Shown here: one piece after another, positions 1 through 64,000 of the stretch
Numbering within the stretch: position 1 is the stretch's first letter
Layout: every line of letters begins with the position of its first letter
Source of the DNA: an uncultured delta proteobacterium
GTDB lineage: Bacteria > Myxococcota_A > Polyangia > Polyangiales > Polyangiaceae
DNA length: 64,000 nucleotides
Reading direction: 5' to 3'
Assembly (NCBI GenBank): GCA_963764075.1
Contig: CAVXQZ010000002.1
Span: forward strand, 76,915-140,914
The notes under the pieces: generated by a model
Databases searched by the model: none
What the model was told of the DNA's origin: nothing
Seen by the model: only the letters and a program-made list of their open reading frames with translations
Program-made: the position numbers and the translations under genes

Positions 1-44
1 GCCCTATTGACTGGACCAACGCGAAGGGGCAAAGGAAACTCGAT

Positions 45-374
45 ATGGCGAAGAAAGACACCGCGAAGAAGAAGCCTCTGACCAAGAGCGCGCTCCTCCA
101 GGCCGTCACGGACACGGTCGGGGACGGGCTTTCACGAAGACAGGTGACTCAGGTAATCGAGACGCTCGTCAGCGTCGGCCACACGGAGCTGAAGAAGAAC
201 GGCGTGTTCACGCTGCCCGGTTTTGCCAAGTTCGTCGTGGTCAAGAAGCCGGCTCGACCTGCGCGCGAGGGGATCAATCCCTTCACCAAGGAGAAGCAGA
301 AGTTCGCGGCAAAACCCGCCAGCAAGGGCGTGCGCGCAAGACCCGTAAAGGCGATAAAGGACTCGGTTCTCTGA
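45..374 (+). CDS. HU/IHF-family nucleoid-associated DNA-binding protein with a Lys-rich N-terminal tail
   Basis: 109-aa ORF. The core LSRRQVTQVIETLVSVGHTELKKNGVFTLPGFAKFVVVKKPARPAREGINPFTKEK has the HU/IHF beta-arm signature (R-x-G-x-N-P-x-T). N-terminal tail is MAKKDTAKKKP. Confidence 0.85.
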   Translation: MAKKDTAKKKPLTKSALLQAVTDTVGDGLSRRQVTQVIETLVSVGHTELKKNGVFTLPGFAKFVVVKKPARPAREGINPFTKEKQKFAAKPASKGVRARPVKAIKDSVL

Positions 375-585
375 TAAAGCACGCAGCGGCTGATAAACCA
401 TCCGCCCTTCGGGCTCCCATGGCCCCGTGAGCACTGAGCCCGCACCGTCGCCGCGCGCCTTCCGGGCGGCGACGTATTACGCGAGACCATGACCCGCGAC
501 GTACGGGCGGAACGATAGGTGCTACCGAGAACGAAGTTCCGAAGAATGGGAATGCGCGCCATCGCCTGTTGTAGACTGGCCATCG

Positions 586-990
586 ATGTCCAACGCCTTT
601 CGTTCTCAAGTATCTGAGCTCACGAGGTCGCTCGTGGAATCGATCCTGGTGGCGGCTCGGTCGGCTCCCTTGGAGGAGCTCTGGTCCGATCCCCGTGGTA
701 CTCGCCATGAACCCCGTCGCAACGGCGGCGTCGCGGCGAGCAGGCTTCCGGCAGTCGACTGGTCCGCTGGCGATCGCGGTCGGCCTACGCAAGCCGCGGC
801 GAAAACGCTCGAGCTTGTCGTGCTGCTCTTGAGGGGCCAACCGGGGGGCATGCGCGCAGAGTACCTCCGCAAGAAGCTTGGAGTCTCCAAGCCGGAGATT
901 ACGCGGGCTCTCAAACAAGGACTCGAGTCCAAGAAGATCGTCAGCAAAGGTGAGAGACGCGCGACGACCTATTTCGCGGCGGCGCCATAG
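586..990 (+). CDS. hypothetical protein with a C-terminal winged-helix-like module
   Basis: 134-aa ORF. The C-terminus MRAEYLRKKLGVSKPEITRALKQGLESKKIVSKGERRATTYFA looks like an HTH plus wing. No family recognised. Confidence 0.45.
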   Translation: MSNAFRSQVSELTRSLVESILVAARSAPLEELWSDPRGTRHEPRRNGGVAASRLPAVDWSAGDRGRPTQAAAKTLELVVLLLRGQPGGMRAEYLRKKLGVSKPEITRALKQGLESKKIVSKGERRATTYFAAAP

Positions 991-1302
991 CCATAGCGAC
1001 CCTTCTCGGGGCTGCGAGCGACATCGGCCTGCCGCCAACGCTAGGGGCTACCGGGTTTAGCGCCTGCGGTCGAGGGCCAGGTTACAGCCCGTCGCGAGGC
1101 CATTGATCGCGACGAGGTAGGCGAGGGCGGCGAGCGCCAACGGCCTCGAGCCCGAGCACGTTCTCGTCCACCTGCCGGGGCTGAACATCCGGGTCGACCA
1201 CGCGGGGCTCGGCGCCAATCATGCGGCGCTCGAGGTGACGGAAGGCAGGAAGCCCTGGTTTTCACCTCGACATCGAGACAGTGTCGGCCGAGCATCTCGA
1301 AC

Positions 1303-2187
1303 ATGCCCCGCGAGTCGCCGCCCTGGCCGAAGACCTACACGGCGACGGAAGCGCCCAAGGAGGTGCTCGACCTCGCCGCGCGTGTGATGCCGCTTCTCCT
1401 CGCAAGCGACCACGCAACGTGCATCCAACTTCGGAAGCAGTACGCGAGGGCCCGCATCCAACAGGTCGAGCTGACGGGGGCTGGGTTCTTCGTCACCTTC
1501 GAGGTCCCCGCCGACGTCGCACGCACGACGCCCCCGAACCTTCAGGGAGGCGACGTGCACATCCGGGTCGAAGGAGTCGAGCATGGGGCCGGCTGCGTCC
1601 TCTTCGTCCGAGATGGGGTCCTCTCGATGCTGGAGGGCTATACCTACGGCGAGGAATGGCCGGAGCACCCGCTGATCGTCGAGCTTCGGGAGGCGACTCC
1701 GCTTGCGCCGCCCGGCGAGCCAACGCGTCGCTTGATAGACGTGGGCGGACTCGTCGAAGAGACGAGCGTTTGCCTTGCCGTCTACGGCGAGGATCTCGAC
1801 CCCGCAGCCGTCACTGCGCTTCTCGGTTCCTCACCGACCTCCGCGCATCGCAGAGGGGACCGTCGCGGTCCGCGTAGCCCTCCAGCGAAGGGAGGTGGCT
1901 GGTTTCTCGAAGTTCGTGGCAAGGCGCCAGAGGGGCCGGACGAACTCGCGCTCGCTCTCCTCGGTCGCCTGCCGGAGGACGAGAGCGTCTGGATCAAGCT
2001 CTGCGAGTTGTACGAGGTCCAGCTTCGATTCGGCATCCACATGACCGGATGGAATCGAGGCTTCGGCCTATCGCCGGCGACCACGACGAGGGTCGCCAGC
2101 CTGCGCGCCAGCATGGTGTTCAATATCTACGCTTACGATGGCGAAGAAGGCATGGGTCACGATGATCACGATCGTCCGGCACCATAA
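1303..2187 (+). CDS. two-domain hypothetical protein: N-terminal immunity-like domain plus C-terminal DUF4279-like domain
   Basis: 294-aa ORF. The C-terminal half (VCLAVYGEDLDPAAVTALLGSSPTSAHRRGD...WFLEV...LYEVQLRFGIHMTGWNRGFGLSP...MVFNIYAY) follows the DUF4279 pattern. The N-terminal half (ELTGAGFFVTFEVP...GAGCVLFVRDGVLSMLEGYTYGEEWPE) resembles small immunity-type proteins. Confidence 0.6.
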   Translation: MPRESPPWPKTYTATEAPKEVLDLAARVMPLLLASDHATCIQLRKQYARARIQQVELTGAGFFVTFEVPADVARTTPPNLQGGDVHIRVEGVEHGAGCVLFVRDGVLSMLEGYTYGEEWPEHPLIVELREATPLAPPGEPTRRLIDVGGLVEETSVCLAVYGEDLDPAAVTALLGSSPTSAHRRGDRRGPRSPPAKGGGWFLEVRGKAPEGPDELALALLGRLPEDESVWIKLCELYEVQLRFGIHMTGWNRGFGLSPATTTRVASLRASMVFNIYAYDGEEGMGHDDHDRPAP

Positions 2188-2719
2188 CGAGCCTATCGGC
2201 CACCGATTTTTACGTCGCGGCCCCGGCGTCCCCGTGTCCGAGGCTTGCCGGAAGCTTGGGACTACTACTCCCCGAAGAGGCGCTCCGCTCTGCTGTGACG
2301 CGGCTCACCGGAGCGGCGGCAAGCGGACATGTGCCGCGCGATGGCGGTGCCGCGGTTGTAGACGATGACCATGTGCACGAGGAGCTTCAAAGTCCCACCA
2401 CGCTGGCACGTCCGCCCTGGGTCGAAGGCCGCCTCTGAATCGAAGGCGCTATCAGCAAAGTCAGACCGCTTGTCCGCCGGCCCCGCTCACCGGATGCGGG
2501 CAAGTTGGAGTGTGTTCACGCTTGCATCGAAGACATCGACTATCCGCCGAAGCGCGAATCCGATCGCGCGATGGTGCGTCAGTTGGGGACGGGCGCGTGG
2601 ATCGCCTCCCAAATTGGTCGACCAATCGACGAAGACGGTCGGTTGCGGTCAAGCCGATAACGCGTGATCGGTCAAGTCTCGACCCTTGCCGGCTTGCGCC
2701 CGCTTGCACGGCCTACTCG

Positions 2720-2887
2720 CTCCTGCAATGCATTACGGCGCGTCCCATCTTCGCCAGCGCTGCGAAGGACAACGTCGCGTCGCCTCGCGTGCTCGAGAAG
2801 TGCGGCTTCACAGTCCGCGGCTCAGGGAGAGCCTTCGCGAGCGCGCGCGGTGAGGAGATTGACGAGGTTTTTCTAGTGTTCCACTGA
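2720..2887 (+). pseudogene. C-terminal remnant of a GNAT (RimJ/RimL-type) N-acetyltransferase
   Basis: Only the last ~55 codons look GNAT-like (LLQCITARPIFASAAKDNVASPRVLEKCGFTVRGSGRAFASARGEEIDEVFLVFH). The acetyl-CoA-binding part is absent in this frame. A possible frameshifted piece (VSWGRARG) lies in another frame near 2580-2640. Confidence 0.55.
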
Positions 2888-3055
2888 TGACGGTAGTGGC
2901 GTCCCTGGCGAAAGCATTACTAACGGGACCGGGCACCGGCGAAACTGGTGAAAATGGGACCCTCGGGAACCGGCGGCGACACTCTACGGCGGAGCGAAAG
3001 CGTCCTGTTCGAGACCGGTCTATCCAGGCCATCCTCCGGCCCCGAGCCCGACCCC

Positions 3056-3379
3056 TCAGTTGGGCGAAGACGGACCGTGAGGGAAGTCTTTCGCGCGAAG
3101 CCGGTCGCCCCCGGCGATGAGGAAGTGGATGTCCACCGTGCTCTCCGTACGGTCCGGTTGCACCGTGACGTGGATATGTTCTTGAGGGAGGGCGTTCCCT
3201 GGAACGTACCCGAACAACCACACCTCCAGGCAGCTTCGCAGCTCGCGGATGTGCTCGACGTGCCACATGAGCCGATCTCCGAGCGCGCTCATGTTCGCGC
3301 GTATGGCCTTGCACCTGTCCGTGGCTTCGAACCTTTCGCGCAACTCTTGACTGATTCTCGTGGAGTACGTGATGGGCAT
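3056..3379 (-). CDS. hypothetical 107-aa protein, downstream partner of the nuclease-like gene
   Basis: Starts 25 nt after the stop of the 3404-4639 gene on the same strand. Third-codon positions are GC-biased in this frame, while the overlapping plus-strand ORF looks like antisense noise. No family recognised. Confidence 0.5.
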   Translation of the reverse strand: MPITYSTRISQELRERFEATDRCKAIRANMSALGDRLMWHVEHIRELRSCLEVWLFGYVPGNALPQEHIHVTVQPDRTESTVDIHFLIAGGDRLRAKDFPHGPSSPN

Positions 3380-3403
3380 AGGGGAACCTGGTCCAACGAG
3401 AGA

Positions 3404-4639
3404 TTACTTCGGGACGTCGAACGCGAGCACGGTCACAGTAAGCTCCCGGCTCGGGTCGCTCTTGTGAGACAAGACCGCCCGGAAGCGCGTTTCGCCGTTC
3501 GGCTTCTCCTCGCGCTTGAAGTTCGGGTGCGACCGCAGCCCGTCCGGAAGCTTCGCCAGCACCGTTGAGAATTGCGTGTCGCGGTTGAATACGACGATCG
3601 CCGTCTTGGTATCGCGCCACGAGGCGTACCCAAGGAGCTGGTCGATGGTCTCGTGGAACCCCTTAGGACCGCTCCAAAACTTGCACTCGGCGATGAACAC
3701 GTTCTTGCCGCCGTCTCGCACGAGGATGTCCGTCTTGCCCTCGACGTTGAACGTCTCACCGGTCGCCGAACCCTCGTAGTGACCGTTGAGCTGCACGACG
3801 AAGTGCCAGCGAAGGTGCTCCTCACCCAAGGCCGTGAACGCCGACGGGCTACGCTCCAGGACGAGCGCCATGTTCTGCATGACGGTCAAGATGTGCTCGT
3901 AATCGTCGTCGGCTAGCGCGGGCTCTGGTTTGAATGGTGCGCTGCTCGCTACGGGCGGTGGAGCGATCTTTCGCCGGACACTGGGCGCAGCGTACGTGGT
4001 CGGCATGCCCTCCCTTCGCCGCAGCCGATACCCGAGCGAGGCGACCACGCCGTGAGTTTTGAGGAGCCGCGCCCTCCGTTCCTCGACAGAGCGTCTAATT
4101 GCGCGCGGAAGCCGGTTTTTGTTGAGGTCTTCGACCTCCGACGTGATGCTGCGGATGTGGTTACGGATCTGGGCGAGCTGGTTGGTAAGCTGGACTTCCA
4201 CGCCTGCTTCCTGGTTGGCAGGCACAGTGAACGTCAGCACGAGGTCGTTGTCGCGGACCGTCCCACGCGGAGCGTTGAGCGTGAACGTGCCCGGCTGAAA
4301 CTTGAACAGTTCGGCCTCTCCGGTGAAGGGGACGTAGAAGCTAAAGGCCGTCGCCGGGATGGTCGGCTGATGGTCCCCATATTCCCACCTACCGTGCGGT
4401 AGCCGGCTTGTCTCCAGGGTCGCCTCCCTGGTCTCCATCGTGATCTGACTGTCGTCCGCCAGCGAGAGCGGTTCAATCTGGAGCTTCTCCACGAAGTAGG
4501 TGCACAGGTCGTCGAGCGGGGTGTTGAGCAGCCGGTTGCCGTCAAAGGCGTCAACCTCCTTTTCCACGGCTTCTTCCCGCGCACGCAGCGACGCGCTGAG
4601 GTGCCCTTGCGAGAACAAGGGTCTGTCGTCATGCGCCAT
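3404..4639 (-). CDS. predicted PD-(D/E)xK (Mrr-cat / restriction-endonuclease-like) nuclease-domain protein with an unknown ~270-aa N-terminal region
   Basis: The C-terminal GKTDILVRDGGKNVFIAECKFWSGPKGFHETIDQLLGY fits a D...E-x-K core. The ATG at 4639 is preceded by AGGAGG (4646-4651), so it is preferred over the GTG at 4666. The gene ends in a TAA stop. Confidence 0.6.
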   Translation of the reverse strand: MAHDDRPLFSQGHLSASLRAREEAVEKEVDAFDGNRLLNTPLDDLCTYFVEKLQIEPLSLADDSQITMETREATLETSRLPHGRWEYGDHQPTIPATAFSFYVPFTGEAELFKFQPGTFTLNAPRGTVRDNDLVLTFTVPANQEAGVEVQLTNQLAQIRNHIRSITSEVEDLNKNRLPRAIRRSVEERRARLLKTHGVVASLGYRLRRREGMPTTYAAPSVRRKIAPPPVASSAPFKPEPALADDDYEHILTVMQNMALVLERSPSAFTALGEEHLRWHFVVQLNGHYEGSATGETFNVEGKTDILVRDGGKNVFIAECKFWSGPKGFHETIDQLLGYASWRDTKTAIVVFNRDTQFSTVLAKLPDGLRSHPNFKREEKPNGETRFRAVLSHKSDPSRELTVTVLAFDVPK

Positions 4640-5198
4640 TATGATCCTCCTGGCCTCCCGCGGCACTGCTCAGCACGCCGCGCACGTCATGTCCAGTGCC
4701 GGCCTGCTCCACACCGACTAACACGCCGATCCACGACACCTCGTGTGGGCCGTCAATCCTTCTTCGCCTTTGATGGCTGACTGCGTCGCGCTGACGCCCG
4801 TGACCATCCCGGGGCTCGCAGGCGCCCGAGCGGTTTCGATCGCCACCGACGGCGCAGGAAATTTCGCGTCGTCGCCGAGATTGGATGCACGCCACAATCC
4901 ATCGTGCTGGCTCACGGCACCCTCGCGGGCGGTTTAACCCGCACGATTACCGTCGTTCCCCGGGGAATGTCCGCGGCCGTCCAGCCCACCGTCGGGTGGG
5001 CCGCAACGCGTGCCGTGCCGGGCGAGCCACAAAGCTCTTGGGTGGTCAGCTAGATCGCCGCGGGTGGGGGCGCGTTGCACGCGCTCGCGATGCGCTTCGA
5101 CGCCAACAGCGTTGGGGGGAATCCTCGATCCGGGCGCGGCGGCCGGTGCGACGGTCACGTAAGTTGGCCGGACCGTTGAAGCTTGGCGTCCAATCCTT

Positions 5199-6440
5199 TC
5201 ACGGCCCCGACGGGGAGGCTGGCGAAGGGGTCGCATCCGACGTACCGCACGGCGAGATCTTGGTTTCGAGCTGCGTGCGATCGCTCGGCGCCCAGTCGAC
5301 GACGAACGGGTTCGCCTGCCGCTTCATTTGCTCTGCCCGTGGAGGTCGGCGTTCGGCCCGGTTGTCAAGACCGTCGCCGCGTTTCCACCACCCCCGCCAG
5401 CCTGGTCCGAAGAGTCGCTCGATGTCTGCCTTCATCTGTGCGTGAGAAACAGCCGATTCAGCGGCCGGCGCGGATTGCGGCGACGGGGCGCGTGCCTCAC
5501 CGTTGTGGGGGGCCCGAAGGCGTCCGTTGCGCTCGTCGGCGAGCCGCCGGCGCCGGCCATGCTCCACATGGTCTAAGAAGTGGTCGAGCTTGCCCCAGAT
5601 GAAACGAACCGTCGGTGGTCCTTCCTTCGACGCGAGAAACGCGCCTCCAATGGCATCGCGTAGGGCAAGCATCTTCTCACCGCTATTGCCATCGAGCGCG
5701 CTTGCGCATGCGGCCACCAGGGTAACGTCACCCGCGTCAAAATAGCGCGGGGCAGGGCGTGTCGGGTGCTTGCGCGTCATGCGCTCGCTGAGCGCGATCC
5801 GCGCCAGGTCCCGATCCTCCTCGGTGACGGGTGCGGCTTGTTCTTCTTTCGCGTCGTTCGGCGCTCCGACAGCCGGAGCATCGCAAGAAGAAGGTTTAAT
5901 CTGATCTTTCTCTCTGAGTTCCCCGGAAGCGCCTTCCGGTGGCCCACCGGCGTGGTTTTCCGGTGGGTGAGTCGCGGTAGGCGCCAGCGTCCTTGGCGAC
6001 GGGACGTCGGTCCGAAGCGCCTTCGCCCGATCGCGCGGGAAGCGTTCCACGAAGTCTGCGAGCGCGGCGAGCGTCACGAGCCCGGGCGCGTAGAAGATTC
6101 GCACCGATCCGTCCGGTCGCCGTTCGTGCCGCACTCGGATGAAGCCAGCGCGTTCGAGTAAGTCGGCTTGGTCGCGGACGGCGCGGGTCGACCATCCACT
6201 GAAGCGCCCGAGCGTGTCTTGGCTCGGCCACGCCTCGGCGTTGCCCTGCCAGTGGACAGCAATCCCGATGAAGAGCGCCCAAGGCCCTTTGCTCAGTCTC
6301 TGAAACTCGGCATTACGAGCGCGCAGTTCGAGAAGCGCCAGACCGAAGTTGTCTCGAAGTCGAATCCTCTCACGTATAGGAAACACGTCATCGTCGCGCT
6401 CTTCCGGACCGGCCGGGAGAGCGTTTGCTGCACTCAACAT
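5199..6440 (-). CDS. wHTH protein of the replication-initiator/HTH_36 type, typical of integrative elements
   Basis: 413-aa ORF. The N-terminal segment AWPSQDTLGRFSGWSTRAVRDQADLLERAGFIRVRHERRPDGSVRIFY is a winged helix of the kind seen in phage or ICE Rep-like proteins. The rest is low-complexity. Confidence 0.5.
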   Translation of the reverse strand: MLSAANALPAGPEERDDDVFPIRERIRLRDNFGLALLELRARNAEFQRLSKGPWALFIGIAVHWQGNAEAWPSQDTLGRFSGWSTRAVRDQADLLERAGFIRVRHERRPDGSVRIFYAPGLVTLAALADFVERFPRDRAKALRTDVPSPRTLAPTATHPPENHAGGPPEGASGELREKDQIKPSSCDAPAVGAPNDAKEEQAAPVTEEDRDLARIALSERMTRKHPTRPAPRYFDAGDVTLVAACASALDGNSGEKMLALRDAIGGAFLASKEGPPTVRFIWGKLDHFLDHVEHGRRRRLADERNGRLRAPHNGEARAPSPQSAPAAESAVSHAQMKADIERLFGPGWRGWWKRGDGLDNRAERRPPRAEQMKRQANPFVVDWAPSDRTQLETKISPCGTSDATPSPASPSGP

Positions 6441-7093
6441 TGCGTGCGCCCCTCCGCGCCAAGCGGCGCGGCGAAGGGCCTCGAGGAGGGCACACGATCG
6501 CCGATCACGTCCTGCGCGATGAGCGGGCGTGTCCTCTCGGGGCGTTCGTTCCTGAAGCGCGTGGCGCGCTCCATGCGAGCGGCGTCTTCAACGTCGCGTC
6601 GCCTTGGGAGTCGGCGCGCAAACAGTCTTGCGCACGGACAAGCGAACTCCTATGCTTTGGCTCGAAGCGGCGAGTGAAACCACTTCCGAGACAAAGCTCT
6701 CGAACCGGCCTTGTTTGATGCGGGTGGCTCCGCAACGAACAAGGCCGAAGTTCTTTGTGCCACCCGCGCCTAGCTCATGGTGGCCTCCGCGTCGGAGCGC
6801 AGCACGCCCTTGATACGGTGAGCCGGATGCAGCGCGTCAGCGGGGCGGGTGAGCGACGCATCGACGCGCAACGTCTTCGCGGCGACAGCCGGCATCATCG
6901 CGAGAGCGACGTCCCGCTTCGGGATCACCCGTGGGTCGCGCTCATCGTTCGCGATCGAGTAGCACGTCAGTTCCGCCCGTGCTGAACGGGAGGCACCTAC
7001 TGAACGGCTGCCTTCACACCGTTTTTCACACCGTTCGGGTGGCCACTCATAGCGTCGGCTGACCGGACCCGGACAGCAGATCCTCGAGAAAAG

Positions 7094-7138
7094 TGGAGCG
7101 GGAGAAGGGATTTGAACCCTCGACGTCCACCTTGGCAA
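7094..7138 (-). pseudogene. 3' half of tRNA-Gly(GCC), from the anticodon loop to CCA, with no matching 5' half (att-type remnant)
   Basis: The minus strand reads TTGCCAA-GGTGG-ACGTC-GAGGG-TTCAAAT-CCCTT-CTCCCGC-T-CCA. That is anticodon loop (GCC), stem 3' strand, variable loop, T-arm, acceptor 3' strand, U73 discriminator and CCA. The upstream 37 nt lack a D-arm and do not pair with the acceptor strand. Confidence 0.75.
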
Positions 7139-7499
7139 ATTGGATGCGGCATTCAACGGGATGCGCGCTCCCTGCGCGCCAGAACACGCAGCGAAGATTC
7201 CGGAGACACGCTGGTCGCCGCGCCGCGCGCCTCATTGAGGCCGTCGGCGGGAGCAGAGGTTTGGCTGAGCTCAGGAGGCGGACCAGATTCGAAAGGAGCT
7301 CTGGGCTCTTGGGCGTGATCCGCAGGGGCAGGCGGTTCTGCAGGCCGGGCAGAATTTGCTCTTTCCCCGCGCGTGACACCGCTCGTCTGCGCCAGCCTTC
7401 GCGCCTCGAGCTCGCGAGCCAGCTGAACCACTACGTCGAATCGACCGGCGGCGGCCGCTCGCCCCAGCGCTTCGACCAGCGTCATCGAGATGGGGTCGT

Positions 7500-7557
7500 G
7501 ATTGCCCGATGATTGCCCGATGCCGGTCTCGCCTCGTGCGATCTCGGGCGATCTCGT
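7500..7557. repeat. two adjacent short tandem duplications (11 bp x2, then 10 bp x2)
   Basis: gattgcccgat is repeated at 7500-7521 and gcgatctcg(g/t) is repeated at 7538-7557. The 11-bp duplication shifts the reading frame of the ORF that crosses it. Confidence 0.85.
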
Positions 7558-7613
7558 GTCGCCTTGGTGCTTGTTTGCTCGGTTTTCCGAAAAGTCGGCC
7601 TCGGTGTCCTGAG

Positions 7614-7652
7614 TTTTAAATCCGCTGCGTCTGCCGATTCCGCCAAGGGGCC
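7614..7652 (-). pseudogene. 5' half of tRNA-Leu(UAA), from the acceptor to the end of the anticodon loop, with the 3' half missing
   Basis: The minus strand reads GGCCCCT-TG-GCGGAATCGGCAGACGC-A-GCGGA-TTTAAAA, near-identical in pattern to bacterial tRNA-Leu(UAA) 5' halves. The sequence after the loop (CTCAG...) cannot close the anticodon stem, and no T-arm follows. Confidence 0.7.
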
Positions 7653-7803
7653 GAAGAACGTTGGCTTCTGTGCTCGCGACTAGGCCGCGCCGGCACAGGA
7701 TCGTTGAGGAATCGGTCGCGCACAAGACTTGATCGGAAACCGGCGTTGGCGCGCGCTCAGGACCCGGAGCGGCGCGCCAGGTCGCATTCGCCTCCCCGCG
7801 CTC

Positions 7804-8943
7804 CTACGCGGCGACCTTCAGCACGACCTTCGTCCAGCCGTTCTCGCGCGCGTCAAAATGGGCATACGCATCGGGCGCTGCGTCGAGTCGCAGCCGATGC
7901 GACACGACGAACGAGGGTCGGGCGCGCCCCGCGTGAATCAAGTCTCGGAGCTCGCGATTGTATGCCTTGACGTTGGCTTGCCCCGAGCCGAGCCTGAGGC
8001 CCTTCGCGAAAAAGGCGCCAAAGTCGAACGCAATGCGGCCCTTTCTCATGAGCGGGTCCGGGCCCTTGGGGTCCTCCGGCACGAACACTCCGACGACCCC
8101 GATGACGCCCGTCGCCCGGACCGACTGCACGAGCCGGTTCATCGTCGCGTTCGGCTCCTCGTGTCCCGACGGGTCGTGCGCCTGCCAGCCGACGCACTCG
8201 CAACCTTTGTCCGCGCCGAACCCATGTGTGAGCTCGCGGATGCGCTCGACCGGGTCCACCTCGGAGTCGTCAATCGCGATGGCGCCGATGTCTTGCGCGA
8301 GGGCAAGACGATCCGGATGTCGGTCGACCACCATCACCTGCTTGGCCCCTTGAATCATCGCCGAGTATGCGGCCATGAGGCCGACCGGACCGGCACCGTA
8401 GATGACGAGCGATTCGCCAGGCCGGAGCTCCGCCAAACGGGTCGCGTGCCAGCCCGTCGGAAAGATGTCGGCGAGCATGACGTAATCGTCTTCTTTCTCC
8501 GCCGCGTCCTCGGGAAGGCGAAGGCAATTGAAGTCGGCGAAAGGCACGCGCAAAAGCTCGGCTTGCCCTCCGTTGTACGGTCCCATCTCCGCGTACCCGT
8601 ACGCGGCGCCTGCCATGCCCGGGTTGGTCGTGAGGCAGAAGCCCGTCTGACCCTTCTCGCAGTTGCGGCAAAATCCGCACGCGATGTTGAAGGGGAGGCA
8701 AACCCGATCGCCCACCTTGACACGAACGATCGCGTCGCCGACTTCGACGATTTCGCCGAGGTTCTCGTGGCCGAGAATTTTCCCAGGCTCGACGCTCGTC
8801 CGCCCTTCGTACATGTGCAGGTCCGACCCGCAGATGTTGGTGCTCGTGATCCGAATCAGCGCATCGGTTGGACGTTCGATGCGCGGATCAGGCACGTCCT
8901 CGATCGTGACTTTGCGGGGTCCGTCATAAACGAGAGCTTTCAT
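7804..8943 (-). CDS. fdhA: Zn-dependent, glutathione-independent formaldehyde dehydrogenase-like alcohol dehydrogenase
   Basis: MKALVYDG...ITSTNICGSDLHMYEGRT...GHENLGEIVEVG...PFNIACGFCRNCEKGQTGFCLTTNPGMAGAAYGYAEMGPYNGGQAELLRVPFADFNCLRLP closely follows the P. putida FdhA pattern. Start taken at the internal ATG at 8943. Confidence 0.85.
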   Translation of the reverse strand: MKALVYDGPRKVTIEDVPDPRIERPTDALIRITSTNICGSDLHMYEGRTSVEPGKILGHENLGEIVEVGDAIVRVKVGDRVCLPFNIACGFCRNCEKGQTGFCLTTNPGMAGAAYGYAEMGPYNGGQAELLRVPFADFNCLRLPEDAAEKEDDYVMLADIFPTGWHATRLAELRPGESLVIYGAGPVGLMAAYSAMIQGAKQVMVVDRHPDRLALAQDIGAIAIDDSEVDPVERIRELTHGFGADKGCECVGWQAHDPSGHEEPNATMNRLVQSVRATGVIGVVGVFVPEDPKGPDPLMRKGRIAFDFGAFFAKGLRLGSGQANVKAYNRELRDLIHAGRARPSFVVSHRLRLDAAPDAYAHFDARENGWTKVVLKVAA

Positions 8944-9080
8944 GGTGCCTCCTCCGGCAATCCTTGAATGCGCTCGTACGCAAACCGCGAGCCCAATGGG
9001 ACCCAGCTGGACCCGCCTACGGGTGGTCCAGCGGCCGCGCCGCAAAGACGCGCGGACTCGAATGCCAGTTCATTGGGGCT

Positions 9081-10058
9081 TCATTGCGGCTTGTCCGTTC
9101 CCATCGCGTGGTCGAGCTCTTGTTTGACTTCCTTCTGCGTGGGATCGATCGGAAAGGCGTGCGCCTCGCGCGCCTGTGGGTTGTCGAACGCGAGCGATAC
9201 TTTGTAGAGTTCGAACCTCCCGTCGGCCGCGGTCTCGCGGCATCGGTCGCGCAGCGCCTGCATGTCGCGATCGCTCATCCGCTCGAAGCCGTGCGCGACT
9301 TTGAGGTTCGCACGAAGCTTGTCGACCGTCTCCATGCCGCAAATCGTTGTGGCCACCGGCAGACTCATCGCGTAGCGGAGCAGCTCTTCGGGGGTCGCGA
9401 TCTTCTTTTGGATGGGCGCGGCCTTGCCGGTCATCGGCTTCATCCCGAGCACCCCGATGGACCGCTTGCGGCACTCGGGCAGGACCTTGGTCTCGAAGCT
9501 GCGGTAGCTCGCGTCGAACGCGTTCAGCGGGAATTGACACGTGTCCCACGGGTAACCGCGGGTGATCATCTCGTAATGAACGTCCGGGCTCTTGTGTCCC
9601 GTAAACCCGACAAAGCGGGCTTTCCCGGAGCGCTTGGCCTCGTCGAGCGCCTCGATGACGCCGCCTTTTCTGTAGGCGAGCGCCGGATCGTCGTCGAAGA
9701 CTACGCCGTGGACTTGCCACACGTCCAAGTGATCGGTCCGAAGGCGGCGAAGCGATTCGTCCAGCATCTTCAGCGCGAGCGAGGCGTCTCGTCCGTGCGT
9801 GCAGACTTTGGTCATCAACATGACCTTGTCGCGCCGCCCGCCGGTGGATAGGGCGCGACCCATCCAGTCCTCGCTGCGCCCGTTGTTGTACTCCCAGCAG
9901 TTGTCGAAGAAATCGACTCCTCCGTCGATCGCCTCGCCCACGATTCGATCGGCCTCGGCGAAGCTCGGCGCGTCGCCGAGGTGGTGGCCGCCGACGGCGA
10001 GTGCGGATACCGTCGCGCCGGTCTTTCCGAGCGGGCGGCGGGGCATGGCGGCGCTCAT
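9081..10058 (-). CDS. aldo/keto reductase
   Basis: 325-aa ORF with RPLGKTGATVSALAVGGHHLG...FFDNCWEYNNGRSE...LRRLRTDHLDVWQVH...FVGFTGHK. It has a 4-nt overlap with the upstream paralogue. Confidence 0.85.
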   Translation of the reverse strand: MSAAMPRRPLGKTGATVSALAVGGHHLGDAPSFAEADRIVGEAIDGGVDFFDNCWEYNNGRSEDWMGRALSTGGRRDKVMLMTKVCTHGRDASLALKMLDESLRRLRTDHLDVWQVHGVVFDDDPALAYRKGGVIEALDEAKRSGKARFVGFTGHKSPDVHYEMITRGYPWDTCQFPLNAFDASYRSFETKVLPECRKRSIGVLGMKPMTGKAAPIQKKIATPEELLRYAMSLPVATTICGMETVDKLRANLKVAHGFERMSDRDMQALRDRCRETAADGRFELYKVSLAFDNPQAREAHAFPIDPTQKEVKQELDHAMGTDKPQ

Positions 10059-11131
10059 AGCGGAAGCTCCAGTTGGGTGGGATACCCATGTTGTTCGCGT
10101 CCCACTTTCGCGTCGTAGTGTGTCGTCGTCTTGTAGAGTTCGTTGTGCCCGTCGGCAGCCGCCCCCCGAACCCGATCGCGGAGGGCCTGCATCTCTTCGG
10201 GCCGCATCGGCTCGAATCCTCGGGCGATCGCAAGGTTCTGGCGAAGAATGTCGAGCGCGTCGACGCCGCTGACGGTCGTCGCGATCCCGGGGACGCTCAT
10301 CGCATACCGGAGCGCCTCTTGCGCGCTGACCACGCCTTTGCGAACGGGATCGCCCGCGCCGCCCAGGCTCTTCATGCCGATGGGCGCGATGCCGCGCGTG
10401 AGGAGCTCGGGCAGAACGCGCTGCTCGAAGCTCCGAAATGTGCCGTCGAAGCAGTTGATGGGCATCTGGACGGTATCGAAGGGAAAGCCATGCGCGAGCA
10501 TTCTCAGGTGAATGTCGGGATGCTTGTGGCCGGTGAAGCCGACGAAGCGGGTTTTGCCGTCCTTCTTCGCGCGCTCCAGGGCATCGATGACTCCGCCCGG
10601 GGCGAAATGCAAATCAGGGTCGTTATCGTAAATGCATTCGTGCACCTGCCAAAGGTCGAGGTGGTCGGTCTGAAGGCGGCGCAGCGAGTCTTCGAGCTGC
10701 TGCATCGCCACGTCGGCCTTGCGGCCGTGGGTGCACACTTTCGTCATCAAGAAGACTTGGTCCCGCTTGCCTTGAAGGGCGCGCCCGAGAATTTCTTCGC
10801 TCTTGCCGTCGTGGTACTCCCACGCGTTGTCGAAGAAGGTGACGCCCGCGTCGATCGCCTGGGCGACAATCGCCAGTGCCTCATCGGGGTCGCGCACGTC
10901 GCCGAGGTGAGAGCCGCCGATGCCGAGGACCGACACGGTGGCGCCAGTTTTCCCGAGAGGGCGTCGAGGGACGGACGACGGCGACGCCGCGGGGGGCTGC
11001 GGGTCTGGGGTCGCTCGAATCGAGTTCGTGTCGCCCTGAGCCCGCGAGCAACCGGCGAGAGCGGCCGCGGCGCTGGAGGCAAGGAACCTTCGACGGGTGT
11101 GCTCGGAGCGCATGCGCGAGTGCGTGTGCAA
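10055..11131 (-). CDS. aldo/keto reductase paralogue with a Tat-type signal and lipobox
   Basis: The N-terminus RRRFLASSAAAALAGC is a twin-arginine signal plus lipobox. The body is parallel to the neighbouring AKR (FFDNAWEYHDGKSE...LRRLQTDHLDLWQVH...FVGFTGHK). Confidence 0.8.
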   Translation of the reverse strand: MHTHSRMRSEHTRRRFLASSAAAALAGCSRAQGDTNSIRATPDPQPPAASPSSVPRRPLGKTGATVSVLGIGGSHLGDVRDPDEALAIVAQAIDAGVTFFDNAWEYHDGKSEEILGRALQGKRDQVFLMTKVCTHGRKADVAMQQLEDSLRRLQTDHLDLWQVHECIYDNDPDLHFAPGGVIDALERAKKDGKTRFVGFTGHKHPDIHLRMLAHGFPFDTVQMPINCFDGTFRSFEQRVLPELLTRGIAPIGMKSLGGAGDPVRKGVVSAQEALRYAMSVPGIATTVSGVDALDILRQNLAIARGFEPMRPEEMQALRDRVRGAAADGHNELYKTTTHYDAKVGREQHGYPTQLELPL

Positions 11132-11345
11132 GGCGCATTCTCAGCTGAGCGTTGCCCCGTCTCGAAACGTCTCGAACGTCGCGGGGGGGGTTCTGACCCA
11201 AAAGGACCACGAGCTTTCCCGCGTCCCGACTGTGGCGTGCTTGCGGTGACTGTGGCGAGAGCGCCTGGCGACGATTTTGCGCCCGGGCTCAGGTTCTTCG
11301 CGCACGGGGGCGCGCGGGGAGCGACGAGACCCATGCACAGCCCTC

Positions 11346-13076
11346 TCAGGCCGCGAGATTCGCGAGGTATCGGAGGCCGGAGGCGATCGGCTGACGGTGA
11401 TCGAAATCGACCTCGAGGCGCTCGAGCGCGCCGCGCAGTGCGCCTGCGGTCGGGCCGCGGTCCCGCGCCTTGATCAGGCTTTCGAGAAGGTTCCAGCGCA
11501 GCAGCCATTCGTCGGGGTAATCGCGATCGAGCTCGGCAATCACGCGTCGGAATTCTTCGGCGATCTCCCCTCGGTCCGCGCGATGCGCCCGCTCGGCTCG
11601 CACGTAGAGATCGATCAACCGGAGCTCCCGCTCCGGGCGCGCGCGCGGCCGAGGGACTCGAACGATCGGGGGTGCCGTGCTCGGAAGGTACCCGGGATCA
11701 ACGGACCCCGCGTGCACCGAGACCGGATCACCGGCCGCGACGAGCGAATGATTCGCAACCAGGCGAGGCGGCAGCCCCGGGAGGGAAATCCGCACATCGG
11801 CGAGATCCAGGTGCATCAGCCGCCCGTCGGCGCGACGCACCGTTCGGACAAATCGCCCTTCCACACGGGCGCCAGTGGCGAATTCGAAGGTGACGCGCTC
11901 GGTCGAGGGGTCGCGCGATCGGAGTATCTCGTCGTCACCGAGGTGCTCGGGGGCGGCGCCGCCCGCGAGTCGTCCGACGACGACGCACGCCCCGTCTTGC
12001 CAACGAAGGGCCGTAGGGTCCGGCATCGAGCCGTCCCACACGAAAGCCCCCGGACCCTCGAAGATGAGCCATGCCGGCGACGAAAGACTCGGGCCTGCGC
12101 TCGCAAGTACGCCCATCGCGCAGGCCCCCGATGAAAAGTGCACACTCGCAAGCTCCCGACTCCTTGTTGCTCGCGAAAGCGCCACGTCTCCTCCCACGTG
12201 CACCGCCAGCTCGCGCGAGACCCGATTGAGAAGGTCGTGGAGGGCCTCGAACGACGGCGTCACGAAGAGTCGCGGCTGCGGCCGTGTAATGTCGTAGGTC
12301 ACGTCCATGCAACCCGCGTCGAGCGGCAGCTTTGCGACGTCTTGCGCGTGACACGAGTGGCTTTCCCAGAGAGACGAAAGAAGTCCCGCGCCGTATATTT
12401 TGTAATCGTCGACCCGGCCCACTAGGCCATATTCGGCGGTCCACCAGTACAGCCTCGACAGCCGCGCGGCCTCGCTCGGTTCGGACGCACCGCCCGTGGC
12501 GGCCCCGAGCTCCGCTTCGATTTGCGCGAGTTCGTCCGGGCCCCGCGCCTGGTCCTCCATCGCCTCGCTGAGCGCGTAAATCGCACGATATACTCGGTCT
12601 TCCGCGGGAAGCGTGAACGCCTTCCGCCCGAGATCTCCGATGCGCCGCAAGTATGCGGCGTAAACCGGGTCCGGAAGGATGGGCGCGTGCCCAGCGGCCT
12701 CGTGGATGATGTCCGGCGCCGGCGTATAGACCAGATGCTCTCGTGTTCGCATTTCGCCGGCGATAGGCAAGATTCCGCACGCCTGAAATTCCTGGAAGGC
12801 GCGCGGCGGGATGAACCCGTCGACGCAGACCGCGCCCCAGCCGAAGCGCGCGAGCTTTTCGTTCATTTCTCCGATGCTCGGAATGCGCTCGACCGATATG
12901 CCGGTCGCGGCCAAGCCTTCCTTGTAGGCGGGGTGCGCCGTACGGACCAGCGTCGAGTGCGTCTGGAGCAGAACGAACCTCCAGACTGCCTGGTCGATCG
13001 CCGTGTATTGCGAATAGTCCTGTTCGACGACGAACCGGCGCAGGTGAGCGGGCACTTTCAGCCCCACGTCATCCAT
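11346..13076 (-). CDS. phhA: biopterin-dependent aromatic amino-acid hydroxylase (phenylalanine 4-monooxygenase), long form with a ~300-aa C-terminal extension
   Basis: The N-terminal ~270 aa include EHLVYTPAPDIIHEAAGHAPIL (iron-ligand His pair) and YWWTAEYGL. It lies in a Tyr-catabolism neighbourhood. Confidence 0.8.
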   Translation of the reverse strand: MDDVGLKVPAHLRRFVVEQDYSQYTAIDQAVWRFVLLQTHSTLVRTAHPAYKEGLAATGISVERIPSIGEMNEKLARFGWGAVCVDGFIPPRAFQEFQACGILPIAGEMRTREHLVYTPAPDIIHEAAGHAPILPDPVYAAYLRRIGDLGRKAFTLPAEDRVYRAIYALSEAMEDQARGPDELAQIEAELGAATGGASEPSEAARLSRLYWWTAEYGLVGRVDDYKIYGAGLLSSLWESHSCHAQDVAKLPLDAGCMDVTYDITRPQPRLFVTPSFEALHDLLNRVSRELAVHVGGDVALSRATRSRELASVHFSSGACAMGVLASAGPSLSSPAWLIFEGPGAFVWDGSMPDPTALRWQDGACVVVGRLAGGAAPEHLGDDEILRSRDPSTERVTFEFATGARVEGRFVRTVRRADGRLMHLDLADVRISLPGLPPRLVANHSLVAAGDPVSVHAGSVDPGYLPSTAPPIVRVPRPRARPERELRLIDLYVRAERAHRADRGEIAEEFRRVIAELDRDYPDEWLLRWNLLESLIKARDRGPTAGALRGALERLEVDFDHRQPIASGLRYLANLAA

Positions 13077-13138
13077 ATTGACAAAGGCTAGCGCGAAGAG
13101 CGGGGTGCGACCACCGGCCGCCCCGCGGACGCGCTGCT

Positions 13139-14122
13139 ATGATGGCTAGCGTGCGTCTCGCCACCCTCCGCGACGGTTCGCGCGACGGATCGCTCATCGT
13201 CGTCGACTCCGCAGCGCGGCGATTTGCGTCGGCCGCTCACGTCGCGCCGAATCTGCAAAGCGCGCTCGATGATTGGGACCGGATCAGCCCCGCGCTCGAG
13301 GCGCTCTCGCGCGAACTCGAGTCCGGTCGCGCTCCGGCCGATCCCGTGGCACTCCCAGCGCTCTCGGCGCCGCTGCCCCGGGCGTACGAGTGGATCGACG
13401 GATCGTGCTACTTGAACCATGTCCTTCTCGCCCGCAAAGCGCGGGGGGCCGACCCGCCGCCCGGGTTCGAAGTGGACCCGCTCGTCTACCAGGGCGGCTC
13501 TGGCGTCCTTCTCGCGGCGACCGATCCGCTCGTTTTGCCGGATGCGGCGTGGGGGCTCGATTTCGAGGCGGAGATCTGCGTCGTCTTGGGCGACGTTCCC
13601 CGAGGGGTCACGGCCGATGACGCGTCGTCCTGCGTGCGGTTGATGATGCTGGCCAACGACGTCACGTACCGAAACCTCGTCCGGCCCGAGCTCGAAAAAG
13701 GCTTCGGTTTTTTGGTGTCGAAGCCGGCGACGGCGTTCTCGCCCTTCGCCGTCACGCCCGCGGAGCTCGGTCCGGCTTGGCGCCAGGGTCGTGCGTTTCT
13801 TCGGATGCGCACGGCCTACAATGGGGATGTCGTCGGCGATGCCGAGACCGGGCCCGAAATGCACTTTTCGTTCTTCGACCTGATTGCCCACATCGCGAAG
13901 ACTCGCTCGCTGACGGCGGGCACGATCCTGGGCGGCGGAACCGTGTCCAATCGCGATCGCGGGCGGGGAGTCTCCTGCCTCGTCGAGCGCCGCATGATCG
14001 AGACGCTCGAGCTCGGAGCTCCCCGGACTCCCTTCATGACGCGGGGAGACAGGGTTCGGATCGAGGCATTCGACGACTCCGGCAGAAGTGTGTGCGGGGC
14101 GATCGATCAGCGCGTAGTGTGA
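13139..14122 (+). CDS. fumarylacetoacetate hydrolase (FAH) family protein
   Basis: 327-aa ORF with GLDFEAEICVVLG...ANDVTYRNL...FDLIAHIAKTRSLTAGTILGGGT. It sits next to hppD and hmgA. Confidence 0.8.
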   Translation: MMASVRLATLRDGSRDGSLIVVDSAARRFASAAHVAPNLQSALDDWDRISPALEALSRELESGRAPADPVALPALSAPLPRAYEWIDGSCYLNHVLLARKARGADPPPGFEVDPLVYQGGSGVLLAATDPLVLPDAAWGLDFEAEICVVLGDVPRGVTADDASSCVRLMMLANDVTYRNLVRPELEKGFGFLVSKPATAFSPFAVTPAELGPAWRQGRAFLRMRTAYNGDVVGDAETGPEMHFSFFDLIAHIAKTRSLTAGTILGGGTVSNRDRGRGVSCLVERRMIETLELGAPRTPFMTRGDRVRIEAFDDSGRSVCGAIDQRVV

Positions 14123-14206
14123 GAGGCGGGGAGGGCGCGGCAGAGCCGCGAGGCGCGGCGGCTGGGTATCCTTGTAGGAGCGCCATGGCGCCATTAAGCT
14201 AATACG

Positions 14207-15364
14207 ATGAGCGAAGCCGGCCCGATCGGCATTCTCGGTATCGAAGCGATTCATTATTACGTGCGCGACATCGAGCGCAGTCGGCGTTTTTACACGCAAC
14301 AGCTCGACTTCTCCGAGATCGGCGCCAGCGGGGCCGAGCTCACGAGCGCGGGGCGCCAGCGGTCGCTCGTGTTTCAGGCCGGCGCCTGCCGCATCGTCTG
14401 TTCTTCGCCCGCGGGGGAAGGGGGTCGGGCACACCGGTATCTCAAGAAGCATCCAGACGGGATTGGCAGCATCCTGTTCGAAGTCGAAGACATCGATCGC
14501 GCCTTCTCCACGCTCGAGGCCCGCGGAGGAACTCCGGTCGACGAGGTTCGAGTCACCGAATGCGACAGAGGCACATTTCGCTCGTTCGTCATGACGACCC
14601 CGATCGGCGACACGACTTTTCGATTCGTGGAGCGACGCGGGGAGTTTCCTCTCTATCCCGGCTTCGAGTCGTACGCCGTGGCGACCGGCGGCAAGAACGC
14701 GTTCGGGTTCGCGCGCTTCGACCACGTCACGAGCAACTTCGAGACGATGTCGCCGGCGCTCTTGTGGATGGAGCACGTTCTTGGGTTCGAGCGCTTTTGG
14801 CAGGTCCAGTTTCACACCGACGACGTCGCGCGGCTCGCCGATCGAAGCGGGTCCGGCTTGCGGTCGGCCGTCATGTGGGACCCGGCGAGCGGGGTGAAGT
14901 TCGCCAACAACGAGCCCCAGCGCCCGAACTTCAAGGCTTCGCAAATCAACGTGTTCCACGAAGATCATCGCGGCGACTCCGTGCAGCACGTGGCCCTCAC
15001 GGTATCGGACATCGTGGAGGCCGTGCGGGGCCTCCGAAGCCGGGGCGTCGAATTCATGAGCACGCCCAAGTCGTATTACGACGCCCTCGCCGAGCGGATG
15101 AGGGGCCTCGGGGTGGGCGCGATGTCCGAGCCGCTCGCCGCGCTCGAAGAGCTGCAGATCCTCGCCGACGGCGACGGTCCGGGTCGCTACCTCTTGGAGA
15201 TTTTCCTCAAGGACTCGGCGGGTCTCTACGCGAGCCCCGATGCGGGGCCCTTTTTCTACGAGATCATCCAGCGTCACGGCGACAGCGGCTTCGGGGCGGG
15301 GAACTTCCGTGCCCTCTTCGAGAGCATCGAGCGAGGCCAGCTCGCCGACGAGGGCCGCCGATGA
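14207..15364 (+). CDS. hppD: 4-hydroxyphenylpyruvate dioxygenase
   Basis: 385-aa ORF with two VOC modules. C-terminal signature is QHVALTVSDI...FFYEIIQRHGDSGFGAGNFRALFESIE. Confidence 0.9.
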   Translation: MSEAGPIGILGIEAIHYYVRDIERSRRFYTQQLDFSEIGASGAELTSAGRQRSLVFQAGACRIVCSSPAGEGGRAHRYLKKHPDGIGSILFEVEDIDRAFSTLEARGGTPVDEVRVTECDRGTFRSFVMTTPIGDTTFRFVERRGEFPLYPGFESYAVATGGKNAFGFARFDHVTSNFETMSPALLWMEHVLGFERFWQVQFHTDDVARLADRSGSGLRSAVMWDPASGVKFANNEPQRPNFKASQINVFHEDHRGDSVQHVALTVSDIVEAVRGLRSRGVEFMSTPKSYYDALAERMRGLGVGAMSEPLAALEELQILADGDGPGRYLLEIFLKDSAGLYASPDAGPFFYEIIQRHGDSGFGAGNFRALFESIERGQLADEGRR

Positions 15365-16542
15365 TCGAACGCGCGTCCGCCGGTCGCGTGCCGCCCAAAC
15401 CGCACCTCGTCTTCACGTCGGATGCAGGCGAGTTTTGTTACGAAGAGTGCGTCACGCGCGCGGGTTTCGAGGGCCCGTATTCCATCCTTTATCACCGAAA
15501 CCCGCCACACCACGCCGAGCCGACGACAGCCGCATGGACTTGCCGCGCGCCCGTCGCCGAGCCGGACCGGGGGTTGCTTCGCCGCCACTACCGATGCCTG
15601 GAGGTCCGCTCGGCGGGTGGGCCCATCGCGGCGCGCGTCCCCCTTCTCTTCAACGAGGACGTCGTCATCGGGTTCGCGCGGCCCACTGCGCCGGAGCCCG
15701 CGTACTTCGCGAACGGCGACGGCGACGACATCTTCTTCATCCACCGGGGTGCCGGGGTCCTCCGGTCGGTGTTCGGCGACCTGCGCTTCGGAGCGGGTGA
15801 CTACGTCTACGTGCCGAAGGGGATTGTCCACCGGTTCATTCCCGCGCCAGGGACCCTCCAGGCGTGGCTGTCGGTCGAGTGCAGGTCGGGGGTCGGGATC
15901 CCGTCGAAGTATCGCAATGGCGTCGGGCAGCTGAGGATGGATGCGCCGTATTCGCACCGCGACTTTCGGAAGCCCGAGTTCGTGGGTCCGGTCGACGAGG
16001 AGATTCGCGACATCGTCGTCAAACGCGGCGATGTGTATTACGGATTCCGATCGCCCCATCCGCCCCTCGATGTCGTCGGCTGGGACGGCGCCCTTTACCC
16101 GTGCGTCTTTCCGATCCTCGCGTTTCAAGCGCGGGTCGGGCAGGTCCATCTTCCGCCGAACGTGCACGCGACGTTCGAGGCAGGCGGCGCCCTACTCTGC
16201 AGCTTCGTTCCGCGTCCGCTCGACTACCATCCTGCGGCAAACCCCTGCCCATTTCCGCACTCGTCGGTCGACGTAGACGAAGTGCTCTTCTACGCGAACG
16301 GGGCGTTCGGCTCCCGTCGCGGAATCGCCGAGGGAAGCCTGTCGCATCATCCGGCCGGGATTGCCCACGGGCCGCACCGAGGAGCGTACGAGGCGGCGCC
16401 GGGGAAGGCGCACACCGAAGAGCTCGCGGTGATGATCGACTGCGCAAGGCCGCTGAGGCGCACGCCCGAAGCGCGCGAGGCCGAAGATCTCGAGTATCAC
16501 GCGAGCTTTGCCGAAGGCGGGCCGGGCACGAGAACGGCGTAG
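15361..16542 (+). CDS. hmgA: homogentisate 1,2-dioxygenase (cupin-type)
   Basis: The ATG at 15361 overlaps the hppD stop (ATGA). Motifs: FCYEECVTRAGFEGPYSILYHRNPP, GDYVYVPKGIVHRF, HPAGIAHGP. The long upstream part of the tracked ORF (from 14560) is out-of-gene read-through. Confidence 0.75.
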   Translation: MIERASAGRVPPKPHLVFTSDAGEFCYEECVTRAGFEGPYSILYHRNPPHHAEPTTAAWTCRAPVAEPDRGLLRRHYRCLEVRSAGGPIAARVPLLFNEDVVIGFARPTAPEPAYFANGDGDDIFFIHRGAGVLRSVFGDLRFGAGDYVYVPKGIVHRFIPAPGTLQAWLSVECRSGVGIPSKYRNGVGQLRMDAPYSHRDFRKPEFVGPVDEEIRDIVVKRGDVYYGFRSPHPPLDVVGWDGALYPCVFPILAFQARVGQVHLPPNVHATFEAGGALLCSFVPRPLDYHPAANPCPFPHSSVDVDEVLFYANGAFGSRRGIAEGSLSHHPAGIAHGPHRGAYEAAPGKAHTEELAVMIDCARPLRRTPEAREAEDLEYHASFAEGGPGTRTA

Positions 16543-16607
16543 AGACCTCGTGTCGTTCTTCGATCGAACGGTGGGGCGGGGGAACGCGGCCGAACGAAGA
16601 GGCCCCA

Positions 16608-17444
16608 CTACCCGATCAGCGTACGCATCTCCGCGCGGGCCTGCTCGAGCAGGTTCTCGGCTTGGTCCGCCGCGCGCCGCGCCTGCGCCGCATCGGCTGC
16701 CGCTCGCCTCGCCGAGGCTTCCGCGGCGGTCGCGAGTGCGATCGCCTCGGCCGCTTGCGTTTCCAGAGAAGCGACGCGGTGCCGCGCTTGTTCGATCGCC
16801 CGCTCTCGCTGCCTGCGCTCGCGCTCGGCGGCCTCTTGGCGTGCCAAACGCTCCGACGCTTCGCGCCGTTGCGCGGCCCGCCGGCCCTCCCCCCGCTCGT
16901 CGCCGAGCGGCGTCGAGGTCGCCGCGCCCGCCTCGAGCCCGGCGAGCGCATCACCGTCGTCGATGTCGTCGGCGAGTCGCCCTGCCAGAAGTGTCTGGCG
17001 GACTTCGTTCTCCGCGGCAGCCGCGGCCTGAAGAGTCTCACCGATGCGACGGGACTGCGCGGCTCCGAGATCAATCCCGACTGCGGCCAGCGCCTCACGA
17101 GCCGCGCGAACGACCTCGGTCACCTGGTCTCGGTAGTCCCGCACGGCGGTCCGGACGGTCTCCGCGTCGGAGCCCCGTTGCGCCGATGCCGCCCTGTCTC
17201 TGGTCTCGAAAAGAACGCGCAGCAAATCGGGCTTTTGACGCGCGACTTGGTTGAGCGCCCACGCCGTACGAGTCGGCTTGGTGGCGCCCGAGACTTCGCG
17301 AGCCGCGGATGTCTCTCCGGCGGCACGGAGGGCGCTCGAGAGCTCCCGGCGCAGCGCAACGAATTGGTCGAGGGGAGCGCCGTAGAGCCGATCCACGGCC
17401 GCGGCGAGCGCGCTTGCGTCTTCCTTTCGCCGTCTGTCGGGCAC
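16608..17444 (-). CDS. hypothetical Ala/Arg-rich coiled-coil protein
   Basis: 278-aa ORF. The N-terminus is AVDRLYGAPLDQFVALRRELSSALR. The C-terminal part has an ERERRQRERAIEQARHRVASLE heptad-like region. No family recognised. Confidence 0.55.
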   Translation of the reverse strand: MPDRRRKEDASALAAAVDRLYGAPLDQFVALRRELSSALRAAGETSAAREVSGATKPTRTAWALNQVARQKPDLLRVLFETRDRAASAQRGSDAETVRTAVRDYRDQVTEVVRAAREALAAVGIDLGAAQSRRIGETLQAAAAAENEVRQTLLAGRLADDIDDGDALAGLEAGAATSTPLGDERGEGRRAAQRREASERLARQEAAERERRQRERAIEQARHRVASLETQAAEAIALATAAEASARRAAADAAQARRAADQAENLLEQARAEMRTLIG

Positions 17445-17528
17445 GTGCGCGGACTAGCACGCCGACCACCCGAATAGGAGAGTACGGCCGAGCGGACGCG
17501 GGGGGGGCTGCTCAGTCATCTCGGCCGC

Positions 17529-17576
17529 GCTCTCGCCCATCGATTTCGCCCGGCTCTCGCCCATCGATTTCGCCCA
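17529..17576. repeat. perfect-but-one 24-bp tandem duplication in the divergent intergenic region upstream of hemD
   Basis: gctctcgcccatcgatttcgccc(g/a) occurs twice back to back. Each unit contains the ATCGAT palindrome. Confidence 0.9.
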
Positions 17577-17661
17577 TTGAAACGGCTGGGAAACATCGCT
17601 CGATGTACATAGACTCGCGCTGGTAATGGCCACGCTTGGGCGGCCAGGCCGTAGGGGGTAA

Positions 17662-18522
17662 ATGGGGCGTGTGGAACCGAGACACGTCGCGGTGAAGGGA
17701 ACGGGGCACGTCACCGAGCCGCTGCGCGGGACCCGTGTCGCTTTGCTCGAATCGCGTATGGAGAGCGAGCTCGCGTCGCTCGTGCGCAGGCATGGCGGGG
17801 ATCCCGTGTGCGTGCCCGCGATGCGCGAGGTCGAGCGCGACTGCACCGAAGACGTGGCGCGCGCATACGCGGCCTTGAGGCGCGCCGGCGCACTGGTCGT
17901 CTTGACCACGGGAGTGGGGCTCGAGCGCTTGCTGCGGGTCGCTGCGGCCAGCGGGATCGGCGCGGAGCTTCATGCGGAGCTCACCCGCGCCACGAATGTC
18001 TGCCGCGGGCCGAAGCCCATCGCGGTGCTCAAGCGCGAGGGGCTGCCGGTGCATGTCCGGGCCGAGGCGCCTCACACCGCGAAGGAACTCCTGTCCGCTC
18101 TCGAGGCCGTCGCGGTGGACGGGCGCGACGTCGTCTTCGTCCACGACGGGGGGGGCAACCGCGAAATCGTCGCAGTCCTCGCGCGCCGCGGCGCGAACGT
18201 GATCGACGTGCAGCCCTACGCGTGGGCCCTGCCCGAGGATCTCGGGCCCCTCCGCGGGCTAGTGGAAACGATCGTGAGGGCGGAGGTGGATGCGATTGCG
18301 TTCACGACGCAGGCGCAGGCAAGGCATCTTTTCGCGGTCGCCGACTCGATGGGTGAGCGGGGCGCGATGACCCGCGCGATGGGTGAGCGAATCGTCGTGG
18401 CCGCTGTAGGGCCCACGTGCGCCCGGGCGCTTTCGCAGCTCGGGGCGCCTCCTCACGTCGTTCCCGATCAGCCCAAGATGGGGGCGATGATCGTGGCGCT
18501 CGCCGCCAAGTTCGCCACCTAA
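17662..18522 (+). CDS. hemD: uroporphyrinogen-III synthase family protein
   Basis: 286-aa ORF with a HEM4-like two-lobe pattern (RVALLESRMESELASLVRRHGGDP...VDAIAFTTQAQARHLF...VVAAVGPTCARAL). The start codon is uncertain. Confidence 0.7.
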   Translation: MGRVEPRHVAVKGTGHVTEPLRGTRVALLESRMESELASLVRRHGGDPVCVPAMREVERDCTEDVARAYAALRRAGALVVLTTGVGLERLLRVAAASGIGAELHAELTRATNVCRGPKPIAVLKREGLPVHVRAEAPHTAKELLSALEAVAVDGRDVVFVHDGGGNREIVAVLARRGANVIDVQPYAWALPEDLGPLRGLVETIVRAEVDAIAFTTQAQARHLFAVADSMGERGAMTRAMGERIVVAAVGPTCARALSQLGAPPHVVPDQPKMGAMIVALAAKFAT

Positions 18523-19442
18523 TTGCAGTATGCCGCGTCGGGAACTTTGCAGATCCCCTCCACGCAGCGGGCCGGCGCGGCGCAGAACGGTCCGGAGGTG
18601 GCGTCGCAGCTCTCTCCGTCTGCGGCGTTCGCAATGCAGGTCGACGTTTGGGTCGAGGGGTTGGTGGAGCAGCTTCCCGCCCTGCACGTGATGCCAGTAC
18701 CGCACGGAGCTCCGGGGGCCGCCAAGGTATAGGGCACGCAGCGCCTGTCCTGCGCGTCGCAGAAGAGGCCCTGATCGCGGTCGCACGCATCCGCACGCGG
18801 ATCACAGGTCGTCCCCGGCGCCCCCGGATGGACACACGCGTAGTCCAAGCAAACCATCGAGGCCGGGCACTGGCGGGTCATTCCGTCACACGCCGCGCCG
18901 GGTGCAACCGGGGCCACGCACGTGAAGTAGCAAACGAGCCCGTGCTCGCAATCTCTATCGCTGTAGCATCCCGCGCCCATCGCCCCGAGCGTGGCGCACC
19001 TACCGCACGTCTCGTCGCTGGCCACCCGGCAGTACCCGTTCGGTCCCGCACACTGCGAGTCGTCGCCGCAGGGGGCCCCGATCGGAAGCGAGCCCGGGAC
19101 GGTGCACGCCGAAGGCGGCTTGGCCACGACGACTTCTTCGCAGGCGTCGGTCTCGTAAGCCCGTGCGCAGCTCTCGACGCTACTCGGTGTCTGCCCGGTG
19201 CCCTGGGCTTTGAGCGCCGACAAGCACACGGGCTTGCTTCGCTCGATGCAGGCCGCGAGCTCGCCGTAGCCGATTTGCATTGAAAGCGGGGCGCACGCCT
19301 CGAGACGATTGCAATAGTGTGTCGCCCAATCGGCGCAAGCTTCGTCCGCGACGGAGCCGCGCCGCAAACCCACGCACGAGCTTCGGCCAGAGCACGCCGC
19401 GAGGCCGATGATCGCCCACGCCCAGCCAACCCGGATTCGCAT
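18519..19442 (-). CDS. Cys-rich secreted lipoprotein
   Basis: MRIRVGWAWAIIGLAACSG is a signal peptide plus lipobox. The mature part has more than 30 Cys in repeated C-x-C patterns. Confidence 0.65.
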   Translation of the reverse strand: MRIRVGWAWAIIGLAACSGRSSCVGLRRGSVADEACADWATHYCNRLEACAPLSMQIGYGELAACIERSKPVCLSALKAQGTGQTPSSVESCARAYETDACEEVVVAKPPSACTVPGSLPIGAPCGDDSQCAGPNGYCRVASDETCGRCATLGAMGAGCYSDRDCEHGLVCYFTCVAPVAPGAACDGMTRQCPASMVCLDYACVHPGAPGTTCDPRADACDRDQGLFCDAQDRRCVPYTLAAPGAPCGTGITCRAGSCSTNPSTQTSTCIANAADGESCDATSGPFCAAPARCVEGICKVPDAAYCN

Positions 19443-19511
19443 CGGCCAGTCTGCGCCGAGTCCGGAGGGCGCGCTCTTGGTCTCAATCACGTGGGTGAGG
19501 CCGGGCTGGTC

Positions 19512-20561
19512 CTAGTTGACGAGGCTTGCCGAGCCGGCGGCAGGGGACGGCAAAAGCGGCGCGCGCCCGCGAAGAGTTCCTAGAATGGCGTAGCCGACCG
19601 CCACCCACGCGATTTCTTTCGCGCGTTTGAGCACGACGAACGCGGCCGCGCTCGAACCGTCCGCCCCGACCGCGGGCAGGACCGTTGCATACCCGAGGTC
19701 AACCACGCCCAGTCCGGACGGGGCGATGACCGCGAGCGAGCGCACCAGCGACAGCCCTGCTTCGACGGCGACTACCGAAGTGAGCGCGACATCGGCCCCC
19801 ACGAGTCGCAAGAGAAGGGCGGACTCGAGCGCCTCGACGCACCAGGATCCGAAGAACGCGAGCGTGGCCGCGGTGGTCGACCTTCGCGCGGCACGAAGGC
19901 GCGCCACCTGGGCGTCGGTCGCCACCGCCTCGTGGCCCCGTGCATCGGCCCACCTTCGCACGCGTCGCGATGGCAGACGGGCCAAGAGAGTGTGGAGTCT
20001 CGTGAACGTCGAGCGGCCGAGCAGGCCGGCACCGAGCGCCCACGAGGCAGCGAGAGGGATCGCGGCCGATGCGAGCACGATCCACGGCAGCGACCCGCCC
20101 CCGAGCAGCCGTGGCGACGACCCCGCGAGCGCCGCGAAGCCACCGAGCGCCCCGGCGCCGATGTAGACCGCGTGCGCGCGCATGACGAGCCACTTTCGAG
20201 CGATGGATGCGACGACTCCGTCGCGCAGCGGGACGTCGCGCGCTTCGAGCAGGACGGCGGTCGCGGTGTCCGACGCGACGAACCCGGCCGGAATGCTGGA
20301 ATGCAGGGCTTCGCTCGCGATGCGCACCGGGAGCATCTGGGCGAGGGTGGTGGGGCTTCCGAGGGCGCGCAAGAGAAGCACGCTGCCGTAGGCGTCGATG
20401 GTCATTCCGAGCGCGAATGGCGCGATCGCGAGTACGACGAGGGGGCCCCCGCGACCGAGCGCGTGCCAGGTCTCTGCCGCGCCCGTGTGGGTGAAGAGGC
20501 GTGCCAATAGGAGCGCGGCGAGCGCGCACCCGAGCGTCGTGACGATCAGCTTAGGTCGCAT
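19512..20561 (-). CDS. flippase-like (LPG-synthase TM / UPF0104) integral membrane protein
   Basis: Multi-TM ORF with MRPKLIVTTLGCALAALLLARLF...PVRIASEALHSSIPAGFVASDTATAVLL. Start taken at the internal ATG at 20561. Confidence 0.55.
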   Translation of the reverse strand: MRPKLIVTTLGCALAALLLARLFTHTGAAETWHALGRGGPLVVLAIAPFALGMTIDAYGSVLLLRALGSPTTLAQMLPVRIASEALHSSIPAGFVASDTATAVLLEARDVPLRDGVVASIARKWLVMRAHAVYIGAGALGGFAALAGSSPRLLGGGSLPWIVLASAAIPLAASWALGAGLLGRSTFTRLHTLLARLPSRRVRRWADARGHEAVATDAQVARLRAARRSTTAATLAFFGSWCVEALESALLLRLVGADVALTSVVAVEAGLSLVRSLAVIAPSGLGVVDLGYATVLPAVGADGSSAAAFVVLKRAKEIAWVAVGYAILGTLRGRAPLLPSPAAGSASLVN

Positions 20562-21059
20562 ACTCTTGGCTCTTGTTTGCTTCGCACGTTGGGTATGCGC
20601 CCATCCCCGCCTGAGCTCAAGCCCGCTCAGCTTTATGTCTCGAGCCTCGTCCACGGTCGCGTGCGCCAGTGACGCACTTGGGTCTCCGGATTGACGTTTG
20701 CGTGAACATGTTTCGGTCTCGTTGCGGTTCAGTTTGCAAGTAGCGAATACGTGACAATGAGGCGAATCTTCTGCGAAGTGGCCTCTTCAAAGATGGCGCA
20801 GACCCTTCGCGATTGGAATGTTCACCACTATGACCTCGACCCGAACGCGAAGGCGGAGAAGCGACAAGGGTACTTCTGCGGCACGAACCTCAGGTGTGTT
20901 CGACGCGTCCGCGCGCGTCGCTCGGCGCGGCTCCACACGGGCGGAAGCCCCCGAGGTGGCGGACGCTCCGGACAGCAGCCACGTGCGCGGGCGGCTGCGC
21001 GGCTGAGGCGCCGCCTCAGATGCTGACGCTCTGTCCACTGCGGCAGAGCTTTCGCATGA

Positions 21060-21077
21060 GCGTGACGGAAATGTCAC
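21060..21077 (+). promoter_or_regulatory. inverted repeat GCGTGAC-GGAAAT-GTCAC upstream of the OmpR-type regulator gene (candidate operator)
   Basis: It lies 45 nt upstream of the ATG at 21123. A near-identical copy in reverse orientation is at 49157-49175. A shared 11-mer GCTCGGTAGCG is at 21104-21114 and 49174-49184. Confidence 0.35.
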
Positions 21078-21122
21078 CCGGCCTTCCCGCCGGCGATGCC
21101 CGTGCTCGGTAGCGTGCGCTCA

Positions 21123-21812
21123 ATGGCACGCGTGATCCTCATCGAGGATGAACCGGATCTGCGCGAGATTCTTCAATACAATCTCACACAGGCCGGTCAC
21201 CGTGTGCAGGCGGCGGGGACGGCCGAGGCGGGCCTGCGTCTCGCCCGGGAGACCCTGCCCGACATCGTGCTCTTGGACCTGATGCTTCCGGACCGACCGG
21301 GGACGAGCGTATGCACCGCGCTCAAACGCGAGCCGCGCACGCAGGATATCCCCATTATCATGGTGACGGCAAAGGGCGAGGAGGTCGACCGCATCGTCGG
21401 TTTGGAGCTCGGAGCCGATGACTACCTGGTCAAGCCGTTCAGCGTGCGTGAGCTCGTGCTTCGTATGAACGCGGTCCTCCGCCGGGGTGAGACGAAGGAG
21501 CCGCCTCTCATCGAAGTCAGCGAGCTGCGAATCGACCGCGACGCCCACCGCGTTCAGGTCGACGGGGCGGAGATCCCGATGACTCCGCTCGAGTTCAAGC
21601 TGCTGCTGACCCTGGTCCTGCGTCGCGAACGGGTGCAGACGCAATCGACGCTCCTCGGCGACGTCTGGGAGCTCGATCCCGGCGTGTCGTCTCGAACCGT
21701 GGATACGCACGTCAAGCGTCTCCGCGACAAGCTGGGAAGCGCGGGGCGGTTCATCCAGACCGTGAGAGGGGTGGGCTATCGATTCTCGGAGAAGTCCGAG
21801 GGCGAGGTGTGA
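21123..21812 (+). CDS. OmpR/PhoB-family response regulator (orphan, no adjacent histidine kinase)
   Basis: MARVILIEDEPDLREIL...DIVLLDLMLPDRPG...ADDYLVKPFSVRELVLR followed by a winged-helix output domain (LTPLEFKLLLTL...VDTHVKRLRDKL...VRGVGYRF). Confidence 0.9.
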   Translation: MARVILIEDEPDLREILQYNLTQAGHRVQAAGTAEAGLRLARETLPDIVLLDLMLPDRPGTSVCTALKREPRTQDIPIIMVTAKGEEVDRIVGLELGADDYLVKPFSVRELVLRMNAVLRRGETKEPPLIEVSELRIDRDAHRVQVDGAEIPMTPLEFKLLLTLVLRRERVQTQSTLLGDVWELDPGVSSRTVDTHVKRLRDKLGSAGRFIQTVRGVGYRFSEKSEGEV

Positions 21813-21816
21813 AGCC

Positions 21817-22002
21817 TCAGGAAACCTCGTCCCAGCCCGCATCCAGGGCGGCCATCTCGTCGACCGGTGCGGCCGCGGCCGCCACTTCGCTGGATTCGCG
21901 GATGCCGTCGACCGCCTTCGCCGCCGGGGGCGCTTCCCGAAGGGCGGGGGCGTCGGAATTGCGGATCTTCTGGGGGCGCTGGGATCGCGACCTACGAGCC
22001 AT
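21817..22002 (-). CDS. small hypothetical protein (61 aa)
   Basis: ORF downstream of and co-oriented with the methyltransferase gene. Third-position GC bias supports this frame. No family recognised. Confidence 0.35.
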   Translation of the reverse strand: MARRSRSQRPQKIRNSDAPALREAPPAAKAVDGIRESSEVAAAAAPVDEMAALDAGWDEVS

Positions 22003-22065
22003 GGGGTGGGTTCTCTCCGGGTGCTTGCCGGTAAGTGTACGACCGGACCCCTGGCGCCGAAAGAC

Positions 22066-22893
22066 TCATCCTAGTCTCTTCCGCATCGCAGCCAACAGGA
22101 TACCGGCGGCCACCGCCACGTTCAGCGAGTCGATGGCGCCGGTTCCCCGGACGGCGACGAGGCCATCGCATTCGCCCCGAACGCGCTCGCCGAGGCCTTC
22201 GCGCTCGTTTCCGACGACGAGCAGCGCAGGCCCATCTTTCCCAAAGCCCGCCTCGCTCGCTTCGGCGTGGGCGTCGGCTCCGACGACGCGAACGCCGCGC
22301 GCGCGAAGGCGTGCGAGCGTATCGGCCAAGTCAGTCGTGCGAGCGAGCTTCAGATGCTCGCTTCCACCCTCCGCCACGCGGACCGCCGTCGGGGGCAAGC
22401 CGGGGTGCGGTGCGGGGGTGCCGAGCAGCACGGCGTCGAGACCAAAGAACGCCGCCGTCCGCACCATGGCTCCCACGTTGTAGGGGTTTCGCACGCGGTC
22501 GAGCGCCAGGGCCGCGCCGTTCGCCCGGGTGAGCGCGTCGGCCAGCTCGTGCGTCGACAGCCAGCGCCGCGGGCGCGCAGCGACGCACAACCCCTCGTGG
22601 TGCGTGGATTCGGCGAACCTGTCGAGATCCCCATCGCGCATCTCGACGCAGGGCACCTGACGCATCGCCGCCCAGCGCGTCATCTCACCGAGTTCACGGG
22701 ATATGCCGCCGGATCGGGCTCCGCCGTGGCCCAGCGCCTGAGCGCGCGCGTATGCGATGCGCACGATATCGTCCCGCCGTCGAGCAAACACGGCGAAGCA
22801 AGCCCGCAGGCCGTGCACGATCTCGACCGACTCGCGCCGCTCGGCGGGACGCTCCGGAGCGCCCGGAGCGCGCTTGGCGATCCGTTGCCTCAC
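22066..22893 (-). CDS. TrmH/SpoU-family RNA 2'-O-methyltransferase
   Basis: LDRVRNPYNVGAMVRTAAFFGLDAVLLG...LLVVGNEREGLGERV...IDSLNVAVAAGILL are SPOUT motifs. Confidence 0.85.
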   Translation of the reverse strand: MRQRIAKRAPGAPERPAERRESVEIVHGLRACFAVFARRRDDIVRIAYARAQALGHGGARSGGISRELGEMTRWAAMRQVPCVEMRDGDLDRFAESTHHEGLCVAARPRRWLSTHELADALTRANGAALALDRVRNPYNVGAMVRTAAFFGLDAVLLGTPAPHPGLPPTAVRVAEGGSEHLKLARTTDLADTLARLRARGVRVVGADAHAEASEAGFGKDGPALLVVGNEREGLGERVRGECDGLVAVRGTGAIDSLNVAVAAGILLAAMRKRLG

Positions 22894-22896
22894 GCC

Positions 22897-23691
22897 CTAC
22901 CCGCCCGCGCTCGTGTACTTGCCGATCGCGACGTTCCACACGGCGCGCGATACTCCCAGGGCGATCATCGCGCCACCGATCGTCGCCGCAAGTGTGCTGG
23001 CGCGAAGCGTTCCGAGGAGGGCCTGCGCAGGAAACGTGGTCATCAGCGCGAGCGGGACGACGAACGTCAACACGACGCGCACCAGCCCCCTGAAGACGGA
23101 TACGGGCCATCGCGCGGCGTCGAAGATCGCGCTGAAGAGATGGGTGAGATTGTCGATGCGCACGACGAAAAACGCGGCGCTCACCGTGATGACCCAGAGC
23201 GAGTAAAGGATCGCGACCGCGGTGACCATCGTCACGGCGGCGACGCAGAGCGCTCCCGGGGTCGGTCCGCGCCCCAGCTCGCGAAAGCCCCAGGCGAAGA
23301 TCGCGATGGCGGCCAGGACGTTCATGGCGCGCCACGGCTGGAATCGAGCCGTCGAAACGAGAAACTGCGCGTCGGCTGGCTTGATGAGGACAAAGTCGAG
23401 GGTTCCTTTGCGGATGTGGTCGACCACCGTCACAAGGCTCGGATTGATAGCCCCTTCGAGCACTCCGTCGAGAAGCGTGAACCATCCCATGACCATCAGC
23501 GCCTCGCCGAAGCTCCAGCCTCCGACCCGTGGACGCAGCCGGAAGACCACCGAGAGGGGGACGAGCGCGGTCGCCATCCAGAACGTCCCGACGAGACCGT
23601 CCAAGACGAAGTCCGCCCTGTACTGCATCGCCAGGAGCAGCGAGGCGCGGAACTGCACGGCAAAAAGCCGCAAATAACGCGCTCCCATCAT
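22897..23691 (-). CDS. ABC-2 family transporter permease
   Basis: MMGARYLRLFAVQFRASLLLAMQYRADFVLDGL...DFVLIKPADAQFLV. The ATG overlaps the upstream permease stop (ATGA at 23688-23691). Confidence 0.8.
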   Translation of the reverse strand: MMGARYLRLFAVQFRASLLLAMQYRADFVLDGLVGTFWMATALVPLSVVFRLRPRVGGWSFGEALMVMGWFTLLDGVLEGAINPSLVTVVDHIRKGTLDFVLIKPADAQFLVSTARFQPWRAMNVLAAIAIFAWGFRELGRGPTPGALCVAAVTMVTAVAILYSLWVITVSAAFFVVRIDNLTHLFSAIFDAARWPVSVFRGLVRVVLTFVVPLALMTTFPAQALLGTLRASTLAATIGGAMIALGVSRAVWNVAIGKYTSAGG

Positions 23692-24487
23692 CCTCCGTAG
23701 GCGGCAAACCGCCTGAGTCCACGGCGCCAGGCGACTGCCGTCGCGCCGAGCGCGATCGCCGTCCATACCCACTGCCGGGCGACGAGCGCCAAGGCCTCAC
23801 CGCGCCCGTGCGCGCCGGTCATCAGCTCGACCGGGAGGCCGATCTGGTAGCGGAACGGAAGCCAATCCACGACCCGGCCGAGCGCATGCGGGAACAAGTC
23901 GACCGGAATGAGGTACCCGCTGAGGACGAAGAAGAAGACCCCCCACGCGTCCATGAGCTTCGTGCTGCTTTCGACGAAGAACGCCGCGCAGCCGATGGCG
24001 AAGTTGACGAACAACGTGATGAGCCACGCACCGGCAACGGACGTCACCCAGAGAGCCCAGATCACCGGGTCGTGGGTGACGCAGCGGGCCCCGACGACTG
24101 CGAGCGCGATGATCGCCACCGGGATCGACACGATCAGCCGCATCGGCACAGACGCCAGACTCTCGGTGGCGTAGACCCAGAGCGGGTGGACGGGTCGAAG
24201 CAGACGCATGGCGAGCGTGCCGCTCCGAACTTCGAAGTTGATCTCCCAAAACGCCCACGAGCCGGTGATCTGGCGGGCGATGAACGTCGACAAGAAATAG
24301 GCGGTGAACTGCGGCTGCCCGTAGCGCCCGATCGGCCCGCCCTGCGCGACGCTGCGAAAGAGCGCGAGCATGACGAGCGGCATCGTCGTGGCGAGCACCC
24401 AGACCAGCATCTCCGCGCGGTAGGCGACCGCTTCGATGAGCCCCACGCGGAGCAGAGCCGGGAACGCGCGAACCGTGGCGCGAAGAC

Positions 24488-24491
<4 letters not shown>
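23688..24491 (-). CDS. ABC-2 family transporter permease
   Basis: The GTG at 24491 overlaps the ATPase stop (GTGA). Sequence VSLRATVRAFPALLRVGLIEAVAYRAEMLVWVL...GTLAMRLLRPVHPLW. The upstream part of the tracked ORF is out-of-gene. Confidence 0.75.
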
Positions 24492-25522
<1,031 letters not shown>

Positions 25523-25573
25523 CGCTGCGTAGTGGTAGCCGGTTCGCGTCTCGCGACGCGGCAAGACTCGGCG

Positions 25574-26035
25574 TCAGTGCTTGGGAACGTCGTCGTCAGC
25601 GCGGTCCCACGCGTGGATAGCCAGGCGATCGTCGCGCGTGGGCCCGCAGCTCGCGAGCGAGCGCCCCGTGAGCACTCGGCGAACCGTCTCGAGGAGCGTT
25701 TCTGGCAGGCACGGTTTTGCGAGGAAGCCGTCGCACCCGGCCTCACGCGCGCTTCGCCAGTGCCGTTCCAGGGAGTGGCCGCTGAGAACGACGACCGGGA
25801 TGTGCTGGGTGCGGGGGTCTCGCTTCAACCGCTTGGTCGCCTCCCACCCGTCGAGCAAAGGCAGCGACAAGTCCATGACCACGACATCGGGCGCGAACGA
25901 GGTCGCCTTGTCGATGGCTTCGAGGCCGTCGGCCGCTTCGACGACGGCGTACCCGGAAAACTTGAAAAACTCCGCGTACATCGTTCGATTGTCTTCGAAG
26001 TCGTCGACGATGAGCACCGTAGTTTCTTCGGTCAT
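25574..26035 (-). CDS. single-domain response regulator (CheY-like receiver)
   Basis: VLIVDDFEDNRTMY...DVVVMDLSLPLLDGWE...PVVVLSGH...GCDGFLAKP. Confidence 0.9.
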   Translation of the reverse strand: MTEETTVLIVDDFEDNRTMYAEFFKFSGYAVVEAADGLEAIDKATSFAPDVVVMDLSLPLLDGWEATKRLKRDPRTQHIPVVVLSGHSLERHWRSAREAGCDGFLAKPCLPETLLETVRRVLTGRSLASCGPTRDDRLAIHAWDRADDDVPKH

Positions 26036-26236
26036 CTCCAGCCTCGTTTCACGTCGGCCGACGCCGTTGGAGGGCGCGTTTTACCACCTTTTCGTGGGAG
26101 CGAGCGAGGACCATCCGCGACCGTGCACCGACGCGTCCGGGAGTTGACGCGCGGGCGCGGACCCTTAAGCTCGCCCGTGCGGCGAGAGTGGCAAGAGCGA
26201 CGGGACCTGGCACCCGCCGTGCAGCGACCGCATGGC

Positions 26237-26530
26237 ATGCCCGCCGTGCCCGACGCGAGCGATGCTCAGTCGCTCCAGCTCAAGCTTCGTCTCGCCGCGG
26301 TTCCCGATACGGGGGCCTTCGCCGTGACGATTGAATTCTGCGAGATCGACGTCGCCGTCGAGGTGCTCGACGTCGACCTCCGACGGGCGATTCGCACCGC
26401 GGCGAGCCGTTGCGCAGAGCGGCTCCGGGACGAGGGATACTCGGTGACTCCGGGGGACGTGATCCGTGCGCTCGAAGATGCGCTGAACTGCTCCGAGCTC
26501 GCGCACAATCCGTCGCGCACGATGAACTAG
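26237..26530 (+). CDS. hypothetical 97-aa protein
   Basis: Strong third-position GC bias in this frame. Its TAG stop (26528-26530) is the first 3 nt of the palindromic repeat. It lies antisense to the abnormal tail of the kup ORF. Confidence 0.45.
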   Translation: MPAVPDASDAQSLQLKLRLAAVPDTGAFAVTIEFCEIDVAVEVLDVDLRRAIRTAASRCAERLRDEGYSVTPGDVIRALEDALNCSELAHNPSRTMN

Positions 26531-28652
26531 TGCAGCGCCGTCGAGATGGCATTGGTCCAGTGGACGGCGCTGCACTAGCGAACTCGCGGGAGCGAGTTCG
26601 GGGTTCGGGCGGAGCCCGAGGGACAAAACCAGTGCAGCGCCGTCGAGATGGCATTGGTCCAGTGGACGGCGCTGCACGAGCGAACTCGCGGGAGCGAGTT
26701 CGGGGTTCGGGCGGCGCGGATCGCAAATCGAGCTGAATCCCGATTTCGATGACCTGCCGCGGCGGGATCTTGAAATGGCGGTCGGCCGTGACGGCGTTGC
26801 GCTGGAGATAGCTGAACAGCCCTTCGGCGAACTGCCCCATCCCGCCCTCCTTTCCGGCCTGAACGGACTCGCGCCCGAGGTAGTACGTGGTGTCCTTGAG
26901 GTCGATGGCGAGCCTGAGCAGCGAAGTCGCCTCAAGGAGAGCGGCCGGGACGTCGGGCTGTTGCATGAAGCCGTAGCGCGTGACGACCTGGTGCACGCCG
27001 TCCCCCAGAGACTTCACTTGCAGACGTCGATCGGCGGGCACCTCCGGAACCGTCTCGGTGAGGACCGTGAGGAGAAGAACATGCTCGTGCAGCGACTTCT
27101 GTCGCTCGACGACGTGCACGAGGATCGGCGGGACGTGCGTCGTGCTCGACGACATGAAGACGGCCATTCCGGGGACGCGCGCAGCGAGGCGAGCCAAGAG
27201 ACGCGGCAGTCCATCTTCAATCGACGCGCTTCGCCGCAGATATTGCTCGACGATGAGAGTCCTTCCTTTGCTCCAGATGAGCATCGAGGCGATAAAGCCG
27301 ATTCCGATGAGGACGGGCACCCATCCTCCGTCGAGAATCTTCACCGTGTTCGCCGCAAAGAAGGGGAGGTCGAACGACAAAAAGAGGACCAGGATCCCCA
27401 CCGAGACCGGTCGCGACCAACCCCACGTGTGCCGCATCACGACGTAATAGACCACCGACGTCAGGGCCATCGTCCCGGTGACCGCGATTCCGTACGCGGA
27501 GGCGAGCCGTTCGGACTTGCCGAAGCCGACGACGAGAAGGAGGCATCCGGCGGCGAGAATCCAGTTGATCTGCGGGATGTAGATTTGGCCTTCCGTGTGC
27601 GCCGCCGTGTGGCGAATGGTCACTCGGGGAAAGTAACCGAGCTGCATCGCCTGTCGGGTCAGCGAGAAGGCGCCCGAAATCAAGGCCTGCGACGCGATGA
27701 CCGTCGCCGCGCTCGACAGCCCCACGAGAGCGAGGGTGGCGCCGCCTGCCGGGACCATCGAGAAGAAAGGGTTCTCGATGGCGGACGGCGTGCGAAGCAC
27801 GAGCGCTCCCTGCCCGAAGTAGCAAAGCACGAGGGCGGGCATCGCCACCGCGAGCCACGCGAGGCGGATAGGACGAGCGCCGAAGTGACCCATGTCGGCG
27901 TAAAGGGCCTCGCCCCCGGTCACGGCGAGCACGACCGAGCCAAGGACGAGGAAGCCGGGAACCCCGTGACGGACGAAGTATTGGACCGCGTGGTGCGGCG
28001 AAAGCGCCCCCAGGATCTGAGGCTTCAGGAACACTTGGTAGGCTCCGAGCGCTCCAATCGTCGAAAACCAGACGAGCATGATCGGCCCGAAGAGCGCCCC
28101 GACCGCGCCGGTTCCGCGCTTCTGGACGATGAAGAGGGCCAGGAGAATGAGGCACGTCAGCGGCACGATGGCCGATTCCATCGACGGTCGCGCCACGCTG
28201 AGCCCTTCGATCGCGCTCAGTACGGAGATGGCCGGCGTGATTGCGCCGTCGCCATAGAGCAGCGCCGCACCGACGACGACCGCGAGCGCGACCCACGAGA
28301 TGCGCTTCGTGTTCTTCATGCGCAGGCGCTCGGGCACGACCGCAAGGAGGGCGAAAATCCCTCCTTCGCCGTGGCTGTCCGCGCGCATGATGAACGTCAG
28401 GTACTTGACCGTGACGACCATGGTCAGTGACCAGAAGATGAGGGACAGGAGTCCGTAGACGTCCGCCGTGGACGCTTCTTCGGCCCTGCCCTGATGAAGG
28501 CACTCCCGCAGCGTGTAAAGCGGACTGGTTCCGATGTCGCCGAAGACGACGCCCAGCGCGCCCAGGGTGAGGGCCGAAAGCGGAGCTCTGGCATGAGCGC
28601 TCACGGTCGCCCCTGGTCGCGAGGGCAGGTTCGACGGAATCGCGTTATCCAT
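26280..28652 (-). CDS. kup: KUP/HAK/KT potassium uptake transporter; the ORF lacks a stop at the canonical end and runs on for 147 extra codons
   Basis: ALGVVFGDIGTSPLYTLRECL at the N-terminus. The canonical C-terminus HFKIPPRQVIEIGIQLDL ends at 26724 (compare E. coli ...PPNRVIELGTQVEI-stop). The next in-frame stop is at 26280, after the repeats. Confidence 0.85.
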   Translation of the reverse strand: MDNAIPSNLPSRPGATVSAHARAPLSALTLGALGVVFGDIGTSPLYTLRECLHQGRAEEASTADVYGLLSLIFWSLTMVVTVKYLTFIMRADSHGEGGIFALLAVVPERLRMKNTKRISWVALAVVVGAALLYGDGAITPAISVLSAIEGLSVARPSMESAIVPLTCLILLALFIVQKRGTGAVGALFGPIMLVWFSTIGALGAYQVFLKPQILGALSPHHAVQYFVRHGVPGFLVLGSVVLAVTGGEALYADMGHFGARPIRLAWLAVAMPALVLCYFGQGALVLRTPSAIENPFFSMVPAGGATLALVGLSSAATVIASQALISGAFSLTRQAMQLGYFPRVTIRHTAAHTEGQIYIPQINWILAAGCLLLVVGFGKSERLASAYGIAVTGTMALTSVVYYVVMRHTWGWSRPVSVGILVLFLSFDLPFFAANTVKILDGGWVPVLIGIGFIASMLIWSKGRTLIVEQYLRRSASIEDGLPRLLARLAARVPGMAVFMSSSTTHVPPILVHVVERQKSLHEHVLLLTVLTETVPEVPADRRLQVKSLGDGVHQVVTRYGFMQQPDVPAALLEATSLLRLAIDLKDTTYYLGRESVQAGKEGGMGQFAEGLFSYLQRNAVTADRHFKIPPRQVIEIGIQLDLRSAPPEPRTRSREFARAAPSTGPMPSRRRCTGFVPRAPPEPRTRSREFASAAPSTGPMPSRRRCTSSSCATDCARARSSSAHLRAHGSRPPESPSIPRPGAALRNGSPRCESPVGGRRRAPRRRRRSRRIQSSRRRPPYREPRRDEA
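26529..26714. repeat. two direct copies (84 bp each, 18-bp spacer, 102-bp period, 1 mismatch) of a double-hairpin palindromic element
   Basis: Copy 1 is 26529-26612 and copy 2 is 26631-26714. Each has a 16-bp stem CTAGTGCAGCGCCGTC/GACGGCGCTGCACTAG around a 20-nt loop, plus a 9-bp stem CGAACTCGC-GGGA-GCGAGTTCG. Confidence 0.95.
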
Positions 28653-28817
28653 GAGTCTGCTGATAGCGGATCGCCGTCGGGAATGGATCACCGCCGTGAC
28701 GCATCGCGCAGGTGCCTTCGGGCTGAAACACGTCGGAAACGGGCTCTAGCCTCGCGAACGTACTAATTTTGTCACTCAGCCGTCGCCAAGCTCAACCATC
28801 GTGGCCGCCAAAATGAG

Positions 28818-30488
28818 GTGGCCATCGTGATCAGAACTCTCACTCTCCCCGTCTGCTCGATCCTGCTGTGCACCCCTGGCCTGGCGTTCGCACAGGGTGC
28901 GCCGGCGCCTCTGCCGTCGGCGCCGCCGACCGCAACGGCGCCCGCGCCTCTGCCACCCGCGCCGCCGACCTGGCAGTCTCCGCCAGCCGCCGCGCCGCCG
29001 ACGTACCCGACCTACCCGCCGGCGCCCGCGCCCGAACCCGCCTATCCGGCGCCGCCGCCTCCGCCGGCATCGCAGCCGACGTTCGGGTCTCCGGTGGAGC
29101 TGACGTCGCTGCGACTGATGCGCGAAAAGGGCGTCATCTCGCAGGCGGAATACGAGAGCGCCGTGCACGATCTGTCGGAGAGCGTGGGGTCCACCGCCGC
29201 TCGTCAAACGGGGACGGTGGTCATGGGGAAGTGGGCGACCACGCTCTATGGCTTCGTCGAGGCCGACGCCATCTCCGACTCGACCCAAAGCTTCACCGAT
29301 CTCGTGGGCGGCACAATGGTCGCACGCGCCGGATCGCTCGCTGGATCGAACTATCGCTTCCAGATGGGAGCTCGCAACTCGCGCATCGGCATGCGCATGA
29401 AGGCGCCCGAAGTATGGGGGGTTCGCGCCACGTCGCAGCTCGAGTTCGACTTTCTCGGTGAGCCGAGCATCGTGGGCGCCACGAGCACCGCCTATTCGAT
29501 CAGCGGCATCGGTGAAAACCCGTACTGGGCGAATCCGGTCCTGCGCCTCCGCCACCTGAACCTCAAAGTCGAGACACCCGTCGTCGACGTTCTCTTCGGG
29601 CAGTACTGGCAGCTCTTCGGTTGGCAGTCGGCGTACCAACCCTCCACCGTCGAGCTTCAAGGCGTGCCGGGCGAAATTTACTCGCGAACGACTCAGTTCC
29701 GCATCAGCAAGACGGTCAAAGCGGACCCGGTGACGTTCGAAATCGCGGTCGCCGCCACGCGCCCGGTGCAGCGCGACACGGGCATCCCGGACGGTCAGGG
29801 GGGTATTCGCCTCGCGGTCGACTCGTGGACCGGCGTGCAGACCGTCGGTTCCACGGGCACGCAGATTTCGCCCATGTCGATCGCGGCGACGGGGCTGGTG
29901 CGCCGCGTCGAAGTGAACGCGTTTCAGGCGGTTCCGAAGACCACCAAAGAGCTGACGATGAGCGCGCTCGCGGTCGACGCGTACCTCCCGGTCTTGCCGG
30001 GAACGAAGGAGGAGAAGGGAAACTCGCTCTCCTTCAACGGCGAATTCGCGACGGGGTACGGCTTCGCCGACATGTACACCAGCCTGACGGGCGGCATCAC
30101 CTTCCCCACGTATCCAGCCCCCCCGGCCGGCGGGACTCAAGCGATTCCGAACATCGACAACGGCATCGTCACGTTCGATTCCGGCGGCGGGATACACGGT
30201 ATCCAATGGACCACCTGGCTATTCGGCGGACAGTATTACTTGCCTGGTCTCGACGGGAAGCTCTTCGTCACGGGCAACTACTCGCACATGCAGTCGGCGA
30301 ATAGCCACTATTACGGGACCGCGAGCAAGACGGAAGCTGCCGAGGACTGGTTCGACGTGAACCTCTTCGGCGATCCGTTGCCCGCCGTGCGAATCGGGCT
30401 CGAATACGCCAACTTCAATACGATGACGGTGGACGGCATCCACTCGATCAATCACCGCATCCAGCTCTCGGGCTTCTACATCTTCTAA
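28818..30488 (+). CDS. outer-membrane beta-barrel porin-like protein with a Pro-rich linker and a SHOCT-like segment
   Basis: Signal peptide ...LLCTPGLAFAQG, a PAP-rich low-complexity stretch, LMREKGVISQAEYESAV, then alternating beta-strand pattern ending ...HRIQLSGFYIF (C-terminal Phe). Confidence 0.6.
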   Translation: MAIVIRTLTLPVCSILLCTPGLAFAQGAPAPLPSAPPTATAPAPLPPAPPTWQSPPAAAPPTYPTYPPAPAPEPAYPAPPPPPASQPTFGSPVELTSLRLMREKGVISQAEYESAVHDLSESVGSTAARQTGTVVMGKWATTLYGFVEADAISDSTQSFTDLVGGTMVARAGSLAGSNYRFQMGARNSRIGMRMKAPEVWGVRATSQLEFDFLGEPSIVGATSTAYSISGIGENPYWANPVLRLRHLNLKVETPVVDVLFGQYWQLFGWQSAYQPSTVELQGVPGEIYSRTTQFRISKTVKADPVTFEIAVAATRPVQRDTGIPDGQGGIRLAVDSWTGVQTVGSTGTQISPMSIAATGLVRRVEVNAFQAVPKTTKELTMSALAVDAYLPVLPGTKEEKGNSLSFNGEFATGYGFADMYTSLTGGITFPTYPAPPAGGTQAIPNIDNGIVTFDSGGGIHGIQWTTWLFGGQYYLPGLDGKLFVTGNYSHMQSANSHYYGTASKTEAAEDWFDVNLFGDPLPAVRIGLEYANFNTMTVDGIHSINHRIQLSGFYIF

Positions 30489-30523
30489 AGCGTTCGTCCG
30501 GTTCCGAACGCGCCGTAGTGTCC

Positions 30524-30560
30524 CCCCTCTCCGGGCGCCTCCGGCGTTCGCGGAGAGGGG
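30524..30560. terminator. hairpin between the convergent porin and regulator genes (candidate bidirectional terminator)
   Basis: 10-bp stem CCCCTCTCCG/CGGAGAGGGG with a 17-nt loop. No clear U-tract. Confidence 0.35.
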
Positions 30561-30588
30561 CGGTCCGCTTCGGGGCGGCGACAAGCGC

Positions 30589-31974
30589 CTACTCGGCGCT
30601 CACCCACTTCGCGAGGGTCTTGGCGTCGACGCCGAGCGCTTCGGCCGCGCGCGTTTTGTTTCCGCCGCAGCGCTCGAGCGCCCACGCGGCGTACCGCCGC
30701 TGCACTTCGCGGATCGGCAGCACGGCGCCGTCGCGCGTCTCGAGCGCGTTCGGTATGCCCGGCGGCAGCCCGCGCGCCATCGTGGTGGGCAGGTCCGCGA
30801 CGTGTCCCTCGACATCCCGGGCCAGCAGCACCGCGCGCTCGATGGTGTGTCCGAGCTCGCGCACGTTGCCGGGCCACTCGTACTCCATCAGCTTGGCCAT
30901 CGCGTCGGGCGCGAAGCGCTCCACCCGGGCGCGCGGGTGTTTGGCCCTCGCCTTGCGCAGCAGGTGCTCGGCGAGCAGCGGAATGTCTTCTCGACGGTGC
31001 CGCAGCGCGGGAATGTCTATTGTTACGACGTCGAGTCGATAGAGCAAGTCTTCGCGGAAGGCCCCGGCGCGCGCTCGCTCACGCAGATCTCGATGTGTGG
31101 CCGCAAGGACGCGCACGTCCACCGGTTGCTCTCGGTTCGACCCAACGGCGCGCACCGTGCCGGTCTCGAGGACCTGAAGCAGCTTGGCCTGAAGCGCGGG
31201 AGACATTTCACCGACTTCGTCGAGCAGGAGTGTGCCCCGATCGGCCTCGGCGAAAAGGCCGCGGCGCGCGCCGGTCGCGCCCGTGAAGGCTCCCTTCACG
31301 TGCCCGAAAAGCTCGCTCTCGAGCAGTGATTCGGGGAGCGCCGAGCAGTTGACGGCGACGAACGGCCCCGCACCGCGCACGCTGGTCGCATGGATGGCCC
31401 GCGCGAGCGCCGTCTTTCCCGTGCCCGTTTCGCCGACGATCAGCACCGGCGTCGCCGCATCGGCGACCAGTGCGGCGAGGTCGAACACTTCGCGCATGCC
31501 GGCGCTCGCCGCCACCAGCGCGCCGAGGCTGTGCTCGTCGCGCAACGCGGCCCGCAGGGTGCGCGTTTCGCGCCGCAGATTCAGGTCGTCGAGCGCCCGG
31601 CGCAGAAACAGGGCCAATTCGTCGAGCGGAAACGGCTTGGTCAGGTAGTGGTAGGCGCCGTTGCGGATCGCGTCGACGGCGGTCTCGATCGCGCCGTAGG
31701 CGGTCATCACGATGACCGGACGCTCGGGGGCGAGCTTGCGGGAAATGGCGAGCAACCCCATTCCGTCGACCTTCGGCATCCGCAGATCGGTCACGACGGC
31801 GTCGATCGGTTCCGCCTCGATCCTCGTGGCCGCTTCGGCGCTCGAAGCGCAGGCTATCGCGGCAAATCCACGGTCGCCGAGCCCTTCGGCGAGCGTCTCG
31901 GCCATTTCGACGTGATCGTCGACGATGAGCACGCGGGGCTTCACGGGGTATTGGCACCCGACGATAGCGTGCAT
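30589..31974 (-). CDS. sigma-54-dependent Fis-family response regulator (NtrC type)
   Basis: Receiver (VLIVDDHVEM...AVVTDLRMPKVDG), AAA+ domain (VLIVGETGTGKTALARAIH, ESELFGHVKGAFTGA, LLLDEVGEM) and C-terminal HTH (GGNKTRAAEALGVDAKTLAKW). Confidence 0.92.
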   Translation of the reverse strand: MHAIVGCQYPVKPRVLIVDDHVEMAETLAEGLGDRGFAAIACASSAEAATRIEAEPIDAVVTDLRMPKVDGMGLLAISRKLAPERPVIVMTAYGAIETAVDAIRNGAYHYLTKPFPLDELALFLRRALDDLNLRRETRTLRAALRDEHSLGALVAASAGMREVFDLAALVADAATPVLIVGETGTGKTALARAIHATSVRGAGPFVAVNCSALPESLLESELFGHVKGAFTGATGARRGLFAEADRGTLLLDEVGEMSPALQAKLLQVLETGTVRAVGSNREQPVDVRVLAATHRDLRERARAGAFREDLLYRLDVVTIDIPALRHRREDIPLLAEHLLRKARAKHPRARVERFAPDAMAKLMEYEWPGNVRELGHTIERAVLLARDVEGHVADLPTTMARGLPPGIPNALETRDGAVLPIREVQRRYAAWALERCGGNKTRAAEALGVDAKTLAKWVSAE

Positions 31975-32049
31975 TTCGCAAGAAGAGCGGTGCCGCGCCG
32001 GGCGGCTTCGACCGCTCGCGCCCGTCCATCGTCGCCGGGCCGCGCCGCG

Positions 32050-32484
32050 CTACGCGTCGGACCGGCCGGCGTCGCGCAAAAGCGCCCGCGCGAGCTCTGC
32101 GTCGCGTGCGAGAAGCCAGCCCGAGAGCTTCGAGAGCACCGCGCGCAGATCGCCACGCTCCACGAGCGTTGCCCCCGCTTGTGCGATGCGGGTCCAGTCC
32201 GGACTGGGCCGGGCGAGTACGATCGCACGCGACGCGGCCGGATGGTGCAAACTGGCCAGATCGCGCACGAGGTCGACGCCCCGCTCGTCGGGAAGCTCGT
32301 TGTCGACGACGAGTGCGTCGATGTCCGGGCGGCACGCCAGCCAGTCGCGTGCCCCACGCGCATTGCCCGCTTCGATCACGCCGAACGCGCGGCTGAGCGC
32401 GCGCCACATCCAGTGCCTGGACGTGATGCTCGGGTCGACCAGAAGCACGAGCGGAAGTCCCCCCAAGCCAATTTGTAGACTCAT
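32050..32484 (-). CDS. receiver-like single-domain protein
   Basis: 144-aa ORF with LVLLVDPS...IDALVVDNELPDERG...AIVLARP. The receiver fold is plausible, but the acidic pocket is only partly conserved. Confidence 0.55.
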   Translation of the reverse strand: MSLQIGLGGLPLVLLVDPSITSRHWMWRALSRAFGVIEAGNARGARDWLACRPDIDALVVDNELPDERGVDLVRDLASLHHPAASRAIVLARPSPDWTRIAQAGATLVERGDLRAVLSKLSGWLLARDAELARALLRDAGRSDA

Positions 32485-32634
32485 CTTGGTCGATTGCCCC
32501 CGGTGATTTTTCTGCAGCCCGCGGCCAAAGTGGGTCCGAGCGTTGAACGCGCGGCAAAGACGCGCAAGCGGGCCGTTGTACGAAATGGCCTCGCGGAGCC
32601 TACGCTCCCGGCCGGCGCCGGTGTGAAAAACCGT

Positions 32635-33489
32635 TTAGAAGTCCCACCAGGCGCACCCGGCGGGTGTGAGCATGAGCCCGGCAATGTGCGTGTGGGCACC
32701 AGCGAAATCGCCCGTGACGCTCGCGTACGAGACGTCGAGCTCCAATGCAACGTGCACGTGGCGAAAGCCGATCGCCGCTCCGAGGAGACCGCCTCCCCAC
32801 CAGCGCATCGCAGAAAGGGGAGGGGGCGAAGGCTCCATTGCGCCTTCGCTCGGGCCGGCGGCGATGCCGACGTGCTCGAAGCCGCCGCGCACTCCAACCC
32901 AGATTGCATAGAGGCCGCCGTCGCTCTCGTACCCGACGAGCAGCGGAGCGTCTGCGCCCCAGCCGTGGAGCGTTTCGAGATCCACGTCGGGAACGCTCTC
33001 ACCCGACTGCTGCCCGGCGAGCACAGCCGAGCCCGCGACGCCGAGCGAGACCGCCCAGGTTCGCGAGAGGTCGAACGATCTGCGTACGTCTGCTCGAGCC
33101 CCGCGGCCCGTGTACGTCAGGCCGCCTTCGACGTTCTGCCCGAACCCGACGCGCGCGCCCGCCAGAGGCGCGATCCCTGGGGCAACCGACGCCTCGACCA
33201 AGGCTGCTCTCGCGGTGGCCTCGTCGCCGTCCGCGCCGGGGGGCGCGTTCCCGTGCGTGGAGGCGCGGAGCGCGTCGGCGAGCGCCCCGGCGGCCATGTT
33301 CGCGCTGAACCCGGCGGCCGCGCGCACTTGCCCCGGGTCAAGTGTCTGCGCCGGATGAAGCAGTGGCAGGCCGCCCCCACAGGCCACCGCCGCCCCCAGC
33401 GTGGGAATCCCAAAAAGGGCCAGCCTCGCGCCCGCGCGCCGACTTCTCTCGCTCTGAATCCCCGGCGGATCCACCGCCGCGCGCTTCAC
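32635..33489 (-). CDS. outer-membrane lipoprotein / small beta-barrel protein
   Basis: The GTG at 33489 overlaps the ferredoxin stop (GTGA). Signal plus lipobox LALFGIPTLGAAVACGG. The body is Gly/Ala-rich with a strand pattern and ends ...CAWWDF. Confidence 0.5.
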   Translation of the reverse strand: MKRAAVDPPGIQSERSRRAGARLALFGIPTLGAAVACGGGLPLLHPAQTLDPGQVRAAAGFSANMAAGALADALRASTHGNAPPGADGDEATARAALVEASVAPGIAPLAGARVGFGQNVEGGLTYTGRGARADVRRSFDLSRTWAVSLGVAGSAVLAGQQSGESVPDVDLETLHGWGADAPLLVGYESDGGLYAIWVGVRGGFEHVGIAAGPSEGAMEPSPPPLSAMRWWGGGLLGAAIGFRHVHVALELDVSYASVTGDFAGAHTHIAGLMLTPAGCAWWDF

Positions 33490-33791
33490 TTCCGAAAGCG
33501 CGACGGAAACGACCCGCCATCCGCTCGCTTCTTGAGCTCCGCGTCTTCGGGGTGAAGGCGGATCGCGCGCTCGAGCAGCATCTGCTCCTCTTCGCGGTGG
33601 TTCGGATCGGGGATGCAGCACTCCACGGGGCAAACGGCCTGACACGCCTCGTGATCGTGGAAGCCGACGCACTCGGTGCAGAGCTCGGGGTCGATGACGT
33701 AGATCTCGTCGCCTTCGCTGATCGCCTCGTTCGGGCACTCAGGTTCGCACGCGCCGCAGTTGATGCAGTCGGAGGTGATGTACGTAGACAT
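33486..33791 (-). CDS. YfhL-type 4Fe-4S ferredoxin
   Basis: MSTYITSDCINCGACEPECPNEAISEGDEIYVIDPELCTECVGFHDHEACQAVCPVECC. Start taken at the internal ATG at 33791. Confidence 0.9.
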   Translation of the reverse strand: MSTYITSDCINCGACEPECPNEAISEGDEIYVIDPELCTECVGFHDHEACQAVCPVECCIPDPNHREEEQMLLERAIRLHPEDAELKKRADGGSFPSRFRK

Positions 33792-33854
33792 GGAAAGCTC
33801 TGGGCCCTTTACCGCGGCGCTCAACGTAGGAACCGGTGAAGACGATGTCAACGG

Positions 33855-34580
33855 ATGCGATCGGCCATGGATCCCGCGCGAATGCTTGCGCCGCGGCAGG
33901 GGGCAAAGCTAGGGTGCGCGCCCGCCTTGCTCTGGAACGGACCGCGCGCTTTCGTTTTCTTCGCCGCGCCCGCGCTCGCGCTCGCCGCCTTCGCGCTCGT
34001 CGGCTGTACGCCCGCCATCGGGGATCAGTGCACGCTGTCGACCGACTGCTCGGTGCAGGGCACTCGGATTTGCGACACGACCCAGCCCAACGGCTATTGC
34101 ACGATTATCCCGTGCACCGGCAATAGCTGCCCGGACCATGCGGCGTGCGTCGAAATCGGCGCGAGTGTACCGGGCTGCCCGTACGACGACTATGCGGCGC
34201 CATCGCGCGTCGGGACTGCCATGTGCCTGAAGTCCTGCAATTCGGACTCCGATTGCAGGCAAAACGACGGCTACACGTGTGCAAGCCCGGCCGGCCCCGG
34301 GAGCTCGGCCGTCATCCTCGACACGAATCAGTCCCAGAAGGTCTGCTTGGTCGCGGGGCCTCCGGCGTCGTTCGTGGACGCTCAGGTGTGCTCTTCGAAC
34401 CGGATCGACGCCTCGCCCCTCGACGCCACGCTATCGGCCGCCGCCGAGGGCGTCGACGCCCCCGTGGACTCGCCCCTCATCGATACCGGGAGCGATTCGA
34501 CGGCGCTCGAGGCCGGGGACGATTCGACCGTAGAAGACGCCGCCGGCGATTCCACGGTCGCGGACGCAGGGAGCGAGTAG
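33855..34580 (+). CDS. Cys-rich secreted lipoprotein
   Basis: Lipobox LAAFALVGC followed by paired-Cys modules (CTLSTDCSVQGTRICD..., CLKSCNSDSDCRQNDGYTC) and an acidic tail. Confidence 0.65.
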   Translation: MRSAMDPARMLAPRQGAKLGCAPALLWNGPRAFVFFAAPALALAAFALVGCTPAIGDQCTLSTDCSVQGTRICDTTQPNGYCTIIPCTGNSCPDHAACVEIGASVPGCPYDDYAAPSRVGTAMCLKSCNSDSDCRQNDGYTCASPAGPGSSAVILDTNQSQKVCLVAGPPASFVDAQVCSSNRIDASPLDATLSAAAEGVDAPVDSPLIDTGSDSTALEAGDDSTVEDAAGDSTVADAGSE

Positions 34581-34613
34581 AAGCTTTCCGCATTTCCTGG
34601 GAAGCTCGAAAGC

Positions 34614-35573
34614 GTGCGAATCACGGGAGCCGGTGGTGTCGCGCGGGCCGTCGCCTCGAGGTTCCTCGAGTCGCTGATCGTCGTGCTCGTGCTCGCCTCC
34701 CTCGTCTTCTTCGCGCTTCGCCTCGTGCCCGGTGATCCCGCCACGCTGGTCCTCGGCGACGAGGCGACCGCGGCGGATCGCGCCCGCGTGCGCGCCGTGC
34801 TCCATCTCGACGAGCCGCTCGCGGCGCAGTACGCGCGCTTTCTGCGAGGCCTGGTCACGCTCGACCTGGGCGACTCCTTCCGCCAGCCGGGGACGCGCGC
34901 GATGGCGCGCGTGGGCGAAGCCGTCGTTCCGACCGCCGAGCTCGCGCTGCTCGCCGTGGCGCTCGGTGCCGGGGCGGGGGTCGCCGGAGCGGTTGCGGCG
35001 AGCGGTCCGTGGCTCTCGGCCCGCATGGGTCGCGGGATCGATCGCATGTTCGTCGTGGTCGCGGCCGCGCCGCTGGTCGCATTCGCGCCGGTGGCGACCT
35101 GGGCTCTTGCCGCGCGCGCGCGGATCGTGCCCCTCCCCGGCGATCCGCAGGCGGGGCTAGCGGGGCTGCTGTTCGCGAGCGCCCTTCTGGCCGTTCCGCT
35201 CGGCGCCCACGTGGGTCGCATCGCGCGCGCGGCTCTTTCGGAAGTCGCGGGGGCGCAGTTTCTCGTCAGCGCGAGGGCGAAGGGAATGGCACCGATCCGC
35301 GTGTGGGTCGTGCATGCCCTTCCAACCGTCGTCGGTCCGATCGTCACGACCGTGGCGTCCCAGCTCGGCGCCCTCCTCGGAGGAGCGGTCGTTCTCGAGC
35401 GCATGTTCGAGCGCCGAGGGCTCGGCACCCTCATTCTCGAGGCCTACGCCGCGCGCGATTTGCCCGTTCTCGAAGGGGCCGTGGTCGCCGCGGGGCTCTT
35501 GTTCGCCCTGGCCCAGGGGCTCGGATCGGCGCTCCACGCGGCGATCGACCCCCGCGTGCGCGGCGTACGGTGA
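34614..35573 (+). CDS. ABC transporter permease, DppB/OppB-like
   Basis: FLESLIVVLVLASLVFFALRLVPGDP...LGLDEPL-type N-terminus and a binding-protein-dependent inner-membrane component pattern. Confidence 0.8.
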   Translation: MRITGAGGVARAVASRFLESLIVVLVLASLVFFALRLVPGDPATLVLGDEATAADRARVRAVLHLDEPLAAQYARFLRGLVTLDLGDSFRQPGTRAMARVGEAVVPTAELALLAVALGAGAGVAGAVAASGPWLSARMGRGIDRMFVVVAAAPLVAFAPVATWALAARARIVPLPGDPQAGLAGLLFASALLAVPLGAHVGRIARAALSEVAGAQFLVSARAKGMAPIRVWVVHALPTVVGPIVTTVASQLGALLGGAVVLERMFERRGLGTLILEAYAARDLPVLEGAVVAAGLLFALAQGLGSALHAAIDPRVRGVR

Positions 35574-36358
35574 AGCGCATGTGTGGCCGCCGCTTGTGCG
35601 CGCTCGCGCCCCTCCTCGTCATCGTCGTGGCGAGCGCGCTCGGTGCCGCCGCGGCGAACGAGCCGGCGGGCCGCCTCGACCCGGCGCGGGCGTGGTGCGG
35701 CCCTTCGCGAGCGCGGCCGCTCGGCTGCGGCGAGGCCGGCGTGGATCTGCTGGCGCTCGTGTCCGCCGCCGAGCTGCGCGCCGTCGCTCTGGCGGTGGCG
35801 GTCGCTCTCGTGGGCTTCGTCGTAGGTACGTCCGTCGGCGCGGGGGCGGCCCTGGTGCGCGGTCGCTTCGAGCGAGGCGTCGATCGGACGTGCGATCTCG
35901 TTCAGGCGTTCCCGAGCTTCATCCTCGCGCTGGCGGTGCTGAGTGCGGTTCGCTCGCCGTCCCGGGTCGCCCTCGGCGCGGTGTTCGCGCTGACGGCCTG
36001 GGCGCCATTTGCCCGTCTGGCGCTCGCGCAGACCCGTGTTCTGCGCGACGCGGCGTTCGTGGAAGCGGCGGTCGCGCTGGGTCGCGGGTCCTTCGGCGTG
36101 CTCGCGCGCCATATCCTCCCCAACCTTCTCGGGATCGTCGCCGTGCAGCTCGGCTCGACCGGGGCGGCAGTCGTCGTCAGCGAGGCGGCGCTCGCGTTCG
36201 TGGGGTTCGGTCCGCCCGGGGGCGTGTCGCTCGGAGGTGTCCTCGATCAGGGCGTGGCCGCGATGCTGCGTACGCCGTACGTGCTGGCGGTTGGAGCGGC
36301 CGCGGTGTTCGCGACGAGCGCTTCGATGCTCCTCGCCGGGCAGGCCGCGGAGCGGTGA
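35570..36358 (+). CDS. ABC transporter permease, DppC/OppC-like
   Basis: The GTG at 35570 overlaps the upstream stop (GTGA). Motifs: DLVQAFPSFILALAV...EAAVALGRGSFGVLARHILPN. Confidence 0.75.
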   Translation: MKRMCGRRLCALAPLLVIVVASALGAAAANEPAGRLDPARAWCGPSRARPLGCGEAGVDLLALVSAAELRAVALAVAVALVGFVVGTSVGAGAALVRGRFERGVDRTCDLVQAFPSFILALAVLSAVRSPSRVALGAVFALTAWAPFARLALAQTRVLRDAAFVEAAVALGRGSFGVLARHILPNLLGIVAVQLGSTGAAVVVSEAALAFVGFGPPGGVSLGGVLDQGVAAMLRTPYVLAVGAAAVFATSASMLLAGQAAER

Positions 36359-36390
36359 GCGGAGCCCGCGCGTGCTAGGAGGGAGCGCCG

Positions 36391-37449
36391 ATGTTCACTC
36401 CGTCGCCTCTGCCGCGGAACCTGGAGGCGAGCTTCCGAGACCTCGGTTCCGATCGCGCGGCGACGCGCATTTCCGCCATTCGCGACGTCGTGCGCCATGC
36501 GCTTCGAAGCGACGCCACGCGCGCGCGCGCGATCGCGCAGCTCGGGAAGGCGCTGCGCGACGACGCGGCAGCCGACGTACGGGTCGCGGCTGCGGTCGCT
36601 CTCGCGGACATCGCCGCCCACGAGGCACTTCCCGTGCTCCTGGTCGCCGTGGAGGACGACGACCCCCACGTTCGTCAGATGGCCCTCTCGGCGCTCGGTG
36701 AGATCGGAGATGCCCGGGCCGGTCAGCGGCTCGAGCGCGCTCTCGACGACGAACGCCCCGAGGTCCGCTACCAGGCGGTCATCGCGTTCGCACGCGTAGC
36801 GAAGGACGACGGGCCGGCGGTTGCGGCGGCGCTCTCGCGCGCTCTGACCGACCCCGACGGCGCGATCCGGTACATTGCCATGCGCGTCGCGGAGGAGCGG
36901 CTGGCGATCGACGCCGAGACCGAGCCGCTCCGCGCCGGCACGATCGCCGCCGCCGCCGAGAGGCTGATCGACGAACCGGACGACGCGATGGCCGTCGTGT
37001 CGGCGCTCTATCTGGCTCGCCTCGGGAGGGCGCGCGGCCGCGCGCTCGTGCTCGACGTCGTGGCGGAGCGGAGGGCTACGCCCGAGATCGAAGACGAGCA
37101 GGCGTGCGTGGAGCTCACCGGCGAACTGGCCCTGAGCGAGGCGATCCCGCATTTGGAGCGGCGCGCCTTTGGGACGCGCCGGCTCGTGCGCGCCGTCTTG
37201 TCCTGGGGCGCGGGCGACGGGGCGAGCTGCGCGTGGCACGCGCGGATCGCGCTCGCGCGGATGGGCCACGAGCGGGCGCGCGCCGAGATCGTGGCCAATC
37301 TCGCGTCCTGGCGCCGGGAAACGCGCGAGGCCGCGGTCGTGGCGGCCGGTCGCGCCCGCATCCGGGAGGCGCGGGCCCTCCTCGAGAGCTTGGGAGAGAC
37401 CGTCGACTCCGCGTTGGTCCGCGAAGCGCTCGTTCGACTTGCAGTATAG
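36391..37449 (+). CDS. HEAT-repeat protein
   Basis: Repeated D-x-VR-x-AA-x-ALG/ALADI units (DVRVAAAVALADI, DPHVRQMALSALGEIGD, RPEVRYQAVIAFARV, DGAIRYIAMRVA). Confidence 0.75.
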   Translation: MFTPSPLPRNLEASFRDLGSDRAATRISAIRDVVRHALRSDATRARAIAQLGKALRDDAAADVRVAAAVALADIAAHEALPVLLVAVEDDDPHVRQMALSALGEIGDARAGQRLERALDDERPEVRYQAVIAFARVAKDDGPAVAAALSRALTDPDGAIRYIAMRVAEERLAIDAETEPLRAGTIAAAAERLIDEPDDAMAVVSALYLARLGRARGRALVLDVVAERRATPEIEDEQACVELTGELALSEAIPHLERRAFGTRRLVRAVLSWGAGDGASCAWHARIALARMGHERARAEIVANLASWRRETREAAVVAAGRARIREARALLESLGETVDSALVREALVRLAV

Positions 37450-37528
37450 GAGGGGAGGCGAAGTGGCTTCTGTCGCGGCGAGGCTGTGCGATGCGGGCGA
37501 GACGAGCAGGACCGGCTAGGCGTTCCGT

Positions 37529-38029
37529 ATGAGCCGACTTCGTGCCGTCACCGCCGTTCTCTCGCTGCTTGCCGTGGCCGTCTGGCTCGGCGGCCTTTTC
37601 GCCCTCGGAGCGATCGCCGCGCCGGTCGTTTTTTCGGTGGTCCCCGCTCCCTCGAGCGCGGACGCCATGACGATCGTGTTCCGCCGGTTCGACTTGGTCG
37701 CGATGGCGTGCGCGGTGTGCCTGCTCTTGGTCGAAGCCGCGCGCGCGTTATTCCGCGAGCCCTTCGCGCTCTCCGATCGACTTCGCATCGGGGCGAGCGT
37801 GCTGGCGGGCGTGCTCGCGGCATTCGAGGGCGCCTTCGTTTCGCCTCGCATCGCTGCGCTCCACTGGGGCGGCGCCATCCGGGGGCTCGGACCCGCGGGG
37901 CTCGAGCTCGCGCGCCTGCACGACATCGCCGAAGCCTGCGGCAAAGCCGAGATCGTGCTGCTCGTGGCGATCCTCGCGCTCCATGTGGGCGCCCTTCGGA
38001 AGCCCGCGATACGGCCAGTGGCGGTGTAA
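37529..38029 (+). CDS. DUF4149-like membrane protein
   Basis: 166-aa ORF with 4 predicted TM helices. N-terminus AVWLGGLFALGAIAAPVVF...IVFRRFDLV. Confidence 0.55.
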   Translation: MSRLRAVTAVLSLLAVAVWLGGLFALGAIAAPVVFSVVPAPSSADAMTIVFRRFDLVAMACAVCLLLVEAARALFREPFALSDRLRIGASVLAGVLAAFEGAFVSPRIAALHWGGAIRGLGPAGLELARLHDIAEACGKAEIVLLVAILALHVGALRKPAIRPVAV

Positions 38030-38105
38030 CTTCACAAGTTCACGCGGTTGACGCAATCCATCGCCGCACGGTACCGTTTCCAGGCTTAGGGCGGGCGAGG
38101 AGGCA

Positions 38106-39275
38106 TTGTTCATGTCGCGGACGAAATCGACGGGGTTTGTGTCACGCGTGCTCATCGCCGCCGCGGCAGCGGCCGTTGGCGGCTGCTCGAGCAGCAGCAG
38201 CACTACCACCGCAAAGGACGCGGGCACCGCCACGCACCGACCCGTGGTGGAGGCTGGGACCACTCCGGACGCAAGCACAAGCGACAGCGGCGCGGCGGCG
38301 CCAACCTTCGATGGCACGAGCGGAAAGGCCTGCACGTCGAACGCGGACTGCGACAATGGCGCCGGGGTCAACGTGTGCAGCAACACGTACAAGTTTGAGG
38401 CCTTGGACGGTGTGAGCAGTCCCCAACTCTGGCCCACCCCCCTCTGTACGGTCCCGCTCCCGACAGTGGTCGGCGAGGGAAACTGCGACCCTGGAGACCT
38501 CGGAGATCTTCAATTCTGCGATAGTGCCAATCCGACCGACCCCGCCTCCCCGGGAATCTGCATCCCGCTGACTTCACCCCAGACCGCGGGGCCGACGAAC
38601 GGATTCTGCTTGCCGCACTGCACGTTCGCGTTTGACGGCACGGTTCAGATGGGTTGTCCGGGCAAGGACACGTGCAACCAGGACAACTACTTGCTCGATA
38701 CGACGACCAACATGGTTCAGGGACACGGCTTTTGCCAGGGTACCTGCCAGGCCGATACAGACTGCTCGGCGCTCGGCACAGGATGGGTCTGCCAAGTCGA
38801 CCAGGGCGTGTGCACGACGGCGAAGAAAACCCCCACCAAGACGATCGGCACGACCTGCACGAACTCCGGGAACGGGGCCACGCCGCTGGCGACGAGCGAC
38901 ACGCAGACCGGCGCTTGCAACTGTCCGTTTTCAGGGTCGGACATCACTGCCTTTTACTGCACGCAGACGTGTGTGGTCGGGGGAACGCCCTGTCCGGTCG
39001 GCTACACGTGCGACGCCCTCATCCCGGGTGAGCTCGACTTCAGCAACCCCGATGGCGGTTCGGACCTCATCATCCCGGGCCCCAAGATGGAGAGTCCGGG
39101 ATTAGCCGGATATTGCCTTGCGACGTGCAATCCCGACGGCGGCGCCGCGCCCGCGGCCGACGGCGGATGCCCCGGCACGAGCAACACGCCGCCGCTTTCG
39201 AATTGTACGGCGCCGACGGACTTTGATGGCGGCGGCACGGCCGCGGGTCCCGACTGCCTGCCTCCTCCGCAGTAG
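38106..39275 (+). CDS. Cys-rich secreted lipoprotein
   Basis: Lipobox AAAAAVGGCSSSSS. Many paired Cys (GKACTSNADCDNGAGVNVCSN..., CQGTCQADTDCSALGTGWVC). Confidence 0.65.
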   Translation: MFMSRTKSTGFVSRVLIAAAAAAVGGCSSSSSTTTAKDAGTATHRPVVEAGTTPDASTSDSGAAAPTFDGTSGKACTSNADCDNGAGVNVCSNTYKFEALDGVSSPQLWPTPLCTVPLPTVVGEGNCDPGDLGDLQFCDSANPTDPASPGICIPLTSPQTAGPTNGFCLPHCTFAFDGTVQMGCPGKDTCNQDNYLLDTTTNMVQGHGFCQGTCQADTDCSALGTGWVCQVDQGVCTTAKKTPTKTIGTTCTNSGNGATPLATSDTQTGACNCPFSGSDITAFYCTQTCVVGGTPCPVGYTCDALIPGELDFSNPDGGSDLIIPGPKMESPGLAGYCLATCNPDGGAAPAADGGCPGTSNTPPLSNCTAPTDFDGGGTAAGPDCLPPPQ

Positions 39276-39336
39276 CAATTCGGCTCCCGTTCGCTACGCG
39301 CCGCCGCGCGTGCCATACTGACCGACGAACTTTTCT

Positions 39337-40377
39337 TTGCGTTGGCTTCAGATGTCGTTCCATGTCCGCGTCGGCGGCAGGCCGTGGATTTCGGGGTTGG
39401 CGCTGCTGGCGGTCGTCGGCGGCGACGGCTGCGGCTCCACGTCCGCAGTTGCGCCTTCTTCCGCCACCGAGCTGCCGGGTGTCGTGGATGCGGGGGTGGA
39501 GGCAGCCGCCGCGGGCGCCGCGTCCACGGCGACCGGCTCCGTCTTCCCGACGGTCGAGGCAAGCGCGTGCAGGCCGGGCGACGTTCAAACCTACCAGCCG
39601 GGCCCGTACCATTTTGCCGCGGCCGCGTGGCGGGGGGTGTGCGTCGTGGAGGGGCCCACCGGCAATGGTCAGGACCGCATGTTCTTCGACAGATGCCTCG
39701 GGCCGGGTGCGACTCCGGCGGACTGCGATGCATTTCAGGCGGATGCCGCCAATGCGGATTGTGCGAAATGCATTTTGACGCCCGACTCCACGACCGACCT
39801 TTCCGGCTACGGGCCGCTCATCGACCACGGCACGTTCATCACGACCAACGTCGCGGGTTGCATCGAGCTCACCGATCCGGGCGCCCTGTCGTGCGCCAAG
39901 GCCGTGCAGGCGCTCGGCGGCTGCGAGCTGGGGGCCTGCGAGGCGAACTGCCCCGTGGACGACGTGGCCTCCCGCGCCGCGTACGACGCGTGCACGGCCC
40001 AAGCGGATCGCGGGGGATGCCAGCCGTACGCGATGGCCGCCGCTTGCACGAACGCGGAGGTGTCCTCGGCGCAGTCGTGCTTTCTCCGGTCGTTCGACGA
40101 CTTCTATTACGCCGTCGTGCCGCTCTTTTGCGGCCCTCCGCCCATTTTCGACGGCGGGAACGCGCTCCGATTCGACGCGGGCGATGACGGGCTTTTCGGA
40201 TCGGTCGCGCAGCCCGATGCGTCGGTGGGCGTCGACCTGGACGCCGCGATCACCGACCTGCCCGATGGGGATGTCCGCCTGGATGGACCGAAAGCGAGCG
40301 ACGCGGCGACCGGAGAGCGGCGGCCGACCGACGCGGATGCGCGGGACGATGCGCCGCGGGACGCCGCGCGCGACTAG
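39337..40377 (+). CDS. Cys-rich secreted (lipo)protein
   Basis: Signal LALLAVVGGDGCGS, a Cys-rich core, and an Asp-rich C-terminal tail. The TAG stop lies inside a palindrome. Confidence 0.6.
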   Translation: MRWLQMSFHVRVGGRPWISGLALLAVVGGDGCGSTSAVAPSSATELPGVVDAGVEAAAAGAASTATGSVFPTVEASACRPGDVQTYQPGPYHFAAAAWRGVCVVEGPTGNGQDRMFFDRCLGPGATPADCDAFQADAANADCAKCILTPDSTTDLSGYGPLIDHGTFITTNVAGCIELTDPGALSCAKAVQALGGCELGACEANCPVDDVASRAAYDACTAQADRGGCQPYAMAAACTNAEVSSAQSCFLRSFDDFYYAVVPLFCGPPPIFDGGNALRFDAGDDGLFGSVAQPDASVGVDLDAAITDLPDGDVRLDGPKASDAATGERRPTDADARDDAPRDAARD

Positions 40378-40402
40378 TGCGGCGCCGACGGCGCTGCACT
40401 AG
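40374..40402 (+). terminator. 13-bp-stem hairpin related to the kup-repeat palindrome; it overlaps the TAG stop
   Basis: CTAGTGCGGCGCC-GAC-GGCGCTGCACTAG uses the same arm sequence as 26527-26578 (one G/A difference) but has a 3-nt loop. It sits between two co-oriented genes. Confidence 0.5.
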
Positions 40403-40427
40403 AAATGCGATCGGCTGTCCGAGTGCC

Positions 40428-41555
40428 ATGACCGAACGGGACCCCGCGGAGATCAGGGACGAAGACCCGGACGTCTCGCTCCTGCGGGTGATTCGAGACG
40501 ACGGCAGCGCCGATCCGGCGACCGATCCGCTCCTTGCCCCGCAAACCGTGCTTCGGGCGTATCGCGAAATGCGTCGGCTCCGGATCCTCGACGCGCGGAT
40601 GATCGCTCTTCAGCGGCAGGGGCGCGTCGGTTTCTACGGCGCGGCGTTGGGCCAGGAAGCGGTGCCGATCGCCGCGGGGCTGGCGCTCGATCGGCGAGAC
40701 TGGGTATTTCCCGCCCTTCGCGAGCAGAGCATCATGCTGGTTCGCGGGTTTCCCCTCGCGACGTTCGTCGCGCAAATATTCGGGAGCGCCGGCGACGTGC
40801 TCAAAGGCAGGCAGATGCCGAGCCACCAGGCGGGGCGAGCCGTCCACCAGGTGAGCTGGTCGTCGTGCGTCGGCCCCCAGCTTCCCCAGGCGGTGGGGAC
40901 CGCATGGGCCATGCGCGCGCGCAGGTCGGGCGAAGTCGTGGCGGCCTTCTGCGGAGACGGGGCGACGAGCCAGGCCGACTTTCACACCGCCATGCGCGCC
41001 GCGGCCGCCTGGCGGGTCCCGTGCGTCATCGTGTGCCAGAATAACCACTGGTCGATCAGCGTGCCGACCGAGAGGCAAACCGCTTCCCGCACGATCGCGG
41101 TGAAGGCGCGCGCGTACGGCATTCCAGGGGTGCGGGTCGACGGCAACGACCTTCTCGCCACCTACGCCGTGCTGCGCGCAGCCATAGACCGGGCACGAGC
41201 CGGAGAAGGCCCTACGTTCGTCGAGGCGGTCACCTATCGAATGGGCGCGCACTCCACCAGCGACGACCCGTCGCGCTACCGCTCCGACGCCGAGGTCACG
41301 CTATGGGCGAGCAGAGACCCCCTCGATAGGCTACGAAAGCACCTCGTTTCGATGGATCTTCTCACCGAGACCCTCGATGCGGCCCTCGAGGCCGAATTGA
41401 CGGCCGAGATCGCCGAGGCGGTGGCCACCGTGGAGCACATGCCGCCGCCGGAGCGCTCGTCTCTGGTGACCGATGTGTACGCCGAGCTGCCGTGGCACTT
41501 GCGCGAGCAACTCGAAGAGTTGCAAAAGTTCGCGGTGGCTCCTAGGGACGGGTAA
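40428..41555 (+). CDS. thiamine-diphosphate-dependent 2-oxoacid dehydrogenase E1 component, alpha subunit
   Basis: RQGRVGFYGAALGQEA...FCGDGATSQADFHTAM...VPCVIVCQNNHWSISVP...YRMGAHSTSDDPSRYR. Confidence 0.88.
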   Translation: MTERDPAEIRDEDPDVSLLRVIRDDGSADPATDPLLAPQTVLRAYREMRRLRILDARMIALQRQGRVGFYGAALGQEAVPIAAGLALDRRDWVFPALREQSIMLVRGFPLATFVAQIFGSAGDVLKGRQMPSHQAGRAVHQVSWSSCVGPQLPQAVGTAWAMRARRSGEVVAAFCGDGATSQADFHTAMRAAAAWRVPCVIVCQNNHWSISVPTERQTASRTIAVKARAYGIPGVRVDGNDLLATYAVLRAAIDRARAGEGPTFVEAVTYRMGAHSTSDDPSRYRSDAEVTLWASRDPLDRLRKHLVSMDLLTETLDAALEAELTAEIAEAVATVEHMPPPERSSLVTDVYAELPWHLREQLEELQKFAVAPRDG

Positions 41556-41624
41556 GCAGTGGTCGAGCACGCCCCGAGCGGCGGCGAGCGGACCGAAACC
41601 AAGGGACAGGGCGAGAGGAACAGA

Positions 41625-43034
41625 ATGGCCAACAAAACCTACGACGCCATCGTCATCGGTGGCGGCCCGGGCGGTTATCCCTGCGCGATCCGCCTGGCGC
41701 AGCTCAAGCAAACCGTTCTCTGCGTCGAGAAAGACGAAGTCGGCGGCGTATGCCTAAACTGGGGGTGCGTGCCGAGCAAGGCGGTCATCGCGACCAGCCA
41801 CACGTTCGACAAGGTCAAAGCCGGCCAGGCGTACGGCCTCTTCGTCGACAACCCGCGCATCGACGCGAACAAGCTCCAGGACTGGAAGGAAGGCATCGTC
41901 AAGAAGCTCACCGGCGGCATCCGCTCGCTCTTCCGAGGAAACGGCGTCGATCTGCTCTACGGAGAAGCACGCGTCACCGGCCCGAGGACGGTCACCGTAA
42001 AGACGCGCGAGGGAGCGACCGAGACCATCCAGGCGGCCAAGGCCATCGTCGTTGCGACGGGGTCGTCGACGATCGAGATCCCCAGTTTCAAGTTCGACGG
42101 CAAAAAGATCATCGGCGCCAAGGAGGCGGTCAGCCTTCGCGAGATTCCCAAGCGCCTCCTCGTGATCGGCGGCGGCATCATCGGCATGGAGCTCGGCGGC
42201 GCCTACCTGCGGCTAGGCTCGGAGCTCACCGTGGTCGAGGCGCTCCCCAACGTGCTCACCGGCGTCGATGCTGATGTCGCGGCAGTCGTCGAGCGCGCGT
42301 ACGTCAAGCACGGCGCCAAGATTTTCAAAGGCGCCAAGGCCCTCGGCTACGAGTACCAGAAGGACGGATCGGTCGCCGTGCGGGTGGATATCGGCGGCAA
42401 GACCGAGACCATCGTGACCGACGTCGTCCTCGTCGCGGTCGGGATGCGCCCGAACGGGGGCGGCATCGGATTGGAGGAGCTCGGCGTCAAGGTCGAAAAA
42501 GGCTTCGTCCCGACCGACGCGATCGGGGCCACCAATGTTCCCGGCATCTACGCGGTCGGCGATTGCTCGAGCGTCCCCATGCTGGCCCACAAGGCCACCA
42601 AAGAGGGCGAAGTCGTGGCCGAGGTCATCGCCGGACACAAAACGGCCAAAGACTGGGTCGCCATCCCGACGGCGATCTTCACCGACCCCGAGATCGCCAC
42701 CGTCGGACTGGGCGAGCAGCAGGCGAAGGACAAGGGGATCGACGTACGGGTGGGCAAGTTCCCCTTCAGCGTCCTCGGTCGGGCGATGGCCGTCAGCGAG
42801 ACCGACGGCTTCGTCAAAGTCGTCGCGAACAAGAGCACCCACGAGATCCTGGGCTTCCAGATCGTCGGACCCGCGGCGACGGATCTGGTCAGCGAGGCCG
42901 TGCTCGCGCTCGAGATGCACGCGTTTCTCGAGGACGTGGCGCTGACCGTTCACCCGCACCCCACCCTCGGCGAGGCGATGATGGAGGCCGCGCTCCACGG
43001 CCTCGGCCAGTCGGTGCACCTGCTCAACAAGTGA
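41625..43034 (+). CDS. lpdA: dihydrolipoyl dehydrogenase (E3)
   Basis: YDAIVIGGGPGGYPCAIRLAQL...GGVCLNWGCVPSKA (redox-active disulfide) and C-terminal HPHPTLGEAMMEAA. Confidence 0.92.
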   Translation: MANKTYDAIVIGGGPGGYPCAIRLAQLKQTVLCVEKDEVGGVCLNWGCVPSKAVIATSHTFDKVKAGQAYGLFVDNPRIDANKLQDWKEGIVKKLTGGIRSLFRGNGVDLLYGEARVTGPRTVTVKTREGATETIQAAKAIVVATGSSTIEIPSFKFDGKKIIGAKEAVSLREIPKRLLVIGGGIIGMELGGAYLRLGSELTVVEALPNVLTGVDADVAAVVERAYVKHGAKIFKGAKALGYEYQKDGSVAVRVDIGGKTETIVTDVVLVAVGMRPNGGGIGLEELGVKVEKGFVPTDAIGATNVPGIYAVGDCSSVPMLAHKATKEGEVVAEVIAGHKTAKDWVAIPTAIFTDPEIATVGLGEQQAKDKGIDVRVGKFPFSVLGRAMAVSETDGFVKVVANKSTHEILGFQIVGPAATDLVSEAVLALEMHAFLEDVALTVHPHPTLGEAMMEAALHGLGQSVHLLNK

Positions 43035-43042
43035 GCTCGGCC

Positions 43043-43219
43043 TCAGCGCCTCCCTTTGAAGCCCATCATGGATTGAACGACCGATTCGCTCTGTTCGGCG
43101 ACCTCGGCCTGTTCGCGCGCGCGGTCCGCGCAGTCCTCGCATAGTTTCTTCGCCTTGCCCGCGACTTTCACGGTGACAAGCTCGCTTGCTTCTTCTCCGC
43201 ATTGCTTGCAAGTGGGCAT
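43043..43219 (-). CDS. small zinc-ribbon protein (58 aa, below the ORF-track cutoff)
   Basis: My translation: MPTCKQCGEEASELVTVKVAGKAKKLCEDCADRAREQAEVAEQSESVVQSMMGFKGRR. It has two CxxC pairs and AGGAG 8 nt upstream of the ATG. It is divergent from pspA. Confidence 0.5.
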   Translation of the reverse strand: MPTCKQCGEEASELVTVKVAGKAKKLCEDCADRAREQAEVAEQSESVVQSMMGFKGRR

Positions 43220-43346
43220 CGGGAAGCTCCTTTGGACGGGTCACGCCTCGCAACGGGTGAGGATAGCGTGCGCGAGGCGCCCTAGGGCAAAGAGGTGGTC
43301 CACAGGGGGCCGTGATAGATTCGGCTGCAACGAGGCTCGTCGCTCC

Positions 43347-44048
43347 ATGGGCATCTTCGATCGAATGGGCAAGGTCATTCAGAGCAACCTCAACGCCCTG
43401 CTCGACAAGGCGCAGGACGAACGCAAGCTCGTCGAACTAAACCTCGACGAAATGGACGAGCAAATCAAAGCCGGCCATCAGGAGGTGGTTCAGGCGGTCG
43501 CGGCGGAGAAGCAGCTCCGCAAGAAATGCGACGATCTCCAGGCGGACATCCTCCGATGGGACAAGCGTGCCGAGCTCGCACTGAAGGGCGGCGACGAATC
43601 CCTCGCCCGGGAGGCGCTCAAACAGAAGAAAATGCGCTCGGCCGAGCTCGAGACCGCCGACCGCGTGCGGGGCGAACAGCACGACGCAGCCGCGCGGATG
43701 AAAGATGACCTCGAGCGGATGAAGCAAAAGCTGGCGGAGCTCAAGCTCCGCAAGCCCACGATCCTGGCTCGCGCGCAGCAGGCGCGAGCGACGGCGTCGG
43801 GTTCGGAGCAGCTGGGTTCCAAAGGAGGAGCGAGCGCGTTCGACAACTTTCGCCGCATGGAAGAGAAGATCGAGGGACGGGAAGCCGAAAGCGCCGCGAT
43901 GGCCGAAGTCGAGGACGCGCTGGGCAAACGTGGCAACCCAGAAGACCTCGAAGCGAAGTTTCGCGATCTCGAAAAGCAGGCTGGCGGCGGCACCACCGGC
44001 GACGTCGACGACGAGCTCGCCGCGCTCAAAAAACGGATCCGCGTCTAG
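43347..44048 (+). CDS. pspA: PspA/IM30-family membrane-stress protein
   Basis: MGIFDRMGKVIQSNLNALLDKAQDERKLVELNLDEMDEQI... with coiled-coil throughout. Start taken at the internal ATG. Confidence 0.88.
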   Translation: MGIFDRMGKVIQSNLNALLDKAQDERKLVELNLDEMDEQIKAGHQEVVQAVAAEKQLRKKCDDLQADILRWDKRAELALKGGDESLAREALKQKKMRSAELETADRVRGEQHDAAARMKDDLERMKQKLAELKLRKPTILARAQQARATASGSEQLGSKGGASAFDNFRRMEEKIEGREAESAAMAEVEDALGKRGNPEDLEAKFRDLEKQAGGGTTGDVDDELAALKKRIRV

Positions 44049-44068
44049 GCGCCCCCCGAGAAGCGATC

Positions 44069-44998
44069 GTGTCCAGCAGGATTGTGGTCGCGTTCCGAAT
44101 GTCGTCGGCGGGAATGATCCCCGGGCCGGAAGGCAACTACCTGGCACGCGCGCGGTCGCTGTGTGTTCGCGGCGAAGAGCTCGGCGGCAGCCTCGTCGCG
44201 TGGGGCGCGACGCAGCTCGCGCTCGGGTGGGATTTCGACGCGATCGAAGACGCGGTGAAGTTCGCCACGAGCATCGGGGTGGAGGCCCTTTCCCCCGAGC
44301 GCGCGTGGGCGTGCGGACTGGCGGAAGGCGAAATCGAATCTCTTTCGCCGGATGGGGAAGGAATTCTGGCCTGGGGACCCGCTCTTCTCTCGGCCACCGC
44401 GCTTGCACAAGTCGCGCGGGCGGGGGAGGTGCTGATCGACGGAAATGTGCGGGCCTTGCGCGGAGGACTCCTGTCGCTCCGGGGTGTGCGTGACTCGGCC
44501 GACGTCGCCCAGAGCGTCCGCGGCTGGACGCTCGACCATGCGCAGCCCTGGACGCGGCCGGCTTCGGGAGACGAGAGAGCACCCGAGGACGACCCGACGC
44601 GGCGCGAGTCCGACGAAATGGCGACCGTCGTTTCCGTGGGCCGTGCGGTCGAGCCCTTGCGCGAAACGCTCGTCGCCAGAGTTCGCTCGCTCGCGCGGGG
44701 CGCGCAAAGCGCCGCCGCATTCGATTCTCTCGCGGCCATGAGGCGCGCGCGGGCGCTTGTCGAAGACGGACCGGCTCCCGCCCGGTGTCGGGCGTCGCTG
44801 GCGCTCGCGTTGACCTTATCGGTCGCCGGTCGGGTGGAAGAGGCGCTGCTCGAGGCGATGGACGCTCTGGCGAGAGCGCGCGAGGCGCACGACGCAAAGG
44901 CGATTGACGCCTGCATCGCGCTCCTCGCAAAGCTCTACGGCAGCGCCGGACACGTCGACGCGGCGACCGCACTGCGCGACACCGTCTCCCGAGCGTAG
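44069..44998 (+). CDS. hypothetical protein; the N-terminal half resembles a degenerate class III nucleotidyl-cyclase fold
   Basis: IVVAFRMSSAG...GGSLVAWGATQLALGWDF...ACGLAEGEIESL...WGPALLSATALAQVARAGEVLIDGN follows the cyclase-homology layout but lacks the metal-binding Asp pair. The C-terminal half is helical. Confidence 0.4.
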   Translation: MSSRIVVAFRMSSAGMIPGPEGNYLARARSLCVRGEELGGSLVAWGATQLALGWDFDAIEDAVKFATSIGVEALSPERAWACGLAEGEIESLSPDGEGILAWGPALLSATALAQVARAGEVLIDGNVRALRGGLLSLRGVRDSADVAQSVRGWTLDHAQPWTRPASGDERAPEDDPTRRESDEMATVVSVGRAVEPLRETLVARVRSLARGAQSAAAFDSLAAMRRARALVEDGPAPARCRASLALALTLSVAGRVEEALLEAMDALARAREAHDAKAIDACIALLAKLYGSAGHVDAATALRDTVSRA

Positions 44999-45078
44999 CG
45001 TCGCACCTCATACCCCCCCTCAGGTCCTCACCGCGGGTCGCCGCGCGGCGGGGCCCGAGCGGGGCGCGTTCTAATGTT

Positions 45079-46650
45079 GTGCGGCCCCCTGCCGTTCCCT
45101 CGATGGAGATGGTCAACGCAGCCGCTGTTTTCGATGCGAGCGAGCGCTCGGGTGCGCGACTCCGCCCTCTGCCGGCCCTCCCCCGGCCGGGTGACACCAT
45201 CGCAGGCAAGTACGCCCTTGTGGGTCTGATCGGCGAAGGCGGAATGGGAGTCGTGTTCGAAGCGACCCACCTTCGCCTAAAGCAGCGCGTGGCGATCAAA
45301 GTGCTGCGCCCCGACCTCCCCGAGTTCGAGACGGTGGTGGCCCGCTTCGAGCGCGAGGCGCGGGCCGCCGCCCAGCTCCAGTCCATTCACACCGCCCGCG
45401 TCATCGACGTCGACGTCCTGCCGAACGGCCTACCCTACATCGTCCTCGAGTTCCTCGAGGGACGCGACCTCGATGCCGAGCTCGAAGCGACCGGACCGAT
45501 GGCGGTCGAGGACGCGGTCGACATCGTGCGGCAGGTGACCGACGCGATGTCCGAGGCCCACTCTCTCGGCATCGTCCACCGCGACCTCAAGCCTTCGAAC
45601 CTGTTCGTATGCCGCGTGGGCGAGCGCGGGCGGCGCGTCGTCAAGGTGCTCGACTTCGGGATTTCGAAGACCGAGAGCGAAGATTCGCGCTTGACGCCCA
45701 CGCACGAATACTTCGGGACGCCGTATTACGCGGCCCCGGAGCAGCTTCGGGCCGCCTGCTCGGCCGACGCGCGAAGCGACGTGTGGTCACTCGGCTCGAT
45801 TCTCTTCGAGCTTCTCACCGGCCGGACGCCGTTCGTCGGATCGCCGACGTCGGTCATCGCCAAAGTGGTCACCGAGCCCGTCCCGTGGCCGACCGAGCTT
45901 CGTCCCGAGCTACCGCGGGACCTGGCCCGCGTCGTGATGCGAGCGCTCCAGCGCGACCCTCGCCAGCGTTACCAGAGCATGCGCGAGCTCGGGCACGCGC
46001 TCGAGCCCTTTGGCCCCAAACAGAGCATCGCGGAAGCGGTGGCCGAGGCGCCGCGTGGGCGAGGCAAGCTCGGAGAAATCCTAGTGACCGAAGGCCTGCT
46101 CACCGGGGCCGACCTGGAGCGAGCCCTGACCGAGCAGCGCCGGAGCGGCAAGTTACTCGGCCGCGTCCTGCTCGACCTGCGTCTCGTGTCCCAAGTCAAT
46201 CTCTTGACCGCGCTCGCGAAGCAGCAAGGCGTGATTGTGACCCCGGAAACGCCGAGCCCCATCGAGCGAGATTGGCGCGAGCGCGAGGCCCAGACGACCC
46301 CGCCCGCGAGCGACGCGCCTCGGTCGCCCGCCTGGTGGCGACAGCGTTGGATTGTCGCCGCGCTCCTGGGGATAGCCGTAGTCTTTGGGGCAGCCGCGGG
46401 CCTGGCTGCCGCCCTGAGCTCGGGCGCCAAAGCTACCGGTCTTGTCGCCGTGGCCCCGGCGCATCCCGTCGCGCCGGTCACGCTTGCTCCCGCCGGCTCC
46501 GGCGCCGCGTTGGCGGAGATCCCTGGCGTGGCCGCCCCGACGGGGACGGTGGTCTCGGGGACGACGCCGACCTCGGCGCTGCCCCGCCCGTCGCGCGGCC
46601 GCGGGTCGGCGCCGCGCTCGCGAGAGGCGTTCGAGCCCACGGGCATCTGA
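45079..46650 (+). CDS. Ser/Thr protein kinase with an MshEN-like domain, one TM segment and a Pro/Ala-rich tail
   Basis: GEGGMGVVFEA...VAIKVL...HRDLKPSNLFV...DFGISK...YAAPE. aa 329-383 read KLGEILVTEGLLTGADLERALTEQ...KLLGRVLLDLRLVSQVNLLTALAKQ. TM segment WIVAALLGIAVVFGAAAGLAAAL. Confidence 0.9.
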   Translation: MRPPAVPSMEMVNAAAVFDASERSGARLRPLPALPRPGDTIAGKYALVGLIGEGGMGVVFEATHLRLKQRVAIKVLRPDLPEFETVVARFEREARAAAQLQSIHTARVIDVDVLPNGLPYIVLEFLEGRDLDAELEATGPMAVEDAVDIVRQVTDAMSEAHSLGIVHRDLKPSNLFVCRVGERGRRVVKVLDFGISKTESEDSRLTPTHEYFGTPYYAAPEQLRAACSADARSDVWSLGSILFELLTGRTPFVGSPTSVIAKVVTEPVPWPTELRPELPRDLARVVMRALQRDPRQRYQSMRELGHALEPFGPKQSIAEAVAEAPRGRGKLGEILVTEGLLTGADLERALTEQRRSGKLLGRVLLDLRLVSQVNLLTALAKQQGVIVTPETPSPIERDWREREAQTTPPASDAPRSPAWWRQRWIVAALLGIAVVFGAAAGLAAALSSGAKATGLVAVAPAHPVAPVTLAPAGSGAALAEIPGVAAPTGTVVSGTTPTSALPRPSRGRGSAPRSREAFEPTGI

Positions 46651-46809
46651 GTCCGAGGCCGAGGCCGGGGGCGCTTCCGGGACCGTTGCAACCGCGGGCC
46701 GACCGCGCGACTGCGCCGCCATTGGCGGCCGCCGCCGACGGGTGTGGGCGGTTTTCCGGTATGCGCCGCGGCACCCGCACCCGGCGTGCTCCTTGCCACT
46801 CAAGCGCAC

Positions 46810-48183
46810 ATGAGTCCTCGCAGCGTGCGCTTCGTCCTGGTCAGCTCGTTTCTCTCCGCCGGGGCGGCGAGCTGTTCGCTGCGCGTGGGATCGGGCGGTC
46901 CGCCGCCGAGTGCCGACCAGGGCAATGGGCAGGTGTTCGGGACGTCGGCGTGCGCACGGGTCGGAGCGGAGACCAAGCTTGCATTCGGTGCGGGCGCGGA
47001 CGCCTTCGCGTTTGCGTGGGACACCGATCATTACGTCGTCGTCTATCCAGACTCCGCCACCGGCGACATCTTTGCGGGCACGATTGCGGCCGACGGCACA
47101 GCGATGGGTTCGCCTGTCAATGTGCAAGCCACCCCAGCGAAGGGCGACTTGCCGAGCATTCTCAAGACCACCGACGGCTATGTGGTGGCCTGGCAAGAAA
47201 ACTCGGCTGGAAACGCGGTCGTAGCGCATGCCCTGAACCTCAGCGCCCAACCGGTAGGGGAGGGCGTCACAGTCGCGACGACACAATTGCAGCAGCCGCG
47301 GCCCGTGCTGGCGCACGCCCCGGGAGGCAACATTGTCGTGGCGTGGATGGACCAATTTAGCGATGGAGGCCAAGGCGTAGAACTCGCGAGCCTCAATCCG
47401 TCGTCGCTAGAGGTGCAAGTCTCGCAGCGCCTGGTGTTGACGGACGTGGCCGGCTGGCCATGGCTCGCAGGCGACGATCAGGTCCTCGGACTGGCGTGGC
47501 TCGACCAAGGGACCGAATCGAATGGCAACCCCAACTACGATATTGGCTTCGCGCCGATGGACCCACAGAGCCTCGTGCCGACTTCGCAGGGGTCCCTTCG
47601 CGGTCGCGCGACGTCGGCTGCCGCATTGCCGCGAATGGTTCGGACGAACGCGGGCTTTCTTGCCGCGTGGGAAGACATGCGGACAAGCGACAACGAGATC
47701 TTCATGTCGCTCGTCGACACCAGCGGAAATCACATCGGCGGGGGGTTGGTCGAAGAGCCCAACACGGGCGACGCCAACTGGCCGAACATGGCGTGGACGG
47801 GGGAATCGGCCGCAGTCGTCTACTATCAGTGGCGCGACAACCGCCCCCAGATTTTCATCACGTTCGTCGACGGCACCGGGGCGCGGGTAGGCGGTCTCCA
47901 CGATTTGCAGGTTTCGAACGGCACGGCCGGGACGTCGAAGTATCCGGACGTCGTTTGGACGGGGACCGAGTTCGGCGTCATGTACGTCGACACGCGAGAC
48001 GGACCCGCCGGGCTTTGGTTTCAGCAGGTCTCGTGTCGAACCGCGTCCACGTCGACCTCCACGTCCACGTCGACCCCCACGTCCACGTCGACCCCCACGT
48101 CCACGTCGACCCCCACGTCCACGTCGACCCCCACGTCCACGTCGACCTCCACGTCCACGTCGACCTCCACATCGGCGGGATAA
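46810..48183 (+). CDS. secreted lipoprotein-like protein with beta-propeller-like repeats and a Thr/Ser/Pro repeat tail
   Basis: Signal FLSAGAASCS, recurring ...VVAW... strand motifs, and a C-terminal (TSTSTP)n tail. Confidence 0.6.
   Translation: MSPRSVRFVLVSSFLSAGAASCSLRVGSGGPPPSADQGNGQVFGTSACARVGAETKLAFGAGADAFAFAWDTDHYVVVYPDSATGDIFAGTIAADGTAMGSPVNVQATPAKGDLPSILKTTDGYVVAWQENSAGNAVVAHALNLSAQPVGEGVTVATTQLQQPRPVLAHAPGGNIVVAWMDQFSDGGQGVELASLNPSSLEVQVSQRLVLTDVAGWPWLAGDDQVLGLAWLDQGTESNGNPNYDIGFAPMDPQSLVPTSQGSLRGRATSAAALPRMVRTNAGFLAAWEDMRTSDNEIFMSLVDTSGNHIGGGLVEEPNTGDANWPNMAWTGESAAVVYYQWRDNRPQIFITFVDGTGARVGGLHDLQVSNGTAGTSKYPDVVWTGTEFGVMYVDTRDGPAGLWFQQVSCRTASTSTSTSTSTPTSTSTPTSTSTPTSTSTPTSTSTSTSTSTSTSAG
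48046..48174. repeat. 18-bp tandem repeat array (about 7 units) encoding TSTSTP/TSTSTS
   Basis: acgtccacgtcgacc(c/t)cc is reiterated. It also generates spurious VDVDV/WGSTWT ORFs on the opposite strand. Confidence 0.9.
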
Positions 48184-48244
48184 GGTCGCGCTCGGGGGCT
48201 CAGACTGGGCGGTACACGAACTTTGCATACCTCGGTCGTCACCC

Positions 48245-48619
48245 ATGGAAAGCGATCAAGAACTATCGACCGTGCGTCTGATGCAAGAAGCGCTCGACGA
48301 AGCGCGCGAGCTCACGCGTCTCGAAGTCGCGCTCGCACGCCAAGAAGTCATGGCCGAGCTCCGGCAGGTCCAATCGAGCGCGATCGCGTTCGGCGGCTCG
48401 GCCGCCGCGGTTTTGGCCGCTTTCATCATGTGCATGGTGGCCATCGCCCTCGCGTTCTCCGCGCCTTGGGCGGCTGCGCTCGTCATCGCGGCCGTTCTCC
48501 TTTGCATCGGCGGCGCGCTCGGCGTTGCCGCTTTTCGGTCGCTGCCAGCAAAGCCCTTGGCGAAGACGAAGCAGCGCATCGAAGAAGACATGAAGCTTCT
48601 AAAGGAGCGGAGCGCATGA
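48245..48619 (+). CDS. holin-X / phage-holin-family-like small membrane protein
   Basis: 124 aa: an N-terminal amphipathic helix, two TM helices (AIAFGGSAAAVLAAFIMCMVAIALAF, AAALVIAAVLLCIGGALGVAAF) and a basic tail. Confidence 0.55.
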   Translation: MESDQELSTVRLMQEALDEARELTRLEVALARQEVMAELRQVQSSAIAFGGSAAAVLAAFIMCMVAIALAFSAPWAAALVIAAVLLCIGGALGVAAFRSLPAKPLAKTKQRIEEDMKLLKERSA

Positions 48620-49059
48620 GCGGCAACCCAAAGTCCCGAGAAGAGCTGACGGAGGAGGCGGAGCAAGTGAGGTCCAAGCTGCTCCGCACGGTCGGCGAGC
48701 TCGATGATCGCCGTCACGGAGCGATTGCCTTCCGAAAGCAGCTCGAGCGCTACGCGCGAAACATCGCCATCGCAGGGGGGCTCCTCCTCGTCGTGACAGC
48801 GGGCGCGCTTGTGCTCGGGGTCAACCGCCTGACCTCTGCCGCCGACCGCCGCCGCCGCGGTCGCTGGCACCTCGCAAAGTCACTCTGGTCGCACCCGGAG
48901 CGCGGCCTGCGCGGCGAACGGCGCTCGTTCTTCGGCGAGATCGTCCGTTCGCTGCTCCTGTCGATCGCAAGCGCGGGTGTCACGTTTCCCGTGCGCCACT
49001 TCGCCGCGCAGCTGGAGCGGAGCGCTCGCGCACCGCGCCGCCGCCAAAGCGAGCGCTGA
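48616..49059 (+). CDS. DUF3618-like membrane-anchored protein
   Basis: The ATG at 48616 overlaps the upstream stop (ATGA). Sequence MSGNPKSREELTEEAEQVRSKLLRTVGELDDR... with one TM helix. Confidence 0.5.
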   Translation: MSGNPKSREELTEEAEQVRSKLLRTVGELDDRRHGAIAFRKQLERYARNIAIAGGLLLVVTAGALVLGVNRLTSAADRRRRGRWHLAKSLWSHPERGLRGERRSFFGEIVRSLLLSIASAGVTFPVRHFAAQLERSARAPRRRQSER

Positions 49060-49156
49060 GGCCTCGCTCCGTCACGCGGGTTTCGAGACCACTCGTTGAC
49101 AAGCCGCGGATGCGACACAAACTGTCGAGTGCGCGCGGCCATGTGCCCGCGCCCGC

Positions 49157-49175
49157 GCGTGACATTCCGTCACGC
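49157..49175 (+). promoter_or_regulatory. inverted repeat GCGTGAC-ATTCC-GTCACGC upstream of the CpxP/Spy-like gene (candidate operator)
   Basis: It lies 50 nt upstream of the ATG at 49225. Its reverse complement GTGACGGAATGTCAC matches 21063-21077 apart from one extra A. An extra half-site TCCGTCACGC is at 49068-49077. Confidence 0.35.
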
Positions 49176-49224
49176 TCGGTAGCGCCCGCCGAGAGCGAAA
49201 CCGCCTCGGCGAGGAGGTAACGAC

Positions 49225-49713
49225 ATGCATCCGGGAATGTTTTGGTGGCACGGACACCGTCGCGCCGCGTGCGGCGAGGGCGGGACGGATTGGCACGCGG
49301 GGCCGTTCGGCGGTCGGGGGTTTTCGGGGCCGTTCGGCGGCGGCGGCGGAGATGGCGAGCCGTTCGGAGGTGGCAGCTTCGGCGTGCGCCGTCCCTTGCG
49401 GTTCCTTGCGTACAAGCTCGATCTCGACGAAAAACAGGTGACCGAGCTGGCGGCGATCCTCCACGAGTTGAAGACCGAGCGAGCCCAGGCCGAGGTCGAC
49501 TATCGGCGGACCACGTCTGCCTTGGCCGACGCGGTTGCGAGTGAATCGTTCGACGAGAGCAAGGCGCAGGCGGCCGCGGGCGAACGGGTGAAGAGCACCG
49601 AGCGTGTCCAAGCGGCCGTTTCGCGAGCGCTCGGGCGTATCCACGCCGTCCTTCGGCAGGAGCAACGGACGAAGCTCGCGTATCTGCTTCGCACCGGCGC
49701 CCTGTCGATGTAA
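49225..49713 (+). CDS. Spy/CpxP/ZraP-like periplasmic stress protein
   Basis: Gly-rich N-terminal region followed by helical LDLDEKQVTELAAILHELKTERAQAEVDYRR... A GAGGAGG Shine-Dalgarno sequence is 8 nt upstream. Confidence 0.5.
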   Translation: MHPGMFWWHGHRRAACGEGGTDWHAGPFGGRGFSGPFGGGGGDGEPFGGGSFGVRRPLRFLAYKLDLDEKQVTELAAILHELKTERAQAEVDYRRTTSALADAVASESFDESKAQAAAGERVKSTERVQAAVSRALGRIHAVLRQEQRTKLAYLLRTGALSM

Positions 49714-49727
49714 GCGCGGAGGACCGA

Positions 49728-49764
49728 GAGGATCAGGAAGGGCCGCGAGGCTTTCCTGATCCTC
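49728..49764 (+). terminator. 12-bp-stem hairpin after the CpxP-like gene
   Basis: GAGGATCAGGAA-N13-TTCCTGATCCTC, 15 nt after the TAA stop. No U-tract. Confidence 0.4.
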
Positions 49765-49810
49765 CGGGCGCCCGTCCCTTCGCCTTCAGAAGTGCTACAA
49801 GGCGCGGGCC

Positions 49811-50821
49811 GTGAAATTCGTCGATTCGTGCGAAGTGAGGGTCGTCGGCGGCGACGGCGGCAATGGGTGCATCGCGTTCCGCCGCGAGAAGTACGAGCCT
49901 CACGGCGGCCCCTCGGGGGGCGACGGAGGAAGGGGCGGCAACGTCATCTTCGTTGGGGACGAGGGCAAGACGACGCTGCTCGACGTGGCGCTGACTCGCG
50001 TTCTTCAAGCGGAGCGTGGCGAGCACGGTCGCGGAAAAGACCAATACGGTCGAGGGGGAAAAGATCTGGTCGTGCGCGTGCCGGTGGGAACGCAGGGATT
50101 CGACGTCGCCACGAGCGAGCGAGTGTTCGATGTCGACGCGGGGGACAAAGAGGTCGTAATCGCGCGAGGCGGTCGCGGCGGCCGCGGAAACATTCACTTC
50201 GCGACGCCGTTCGACAGGGCCCCGCGGCGCGCCGAACCCGGCGAGCCGGGCGAGAGCAGGACGCTGCGTCTCGAGCTGAAAGTGATGGCCGACGCCGGCC
50301 TCCTCGGCTTTCCGAACGTCGGCAAGAGCACCTTCGTGAGCACAGTGTCGCGCGCGCGGCCCAAAGTCGCTGATTATCCATTTACGACGCTCGTGCCCCA
50401 CTTGGGAGTCGTCGCGGTGGGAGAAGAATCGAACTTCGTGCTCGCGGACATTCCGGGTCTGATTCCCGGAGCGGCGCAAGGTGCGGGGCTGGGTATTCGC
50501 TTTCTCAAGCACGTGGAGCGCACCCGCGGCCTCCTTCACCTCGTTTCGGTCGACGCCGGCGTAGGGCGCGAACCGCTGGCGGATTTCGACGCGATCAACG
50601 CGGAACTGATGAAGTTCGATCCTCGGCTCGCCGCGCGACCGCAAATCGTGGCAATGAGCAAGGGCGACTTGCCCGAGGTCCGCGAGGTATGGGCGAAGTC
50701 AAGGGACGCGTTCGCCGCGCGCGGCATCGATCTCAAGCTCGTGTCCGCGGCGACGGGCGAAGGTGTCCGCGAGGTCATCGTGGCGTTGTGGAAGCTTCTG
50801 GGAAGGGGCAGCGACGGATGA
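49811..50821 (+). CDS. obg: GTPase Obg/CgtA
   Basis: MKFVDSCEVRVVGGDGGNGCIAFRREKYEPHGGPSGGDGGRGGNV...GFPNVGKST...DIPGLI. Confidence 0.95.
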   Translation: MKFVDSCEVRVVGGDGGNGCIAFRREKYEPHGGPSGGDGGRGGNVIFVGDEGKTTLLDVALTRVLQAERGEHGRGKDQYGRGGKDLVVRVPVGTQGFDVATSERVFDVDAGDKEVVIARGGRGGRGNIHFATPFDRAPRRAEPGEPGESRTLRLELKVMADAGLLGFPNVGKSTFVSTVSRARPKVADYPFTTLVPHLGVVAVGEESNFVLADIPGLIPGAAQGAGLGIRFLKHVERTRGLLHLVSVDAGVGREPLADFDAINAELMKFDPRLAARPQIVAMSKGDLPEVREVWAKSRDAFAARGIDLKLVSAATGEGVREVIVALWKLLGRGSDG

Positions 50822-50916
50822 CGCGCGGCGCCTCGAAGCGGGGCGCCGGGACCCACGCAGCGGCGCCCGCGATCGGGCACGGTCCATGCTCGTGACGGGA
50901 GCTTGGAGGTTCCGAT

Positions 50917-51168
50917 ATGCCGCACGATCCCGAGAACAAGGCGCCCGAGCCCGAGAAGGATGAGGCGCGAACCGATCCCGAGCTGCAGAACGAGGGGGAA
51001 GGCAGCCGTACCGCCGCACGGCGCTATGACCAAGGGGTAGAGGAAGCGGGCAAGGACCAGAAGCACGTCGAGCAGCTGGCAAAAGAGGCGGCCGAGGCGC
51101 TCGACGGGCCGGAAGGGGAGGAACTTCGCAAGGCCGAGGAGCGCGGCAAGCGTCACGAACACAAGTAA
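50917..51168 (+). CDS. small hydrophilic protein (83 aa)
   Basis: GGAGG lies 8 nt upstream of the ATG. The protein is charged, Glu/Lys-rich and looks disordered. No family recognised. Confidence 0.5.
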   Translation: MPHDPENKAPEPEKDEARTDPELQNEGEGSRTAARRYDQGVEEAGKDQKHVEQLAKEAAEALDGPEGEELRKAEERGKRHEHK

Positions 51169-51416
51169 GGTGGGAAGCTGCGCTCCTTCCCGCGGCCAAG
51201 CGCCGCGGCGGAGCGTGAACAAGGATGAAACGCGAGGGCGCCGAGAAGTCGTCTAGGGCAGCGCCGTCGAGCGGCTCGCGATAGCGAGCGCCATCGCCGA
51301 AGGCGATTGCTCGTATCTCGACGGCGGTGCACTGGCGCCCCCCGCCACCGTTTGCTGCCTCGTGGCGGAGGGGGTGGTATCGTAGCGAGATTGCCTCTCC
51401 CTCCCGACGCCGCCAC

Positions 51417-52718
51417 ATGAGAACAGTGAGGCTCGCGGGGCCACTCGCATCGTGCGCCCTAGGGGTCGCGGCAGCGTGCGGTGCGGGCGATGCCACCTCG
51501 GGAAACGGCGACGCCGGCAGTGCGGGCGATGCCATCTCGGGAAACGGCAATGACGGCGGTGCCCGTGGCGCCATGTCCAGTGACGCGGCGATCTTCGCAG
51601 ATTCTTCCGAGGCAGGCGACGACGAAGCCGCGATGGACTCGGGAGTTCGGGAGACGGCGATTGCTGTGTCCACGGGCGCTACCACTGTTTGCGCGCTCAC
51701 GTCGAGCGGCGGAGTCGAGTGCTGGGGCTTCCAGCTCGGAAGCGCCGCGACGGGGACATTCCGCTCGGTACGCGAGCCCATCGCTGGCCTCGAGAGCGGC
51801 GTGGCGGCCATATCCGTGGGTGCGGTTTCCGCGTGCGCACTCACGACAGCCGGAGCGGTCGAGTGCTGGGGTGACAACACGAACGGTTTGCTCGGGAACG
51901 ATTCGGTGGATGGTTCGAGCACGGTTCCCGTACCCGTCGGCGGTCTCGCAGGTGCCGTGACGGCTATCTCCGTCGGACAATCTTCCGCCTGCGCCCTCAC
52001 GGCGAGCGGAGCGGTCGAGTGCTGGGGAGACAACACGAGCGGTTTGCTCGGGAACGACTCGGTGGATGGTTCGAGCACGGTTCCCGTACCGGTCAGCGGC
52101 ATCGCGAGCGGCGTGACAGCCGTTTCTGTCGGGCAGTCCTTCGCATGCGCACTCGCAAGCGGCGGAGCCCTGTGCTGGGGCAGCAACTATCCGTCTGGCC
52201 TCGGGAGCAACTCGGCGGCCTCCGGCACCGCGGTTCTTCCCATGCCCGTCACCGGACTCGGGGCGGGCGTCACCGCGATCGTCGTGGGCGGCACCTCCGG
52301 CTGCGCCCTTGTCGAAAGCGGAGGAGTCCAGTGCTGGGGAACCATCACGCAAGTCGGCACGTTCGTGAGCGTTCCGGACATTCCCGTGCCGGTCACGGGT
52401 TTGTCGAACGGTGCGACCTCCTTGGCCGTAGGAGGTCAATTCGCCTGCGCTCTGAGCGCGAGCGGAGTCCAGTGCTGGGGCGACACGCCCGTTTTGGGCG
52501 CCGAGTTTCCGACTTACCCTCCCGTGGCCGTCGCGGGACTCCCGGGCCCCGTGAAGGCCCTCTCGGCGGGACCGTCCACGGCGTGTGCGCTCATGGCGAG
52601 CGGAGGGATAGAGTGCTGGGGGGACAATTCGAGCGGTCAGCTCGGGAACGGCTCCGCCGTAGATTGGAGTTCGGTTCCAGTTGCGGTGACGGGGTTCGCC
52701 GGCGCGAACAAGCCGTGA
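51417..52718 (+). CDS. RCC1-repeat (beta-propeller) secreted lipoprotein
   Basis: Lipobox LGVAAACGAG. At least seven blades of the type ACALTxxGxVECWGDNxxGQLG. Confidence 0.85.
   Translation: MRTVRLAGPLASCALGVAAACGAGDATSGNGDAGSAGDAISGNGNDGGARGAMSSDAAIFADSSEAGDDEAAMDSGVRETAIAVSTGATTVCALTSSGGVECWGFQLGSAATGTFRSVREPIAGLESGVAAISVGAVSACALTTAGAVECWGDNTNGLLGNDSVDGSSTVPVPVGGLAGAVTAISVGQSSACALTASGAVECWGDNTSGLLGNDSVDGSSTVPVPVSGIASGVTAVSVGQSFACALASGGALCWGSNYPSGLGSNSAASGTAVLPMPVTGLGAGVTAIVVGGTSGCALVESGGVQCWGTITQVGTFVSVPDIPVPVTGLSNGATSLAVGGQFACALSASGVQCWGDTPVLGAEFPTYPPVAVAGLPGPVKALSAGPSTACALMASGGIECWGDNSSGQLGNGSAVDWSSVPVAVTGFAGANKP
51852..52090 (+). repeat. near-identical 83-nt segments 156 bp apart (a recent blade duplication inside the RCC1 gene)
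   Basis: 51852-51934 and 52008-52090 differ at 3 positions. Confidence 0.9.
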
Positions 52719-52747
52719 CCGCGGGCACCAAAGTCGAGGAATGCGTC

Positions 52748-53836
52748 ATGGGGTGGACAAGCCCGAAACGAGTACGACAACTGGGATTGGTCGCGTCCGT
52801 ATGGAGCGCACTCGCGTGCGGCGGGAACGACGCCGTCTTGCGATCCGGTGATGCGGGAGCGTCCGACGACGATCGGTTGCGTGGAAGCACGGGCGGGCAA
52901 GCTGCGGATTCTGGCGCGGCCGGAGCCGACGCGGTCGGCGCAACCCATCCCACCAGCCTAGCCCCCGCCGACGCTTCCGACTCGGGCGACACCGCAAATA
53001 CGTCGTGCGCCGGTCCTCTGACGTTCGCGGACCCCGACGTGGAGACCGTCGTGCGGCTGGGCATCGGGCTCCCGAACGGGCCGATCCATGAGGCCGATGT
53101 GGTGGGTCTTACCGACTTGAACTTCGAAACCGTGTTTGCTGTTGGGGGAAATGTGCTGTGTCCTCCCGACGGGGGCCAGGAAAACGGCGGCTGTACCGAG
53201 TACCCGAGTACACCTCAGGCCGACGGCTATATTACGTCGCTGCTCGGCGTGGAGTGCCTCCCCAACGTGCGCTCGGTCGAAGTCGATCCCTTCTTTCTGG
53301 ACCTCACGCCGCTTGCGGCTCTTCCGAACCTCGCCACCATTTCTTTCGGTCCGACCGAAGAGTCCAGTTTTCCTCAATTGCCTCAAGTCACGGCGCTCTA
53401 CGCGTACATCGAGGGCACCACGGCAGCGATCTTGTTGGCGATGCCCTCGCTGCGATCGCTGGAATTGGCCGGCGCCGTCGACTTAAGTTCGAGTTCGGCC
53501 AGTTGGGCGCTCTGGGCGCTGACGGGTCTCAGAAGGCTCAGCGTACCGAGGAGCGGGCTCGTCAACACGGTCCCTCTATCTCACCTGACCAATCTGACGG
53601 ACGTGGATCTCAGCGGAAATCAGATTCAGGACATTTCAGAGCTAGCGATGCTCCCTGCGCTCCGGAGCCTCGACTTGAGCAACAACCAGATTACCGATCT
53701 CGCACCCCTGGTCGCAAACCCGGGCCTCGGCTTCGGAAGCGCCATCGATGTGACGGGCAATGCATTGGACTGTACGAGTCAAAACATCGCGACGCTGCGG
53801 GCGAGAGGCGTCACGGTACTCACGGACTGCCCGTGA
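52748..53836 (+). CDS. leucine-rich-repeat secreted lipoprotein
   Basis: Lipobox WSALACGG. C-terminal LRRs LTNLTDVDLSGNQIQDISELAMLPALRSLDLSNNQITDLAPLV. Start taken at the internal ATG at 52748. Confidence 0.8.
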   Translation: MGWTSPKRVRQLGLVASVWSALACGGNDAVLRSGDAGASDDDRLRGSTGGQAADSGAAGADAVGATHPTSLAPADASDSGDTANTSCAGPLTFADPDVETVVRLGIGLPNGPIHEADVVGLTDLNFETVFAVGGNVLCPPDGGQENGGCTEYPSTPQADGYITSLLGVECLPNVRSVEVDPFFLDLTPLAALPNLATISFGPTEESSFPQLPQVTALYAYIEGTTAAILLAMPSLRSLELAGAVDLSSSSASWALWALTGLRRLSVPRSGLVNTVPLSHLTNLTDVDLSGNQIQDISELAMLPALRSLDLSNNQITDLAPLVANPGLGFGSAIDVTGNALDCTSQNIATLRARGVTVLTDCP

Positions 53837-53933
53837 TGGGCCGCGCCGCTGTCCCGTCGGATCGGAATGAGCGTCCGGTGCGCCCTCTCGAGAGCGGCCG
53901 CCTCGCCTGCCACTTCGTGTACCCTCCCGGGGC

Positions 53934-54809
53934 ATGACTCCCCGGAGCCGTGCAAAGACGCCGGACGTAGCTCCTGAAGAGCTCGAGCGGGTCGTGCGCG
54001 AGGCAGCGCGCGGCGCGGCGGGTCTCACGAAGACCGCACTCCGCAAGCGGGTACCGGTCTCGTACCAGCGCCCCGCCAAGCACGTGGACGCCGCGATCGA
54101 CGCCCTCGTGCGAACTGGAGCCATGTTCCTCCTCGAGGAATCGAAGGGGGCGCTCTATTTCGAACACGATCCGCTCGCGCACCTCGACGGTCTCGTTCGC
54201 GAGCGGCTCTCGACACCGCGGACCCAGCGGGCGCTCAAGGCCTGGGTCGGTGAGGTCGCGCCCGGGTACGACGTCGCGTTCGACGGGTGGTTCAAGCGCG
54301 CAACGAACGGTGCCGTTCTTTACGAGCAGAGCCCACTCCCCCGGTCGAAAGCGAAACGCTTCGGTCGAGAACCCGAACCGGTGGACGTTGCCGCGCTGCT
54401 CTCCCCGGTCATCAAGTCGTTGCGCGCCACGCTGAGGAAACTCGACGCGAAGCGCGTCCCGCGCCAGCGGGTCCGCGAGGTGCTCCTCGCTGCGCTCGAA
54501 TCGTCCGGGGCAGATTGGCACGCGAACGGCGAAAAGGACGACGACCGCTCCCGTTTCGTCGCGGCTCTCGATCGGCTGGCCGCCGACGACCCCGCGACCG
54601 CGCTCCTTTCCATTCGCGCCCTGCGCCGTCGCCTGTCGCTCGACAAGAAGGCGTTCGACGATCTCGCTCTCGATCTCGCCCACGAAGGGGTCGTGGAGCT
54701 TCATTTTCACGACTATCCTGCCTCGCTCCCCGACTCGGAACGCGCAGAGCTCGTTGTGGACGCGAAGGGAACGCACTACGTCGGCATCACGCCGAGGGCG
54801 AGACCATGA
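53934..54809 (+). CDS. gene A of the candidate system: hypothetical protein with two winged-helix-like segments
   Basis: 291 aa. N-terminal segment GLTKTALRKRVPVSYQRPAKHVDAAIDALVRTGAMFLLEE and C-terminal segment LLSIRALRRRLSLDKKAFDDLALDLAHEGVVELHFHDY. The stop overlaps the start of gene B. Confidence 0.6.
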   Translation: MTPRSRAKTPDVAPEELERVVREAARGAAGLTKTALRKRVPVSYQRPAKHVDAAIDALVRTGAMFLLEESKGALYFEHDPLAHLDGLVRERLSTPRTQRALKAWVGEVAPGYDVAFDGWFKRATNGAVLYEQSPLPRSKAKRFGREPEPVDVAALLSPVIKSLRATLRKLDAKRVPRQRVREVLLAALESSGADWHANGEKDDDRSRFVAALDRLAADDPATALLSIRALRRRLSLDKKAFDDLALDLAHEGVVELHFHDYPASLPDSERAELVVDAKGTHYVGITPRARP

Positions 54810-56755
54810 GCGGACTCGCAGCTCTTCCAAACCCGTTTCGCGACAACGTGGTCCAGGACGCGTGGCAGGCGACGGTCGACCTACCCGAAATCCACGCCGG
54901 CGCGTTCGACGCCTGCCTGGCCGGAATCGACTGCGCCTCCCGCGGTGTGCCGGACTCGCTCCTCATTTACGGCGTCGCGGGGTCGGGCAAAACGCACCTT
55001 CTCGGGCGCCTACAGCGGCACCTCACGGACACCGCACGAAGTGCGCCCGACGCCGTCCTCCGGTGCGTGTTCAGCTCGATACGCCTCCAGACGACGCGTG
55101 ACCTGCTCTGGCAGCACCTGCGCCGACGGTTCGCCGCCGACCTCATGCGCCGTGAGCAAGGGTTGACGCAGCTCCAGAGGCTCGTCGCTCACCAGCTTGC
55201 CGTTTCGGACGGGCACGGCCCCCGCGCCGGGATCCTGGAGCTACGGGTCCTTCGCGTGGAAGACGAGCCGACGCTCCTTCAACGGCTGCACGACGTCGGC
55301 GTGCGCCTCGGACTGCCGCGCGACCTCGCGATTGCCCTCGAACACCTCGTTTTGAACCGGAATGTGCGCGACGCGTCTGCGTGGCTCGCGGGCGAGAGCC
55401 TGCCCGAACAAGTCGCAGCGGCGCTCGGGCTCGGCGCCGAAGCCGACGAAGATCGCGAGCACGTCGCGCACCGGGTCGTGACCGCGCTCTGTCGGCTGGC
55501 CGGAGGAACGCTGCCCATCGTCTTCTGCTTCGATCAGGTCGAGTCGCTCCAGCGAACGCGGCACGACGACGAAGCGTTCTTCGCGTTCGGGCGCATGGCC
55601 TCGGATCTCTGCGACTCCGATCCGAACGTGTTCCTGATCACGTGCTTGCAGTCCGCGCTCCTCGAACCCTTTCGCGACGCGATCCGGCGATCCGACTGGG
55701 AGCGGATCGCGCGCCGGAGCGTGGCGCTCGATCACCTCACGCCGGTCCAGGTCGAGAAGCTCGTACGGGTGCGTTTGGAGGCGCACACCGAGCTCGCGAG
55801 CCTGCGCGCGAAGCGCTCGCGGGAGCCGTTCTACCCGCTCGAGGCACCCTTCGTCGCCCAGCTCGCGCTCGAGTCGCCTTGTGTCGCGCGGCGTGTCCTC
55901 GCGCTCGCGGCCCGGGAGTTCGAATCGAAGCAGCTCGGGCGACGCCCGTCAGGAACACGCCCGGTCGCGGAGTTCCTGGCACGCGAGCTCGAAGACCGCA
56001 TCCAGAAGCGTTTGCCGGCGCTGAAGCCGTCGGAGACCACGGGTATCTTGGCGCGCGGCGCCTCGCTCCTTGCCGAGCTGGCCGGCGCGGAGCTCACGGA
56101 GCAAGATCCGCGGCCGGCGGACGTCCTTCTCGCGGGGCCGCGTCGCGTCGCGCTTTCGTTCCGCAACGAGATCGACGGACGAAGTCTCACGCCGAAGCTC
56201 AAAGGCCTGCTCGCGCAGCCCTCCGGCAAGGGAGACCCGGCGCTCGTCATTCTGCGCGACCCGCGCCTTGCGCTCTCGAAAGCCGCCGCGCGGGCGCGCG
56301 AGCACCTCGACTCGCTTCGGGCGCGTGGGGCCAGCTTCGTCGAGCCGACCGTCGAGGCGCTCGCCGCGCTCGACGCTCTGGCCTCGATCCTGGGAGACGC
56401 AAAGTCCGGCGATCTAGCCGACGACGAGGCGCCGCCGCTCGATGCGGGCGCCGTATTGACGTGGGTACGAAGCCTTCGCTCGCATGCGCTTCTCGAGCCC
56501 GTCGGAGAGCTCGTGGCGTCCATTTTCGGAGGCGCTCCCGCCGGCCCCGACGACCTGGAGACGGACCTCGCTTTGCTTCTGAGCCAGGAGCACGTCATCG
56601 AGGCTGCGTCGGCGGCGAAGGTCTTGGGGGTGGAGGTCGAGGCCGTGCTCCGGTGCGGGCGCCAAGCGACGGCGCACTGTCTCGTGCTCGAAGGGCCACC
56701 GCCGGTCTTGCTCGACGTGTCCGGCGTCCCGCTGGACGGGCAGCAGCGCTCATGA
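54806..56755 (+). CDS. gene B: ORC/Cdc6/DnaA-like AAA+ (P-loop) NTPase with a long helical C-terminal region
   Basis: 649 aa. NPFRDNVV...LLIYGVAGSGKTHLLGRL (Walker A, aa 56-63), PIVFCFDQVE (Walker B-like, aa 238-246), SVALDHLTPVQVEKLVRVRL lid-like motif. ATGA overlaps at both ends. Confidence 0.7.
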   Translation: MSGLAALPNPFRDNVVQDAWQATVDLPEIHAGAFDACLAGIDCASRGVPDSLLIYGVAGSGKTHLLGRLQRHLTDTARSAPDAVLRCVFSSIRLQTTRDLLWQHLRRRFAADLMRREQGLTQLQRLVAHQLAVSDGHGPRAGILELRVLRVEDEPTLLQRLHDVGVRLGLPRDLAIALEHLVLNRNVRDASAWLAGESLPEQVAAALGLGAEADEDREHVAHRVVTALCRLAGGTLPIVFCFDQVESLQRTRHDDEAFFAFGRMASDLCDSDPNVFLITCLQSALLEPFRDAIRRSDWERIARRSVALDHLTPVQVEKLVRVRLEAHTELASLRAKRSREPFYPLEAPFVAQLALESPCVARRVLALAAREFESKQLGRRPSGTRPVAEFLARELEDRIQKRLPALKPSETTGILARGASLLAELAGAELTEQDPRPADVLLAGPRRVALSFRNEIDGRSLTPKLKGLLAQPSGKGDPALVILRDPRLALSKAAARAREHLDSLRARGASFVEPTVEALAALDALASILGDAKSGDLADDEAPPLDAGAVLTWVRSLRSHALLEPVGELVASIFGGAPAGPDDLETDLALLLSQEHVIEAASAAKVLGVEVEAVLRCGRQATAHCLVLEGPPPVLLDVSGVPLDGQQRS

Positions 56756-58671
56756 CGGTCCACCTTTCGGTTGCAGACGTCCGCGCTGCGCTCGCCGAGG
56801 CCTCGGGCGCAGACGGTGCCGGCAAGGGGGAGCCTGCGACGGCGCTCCTCGGGCGCCTCTTCCACGATACGTTCGCAGACCTCGTCGGCGTCGATCCCCT
56901 CCGGAGCGGCCTGCGCGTGATCGTCGAGGGGAGCGCCGAGACCGGTCGCCGCAACGAACAGCTCGTGGAGCACACCTGGCAGCGCCTTCTCGCCCCACGC
57001 CTCCGCCGGAACGCCGCCGTGCTGCAGGACTCCGCCGCCGAGGTCATGACGCTTTGGCGAGCCACGAAGAACCTCGCCGCGTGGCTCTCGGGGATCGTCG
57101 CCGAGCTCGTCGCGCACAGCCCCGGGCTCAGCGCCCATTGGGAGCGCGTCGAGCCCTTGCTGCGAGCCGAAGTCCCTCTCCAATGCGAGATTCGCGAGCC
57201 GGGATGGAAGGAGTCCGTACGTCTCGTCGGGTACGCCGATTCCGTCCTGCGCGTCCCCGGACGCGAGGCCTTCTGCGCCATCGAGCTCAAGCTCGGTCGC
57301 GCGATGCCGGCGGTGGACCTGGGGCAAGCGGCCCTCTACTACGTGATGCTGGCCCGCTCGGCGCCGACACCGAAGAGCGACGCGCGAAGGTCGGGCCTCG
57401 CCATGGTCCGATTCTCTCCGGGCCTCGACGAACACGTCGTCGAGGCCGCGGCGCTCGGCGGCGCCGTCGAGCAGCTCGTGCAGCTCATCGGACGCCTCGC
57501 GGGCGTGCTGCCTGACCCCCGCGCGACGAATGCCGGTCACCTTGCAGGAACGGTCGCAGCGCCAGGGCCCGAGGCGGCCGACAAGTCGGGGCCGGACGAG
57601 CCTGACACGCCGTACGCGCAAATTGGCAAGCGGCTGGCGAGCGCGTATCGCGAGCACGGCGTCGGCGTCGAAATCGTCGGGCCGCCGCGCGTCGGCCCGC
57701 GCTTTCTCCGCTTCGAGGCGCGCCTCAGCACAGGGACGAAGCTCGACGGACTTCGCCGGAGGACGGCCGAAGTCCAGCATCGCCTCGCGCTTTCGTCGGA
57801 GCCGCTGATTGTCCAGGAGGGAGGACGCCTCTACGTCGATGTGGCGCGTCCCGACCCGGAGACCGTGCTGTTCTCGGCGATCGCGTCCGCGCTCCCGGCA
57901 GTGGATTCGGTCCGGGGCTCGGCGAAAGCCGTCATCGGCGTGGATCCGGGGCGCCGAATACGTTTCGCCGATCTGGCAAGCGCCGGGCGGTCGCACGTGC
58001 TGGCGGCGGGCACGACTGGCAGCGGCAAGAGCGAATGGCTCCGGATGATGCTCGCGAGCCTCATCGCGACCAACACGCCGGAGACGCTCCGCGTCGTTAC
58101 GCTCGACCCCAAGCTCGCCGCGTTCAACGACCTCGAAGGAAGCAAATTCCTCTGGAAAAACGACGCCTTCTGGATCCCGAACGGCCGGCCTGCGAGCGAG
58201 CTATTCGAGGAGCTCATCGAAGAAATGGAGCGCCGCTATCAGCTCACCCGTCAGGCCGGTGCCGACGATTTGGCTGCCTACGTCCAGAAGACGGGTCGGC
58301 CCCTCGCGCGCATCGTGTGCCTGTGCGACGAGTATTTCGCGCTGATATCGCAGAACAAGCAGGAGAAAGCCGCGATCGAACGCGCGGTGGCTCTCCTCGG
58401 CGCAAAAGCCCGAGCCGCGGGAATTCACCTGGTGCTCGCCACCCAACAGCCAAGCCGCGCGACCGTCACCGGCGCGATTCAGGCAAACTTGCCGTGTCGA
58501 GTTGCGCTCACGCTCTCGAGCCACATCGAGTCGTCCATGATTCTCGGCGTCTCGGGCGCCGAGCGGCTCACGGGTTCGGGCGACCTGCTCTACAAAGACT
58601 TCGGGGAACCTGTTCGTCTGCAGGCGCCATATCTCCCGGACGGGGAACGCCGCAGCTTGTTTCGGTCGTGA
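56752..58671 (+). CDS. gene C: RecB/Cas4-type PD-(D/E)xK nuclease domain fused to an FtsK/SpoIIIE-family DNA translocase ATPase
   Basis: 639 aa. Nuclease motifs: CEIRE (145-149), GYADS (D163), AIELK (E178, K180), QAALY (Q192, Y196). Motor motifs: AAGTTGSGKSE (K426), IVCLCDEY (D526-E527), HLVLATQQPS. No TM segments and no gamma domain. Confidence 0.75.
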   Translation: MTVHLSVADVRAALAEASGADGAGKGEPATALLGRLFHDTFADLVGVDPLRSGLRVIVEGSAETGRRNEQLVEHTWQRLLAPRLRRNAAVLQDSAAEVMTLWRATKNLAAWLSGIVAELVAHSPGLSAHWERVEPLLRAEVPLQCEIREPGWKESVRLVGYADSVLRVPGREAFCAIELKLGRAMPAVDLGQAALYYVMLARSAPTPKSDARRSGLAMVRFSPGLDEHVVEAAALGGAVEQLVQLIGRLAGVLPDPRATNAGHLAGTVAAPGPEAADKSGPDEPDTPYAQIGKRLASAYREHGVGVEIVGPPRVGPRFLRFEARLSTGTKLDGLRRRTAEVQHRLALSSEPLIVQEGGRLYVDVARPDPETVLFSAIASALPAVDSVRGSAKAVIGVDPGRRIRFADLASAGRSHVLAAGTTGSGKSEWLRMMLASLIATNTPETLRVVTLDPKLAAFNDLEGSKFLWKNDAFWIPNGRPASELFEELIEEMERRYQLTRQAGADDLAAYVQKTGRPLARIVCLCDEYFALISQNKQEKAAIERAVALLGAKARAAGIHLVLATQQPSRATVTGAIQANLPCRVALTLSSHIESSMILGVSGAERLTGSGDLLYKDFGEPVRLQAPYLPDGERRSLFRS

Positions 58672-58777
58672 CGTGTGGCGAGCGCCGGGGGCACCCCCGT
58701 GCAGGGCGAGCCTGTCGGTCGCGTAGGGAACCCGTCGGCCCACCGGCGGGAAGCCGACCGCTAGGTTCCGGCCAAGG

Positions 58778-59812
58778 CTAGGTCCGTAGGGCCCGCGTCC
58801 ATCCCGTTCGACTTCTCAAAAGGGCTATGATCTCCTCGCGAGTTCGGCGCTTCGGTCCGAGGTCGACGAACTGTTCTGCGAGCCGATCGTATCGACCGAT
58901 CATGAGGTATGCCCACACGCTGAAAAAATCGAGTCCCTCGAAGACGATGGCCCCCTGCGATGCGTAGGTATCGAGATGCCGGTGAAACTCTTCCGGTAGC
59001 TCCGTATAGTGGCGGGTCGCCTTGAGGTGGTGTCCGATGTGATAGCCGTCGTTGAAGCAGCGCCGGTTGTAGCTCGAGTTGATGCACGTGATGCTGTTTC
59101 GGTAGCTGTTCTCGGGGGCCGCCGGGTCGACGAACGCGTGCTGTCCCCAGTTGCCGGCCATCATCGCAAAGCGCGTCATTACGAACGGCACGACGAACAC
59201 CGCTAGAGTTGCGCGCCAGTCGATGTAGAGCAGCGCGGCGACTGCGCAATAGAAGGAAACCTCTCCGACGATCGTGCGAGTAAGGAGGGAGCGCCGTCCC
59301 TTTTTTGCAAAGTAGTTCGTGAGATCGAAGAAGCCGAAAAAGAAAAAGTGCCCGAAGTAACGCAAGAAGTCCACGATACGGTCGCGGCGGTATCGCAGAG
59401 TCGAGCTAATGTCCTCATCGAGGTTGTTCTCGGGGTGGTGCATCCCGACGTGGTGAGTGAAATAGGCCTCCGGCGATTCGCCGAAGAACGGACCGAGCAC
59501 CCACGGGATGTAAAGATTCAGCCAATCCCAGGGTCGCCGGAAGAGGCGCCGGTGGCTGGTGTTGTGGAGCATCAGGACAAACGGCCCCGAGAAGTAGATG
59601 ACGAGCGCCACGTGGACCGCCGCAAGCCACCACCGGAAGCAATGCGGCACGAAGAGCGCGATCCCCGTCGGAACCACCGTCGCGCTGAGTAGAACCATCA
59701 GCTTCAGGAACGGCACGTCGCGGCGATCGTGGATCAACTGCTCGGCGATTCGTTCCACCAGGCCTGGCGCATCCGGCGGCGTATAGATCGGGTCGCGAAG
59801 GGTGATGTTCAC
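58778..59812 (-). CDS. membrane fatty-acid desaturase family protein
   Basis: Three His boxes: HNTSHR, HHVGMHH, HIGHH. Multiple TM helices. Confidence 0.85.
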   Translation of the reverse strand: MNITLRDPIYTPPDAPGLVERIAEQLIHDRRDVPFLKLMVLLSATVVPTGIALFVPHCFRWWLAAVHVALVIYFSGPFVLMLHNTSHRRLFRRPWDWLNLYIPWVLGPFFGESPEAYFTHHVGMHHPENNLDEDISSTLRYRRDRIVDFLRYFGHFFFFGFFDLTNYFAKKGRRSLLTRTIVGEVSFYCAVAALLYIDWRATLAVFVVPFVMTRFAMMAGNWGQHAFVDPAAPENSYRNSITCINSSYNRRCFNDGYHIGHHLKATRHYTELPEEFHRHLDTYASQGAIVFEGLDFFSVWAYLMIGRYDRLAEQFVDLGPKRRTREEIIALLRSRTGWTRALRT

Positions 59813-59921
59813 GCGGACTACCTTTACGATCGATCGCGCCTGGGTGCGAGCGGTCTGATTGCTCCTCCGCCCGTTCTATCTTCGGGATGAAACAGCCCCC
59901 GATCCGTGTACATTGCGCCGA

Positions 59922-61853
59922 ATGAGCGACCTGTCCCCGGCCCCTTCGCCGCCAAAGGCATCCAAGGACGTACGCCCGCCGGGCGGCTTTCCTTACCGTG
60001 CCGCGCTCGCGCTCGCGGAGGCGATCATCCCCGGTTCTGCCACCGTTCCCGCGGCCGACGAGGCCACGGTGGCCCGCGCGGAGGAAGTCCTCCGCGCATT
60101 TCACCCGAGTTTGCCGCGGGCGTGGAGCATCGCTCAGGCGACCCTTGCCGCCGCTGCGATCGCGCAAAGCGGGCGCCCCTTCGATCTTCTCACCGCGGCG
60201 CAGCAAGAGGAGCTCATTCGCCGGTGGGAGGACGACCCGGTGCTCAAGACGCCGCTCGCGCTAATGTCGGTCGTCTACAAGTTCGTGCACTTCGATCAGC
60301 GCGACGTCTACGAGACGCTGGGCGGAAAGCTCAACGTCGTCGGAGCGCTGGAGTCACCCCGCTGGCTCCGTCAGATCCAACGCGCCGAGCAATGGCGCGG
60401 CGGCGACGTGGAATGCGAAGTCGTGGTCGTCGGCACCGGCGCGGGCGGAGGCGTCGTCGGACGCGAGCTCGCGGATCGGGGCTTCGCGGTGGTCTTCGTC
60501 GAAGAAGGGGAGCACTACCGGCGCGACGCGTTCGACGGAAGCTCGGTCCGGGCGCATCAGCGATTTTATCGCGGGGCGTTCTCGGTCGGCAACATGGCCA
60601 TGCCGGTCTTCATCGGCCGGCTGGTCGGAGGCTCGACCGCGATCAACGGGGGTACCTGCTTTCGAGCTCCGCCCTGGGTCCTCGACCGCTGGTGCGAGGA
60701 CACCGATTCGGGGGACTTTTCGACCGAGGAAATGCGGCCGTATTTCGAACGCGTGGAGGCGGTCCTCGACGTGCGAGACGCCGATCGCTCGACCATCGGT
60801 CCTATCGGCGATGTCATGGCGCGCGGTTGCGACGCACTCGGCTGGAGCCACTACCCGATCCGACGCAACGCGCCGGGGTGCGACGGCTCCGGCTTCTGCG
60901 ACTTCGGCTGTCGGACCGACGCGCGCCGCGGCACGAACATCGCGTACATTCCGCCTGCCCTCGAGAAGGGGGCGATGGTCTTCACGGGGCTCCGTGCAGA
61001 AAGCGTCGCGATCGAGGGACGCCGCGCCGTCGGGGTGGACGCAATCGACAAGAACGGGCGCACCATCCGCGTCCGCGCCCGCGCGGTCGTGCTCGCGGGG
61101 GGCGCGATCCCGACGCCCCTTTTTCTTTTGAAGCAAGGCATTTGCAATCGCAGCGGTCAGGTCGGCAGAAACCTCAGCACCCACCCGAGCGGCGGGTTCT
61201 CTGCGCTCTTCGACCAGCCGATCCGCGGACACGCCCACATTCCTCAGGGCTACTGTTGCGACGAGTTCTTGCGCGAAGGAATGCTCATCACTGCCGCGCA
61301 GCCCGATCTCAACATCGCTGCGGCCGTCATACCGTTCTCGGGCCGGCGCCTGATGGACACCCTGGGGCACCTCGATCACCTGGCGAACTTCGCGATGCTC
61401 GTGCGAGATTCGACCCGCAACGGGCGCGTATGGCGCGACGTCGGGGGCATGCCGGCGATCACGTACAGCGTTGCGGCCGAAGACGTCGACCGCATGCATC
61501 AGGCGATGTGCCGCGTCGGCGAGATGTGCTTGGCGGCAGGCGCCACGAGGATGCACCCGGCCACTTTCAAGCATCGCCTGCTCAAGGGACGGGGCGATCT
61601 CGAAGCGTTCCGAGCGTCGAGGCTCGGACCGACCGACTACATGTGGACGAGCTACCATCCGCTCGGCACCTCGAAGATGGGGCGCGATCCGAAGACAAGC
61701 GTGGTCGACACGAGTCACGAAACTCACGATACGAAGGCGCTCTACATCGTCGATGGAAGCACCGTGCCCGGGCCGCTGGGGGTCAACCCGCAGCTGACCA
61801 TCATGGCCATGGCGACTCGGGCCGCCGAAAAGATCGCCGAGCGAATCAGCTGA
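59922..61853 (+). CDS. GMC-family FAD-dependent oxidoreductase
   Basis: VVVVGTGAGGGVVGRELADRGFAVVFVEEGE (FAD fold) and C-terminal HPLGTSKMG...ALYIVDGSTVP. Start taken at the internal ATG at 59922. Confidence 0.88.
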   Translation: MSDLSPAPSPPKASKDVRPPGGFPYRAALALAEAIIPGSATVPAADEATVARAEEVLRAFHPSLPRAWSIAQATLAAAAIAQSGRPFDLLTAAQQEELIRRWEDDPVLKTPLALMSVVYKFVHFDQRDVYETLGGKLNVVGALESPRWLRQIQRAEQWRGGDVECEVVVVGTGAGGGVVGRELADRGFAVVFVEEGEHYRRDAFDGSSVRAHQRFYRGAFSVGNMAMPVFIGRLVGGSTAINGGTCFRAPPWVLDRWCEDTDSGDFSTEEMRPYFERVEAVLDVRDADRSTIGPIGDVMARGCDALGWSHYPIRRNAPGCDGSGFCDFGCRTDARRGTNIAYIPPALEKGAMVFTGLRAESVAIEGRRAVGVDAIDKNGRTIRVRARAVVLAGGAIPTPLFLLKQGICNRSGQVGRNLSTHPSGGFSALFDQPIRGHAHIPQGYCCDEFLREGMLITAAQPDLNIAAAVIPFSGRRLMDTLGHLDHLANFAMLVRDSTRNGRVWRDVGGMPAITYSVAAEDVDRMHQAMCRVGEMCLAAGATRMHPATFKHRLLKGRGDLEAFRASRLGPTDYMWTSYHPLGTSKMGRDPKTSVVDTSHETHDTKALYIVDGSTVPGPLGVNPQLTIMAMATRAAEKIAERIS

Positions 61854-63474
61854 AGAAATCGCGGACCGTCCGCAGCCGTTTTCGGATGGCCAAAGGGAGC
61901 CGGAGCGCGCCTTCGAACCGGCCGAGCTGCAGGTTGGCGACAATTCCCCCTATGTCCCATAGGGTCTCGTCGTACGGCATCCAGAAGAACTCGGCGGCCT
62001 TCGCGTTGTCGACCACGGTGGCGCGGGGTCGCACGAACGTGGCGAGAGCGTGCGCGCTGTTGGCCACGCCGAAGCCCGTCTCGCGTGTTCCGCTCCATGG
62101 AAGGGCTGGAATGGCGCCCGAGAACGCATGGTTGTTGATGGTGACGACGCCGACGTCGAGCCGTTCGGCGAGCCGCTTGGCCCGCGCTACGTCTCGCGTC
62201 CAAATCGATGCACCGAGGCCGTATCGCGACGAGTTCGTTCGACGCACCGCCTCGGCGGCGCCGGCGACCCGAATGATCGCGAGCACCGGACCGAACGTCT
62301 CGTCGCGCACGACCCGCATCCGGTCGTGGCATTTGTCGAGGAGCGTAGGGGAGTAGAAAAGGCTGCTCCCGATCGGGGCTCCGCCGCAGACCACCACCGC
62401 ACCCTTCGCGCGCGCGTCTTCCACGTGGGCGATGACGGTCTGCAATTGCCGGCGGTTCGCGAGCTGTCCTACATCGGCGAACCGTTCGGGCCCGACCCGC
62501 AGCCGCGTCCACGCACTTCGCATGGCCGCTACGAACCGGTCCGCGATGAGCTCGTCGACGTAAACGACCTCGATTGCGCCGCAGGCCTGTCCGACGTTCG
62601 ACAGGGCCCAGTGCGTGATCCCCGCGACTGTGCGGGGCAAGTCGCAGTCCGCAAGGACGATCGCAGGGTCTTTGCCCCCCATCTCGACACTCGAGGGAAT
62701 GCCGCGCTCCGCACACTGCACGCGAACCGCGCGCCCGGACTCCGGAGAGCCCGTGAAGACGCACGCGTCGATGCCCGCGTCGATGAGCGCCGCACCGACG
62801 CGGCCGTCGCCATGAACGACGCGGACGAGCCCATCGGGGAGCTCGGCTGCCAGGCGATCGATCAGCCACGCGCTCGTCTTCGGGCTGAACTCGGAAGGCT
62901 TGACGACGACGGCGTTGCCCGTCAGAAGCGCCGGGATGGTCGGCCGGTAAAGCCCGGCGACGGGGAAGTTCCACGGCGCGATGACGCCGATCACTCCACG
63001 CGGGACCAGATCGACGTAGGCCTGCTTTCTCGGAAAACTGATTGGGTTCAAGTGAACGTGCTGACGTCGAGTCGCGTTCCGCACGAGCTTCGTCCAGCTC
63101 TTGACGTTGTCGAGCGGACCGAGCGCCTCGTTGAACAGCCCTTCGACGTCGACCTTTCCCATCTCCTCGCGCGCGAGCGCGATGACCTCGGCGCGTCGCC
63201 GGAGCATCTCCACCGCCGCACGAGTCAGCGCCTTCGCGCGCTCGGCGAACGGCACCAGTTGCCATTCGTACTGGGCGGCCTTGGCGCGGGCCACGGCCTC
63301 GCGCAGTTCGACCACAGACGAGGTGCTGGTCGAAGCGTGCGGCGGGGGCTGCCGCGGCTCGAGCGGAAGCACGGCCTCACGGTGGCGCGGGGTGGCGCCG
63401 CTCGAGTCGTGCGGGAAGGCGCCCTCGGCGAGGGGGGCGCGGGTCGTGTGGCCGTTGACGGGGGTTTCGCTCAC
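61846..63474 (-). CDS. NAD(P)-dependent aldehyde dehydrogenase
   Basis: VIAPWNFP...VVKPSEFSP...SVEMGGKDP...GQACGAIE (catalytic Cys)...ETFGPV. The start is uncertain (GTG at 63474 or 63372). The upstream part of the tracked ORF is out-of-gene. There is an 8-nt convergent overlap with the GMC gene. Confidence 0.85.
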   Translation of the reverse strand: MSETPVNGHTTRAPLAEGAFPHDSSGATPRHREAVLPLEPRQPPPHASTSTSSVVELREAVARAKAAQYEWQLVPFAERAKALTRAAVEMLRRRAEVIALAREEMGKVDVEGLFNEALGPLDNVKSWTKLVRNATRRQHVHLNPISFPRKQAYVDLVPRGVIGVIAPWNFPVAGLYRPTIPALLTGNAVVVKPSEFSPKTSAWLIDRLAAELPDGLVRVVHGDGRVGAALIDAGIDACVFTGSPESGRAVRVQCAERGIPSSVEMGGKDPAIVLADCDLPRTVAGITHWALSNVGQACGAIEVVYVDELIADRFVAAMRSAWTRLRVGPERFADVGQLANRRQLQTVIAHVEDARAKGAVVVCGGAPIGSSLFYSPTLLDKCHDRMRVVRDETFGPVLAIIRVAGAAEAVRRTNSSRYGLGASIWTRDVARAKRLAERLDVGVVTINNHAFSGAIPALPWSGTRETGFGVANSAHALATFVRPRATVVDNAKAAEFFWMPYDETLWDIGGIVANLQLGRFEGALRLPLAIRKRLRTVRDFFS

Positions 63475-63574
63475 GATTCTGTCCGATACCCCGGATGAGG
63501 CGGGCGCCACAACTGGAAGCTTGCATCGGGCTTTCGGTTGTCCGACCGTGCCCGTGCCCGAGCGGGTCCACTCG

Positions 63575-64000
63575 ATGTCCGACCAGACCGAAGCGCCCAC
63601 GCCCCGTCGCCTTCGAAAAGCCAGGGAAGAAGGGGATAGCGGCTCAAGCACGTACGCAGCGCAAGCGGTCGCTTTCATTGTGGTCGTCGCCCTCGTTCCG
63701 CACGCCGTCCGGGCGCTCGCCTCGCGCGCATCGGATGAGCTTCGCGCCGCGCTCGCAGCAGTGGCCGCCCTCCACGGACCGCCGAGGTTCGACCCGCTGG
63801 AACTGGCGATGTCCGTGACCTCGCTGACGGTGCCCATCCTGCTCGCTGCGGGAATCGTCGGTGCGGCGGCACAAGCCATCCAGACCGGGGGAGTCGTCGC
63901 CACGAAGAAGCTGACACCGAGGCTCGAGCGGCTCGATCCCATCGCGGGTTTCAAGCGTCTGTTTTCCGCGGCCCGTCTTTTCGCCGTGGCGCGTGCCATT
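63575..64000 (+). CDS. type III secretion export-apparatus switch protein (SctU/YscU/FlhB family), N-terminal 142 codons, truncated by the window edge
   Basis: My translation: MSDQTEAPTPRRLRKAREEGDSGSS...LTVPILLAAGIVGAAAQAIQTGGVVATKKLTPRLERLDPIAGFKRLFSAARLF. These match the family motifs (EKTExPTPKRLxxARxxG, the TM pair, and LNPxxGxKRxFS). The frame is open to the last base. Confidence 0.8.
   Translation, partial: MSDQTEAPTPRRLRKAREEGDSGSSTYAAQAVAFIVVVALVPHAVRALASRASDELRAALAAVAALHGPPRFDPLELAMSVTSLTVPILLAAGIVGAAAQAIQTGGVVATKKLTPRLERLDPIAGFKRLFSAARLFAVARAI

What the first reader, a model, noticed from the sequence alone, without database searches (positions are those of the whole stretch)
56752..58671. 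Single polypeptide combining a RecB/Cas4-like PD-(D/E)xK nuclease with a soluble FtsK/SpoIIIE motor
Seen: the first ~200 aa carry the ordered RecB-family motifs GRLFHDTF (aa 34-41), CEIRE (145-149), VGYADSVL (D163), AIELKLG (E178-x-K180) and GQAALYYV (Q192-x3-Y196), encoded around nt 57180-57350. There is no Cys4 cluster. aa ~290-639 are a canonical FtsK motor: GPRFLRFEARL, AAGTTGSGKSE with K426 (nt ~58009-58032), IVCLCDEYF (nt ~58320-58335), and HLVLATQQPS. The protein has no N-terminal membrane anchor and no C-terminal gamma (KOPS-reading) domain, so it is neither a divisome FtsK nor a typical conjugative coupling protein. Inference: a hexameric dsDNA pump carrying its own nuclease would degrade DNA as it translocates, analogous in logic to HerA-NurA or type I restriction HsdR.
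Basis: partly seen in the sequence, partly recalled or inferred. Interest (0 to 1): 0.75.

Follow-up and report, generated by a model that had tools for sequence, protein, structure and literature searches.

The report
Nuclease-fused FtsK motor defence cassette
The gene really does encode a DNA-cutting domain fused to a soluble FtsK DNA pump, and it is the last gene of a mobile three-gene cassette of a type that a 2024 comparative-genomics paper predicted to destroy invading DNA but that nobody has tested.

Summary
Window 56752-58671 (+) encodes a 639-aa protein with three parts: a RecB/Cas4-like PD-(D/E)xK nuclease (aa 1-255) without an Fe-S cysteine cluster, a disordered linker (aa 257-284), and an FtsK alpha+beta motor (aa 287-639). 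It has no membrane anchor and no gamma domain. H38, E140, D163, E178, K180, Q192 and Y196, and Walker A and B, are conserved in relatives down to about 30% identity.

The gene is the last of a translationally coupled triad. A is a fast-evolving tandem winged-helix protein, B is an Orc1/Cdc6-fold AAA+ ATPase, and C is the nuclease-FtsK fusion. The order A-B-C recurs in Myxococcota, Planctomycetota, Acidobacteriota and other phyla, with unrelated, mostly housekeeping flanks. No relaxase or T4SS family recurs next to it.

This matches the 'Orc/CDC6 + REase + HerA/FtsK capture systems' predicted computationally in NAR 2024 (PMC10853773). I found no experimental work on them. My verdict is a new member of a known, predicted kind. 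The most likely role is ATP-dependent restriction of invading DNA, and that mechanism is inferred, not shown.

The parts
53916..58671 (+). Whole A-B-C cassette as delimited by comparison with a related genome
   Evidence: L005 (another Polyangiaceae MAG) aligns at 87.7% nt identity exactly over window 53916-58671, and its flanks are unrelated. No terminal inverted or direct repeats were found at the ends.
53934..54809 (+). Gene A: 291-aa fast-evolving tandem winged-helix (wHTH) protein, the presumed DNA or target recognition subunit
   Evidence: The single sequence has no Pfam, PADLOC or NCBIfam hit. A profile of 43 positional homologues hits the Hop2 winged helix (E 4e-5) and the SelB tandem winged helices (E 5e-5). 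SelB-wing_2, HTH_20, MarR_2 and related families hit members. Mean column identity is only 21%, with the C-terminal ~80 aa most conserved. Its stop overlaps the B start as ATGA.
54806..56755 (+). Gene B: 649-aa Orc1/Cdc6-fold AAA+ ATPase
   Evidence: AAA_16 and AAA_22 hits. AlphaFold model pLDDT 86.5, pTM 0.79. Top Foldseek hits are archaeal Orc1/Cdc6 (2v1u 1.8e-5, 2qby, 1fnn), then eukaryotic ORC/Cdc6, BrxC and TnsC. It lies directly upstream of C in nearly all loci that have upstream sequence.
54893..55735 (+). B AAA+ core (aa ~30-310), with Walker A K62 (54989-54991) and an unusual Walker B D243-Q244-V-E246 (55532-55543)
   Evidence: GxxGxGKTH, D243, Q244, E246, R300 and R362 are invariant in 44/44 B proteins across phyla.
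56081..56410 (+). B inserted alpha/beta domain (aa ~426-535) between the AAA+ lid and the C-terminal winged helix; candidate 'inactive REase' of the published description
   Evidence: The model has strands 429-431, 440-443, 447-452, 479-483 and 510-512 with helices between them. R484, D485, R487, D531, G535 and D536 are conserved, and there is no (D/E)xK. hhalign against C's nuclease shows no similarity (probability 0.4%), so its identity as a REase fold is not established here.
56444..56716 (+). B C-terminal helical and beta-hairpin region (aa ~547-637), a predicted winged helix as in Orc1/Cdc6
   Evidence: Helices 547-556, 561-574, 583-595, 600-607 and 611-620 with strands 597-599, 625-628 and 634-637. 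Foldseek alignments to Orc1/Cdc6 span 430-580 columns.
56752..58671 (+). Gene C: 639-aa nuclease-FtsK fusion (the finding)
56752..57516 (+). C nuclease domain (aa 1-255), RecB/Cas4-like PD-(D/E)xK. Catalytic codons: H38 56863-56865, E140 57169-57171, D163 57238-57240, E178 57283-57285, K180 57289-57291, Q192 57325-57327, Y196 57337-57339
   Evidence: PDDEXK_1 scores above the gathering threshold. The best PDB sequence hit is 4ic1 (E 0.2, not significant alone; I recall it, unchecked, as the S. solfataricus Cas4 SSO0001 structure), which aligns GRADA and E-x-K exactly. The model has strands 137-147, 155-167 and 174-181, helix 187-203, and strands 215-221 and 225-231, with pLDDT ~90.
57520..57603 (+). 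Flexible linker (aa 257-284)
   Evidence: pLDDT is below 50 over 257-284. The region is unconserved and variable in length in the family alignment.
57610..57891 (+). FtsK alpha domain (aa ~287-380)
   Evidence: FtsK_alpha hits 28/44 members (best 1.5e-6), though only weakly in the window protein (E 0.07). Foldseek alignments cover ~380 of ~392 residues of FtsK alpha+beta structures.
57919..58668 (+). FtsK beta (RecA-like motor) domain (aa ~390-639): Walker A K426 58027-58029, Walker B D526/E527 58327-58332, sensor Q565
   Evidence: FtsK_SpoIIIE E 2e-28. PDB FtsK 2iuu E 1.8e-56. K426 is conserved in 62/64, D526/E527 in 61/64, Q565 in 56/64 and R583 in 55/64.

Best explanation
Genes A, B and C form one self-contained, horizontally exchanged cassette. 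It belongs to the computationally predicted 'Orc/CDC6 - REase - HerA/FtsK capture' class of anti-invader systems.

Proposed working (inferred):
- A, the rapidly diverging tandem winged-helix protein, recognises a feature of foreign DNA or an invader nucleoprotein.
- B, the Orc1/Cdc6-like AAA+ protein, has an invariant P-loop and an atypical D-Q-x-E Walker B. It acts as an ATP-gated switch or loader that licenses the effector at that site.
- C assembles through its FtsK alpha/beta domains into a ring on double-stranded DNA.
- C pumps the DNA with ATP and cuts it with the RecB/Cas4-type nuclease domains, which hang on ~30-residue flexible tethers.
- No methyltransferase or other modification gene is in the cassette. 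Self/non-self discrimination must therefore come from A/B-dependent recognition or from DNA state (ends, replication, transfer or packaging intermediates) rather than from a cognate modification.

Shown here: the domain identities, intact and conserved catalytic motifs in both enzymatic domains of C and in the P-loop of B, the conserved A-B-C order with overlapping stop/start codons, the multi-phylum patchy distribution, and the variable flanks.

Inferred: ring formation, complex formation, DNA degradation and a defence role.
For: Architecture of C.

Catalytic residues are conserved to ~30% identity.

The nuclease subfamily is essentially always fused to FtsK:
- The search returned 152 representative clusters.
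- All 63 proteins of >=560 aa carry the domain at residues ~1-250 of a ~600-720 aa protein.
- The shorter ones look like fragments.

Partners:
- B has the Orc1/Cdc6 fold, with P-loop and DQxE invariant in 44/44.
- A is a tandem wHTH protein.

Cassette behaviour:
- ATGA overlaps at both junctions.
- The A-sized ORF -> B -> C order holds in ~45 loci from Myxococcota, Planctomycetota, Acidobacteriota, Gammaproteobacteria and Thermodesulfobacteriota.
- The cassette boundaries are sharp and the flanks unrelated even at 87.7% nt identity.
- There is a deletion remnant in L066 and two divergent copies in one MAG (L013 and L068).
- In a syntenic lineage, A (55-58%), B (51-57%) and C (71-73%) are less conserved than the flanking housekeeping genes (70-88%).

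Defence context:
- Occasional neighbours are defence or mobile genes: Azaca ZacA, Menshen NsnB, AAA_15/21, Uma2, YhcG, PIN, integrase, DDE transposase.
- The FtsK part matches the PADLOC models SspH (4e-43) and mad8 (5.5e-20), which are FtsK-type ATPases of known defence systems.

The published prediction describes the same domain set, including the FtsK-alpha-bearing version 'captured from cellular FtsK' and the optional fast-evolving multi-wHTH gene (PMC10853773).
Against: No experiment exists for this class; none was found.

The defence-island signal in my sample is weak. Most flanking genes are housekeeping.

A and B have no PADLOC hit.

The predicted 'inactive REase' insert of B could not be confirmed as a REase fold.

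Two loci (L037, L039) carry C without A/B, so C may act or persist alone.

The Q in place of the usual Walker B glutamate leaves B's hydrolytic competence uncertain.

Hexamer formation and coupling of nuclease to translocation are assumed by analogy with FtsK.
Confidence: 0.62

Rival explanations
1. The cassette is a DNA repair or chromosome-maintenance module. In this reading it would be a bacterial analogue of HerA-NurA or AddAB end resection, with B as loader and A as a DNA-structure sensor, serving the host genome rather than attacking invaders.
For: Flanking genes are mostly housekeeping. RecB/AddB-type nucleases and ring translocases cooperate in end resection (established knowledge of RecBCD, AddAB and HerA-NurA). 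In one Acidobacteriota-like lineage the cassette sits at a conserved syntenic position.
Against: The distribution is very patchy: about 65 of 185,579 GTDB species representatives carry the full-length fusion. Closely related cassettes sit in unrelated contexts and one shows a deletion remnant. One genome carries divergent paralogues. A has a mean column identity of 21%, and the triad is less conserved than its flanks. These features are atypical for core repair genes.
Confidence: 0.1
2. The cassette is the working part of a mobile genetic element. One version is a transfer or segregation module like the Streptomyces TraB dsDNA translocase. Another is a Tn7-like targeting module with a TnsC-like AAA+ and a TnsA-like REase. 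Either would serve the element's own spread or maintenance.
For: The FtsK domain weakly resembles TraB, TcpA and T4CP families. B's fold also matches TnsC (9g0f, E 3e-3). The cassette occupies different genomic contexts. One locus lies next to an integrase and a DDE transposase.
Against: No relaxase, T4SS, replication, integrase or DDE transposase gene is consistently linked. No terminal repeats flank the cassette. No full-length relative occurs in 72,556 plasmid or 50,697 phage records; 0 records cover >=80% of the query. The motor is closest to cellular FtsK, not to coupling proteins. An active, conserved RecB-type nuclease fused to the pump is hard to reconcile with intact DNA transfer.
Confidence: 0.1
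3. The system acts by abortive infection or self-targeting. On sensing infection through A/B, C degrades the host chromosome indiscriminately and kills or arrests the cell, rather than selectively restricting invader DNA.
For: There is no modification gene for self-marking in the cassette. STAND/Orc-like ATPases often act as infection-triggered switches in suicide systems (Kaur et al. 2020, PMC7159879, listed but not read; the statement rests on my own knowledge of that literature). In the DUF4297-HerA complex a HerA ring carries a nuclease partner (structures 8zir and 9c1m among the Foldseek hits; Cell Res 2024, PMC11291478, seen as title and abstract only).
Against: Nothing here distinguishes it from selective restriction. 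The fast evolution of a DNA-binding wHTH subunit fits target-specific recognition at least as well.
Confidence: 0.15

Closest known systems
Orc/CDC6 - REase - HerA/FtsK 'capture' systems (computational prediction; Nucleic Acids Res 2024;52:1005, PMC10853773)
   Same: It has the same domain set. These are an Orc/CDC6-type AAA+ with an extra domain before its C-terminal wHTH, an active REase-fold nuclease, a HerA/FtsK ATPase (here the version with the FtsK-alpha domain that the paper derives from cellular FtsK), and a rapidly evolving multi-wHTH gene. It also shows the same mobile, patchy neighbourhoods.
   Different: I could not see the paper's Figure 7 or dataset, so I cannot say whether this exact three-gene arrangement (REase fused N-terminally to FtsK-alpha/beta) or these lineages are listed. 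The insert of B was not verifiable as an inactive REase. The nuclease here is RecB/Cas4-like (PDDEXK_1), and I could not check whether that is one of the paper's 'two families'.
DndH / SspH of the DndFGH and SspFGH restriction modules
   Same: One polypeptide carries a REase-fold nuclease directly upstream of a HerA/FtsK ATPase. C's alpha+beta region matches the C-terminus of PADLOC SspH models (E 4e-43). The partner DndG is a triple-wHTH protein like A (PMC10853773).
   Different: DndH/SspH are ~1,500-1,750 aa proteins with about six further N-terminal domains (inactive SWI2/SNF2, TRDs, inactive methylase), which are absent here. The match does not extend into the nuclease. The partners DndF/SspF (kinase-like) are absent and are replaced here by an Orc/Cdc6 ATPase.
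Cellular DNA translocase FtsK (P. aeruginosa and E. coli motor structures 2iuu, 2ius, 6t8b)
   Same: The alpha and beta domains are about 30% identical, with TM 0.75-0.80 over the whole target. Walker A, Walker B, the sensor Q and the arginine are conserved.
   Different: There is no N-terminal membrane domain, no long linker and no gamma (KOPS-reading) domain. The N-terminus is a nuclease. The gene sits in an accessory cassette, not a division context.
DUF4297-HerA and HerA-NurA nuclease-ATPase machines
   Same: The logic is the same: a ring ATPase of the HerA/FtsK superfamily teamed with a nuclease that acts on dsDNA. DUF4297-HerA is an experimentally shown anti-phage system (PMC11291478).
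   Different: In those systems the nuclease is a separate subunit and the ATPase is of the HerA clade. Structural similarity is only weak (Foldseek E ~1e-6, TM ~0.25). Here the two are fused, the motor is of the FtsK clade, and there are two extra partners.
Cas4 / AddB / RecB nuclease domains (Pfam PDDEXK_1, Cas_Cas4)
   Same: The motifs appear in the same order: H ... D ... E-x-K ... Q-x3-Y. Pfam hits score above threshold. The best PDB sequence alignment is to 4ic1 (recalled as Cas4 SSO0001, not checked here) across the D and ExK strands.
   Different: There is no 4-Cys Fe-S cluster. A long helical insertion (aa ~28-135) lies between the His motif and the core sheet. The domain is not associated with CRISPR or with helicase-nuclease repair complexes.

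Membership tests
Orc/CDC6-REase-HerA/FtsK capture system (PMC10853773) | Orc/CDC6-family AAA+ ATPase encoded in the neighbourhood | tested here: met
   Gene B: the top Foldseek hits are archaeal Orc1/Cdc6 (2v1u 1.8e-5, 2qby, 1fnn), followed by ORC subunits. AAA_16/AAA_22 hits. P-loop invariant in 44/44.
Orc/CDC6-REase-HerA/FtsK capture system (PMC10853773) | Inactive REase domain inserted between the AAA+ core and the C-terminal wHTH of the Orc/CDC6 protein | tested here: inconclusive
   An alpha/beta domain of ~110 aa lies at exactly that position (aa ~426-535) and lacks a (D/E)xK motif. No sequence or profile search identified it as a REase fold. A domain-level structure search was not possible.
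Orc/CDC6-REase-HerA/FtsK capture system (PMC10853773) | Active REase-fold nuclease | tested here: met
   C aa 1-255: PDDEXK_1 scores above threshold and the catalytic H/D/ExK/QxxxY residues are conserved.
Orc/CDC6-REase-HerA/FtsK capture system (PMC10853773) | HerA/FtsK-clade ATPase (one subset with an FtsK-alpha domain) | tested here: met
   C aa 287-639: FtsK_alpha hits 28/44 and FtsK_SpoIIIE hits 44/44.
Orc/CDC6-REase-HerA/FtsK capture system (PMC10853773) | wHTH component; in a subset, a separate rapidly evolving 2-4 wHTH protein | tested here: met
   The gene A profile hits Hop2 and SelB winged helices (4e-5, 5e-5), and several wHTH Pfam families hit members. Mean column identity is 21%. 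The number of wHTH units (apparently three) was not confirmed by a structure.
Orc/CDC6-REase-HerA/FtsK capture system (PMC10853773) | Mobile, patchily distributed gene neighbourhood | tested here: met
   The cassette occurs in several phyla with unrelated flanks and has sharp boundaries at 87.7% nt identity.
Orc/CDC6-REase-HerA/FtsK capture system (PMC10853773) | Anti-invader (defence) function | not testable with these tools
   The function is predicted only in the source paper, and no experimental paper was found.
RecB/Cas4-like PD-(D/E)xK nucleases (Pfam PDDEXK_1) | Ordered catalytic motifs (His, Asp, Glu-x-Lys, Gln-x3-Tyr) on an alpha-beta-beta-beta-alpha-beta core | tested here: met
Cas4 sensu stricto | Four-cysteine Fe-S cluster | tested here: not met
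   Only C145 and C175 lie in the domain, and only C175 is conserved.
Divisome FtsK/SpoIIIE | N-terminal membrane domain and C-terminal gamma (KOPS-binding) domain | tested here: not met
   The maximum KD-19 hydropathy is 1.49. There is no FtsK_gamma hit, and the protein ends with the beta domain.
Conjugative coupling or transfer ATPases (T4CP, TraB, TcpA) | Linkage to relaxase, T4SS or plasmid transfer genes, and presence on plasmids or ICEs | tested here: not met
   No such family recurs among 232 flanking proteins or appears in six annotated contexts. No plasmid or phage record holds a full-length relative. Caveat: the census lists only the 25 most frequent families.
DndH/SspH | Eight-domain ~1,700-aa architecture with DndF/G (SspF/G) partners | tested here: not met
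   C is 639 aa. The PADLOC SspH match covers only the FtsK part (profile positions 1215-1554). A and B have no Dnd or Ssp hits.

The most novel reading that the evidence does not exclude
B is an ORC-like, ATP-gated ring loader for the FtsK-type translocase C. Directed by the hypervariable winged-helix protein A, it places the tethered-nuclease FtsK ring onto foreign DNA. The cassette would then be a modification-independent 'load-and-shred' restriction machine. That would be the first case of an initiator-type AAA+ loading an FtsK ring, and a mechanistic parallel to ORC/Cdc6 loading MCM. The atypical invariant D-Q-x-E Walker B would make B a slow, switch-like ATPase.
Probability: 0.25. Interest if true: 0.75.

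Novelty: new member of a known kind. Interest (0 to 1): 0.45.

Why it matters
If the cassette works as predicted, it is a compact and experimentally approachable example of a defence strategy so far known only from comparative genomics. In that strategy the cell's own chromosome-pumping motor is copied, stripped of its membrane anchor and sequence reader, and armed with a nuclease.

The cassette is only 4.7 kb and three genes, with clear catalytic residues to mutate. It could show three things:
- how an FtsK ring is targeted without its gamma domain;
- what an Orc/Cdc6-type ATPase does in bacterial immunity;
- how self DNA is spared without a modification enzyme.

It also extends the known host range of these systems to Polyangiaceae, Planctomycetota and Acidobacteriota. 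These phyla have large genomes, and their defence repertoires are poorly covered by current catalogues; PADLOC 2.0 recognises none of the three proteins as a system.

Tried and rejected
- PADLOC, Pfam and NCBIfam on A gave nothing, and on B gave only generic P-loop hits.
- A sequence profile of B against the PDB gave only P-loop noise. The fold search was needed to show Orc1/Cdc6.
- hhalign of B's inserted domain against C's nuclease found no similarity (probability <1%), so the 'inactive REase' label stays untested.
- The full-length Foldseek search of C is dominated by FtsK hits. The nuclease domain could not be searched on its own because models cannot be cropped. I substituted domain-only Pfam and PDB profile searches. 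The PDB hit, which I recall as Cas4, is only E 0.2.
- My first two home-made gene callers failed on these high-GC loci. A codon-usage caller with start optimisation was used instead.
- I searched for terminal inverted or direct repeats around the cassette and for sigma-70 promoters and terminators. Nothing rose above chance.
- I considered and rejected divisome FtsK, a conjugative coupling protein, Cas4 proper and DndH/SspH membership (see the membership tests).
- The supplementary data of PMC10853773 held here contain no accession lists, so I could not check whether these loci are in the authors' dataset.

Full report
**The observation**

The ORF at window 56752-58671 (+) is real. It translates to a 639-residue protein. 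Its ATG overlaps the stop codon of the upstream gene as ATGA.

- Pfam finds PDDEXK_1 over aa 28-232 (E 9.8e-7, 29.4 bits against a gathering score of 22) and FtsK_SpoIIIE over aa 390-568 (E 2e-28).
- In an alignment of 119 full-length homologues (55-99% identity), H38, D163, E178, K180, Q192, Y196 and the Walker A lysine are at least 98% conserved.
- In 64 much more divergent full-length representatives (27-56% identity in the N-terminal domain) the same residues are kept in 55-60 sequences. K426 is kept in 62, and D526/E527 in 61.
- One correction is needed. The 'CEIRE' stretch (aa 145-149) is variable, and the conserved upstream acidic residue is E140.
- The domain has only two cysteines, so there is no Cas4-type Fe-S cluster.
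- The maximum 19-residue hydropathy is 1.49, so no membrane helix is predicted.
- There is no FtsK gamma domain.

**Structure of C**

An AlphaFold2 model built on 44 homologues has mean pLDDT 84.3.

- Residues 137-231 form the strand-strand-strand-helix-strand core expected of the restriction-endonuclease fold. D163 lies in the second strand, E178 and K180 in the third, and Q192/Y196 in the following helix.
- Residues 257-284 are disordered (pLDDT below 50).
- The rest matches FtsK motor structures over their whole alpha+beta length. Foldseek gives 2iut, 6t8b and 2ius at E 1e-27 to 3e-29, with target TM-scores of 0.75-0.80.
- A sequence profile gives E 1.8e-56 to P. aeruginosa FtsK.
- FtsK_alpha is detected in 28 of 44 family members.
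- I could not crop the model to run a structure search on the nuclease domain alone. As a substitute, 18 divergent N-terminal domains were scanned on their own. PDDEXK_1 hits 12 (best 4e-11) and Cas_Cas4 hits 2.
- The best PDB sequence match, although only E 0.2, is 4ic1. I recall this entry as the Cas4 SSO0001 structure, which the tool output does not state. It aligns exactly across the Asp and Glu-x-Lys strands.

**The gene is not alone**

Two genes precede it on the same strand, and both junctions are ATGA overlaps.

Gene B (54806-56755, 649 aa):
- It gives only weak AAA_16/AAA_22 hits by sequence.
- Its model (pLDDT 86.5, pTM 0.79) finds archaeal Orc1/Cdc6 as the best structural relatives (2v1u 1.8e-5, 2qby, 1fnn). 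These are followed by eukaryotic ORC/Cdc6 subunits, BrxC and TnsC.
- After the AAA+ core and lid it has an extra alpha/beta domain (aa ~426-535) and then a helical/hairpin C-terminus typical of a winged helix.
- Its P-loop (GxxGxGKTH) is invariant in 44 of 44 B proteins from several phyla, and so is an unusual Walker B, D243-Q244-x-E246.

Gene A (53934-54809, 291 aa):
- It has no family hit as a single sequence.
- It evolves fast. The word-indexed search found only 10 relatives, against hundreds for B and C.
- A profile of 43 positional homologues hits the Hop2 winged helix (4e-5) and the tandem winged helices of SelB (5e-5). Members also hit SelB-wing_2, HTH_20, MarR_2 and other wHTH families.
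- The alignment suggests three wHTH-like units, with the C-terminal ~80 residues most conserved.

**Distribution and context**

- A scan of one genome per GTDB species found the full-length fusion in Polyangiaceae and other Myxococcota. It also found it in many Planctomycetota, including cultured strains SH248, SH139, Rhodopirellula sallentina and Aporhodopirellula aestuarii.
- It was also found in Acidobacteriota, a gammaproteobacterial MAG, a Thermodesulfobacteriota MAG and contigs labelled Heliobacteriaceae.
- In essentially every locus with enough upstream sequence the order is an A-sized ORF, then B, then C. Two loci (L037, L039) have C alone.
- An exhaustive HMMER search with the nuclease domain found 152 representative clusters. 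All 63 proteins of 560 aa or more carry the domain at the N-terminus of a 600-720 aa protein. This nuclease subfamily is therefore essentially dedicated to the fusion.
- Flanking genes are unrelated from locus to locus and mostly housekeeping. A census of 98 flanking proteins from 16 Myxococcota loci found no family in more than two.
- A census of 134 flanking proteins from about 30 other loci found no family in more than five. The recurring ones are ABC transporters and LolA from one syntenic lineage.
- No relaxase or T4SS family recurs.
- Some neighbours are defence or mobile genes: Azaca ZacA, Menshen NsnB, AAA_15/21 ATPases, Uma2, YhcG, PIN, an integrase and a DDE transposase.
- No plasmid or phage record contains a full-length relative.

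**Evidence that the cassette is the unit of exchange**

- A second Polyangiaceae MAG (L005) aligns to the window at 87.7% nucleotide identity from 53916, which is 18 nt before A's ATG, to 58671, which is C's stop codon. It aligns essentially nowhere else.
- A third MAG (L066) retains only the last 124 codons of C, fused to RCC1-like sequence. This looks like a deletion remnant.
- MAG GFS_4088 has two divergent copies (L013 and L068).
- In the one lineage where the cassette is syntenic, flanking housekeeping proteins are 70-88% identical. A is 55-58%, B is 51-57% and C is 71-73%.
- No terminal repeats or recombinase define the ends.

**Comparison with what is known**

A 2024 comparative-genomics paper on Dnd systems (PMC10853773) describes 'HerA/FtsK capture' systems. 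One class combines:
- an Orc/CDC6 AAA+ ATPase with an inactive REase inserted before its C-terminal wHTH;
- an active REase;
- a HerA/FtsK ATPase, one subset of which carries the FtsK-alpha domain and is judged to have been captured from cellular FtsK;

The authors propose that these systems intercept invading DNA during segregation, transfer or packaging and feed it to the nuclease. A 2026 paper from the same line of work reiterates this (PMC12839542).

The window cassette meets every testable defining feature except one. The insert in B is in the right place and lacks catalytic residues, but I could not show that it has a REase fold. I found no experimental study of this class.

Related but distinct systems:
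- DndH/SspH also fuse a REase to a HerA/FtsK domain, and C's motor matches PADLOC SspH models at 4e-43. They are about 1,700-residue, eight-domain proteins with different partners.
- DUF4297-HerA and HerA-NurA share the ring-ATPase-plus-nuclease logic, but with separate subunits and a HerA-clade motor.

**Mechanism**

The best-supported reading is as follows.
- A recognises a feature of foreign DNA.
- B acts as an ATP-dependent switch or loader.
- C forms an FtsK-type ring that pumps dsDNA past RecB/Cas4-type nuclease domains tethered by flexible linkers.

Because no modification enzyme is present, discrimination must lie in A/B recognition or in DNA state.

What is shown here is the domain identities, the intact catalytic sites, the operon coupling, the co-occurrence and the cassette-like behaviour. 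Ring formation, complex formation, DNA degradation and a defence role are inferences.

The rivals are listed with the tests that would separate them. They are a host repair module, a function serving a mobile element, and abortive self-degradation.

**Verdict**

It is not a new kind of system. It is a new, well-delimited member of a published but untested predicted class. I score interest at 0.45. A defence-systems specialist would not be surprised, but the cassette is compact, uncharacterised and raises concrete mechanistic questions.

Noticed in passing
L066:3301-3774 (matches window 52343-52443 and 58307-58671): In another Polyangiaceae MAG only the last 124 codons of gene C survive (90.7% nt identity). 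They directly abut RCC1-like sequence, which looks like a deletion that removed A, B and most of C.
   Followed up: partly
L031, L033 versus L035, L036: Contigs labelled Heliomicrobium/Heliobacteriaceae MAGs are syntenic with Acidobacteriota/Blastocatellia contigs. Flanking housekeeping proteins are 70-88% identical. This is probably mis-binning or mislabelling rather than cross-phylum transfer of a 20-kb block.
   Followed up: partly
window 55532-55543 (gene B aa 243-246): The Walker B of the Orc/Cdc6-like ATPase reads D-Q-V-E instead of the usual D-E. D243, Q244 and E246 are invariant in 44/44 homologues across phyla. This suggests a slow or switch-like ATPase.
   Followed up: partly
L037:9914-11881 and L039:10001-11848: Two loci (Planctomycetaceae, Acidobacteriota) carry a full-length gene C with no A or B within 10 kb upstream. 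They are orphan or decaying copies, or C can work alone.
   Followed up: no
L013 and L068 (both from MAG GFS_4088): One genome bin holds two divergent copies of the whole triad, with C at 55% and 60% identity to the window protein.
   Followed up: no
L074-L081 (Mycolicibacterium, Mycobacterium, Smaragdicoccus): Actinobacterial loci match only the FtsK alpha+beta part (aa ~290-636, ~31% identity) without the nuclease. Similar soluble FtsK-like genes occur in mycobacteriophages such as Omega and LittleE. This is a different soluble FtsK family.
   Followed up: no
window 51327-53836: Directly upstream of the cassette lie genes for an RCC1-repeat protein and a leucine-rich-repeat protein. The RCC1 gene has internal nucleotide repeats of about 64-73% identity. 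RCC1/LRR genes also neighbour the cassette in L085 and L087.
   Followed up: no
L008, L012 and other Myxococcota loci in alignment A4: A few cassettes sit beside known defence genes: Azaca ZacA (E 4e-121), Menshen NsnB (2e-89), and AAA_15/AAA_21 Gabija/PARIS-like ATPases. The tool did not report which loci carry them, so the loci named here are a guess.
   Followed up: no
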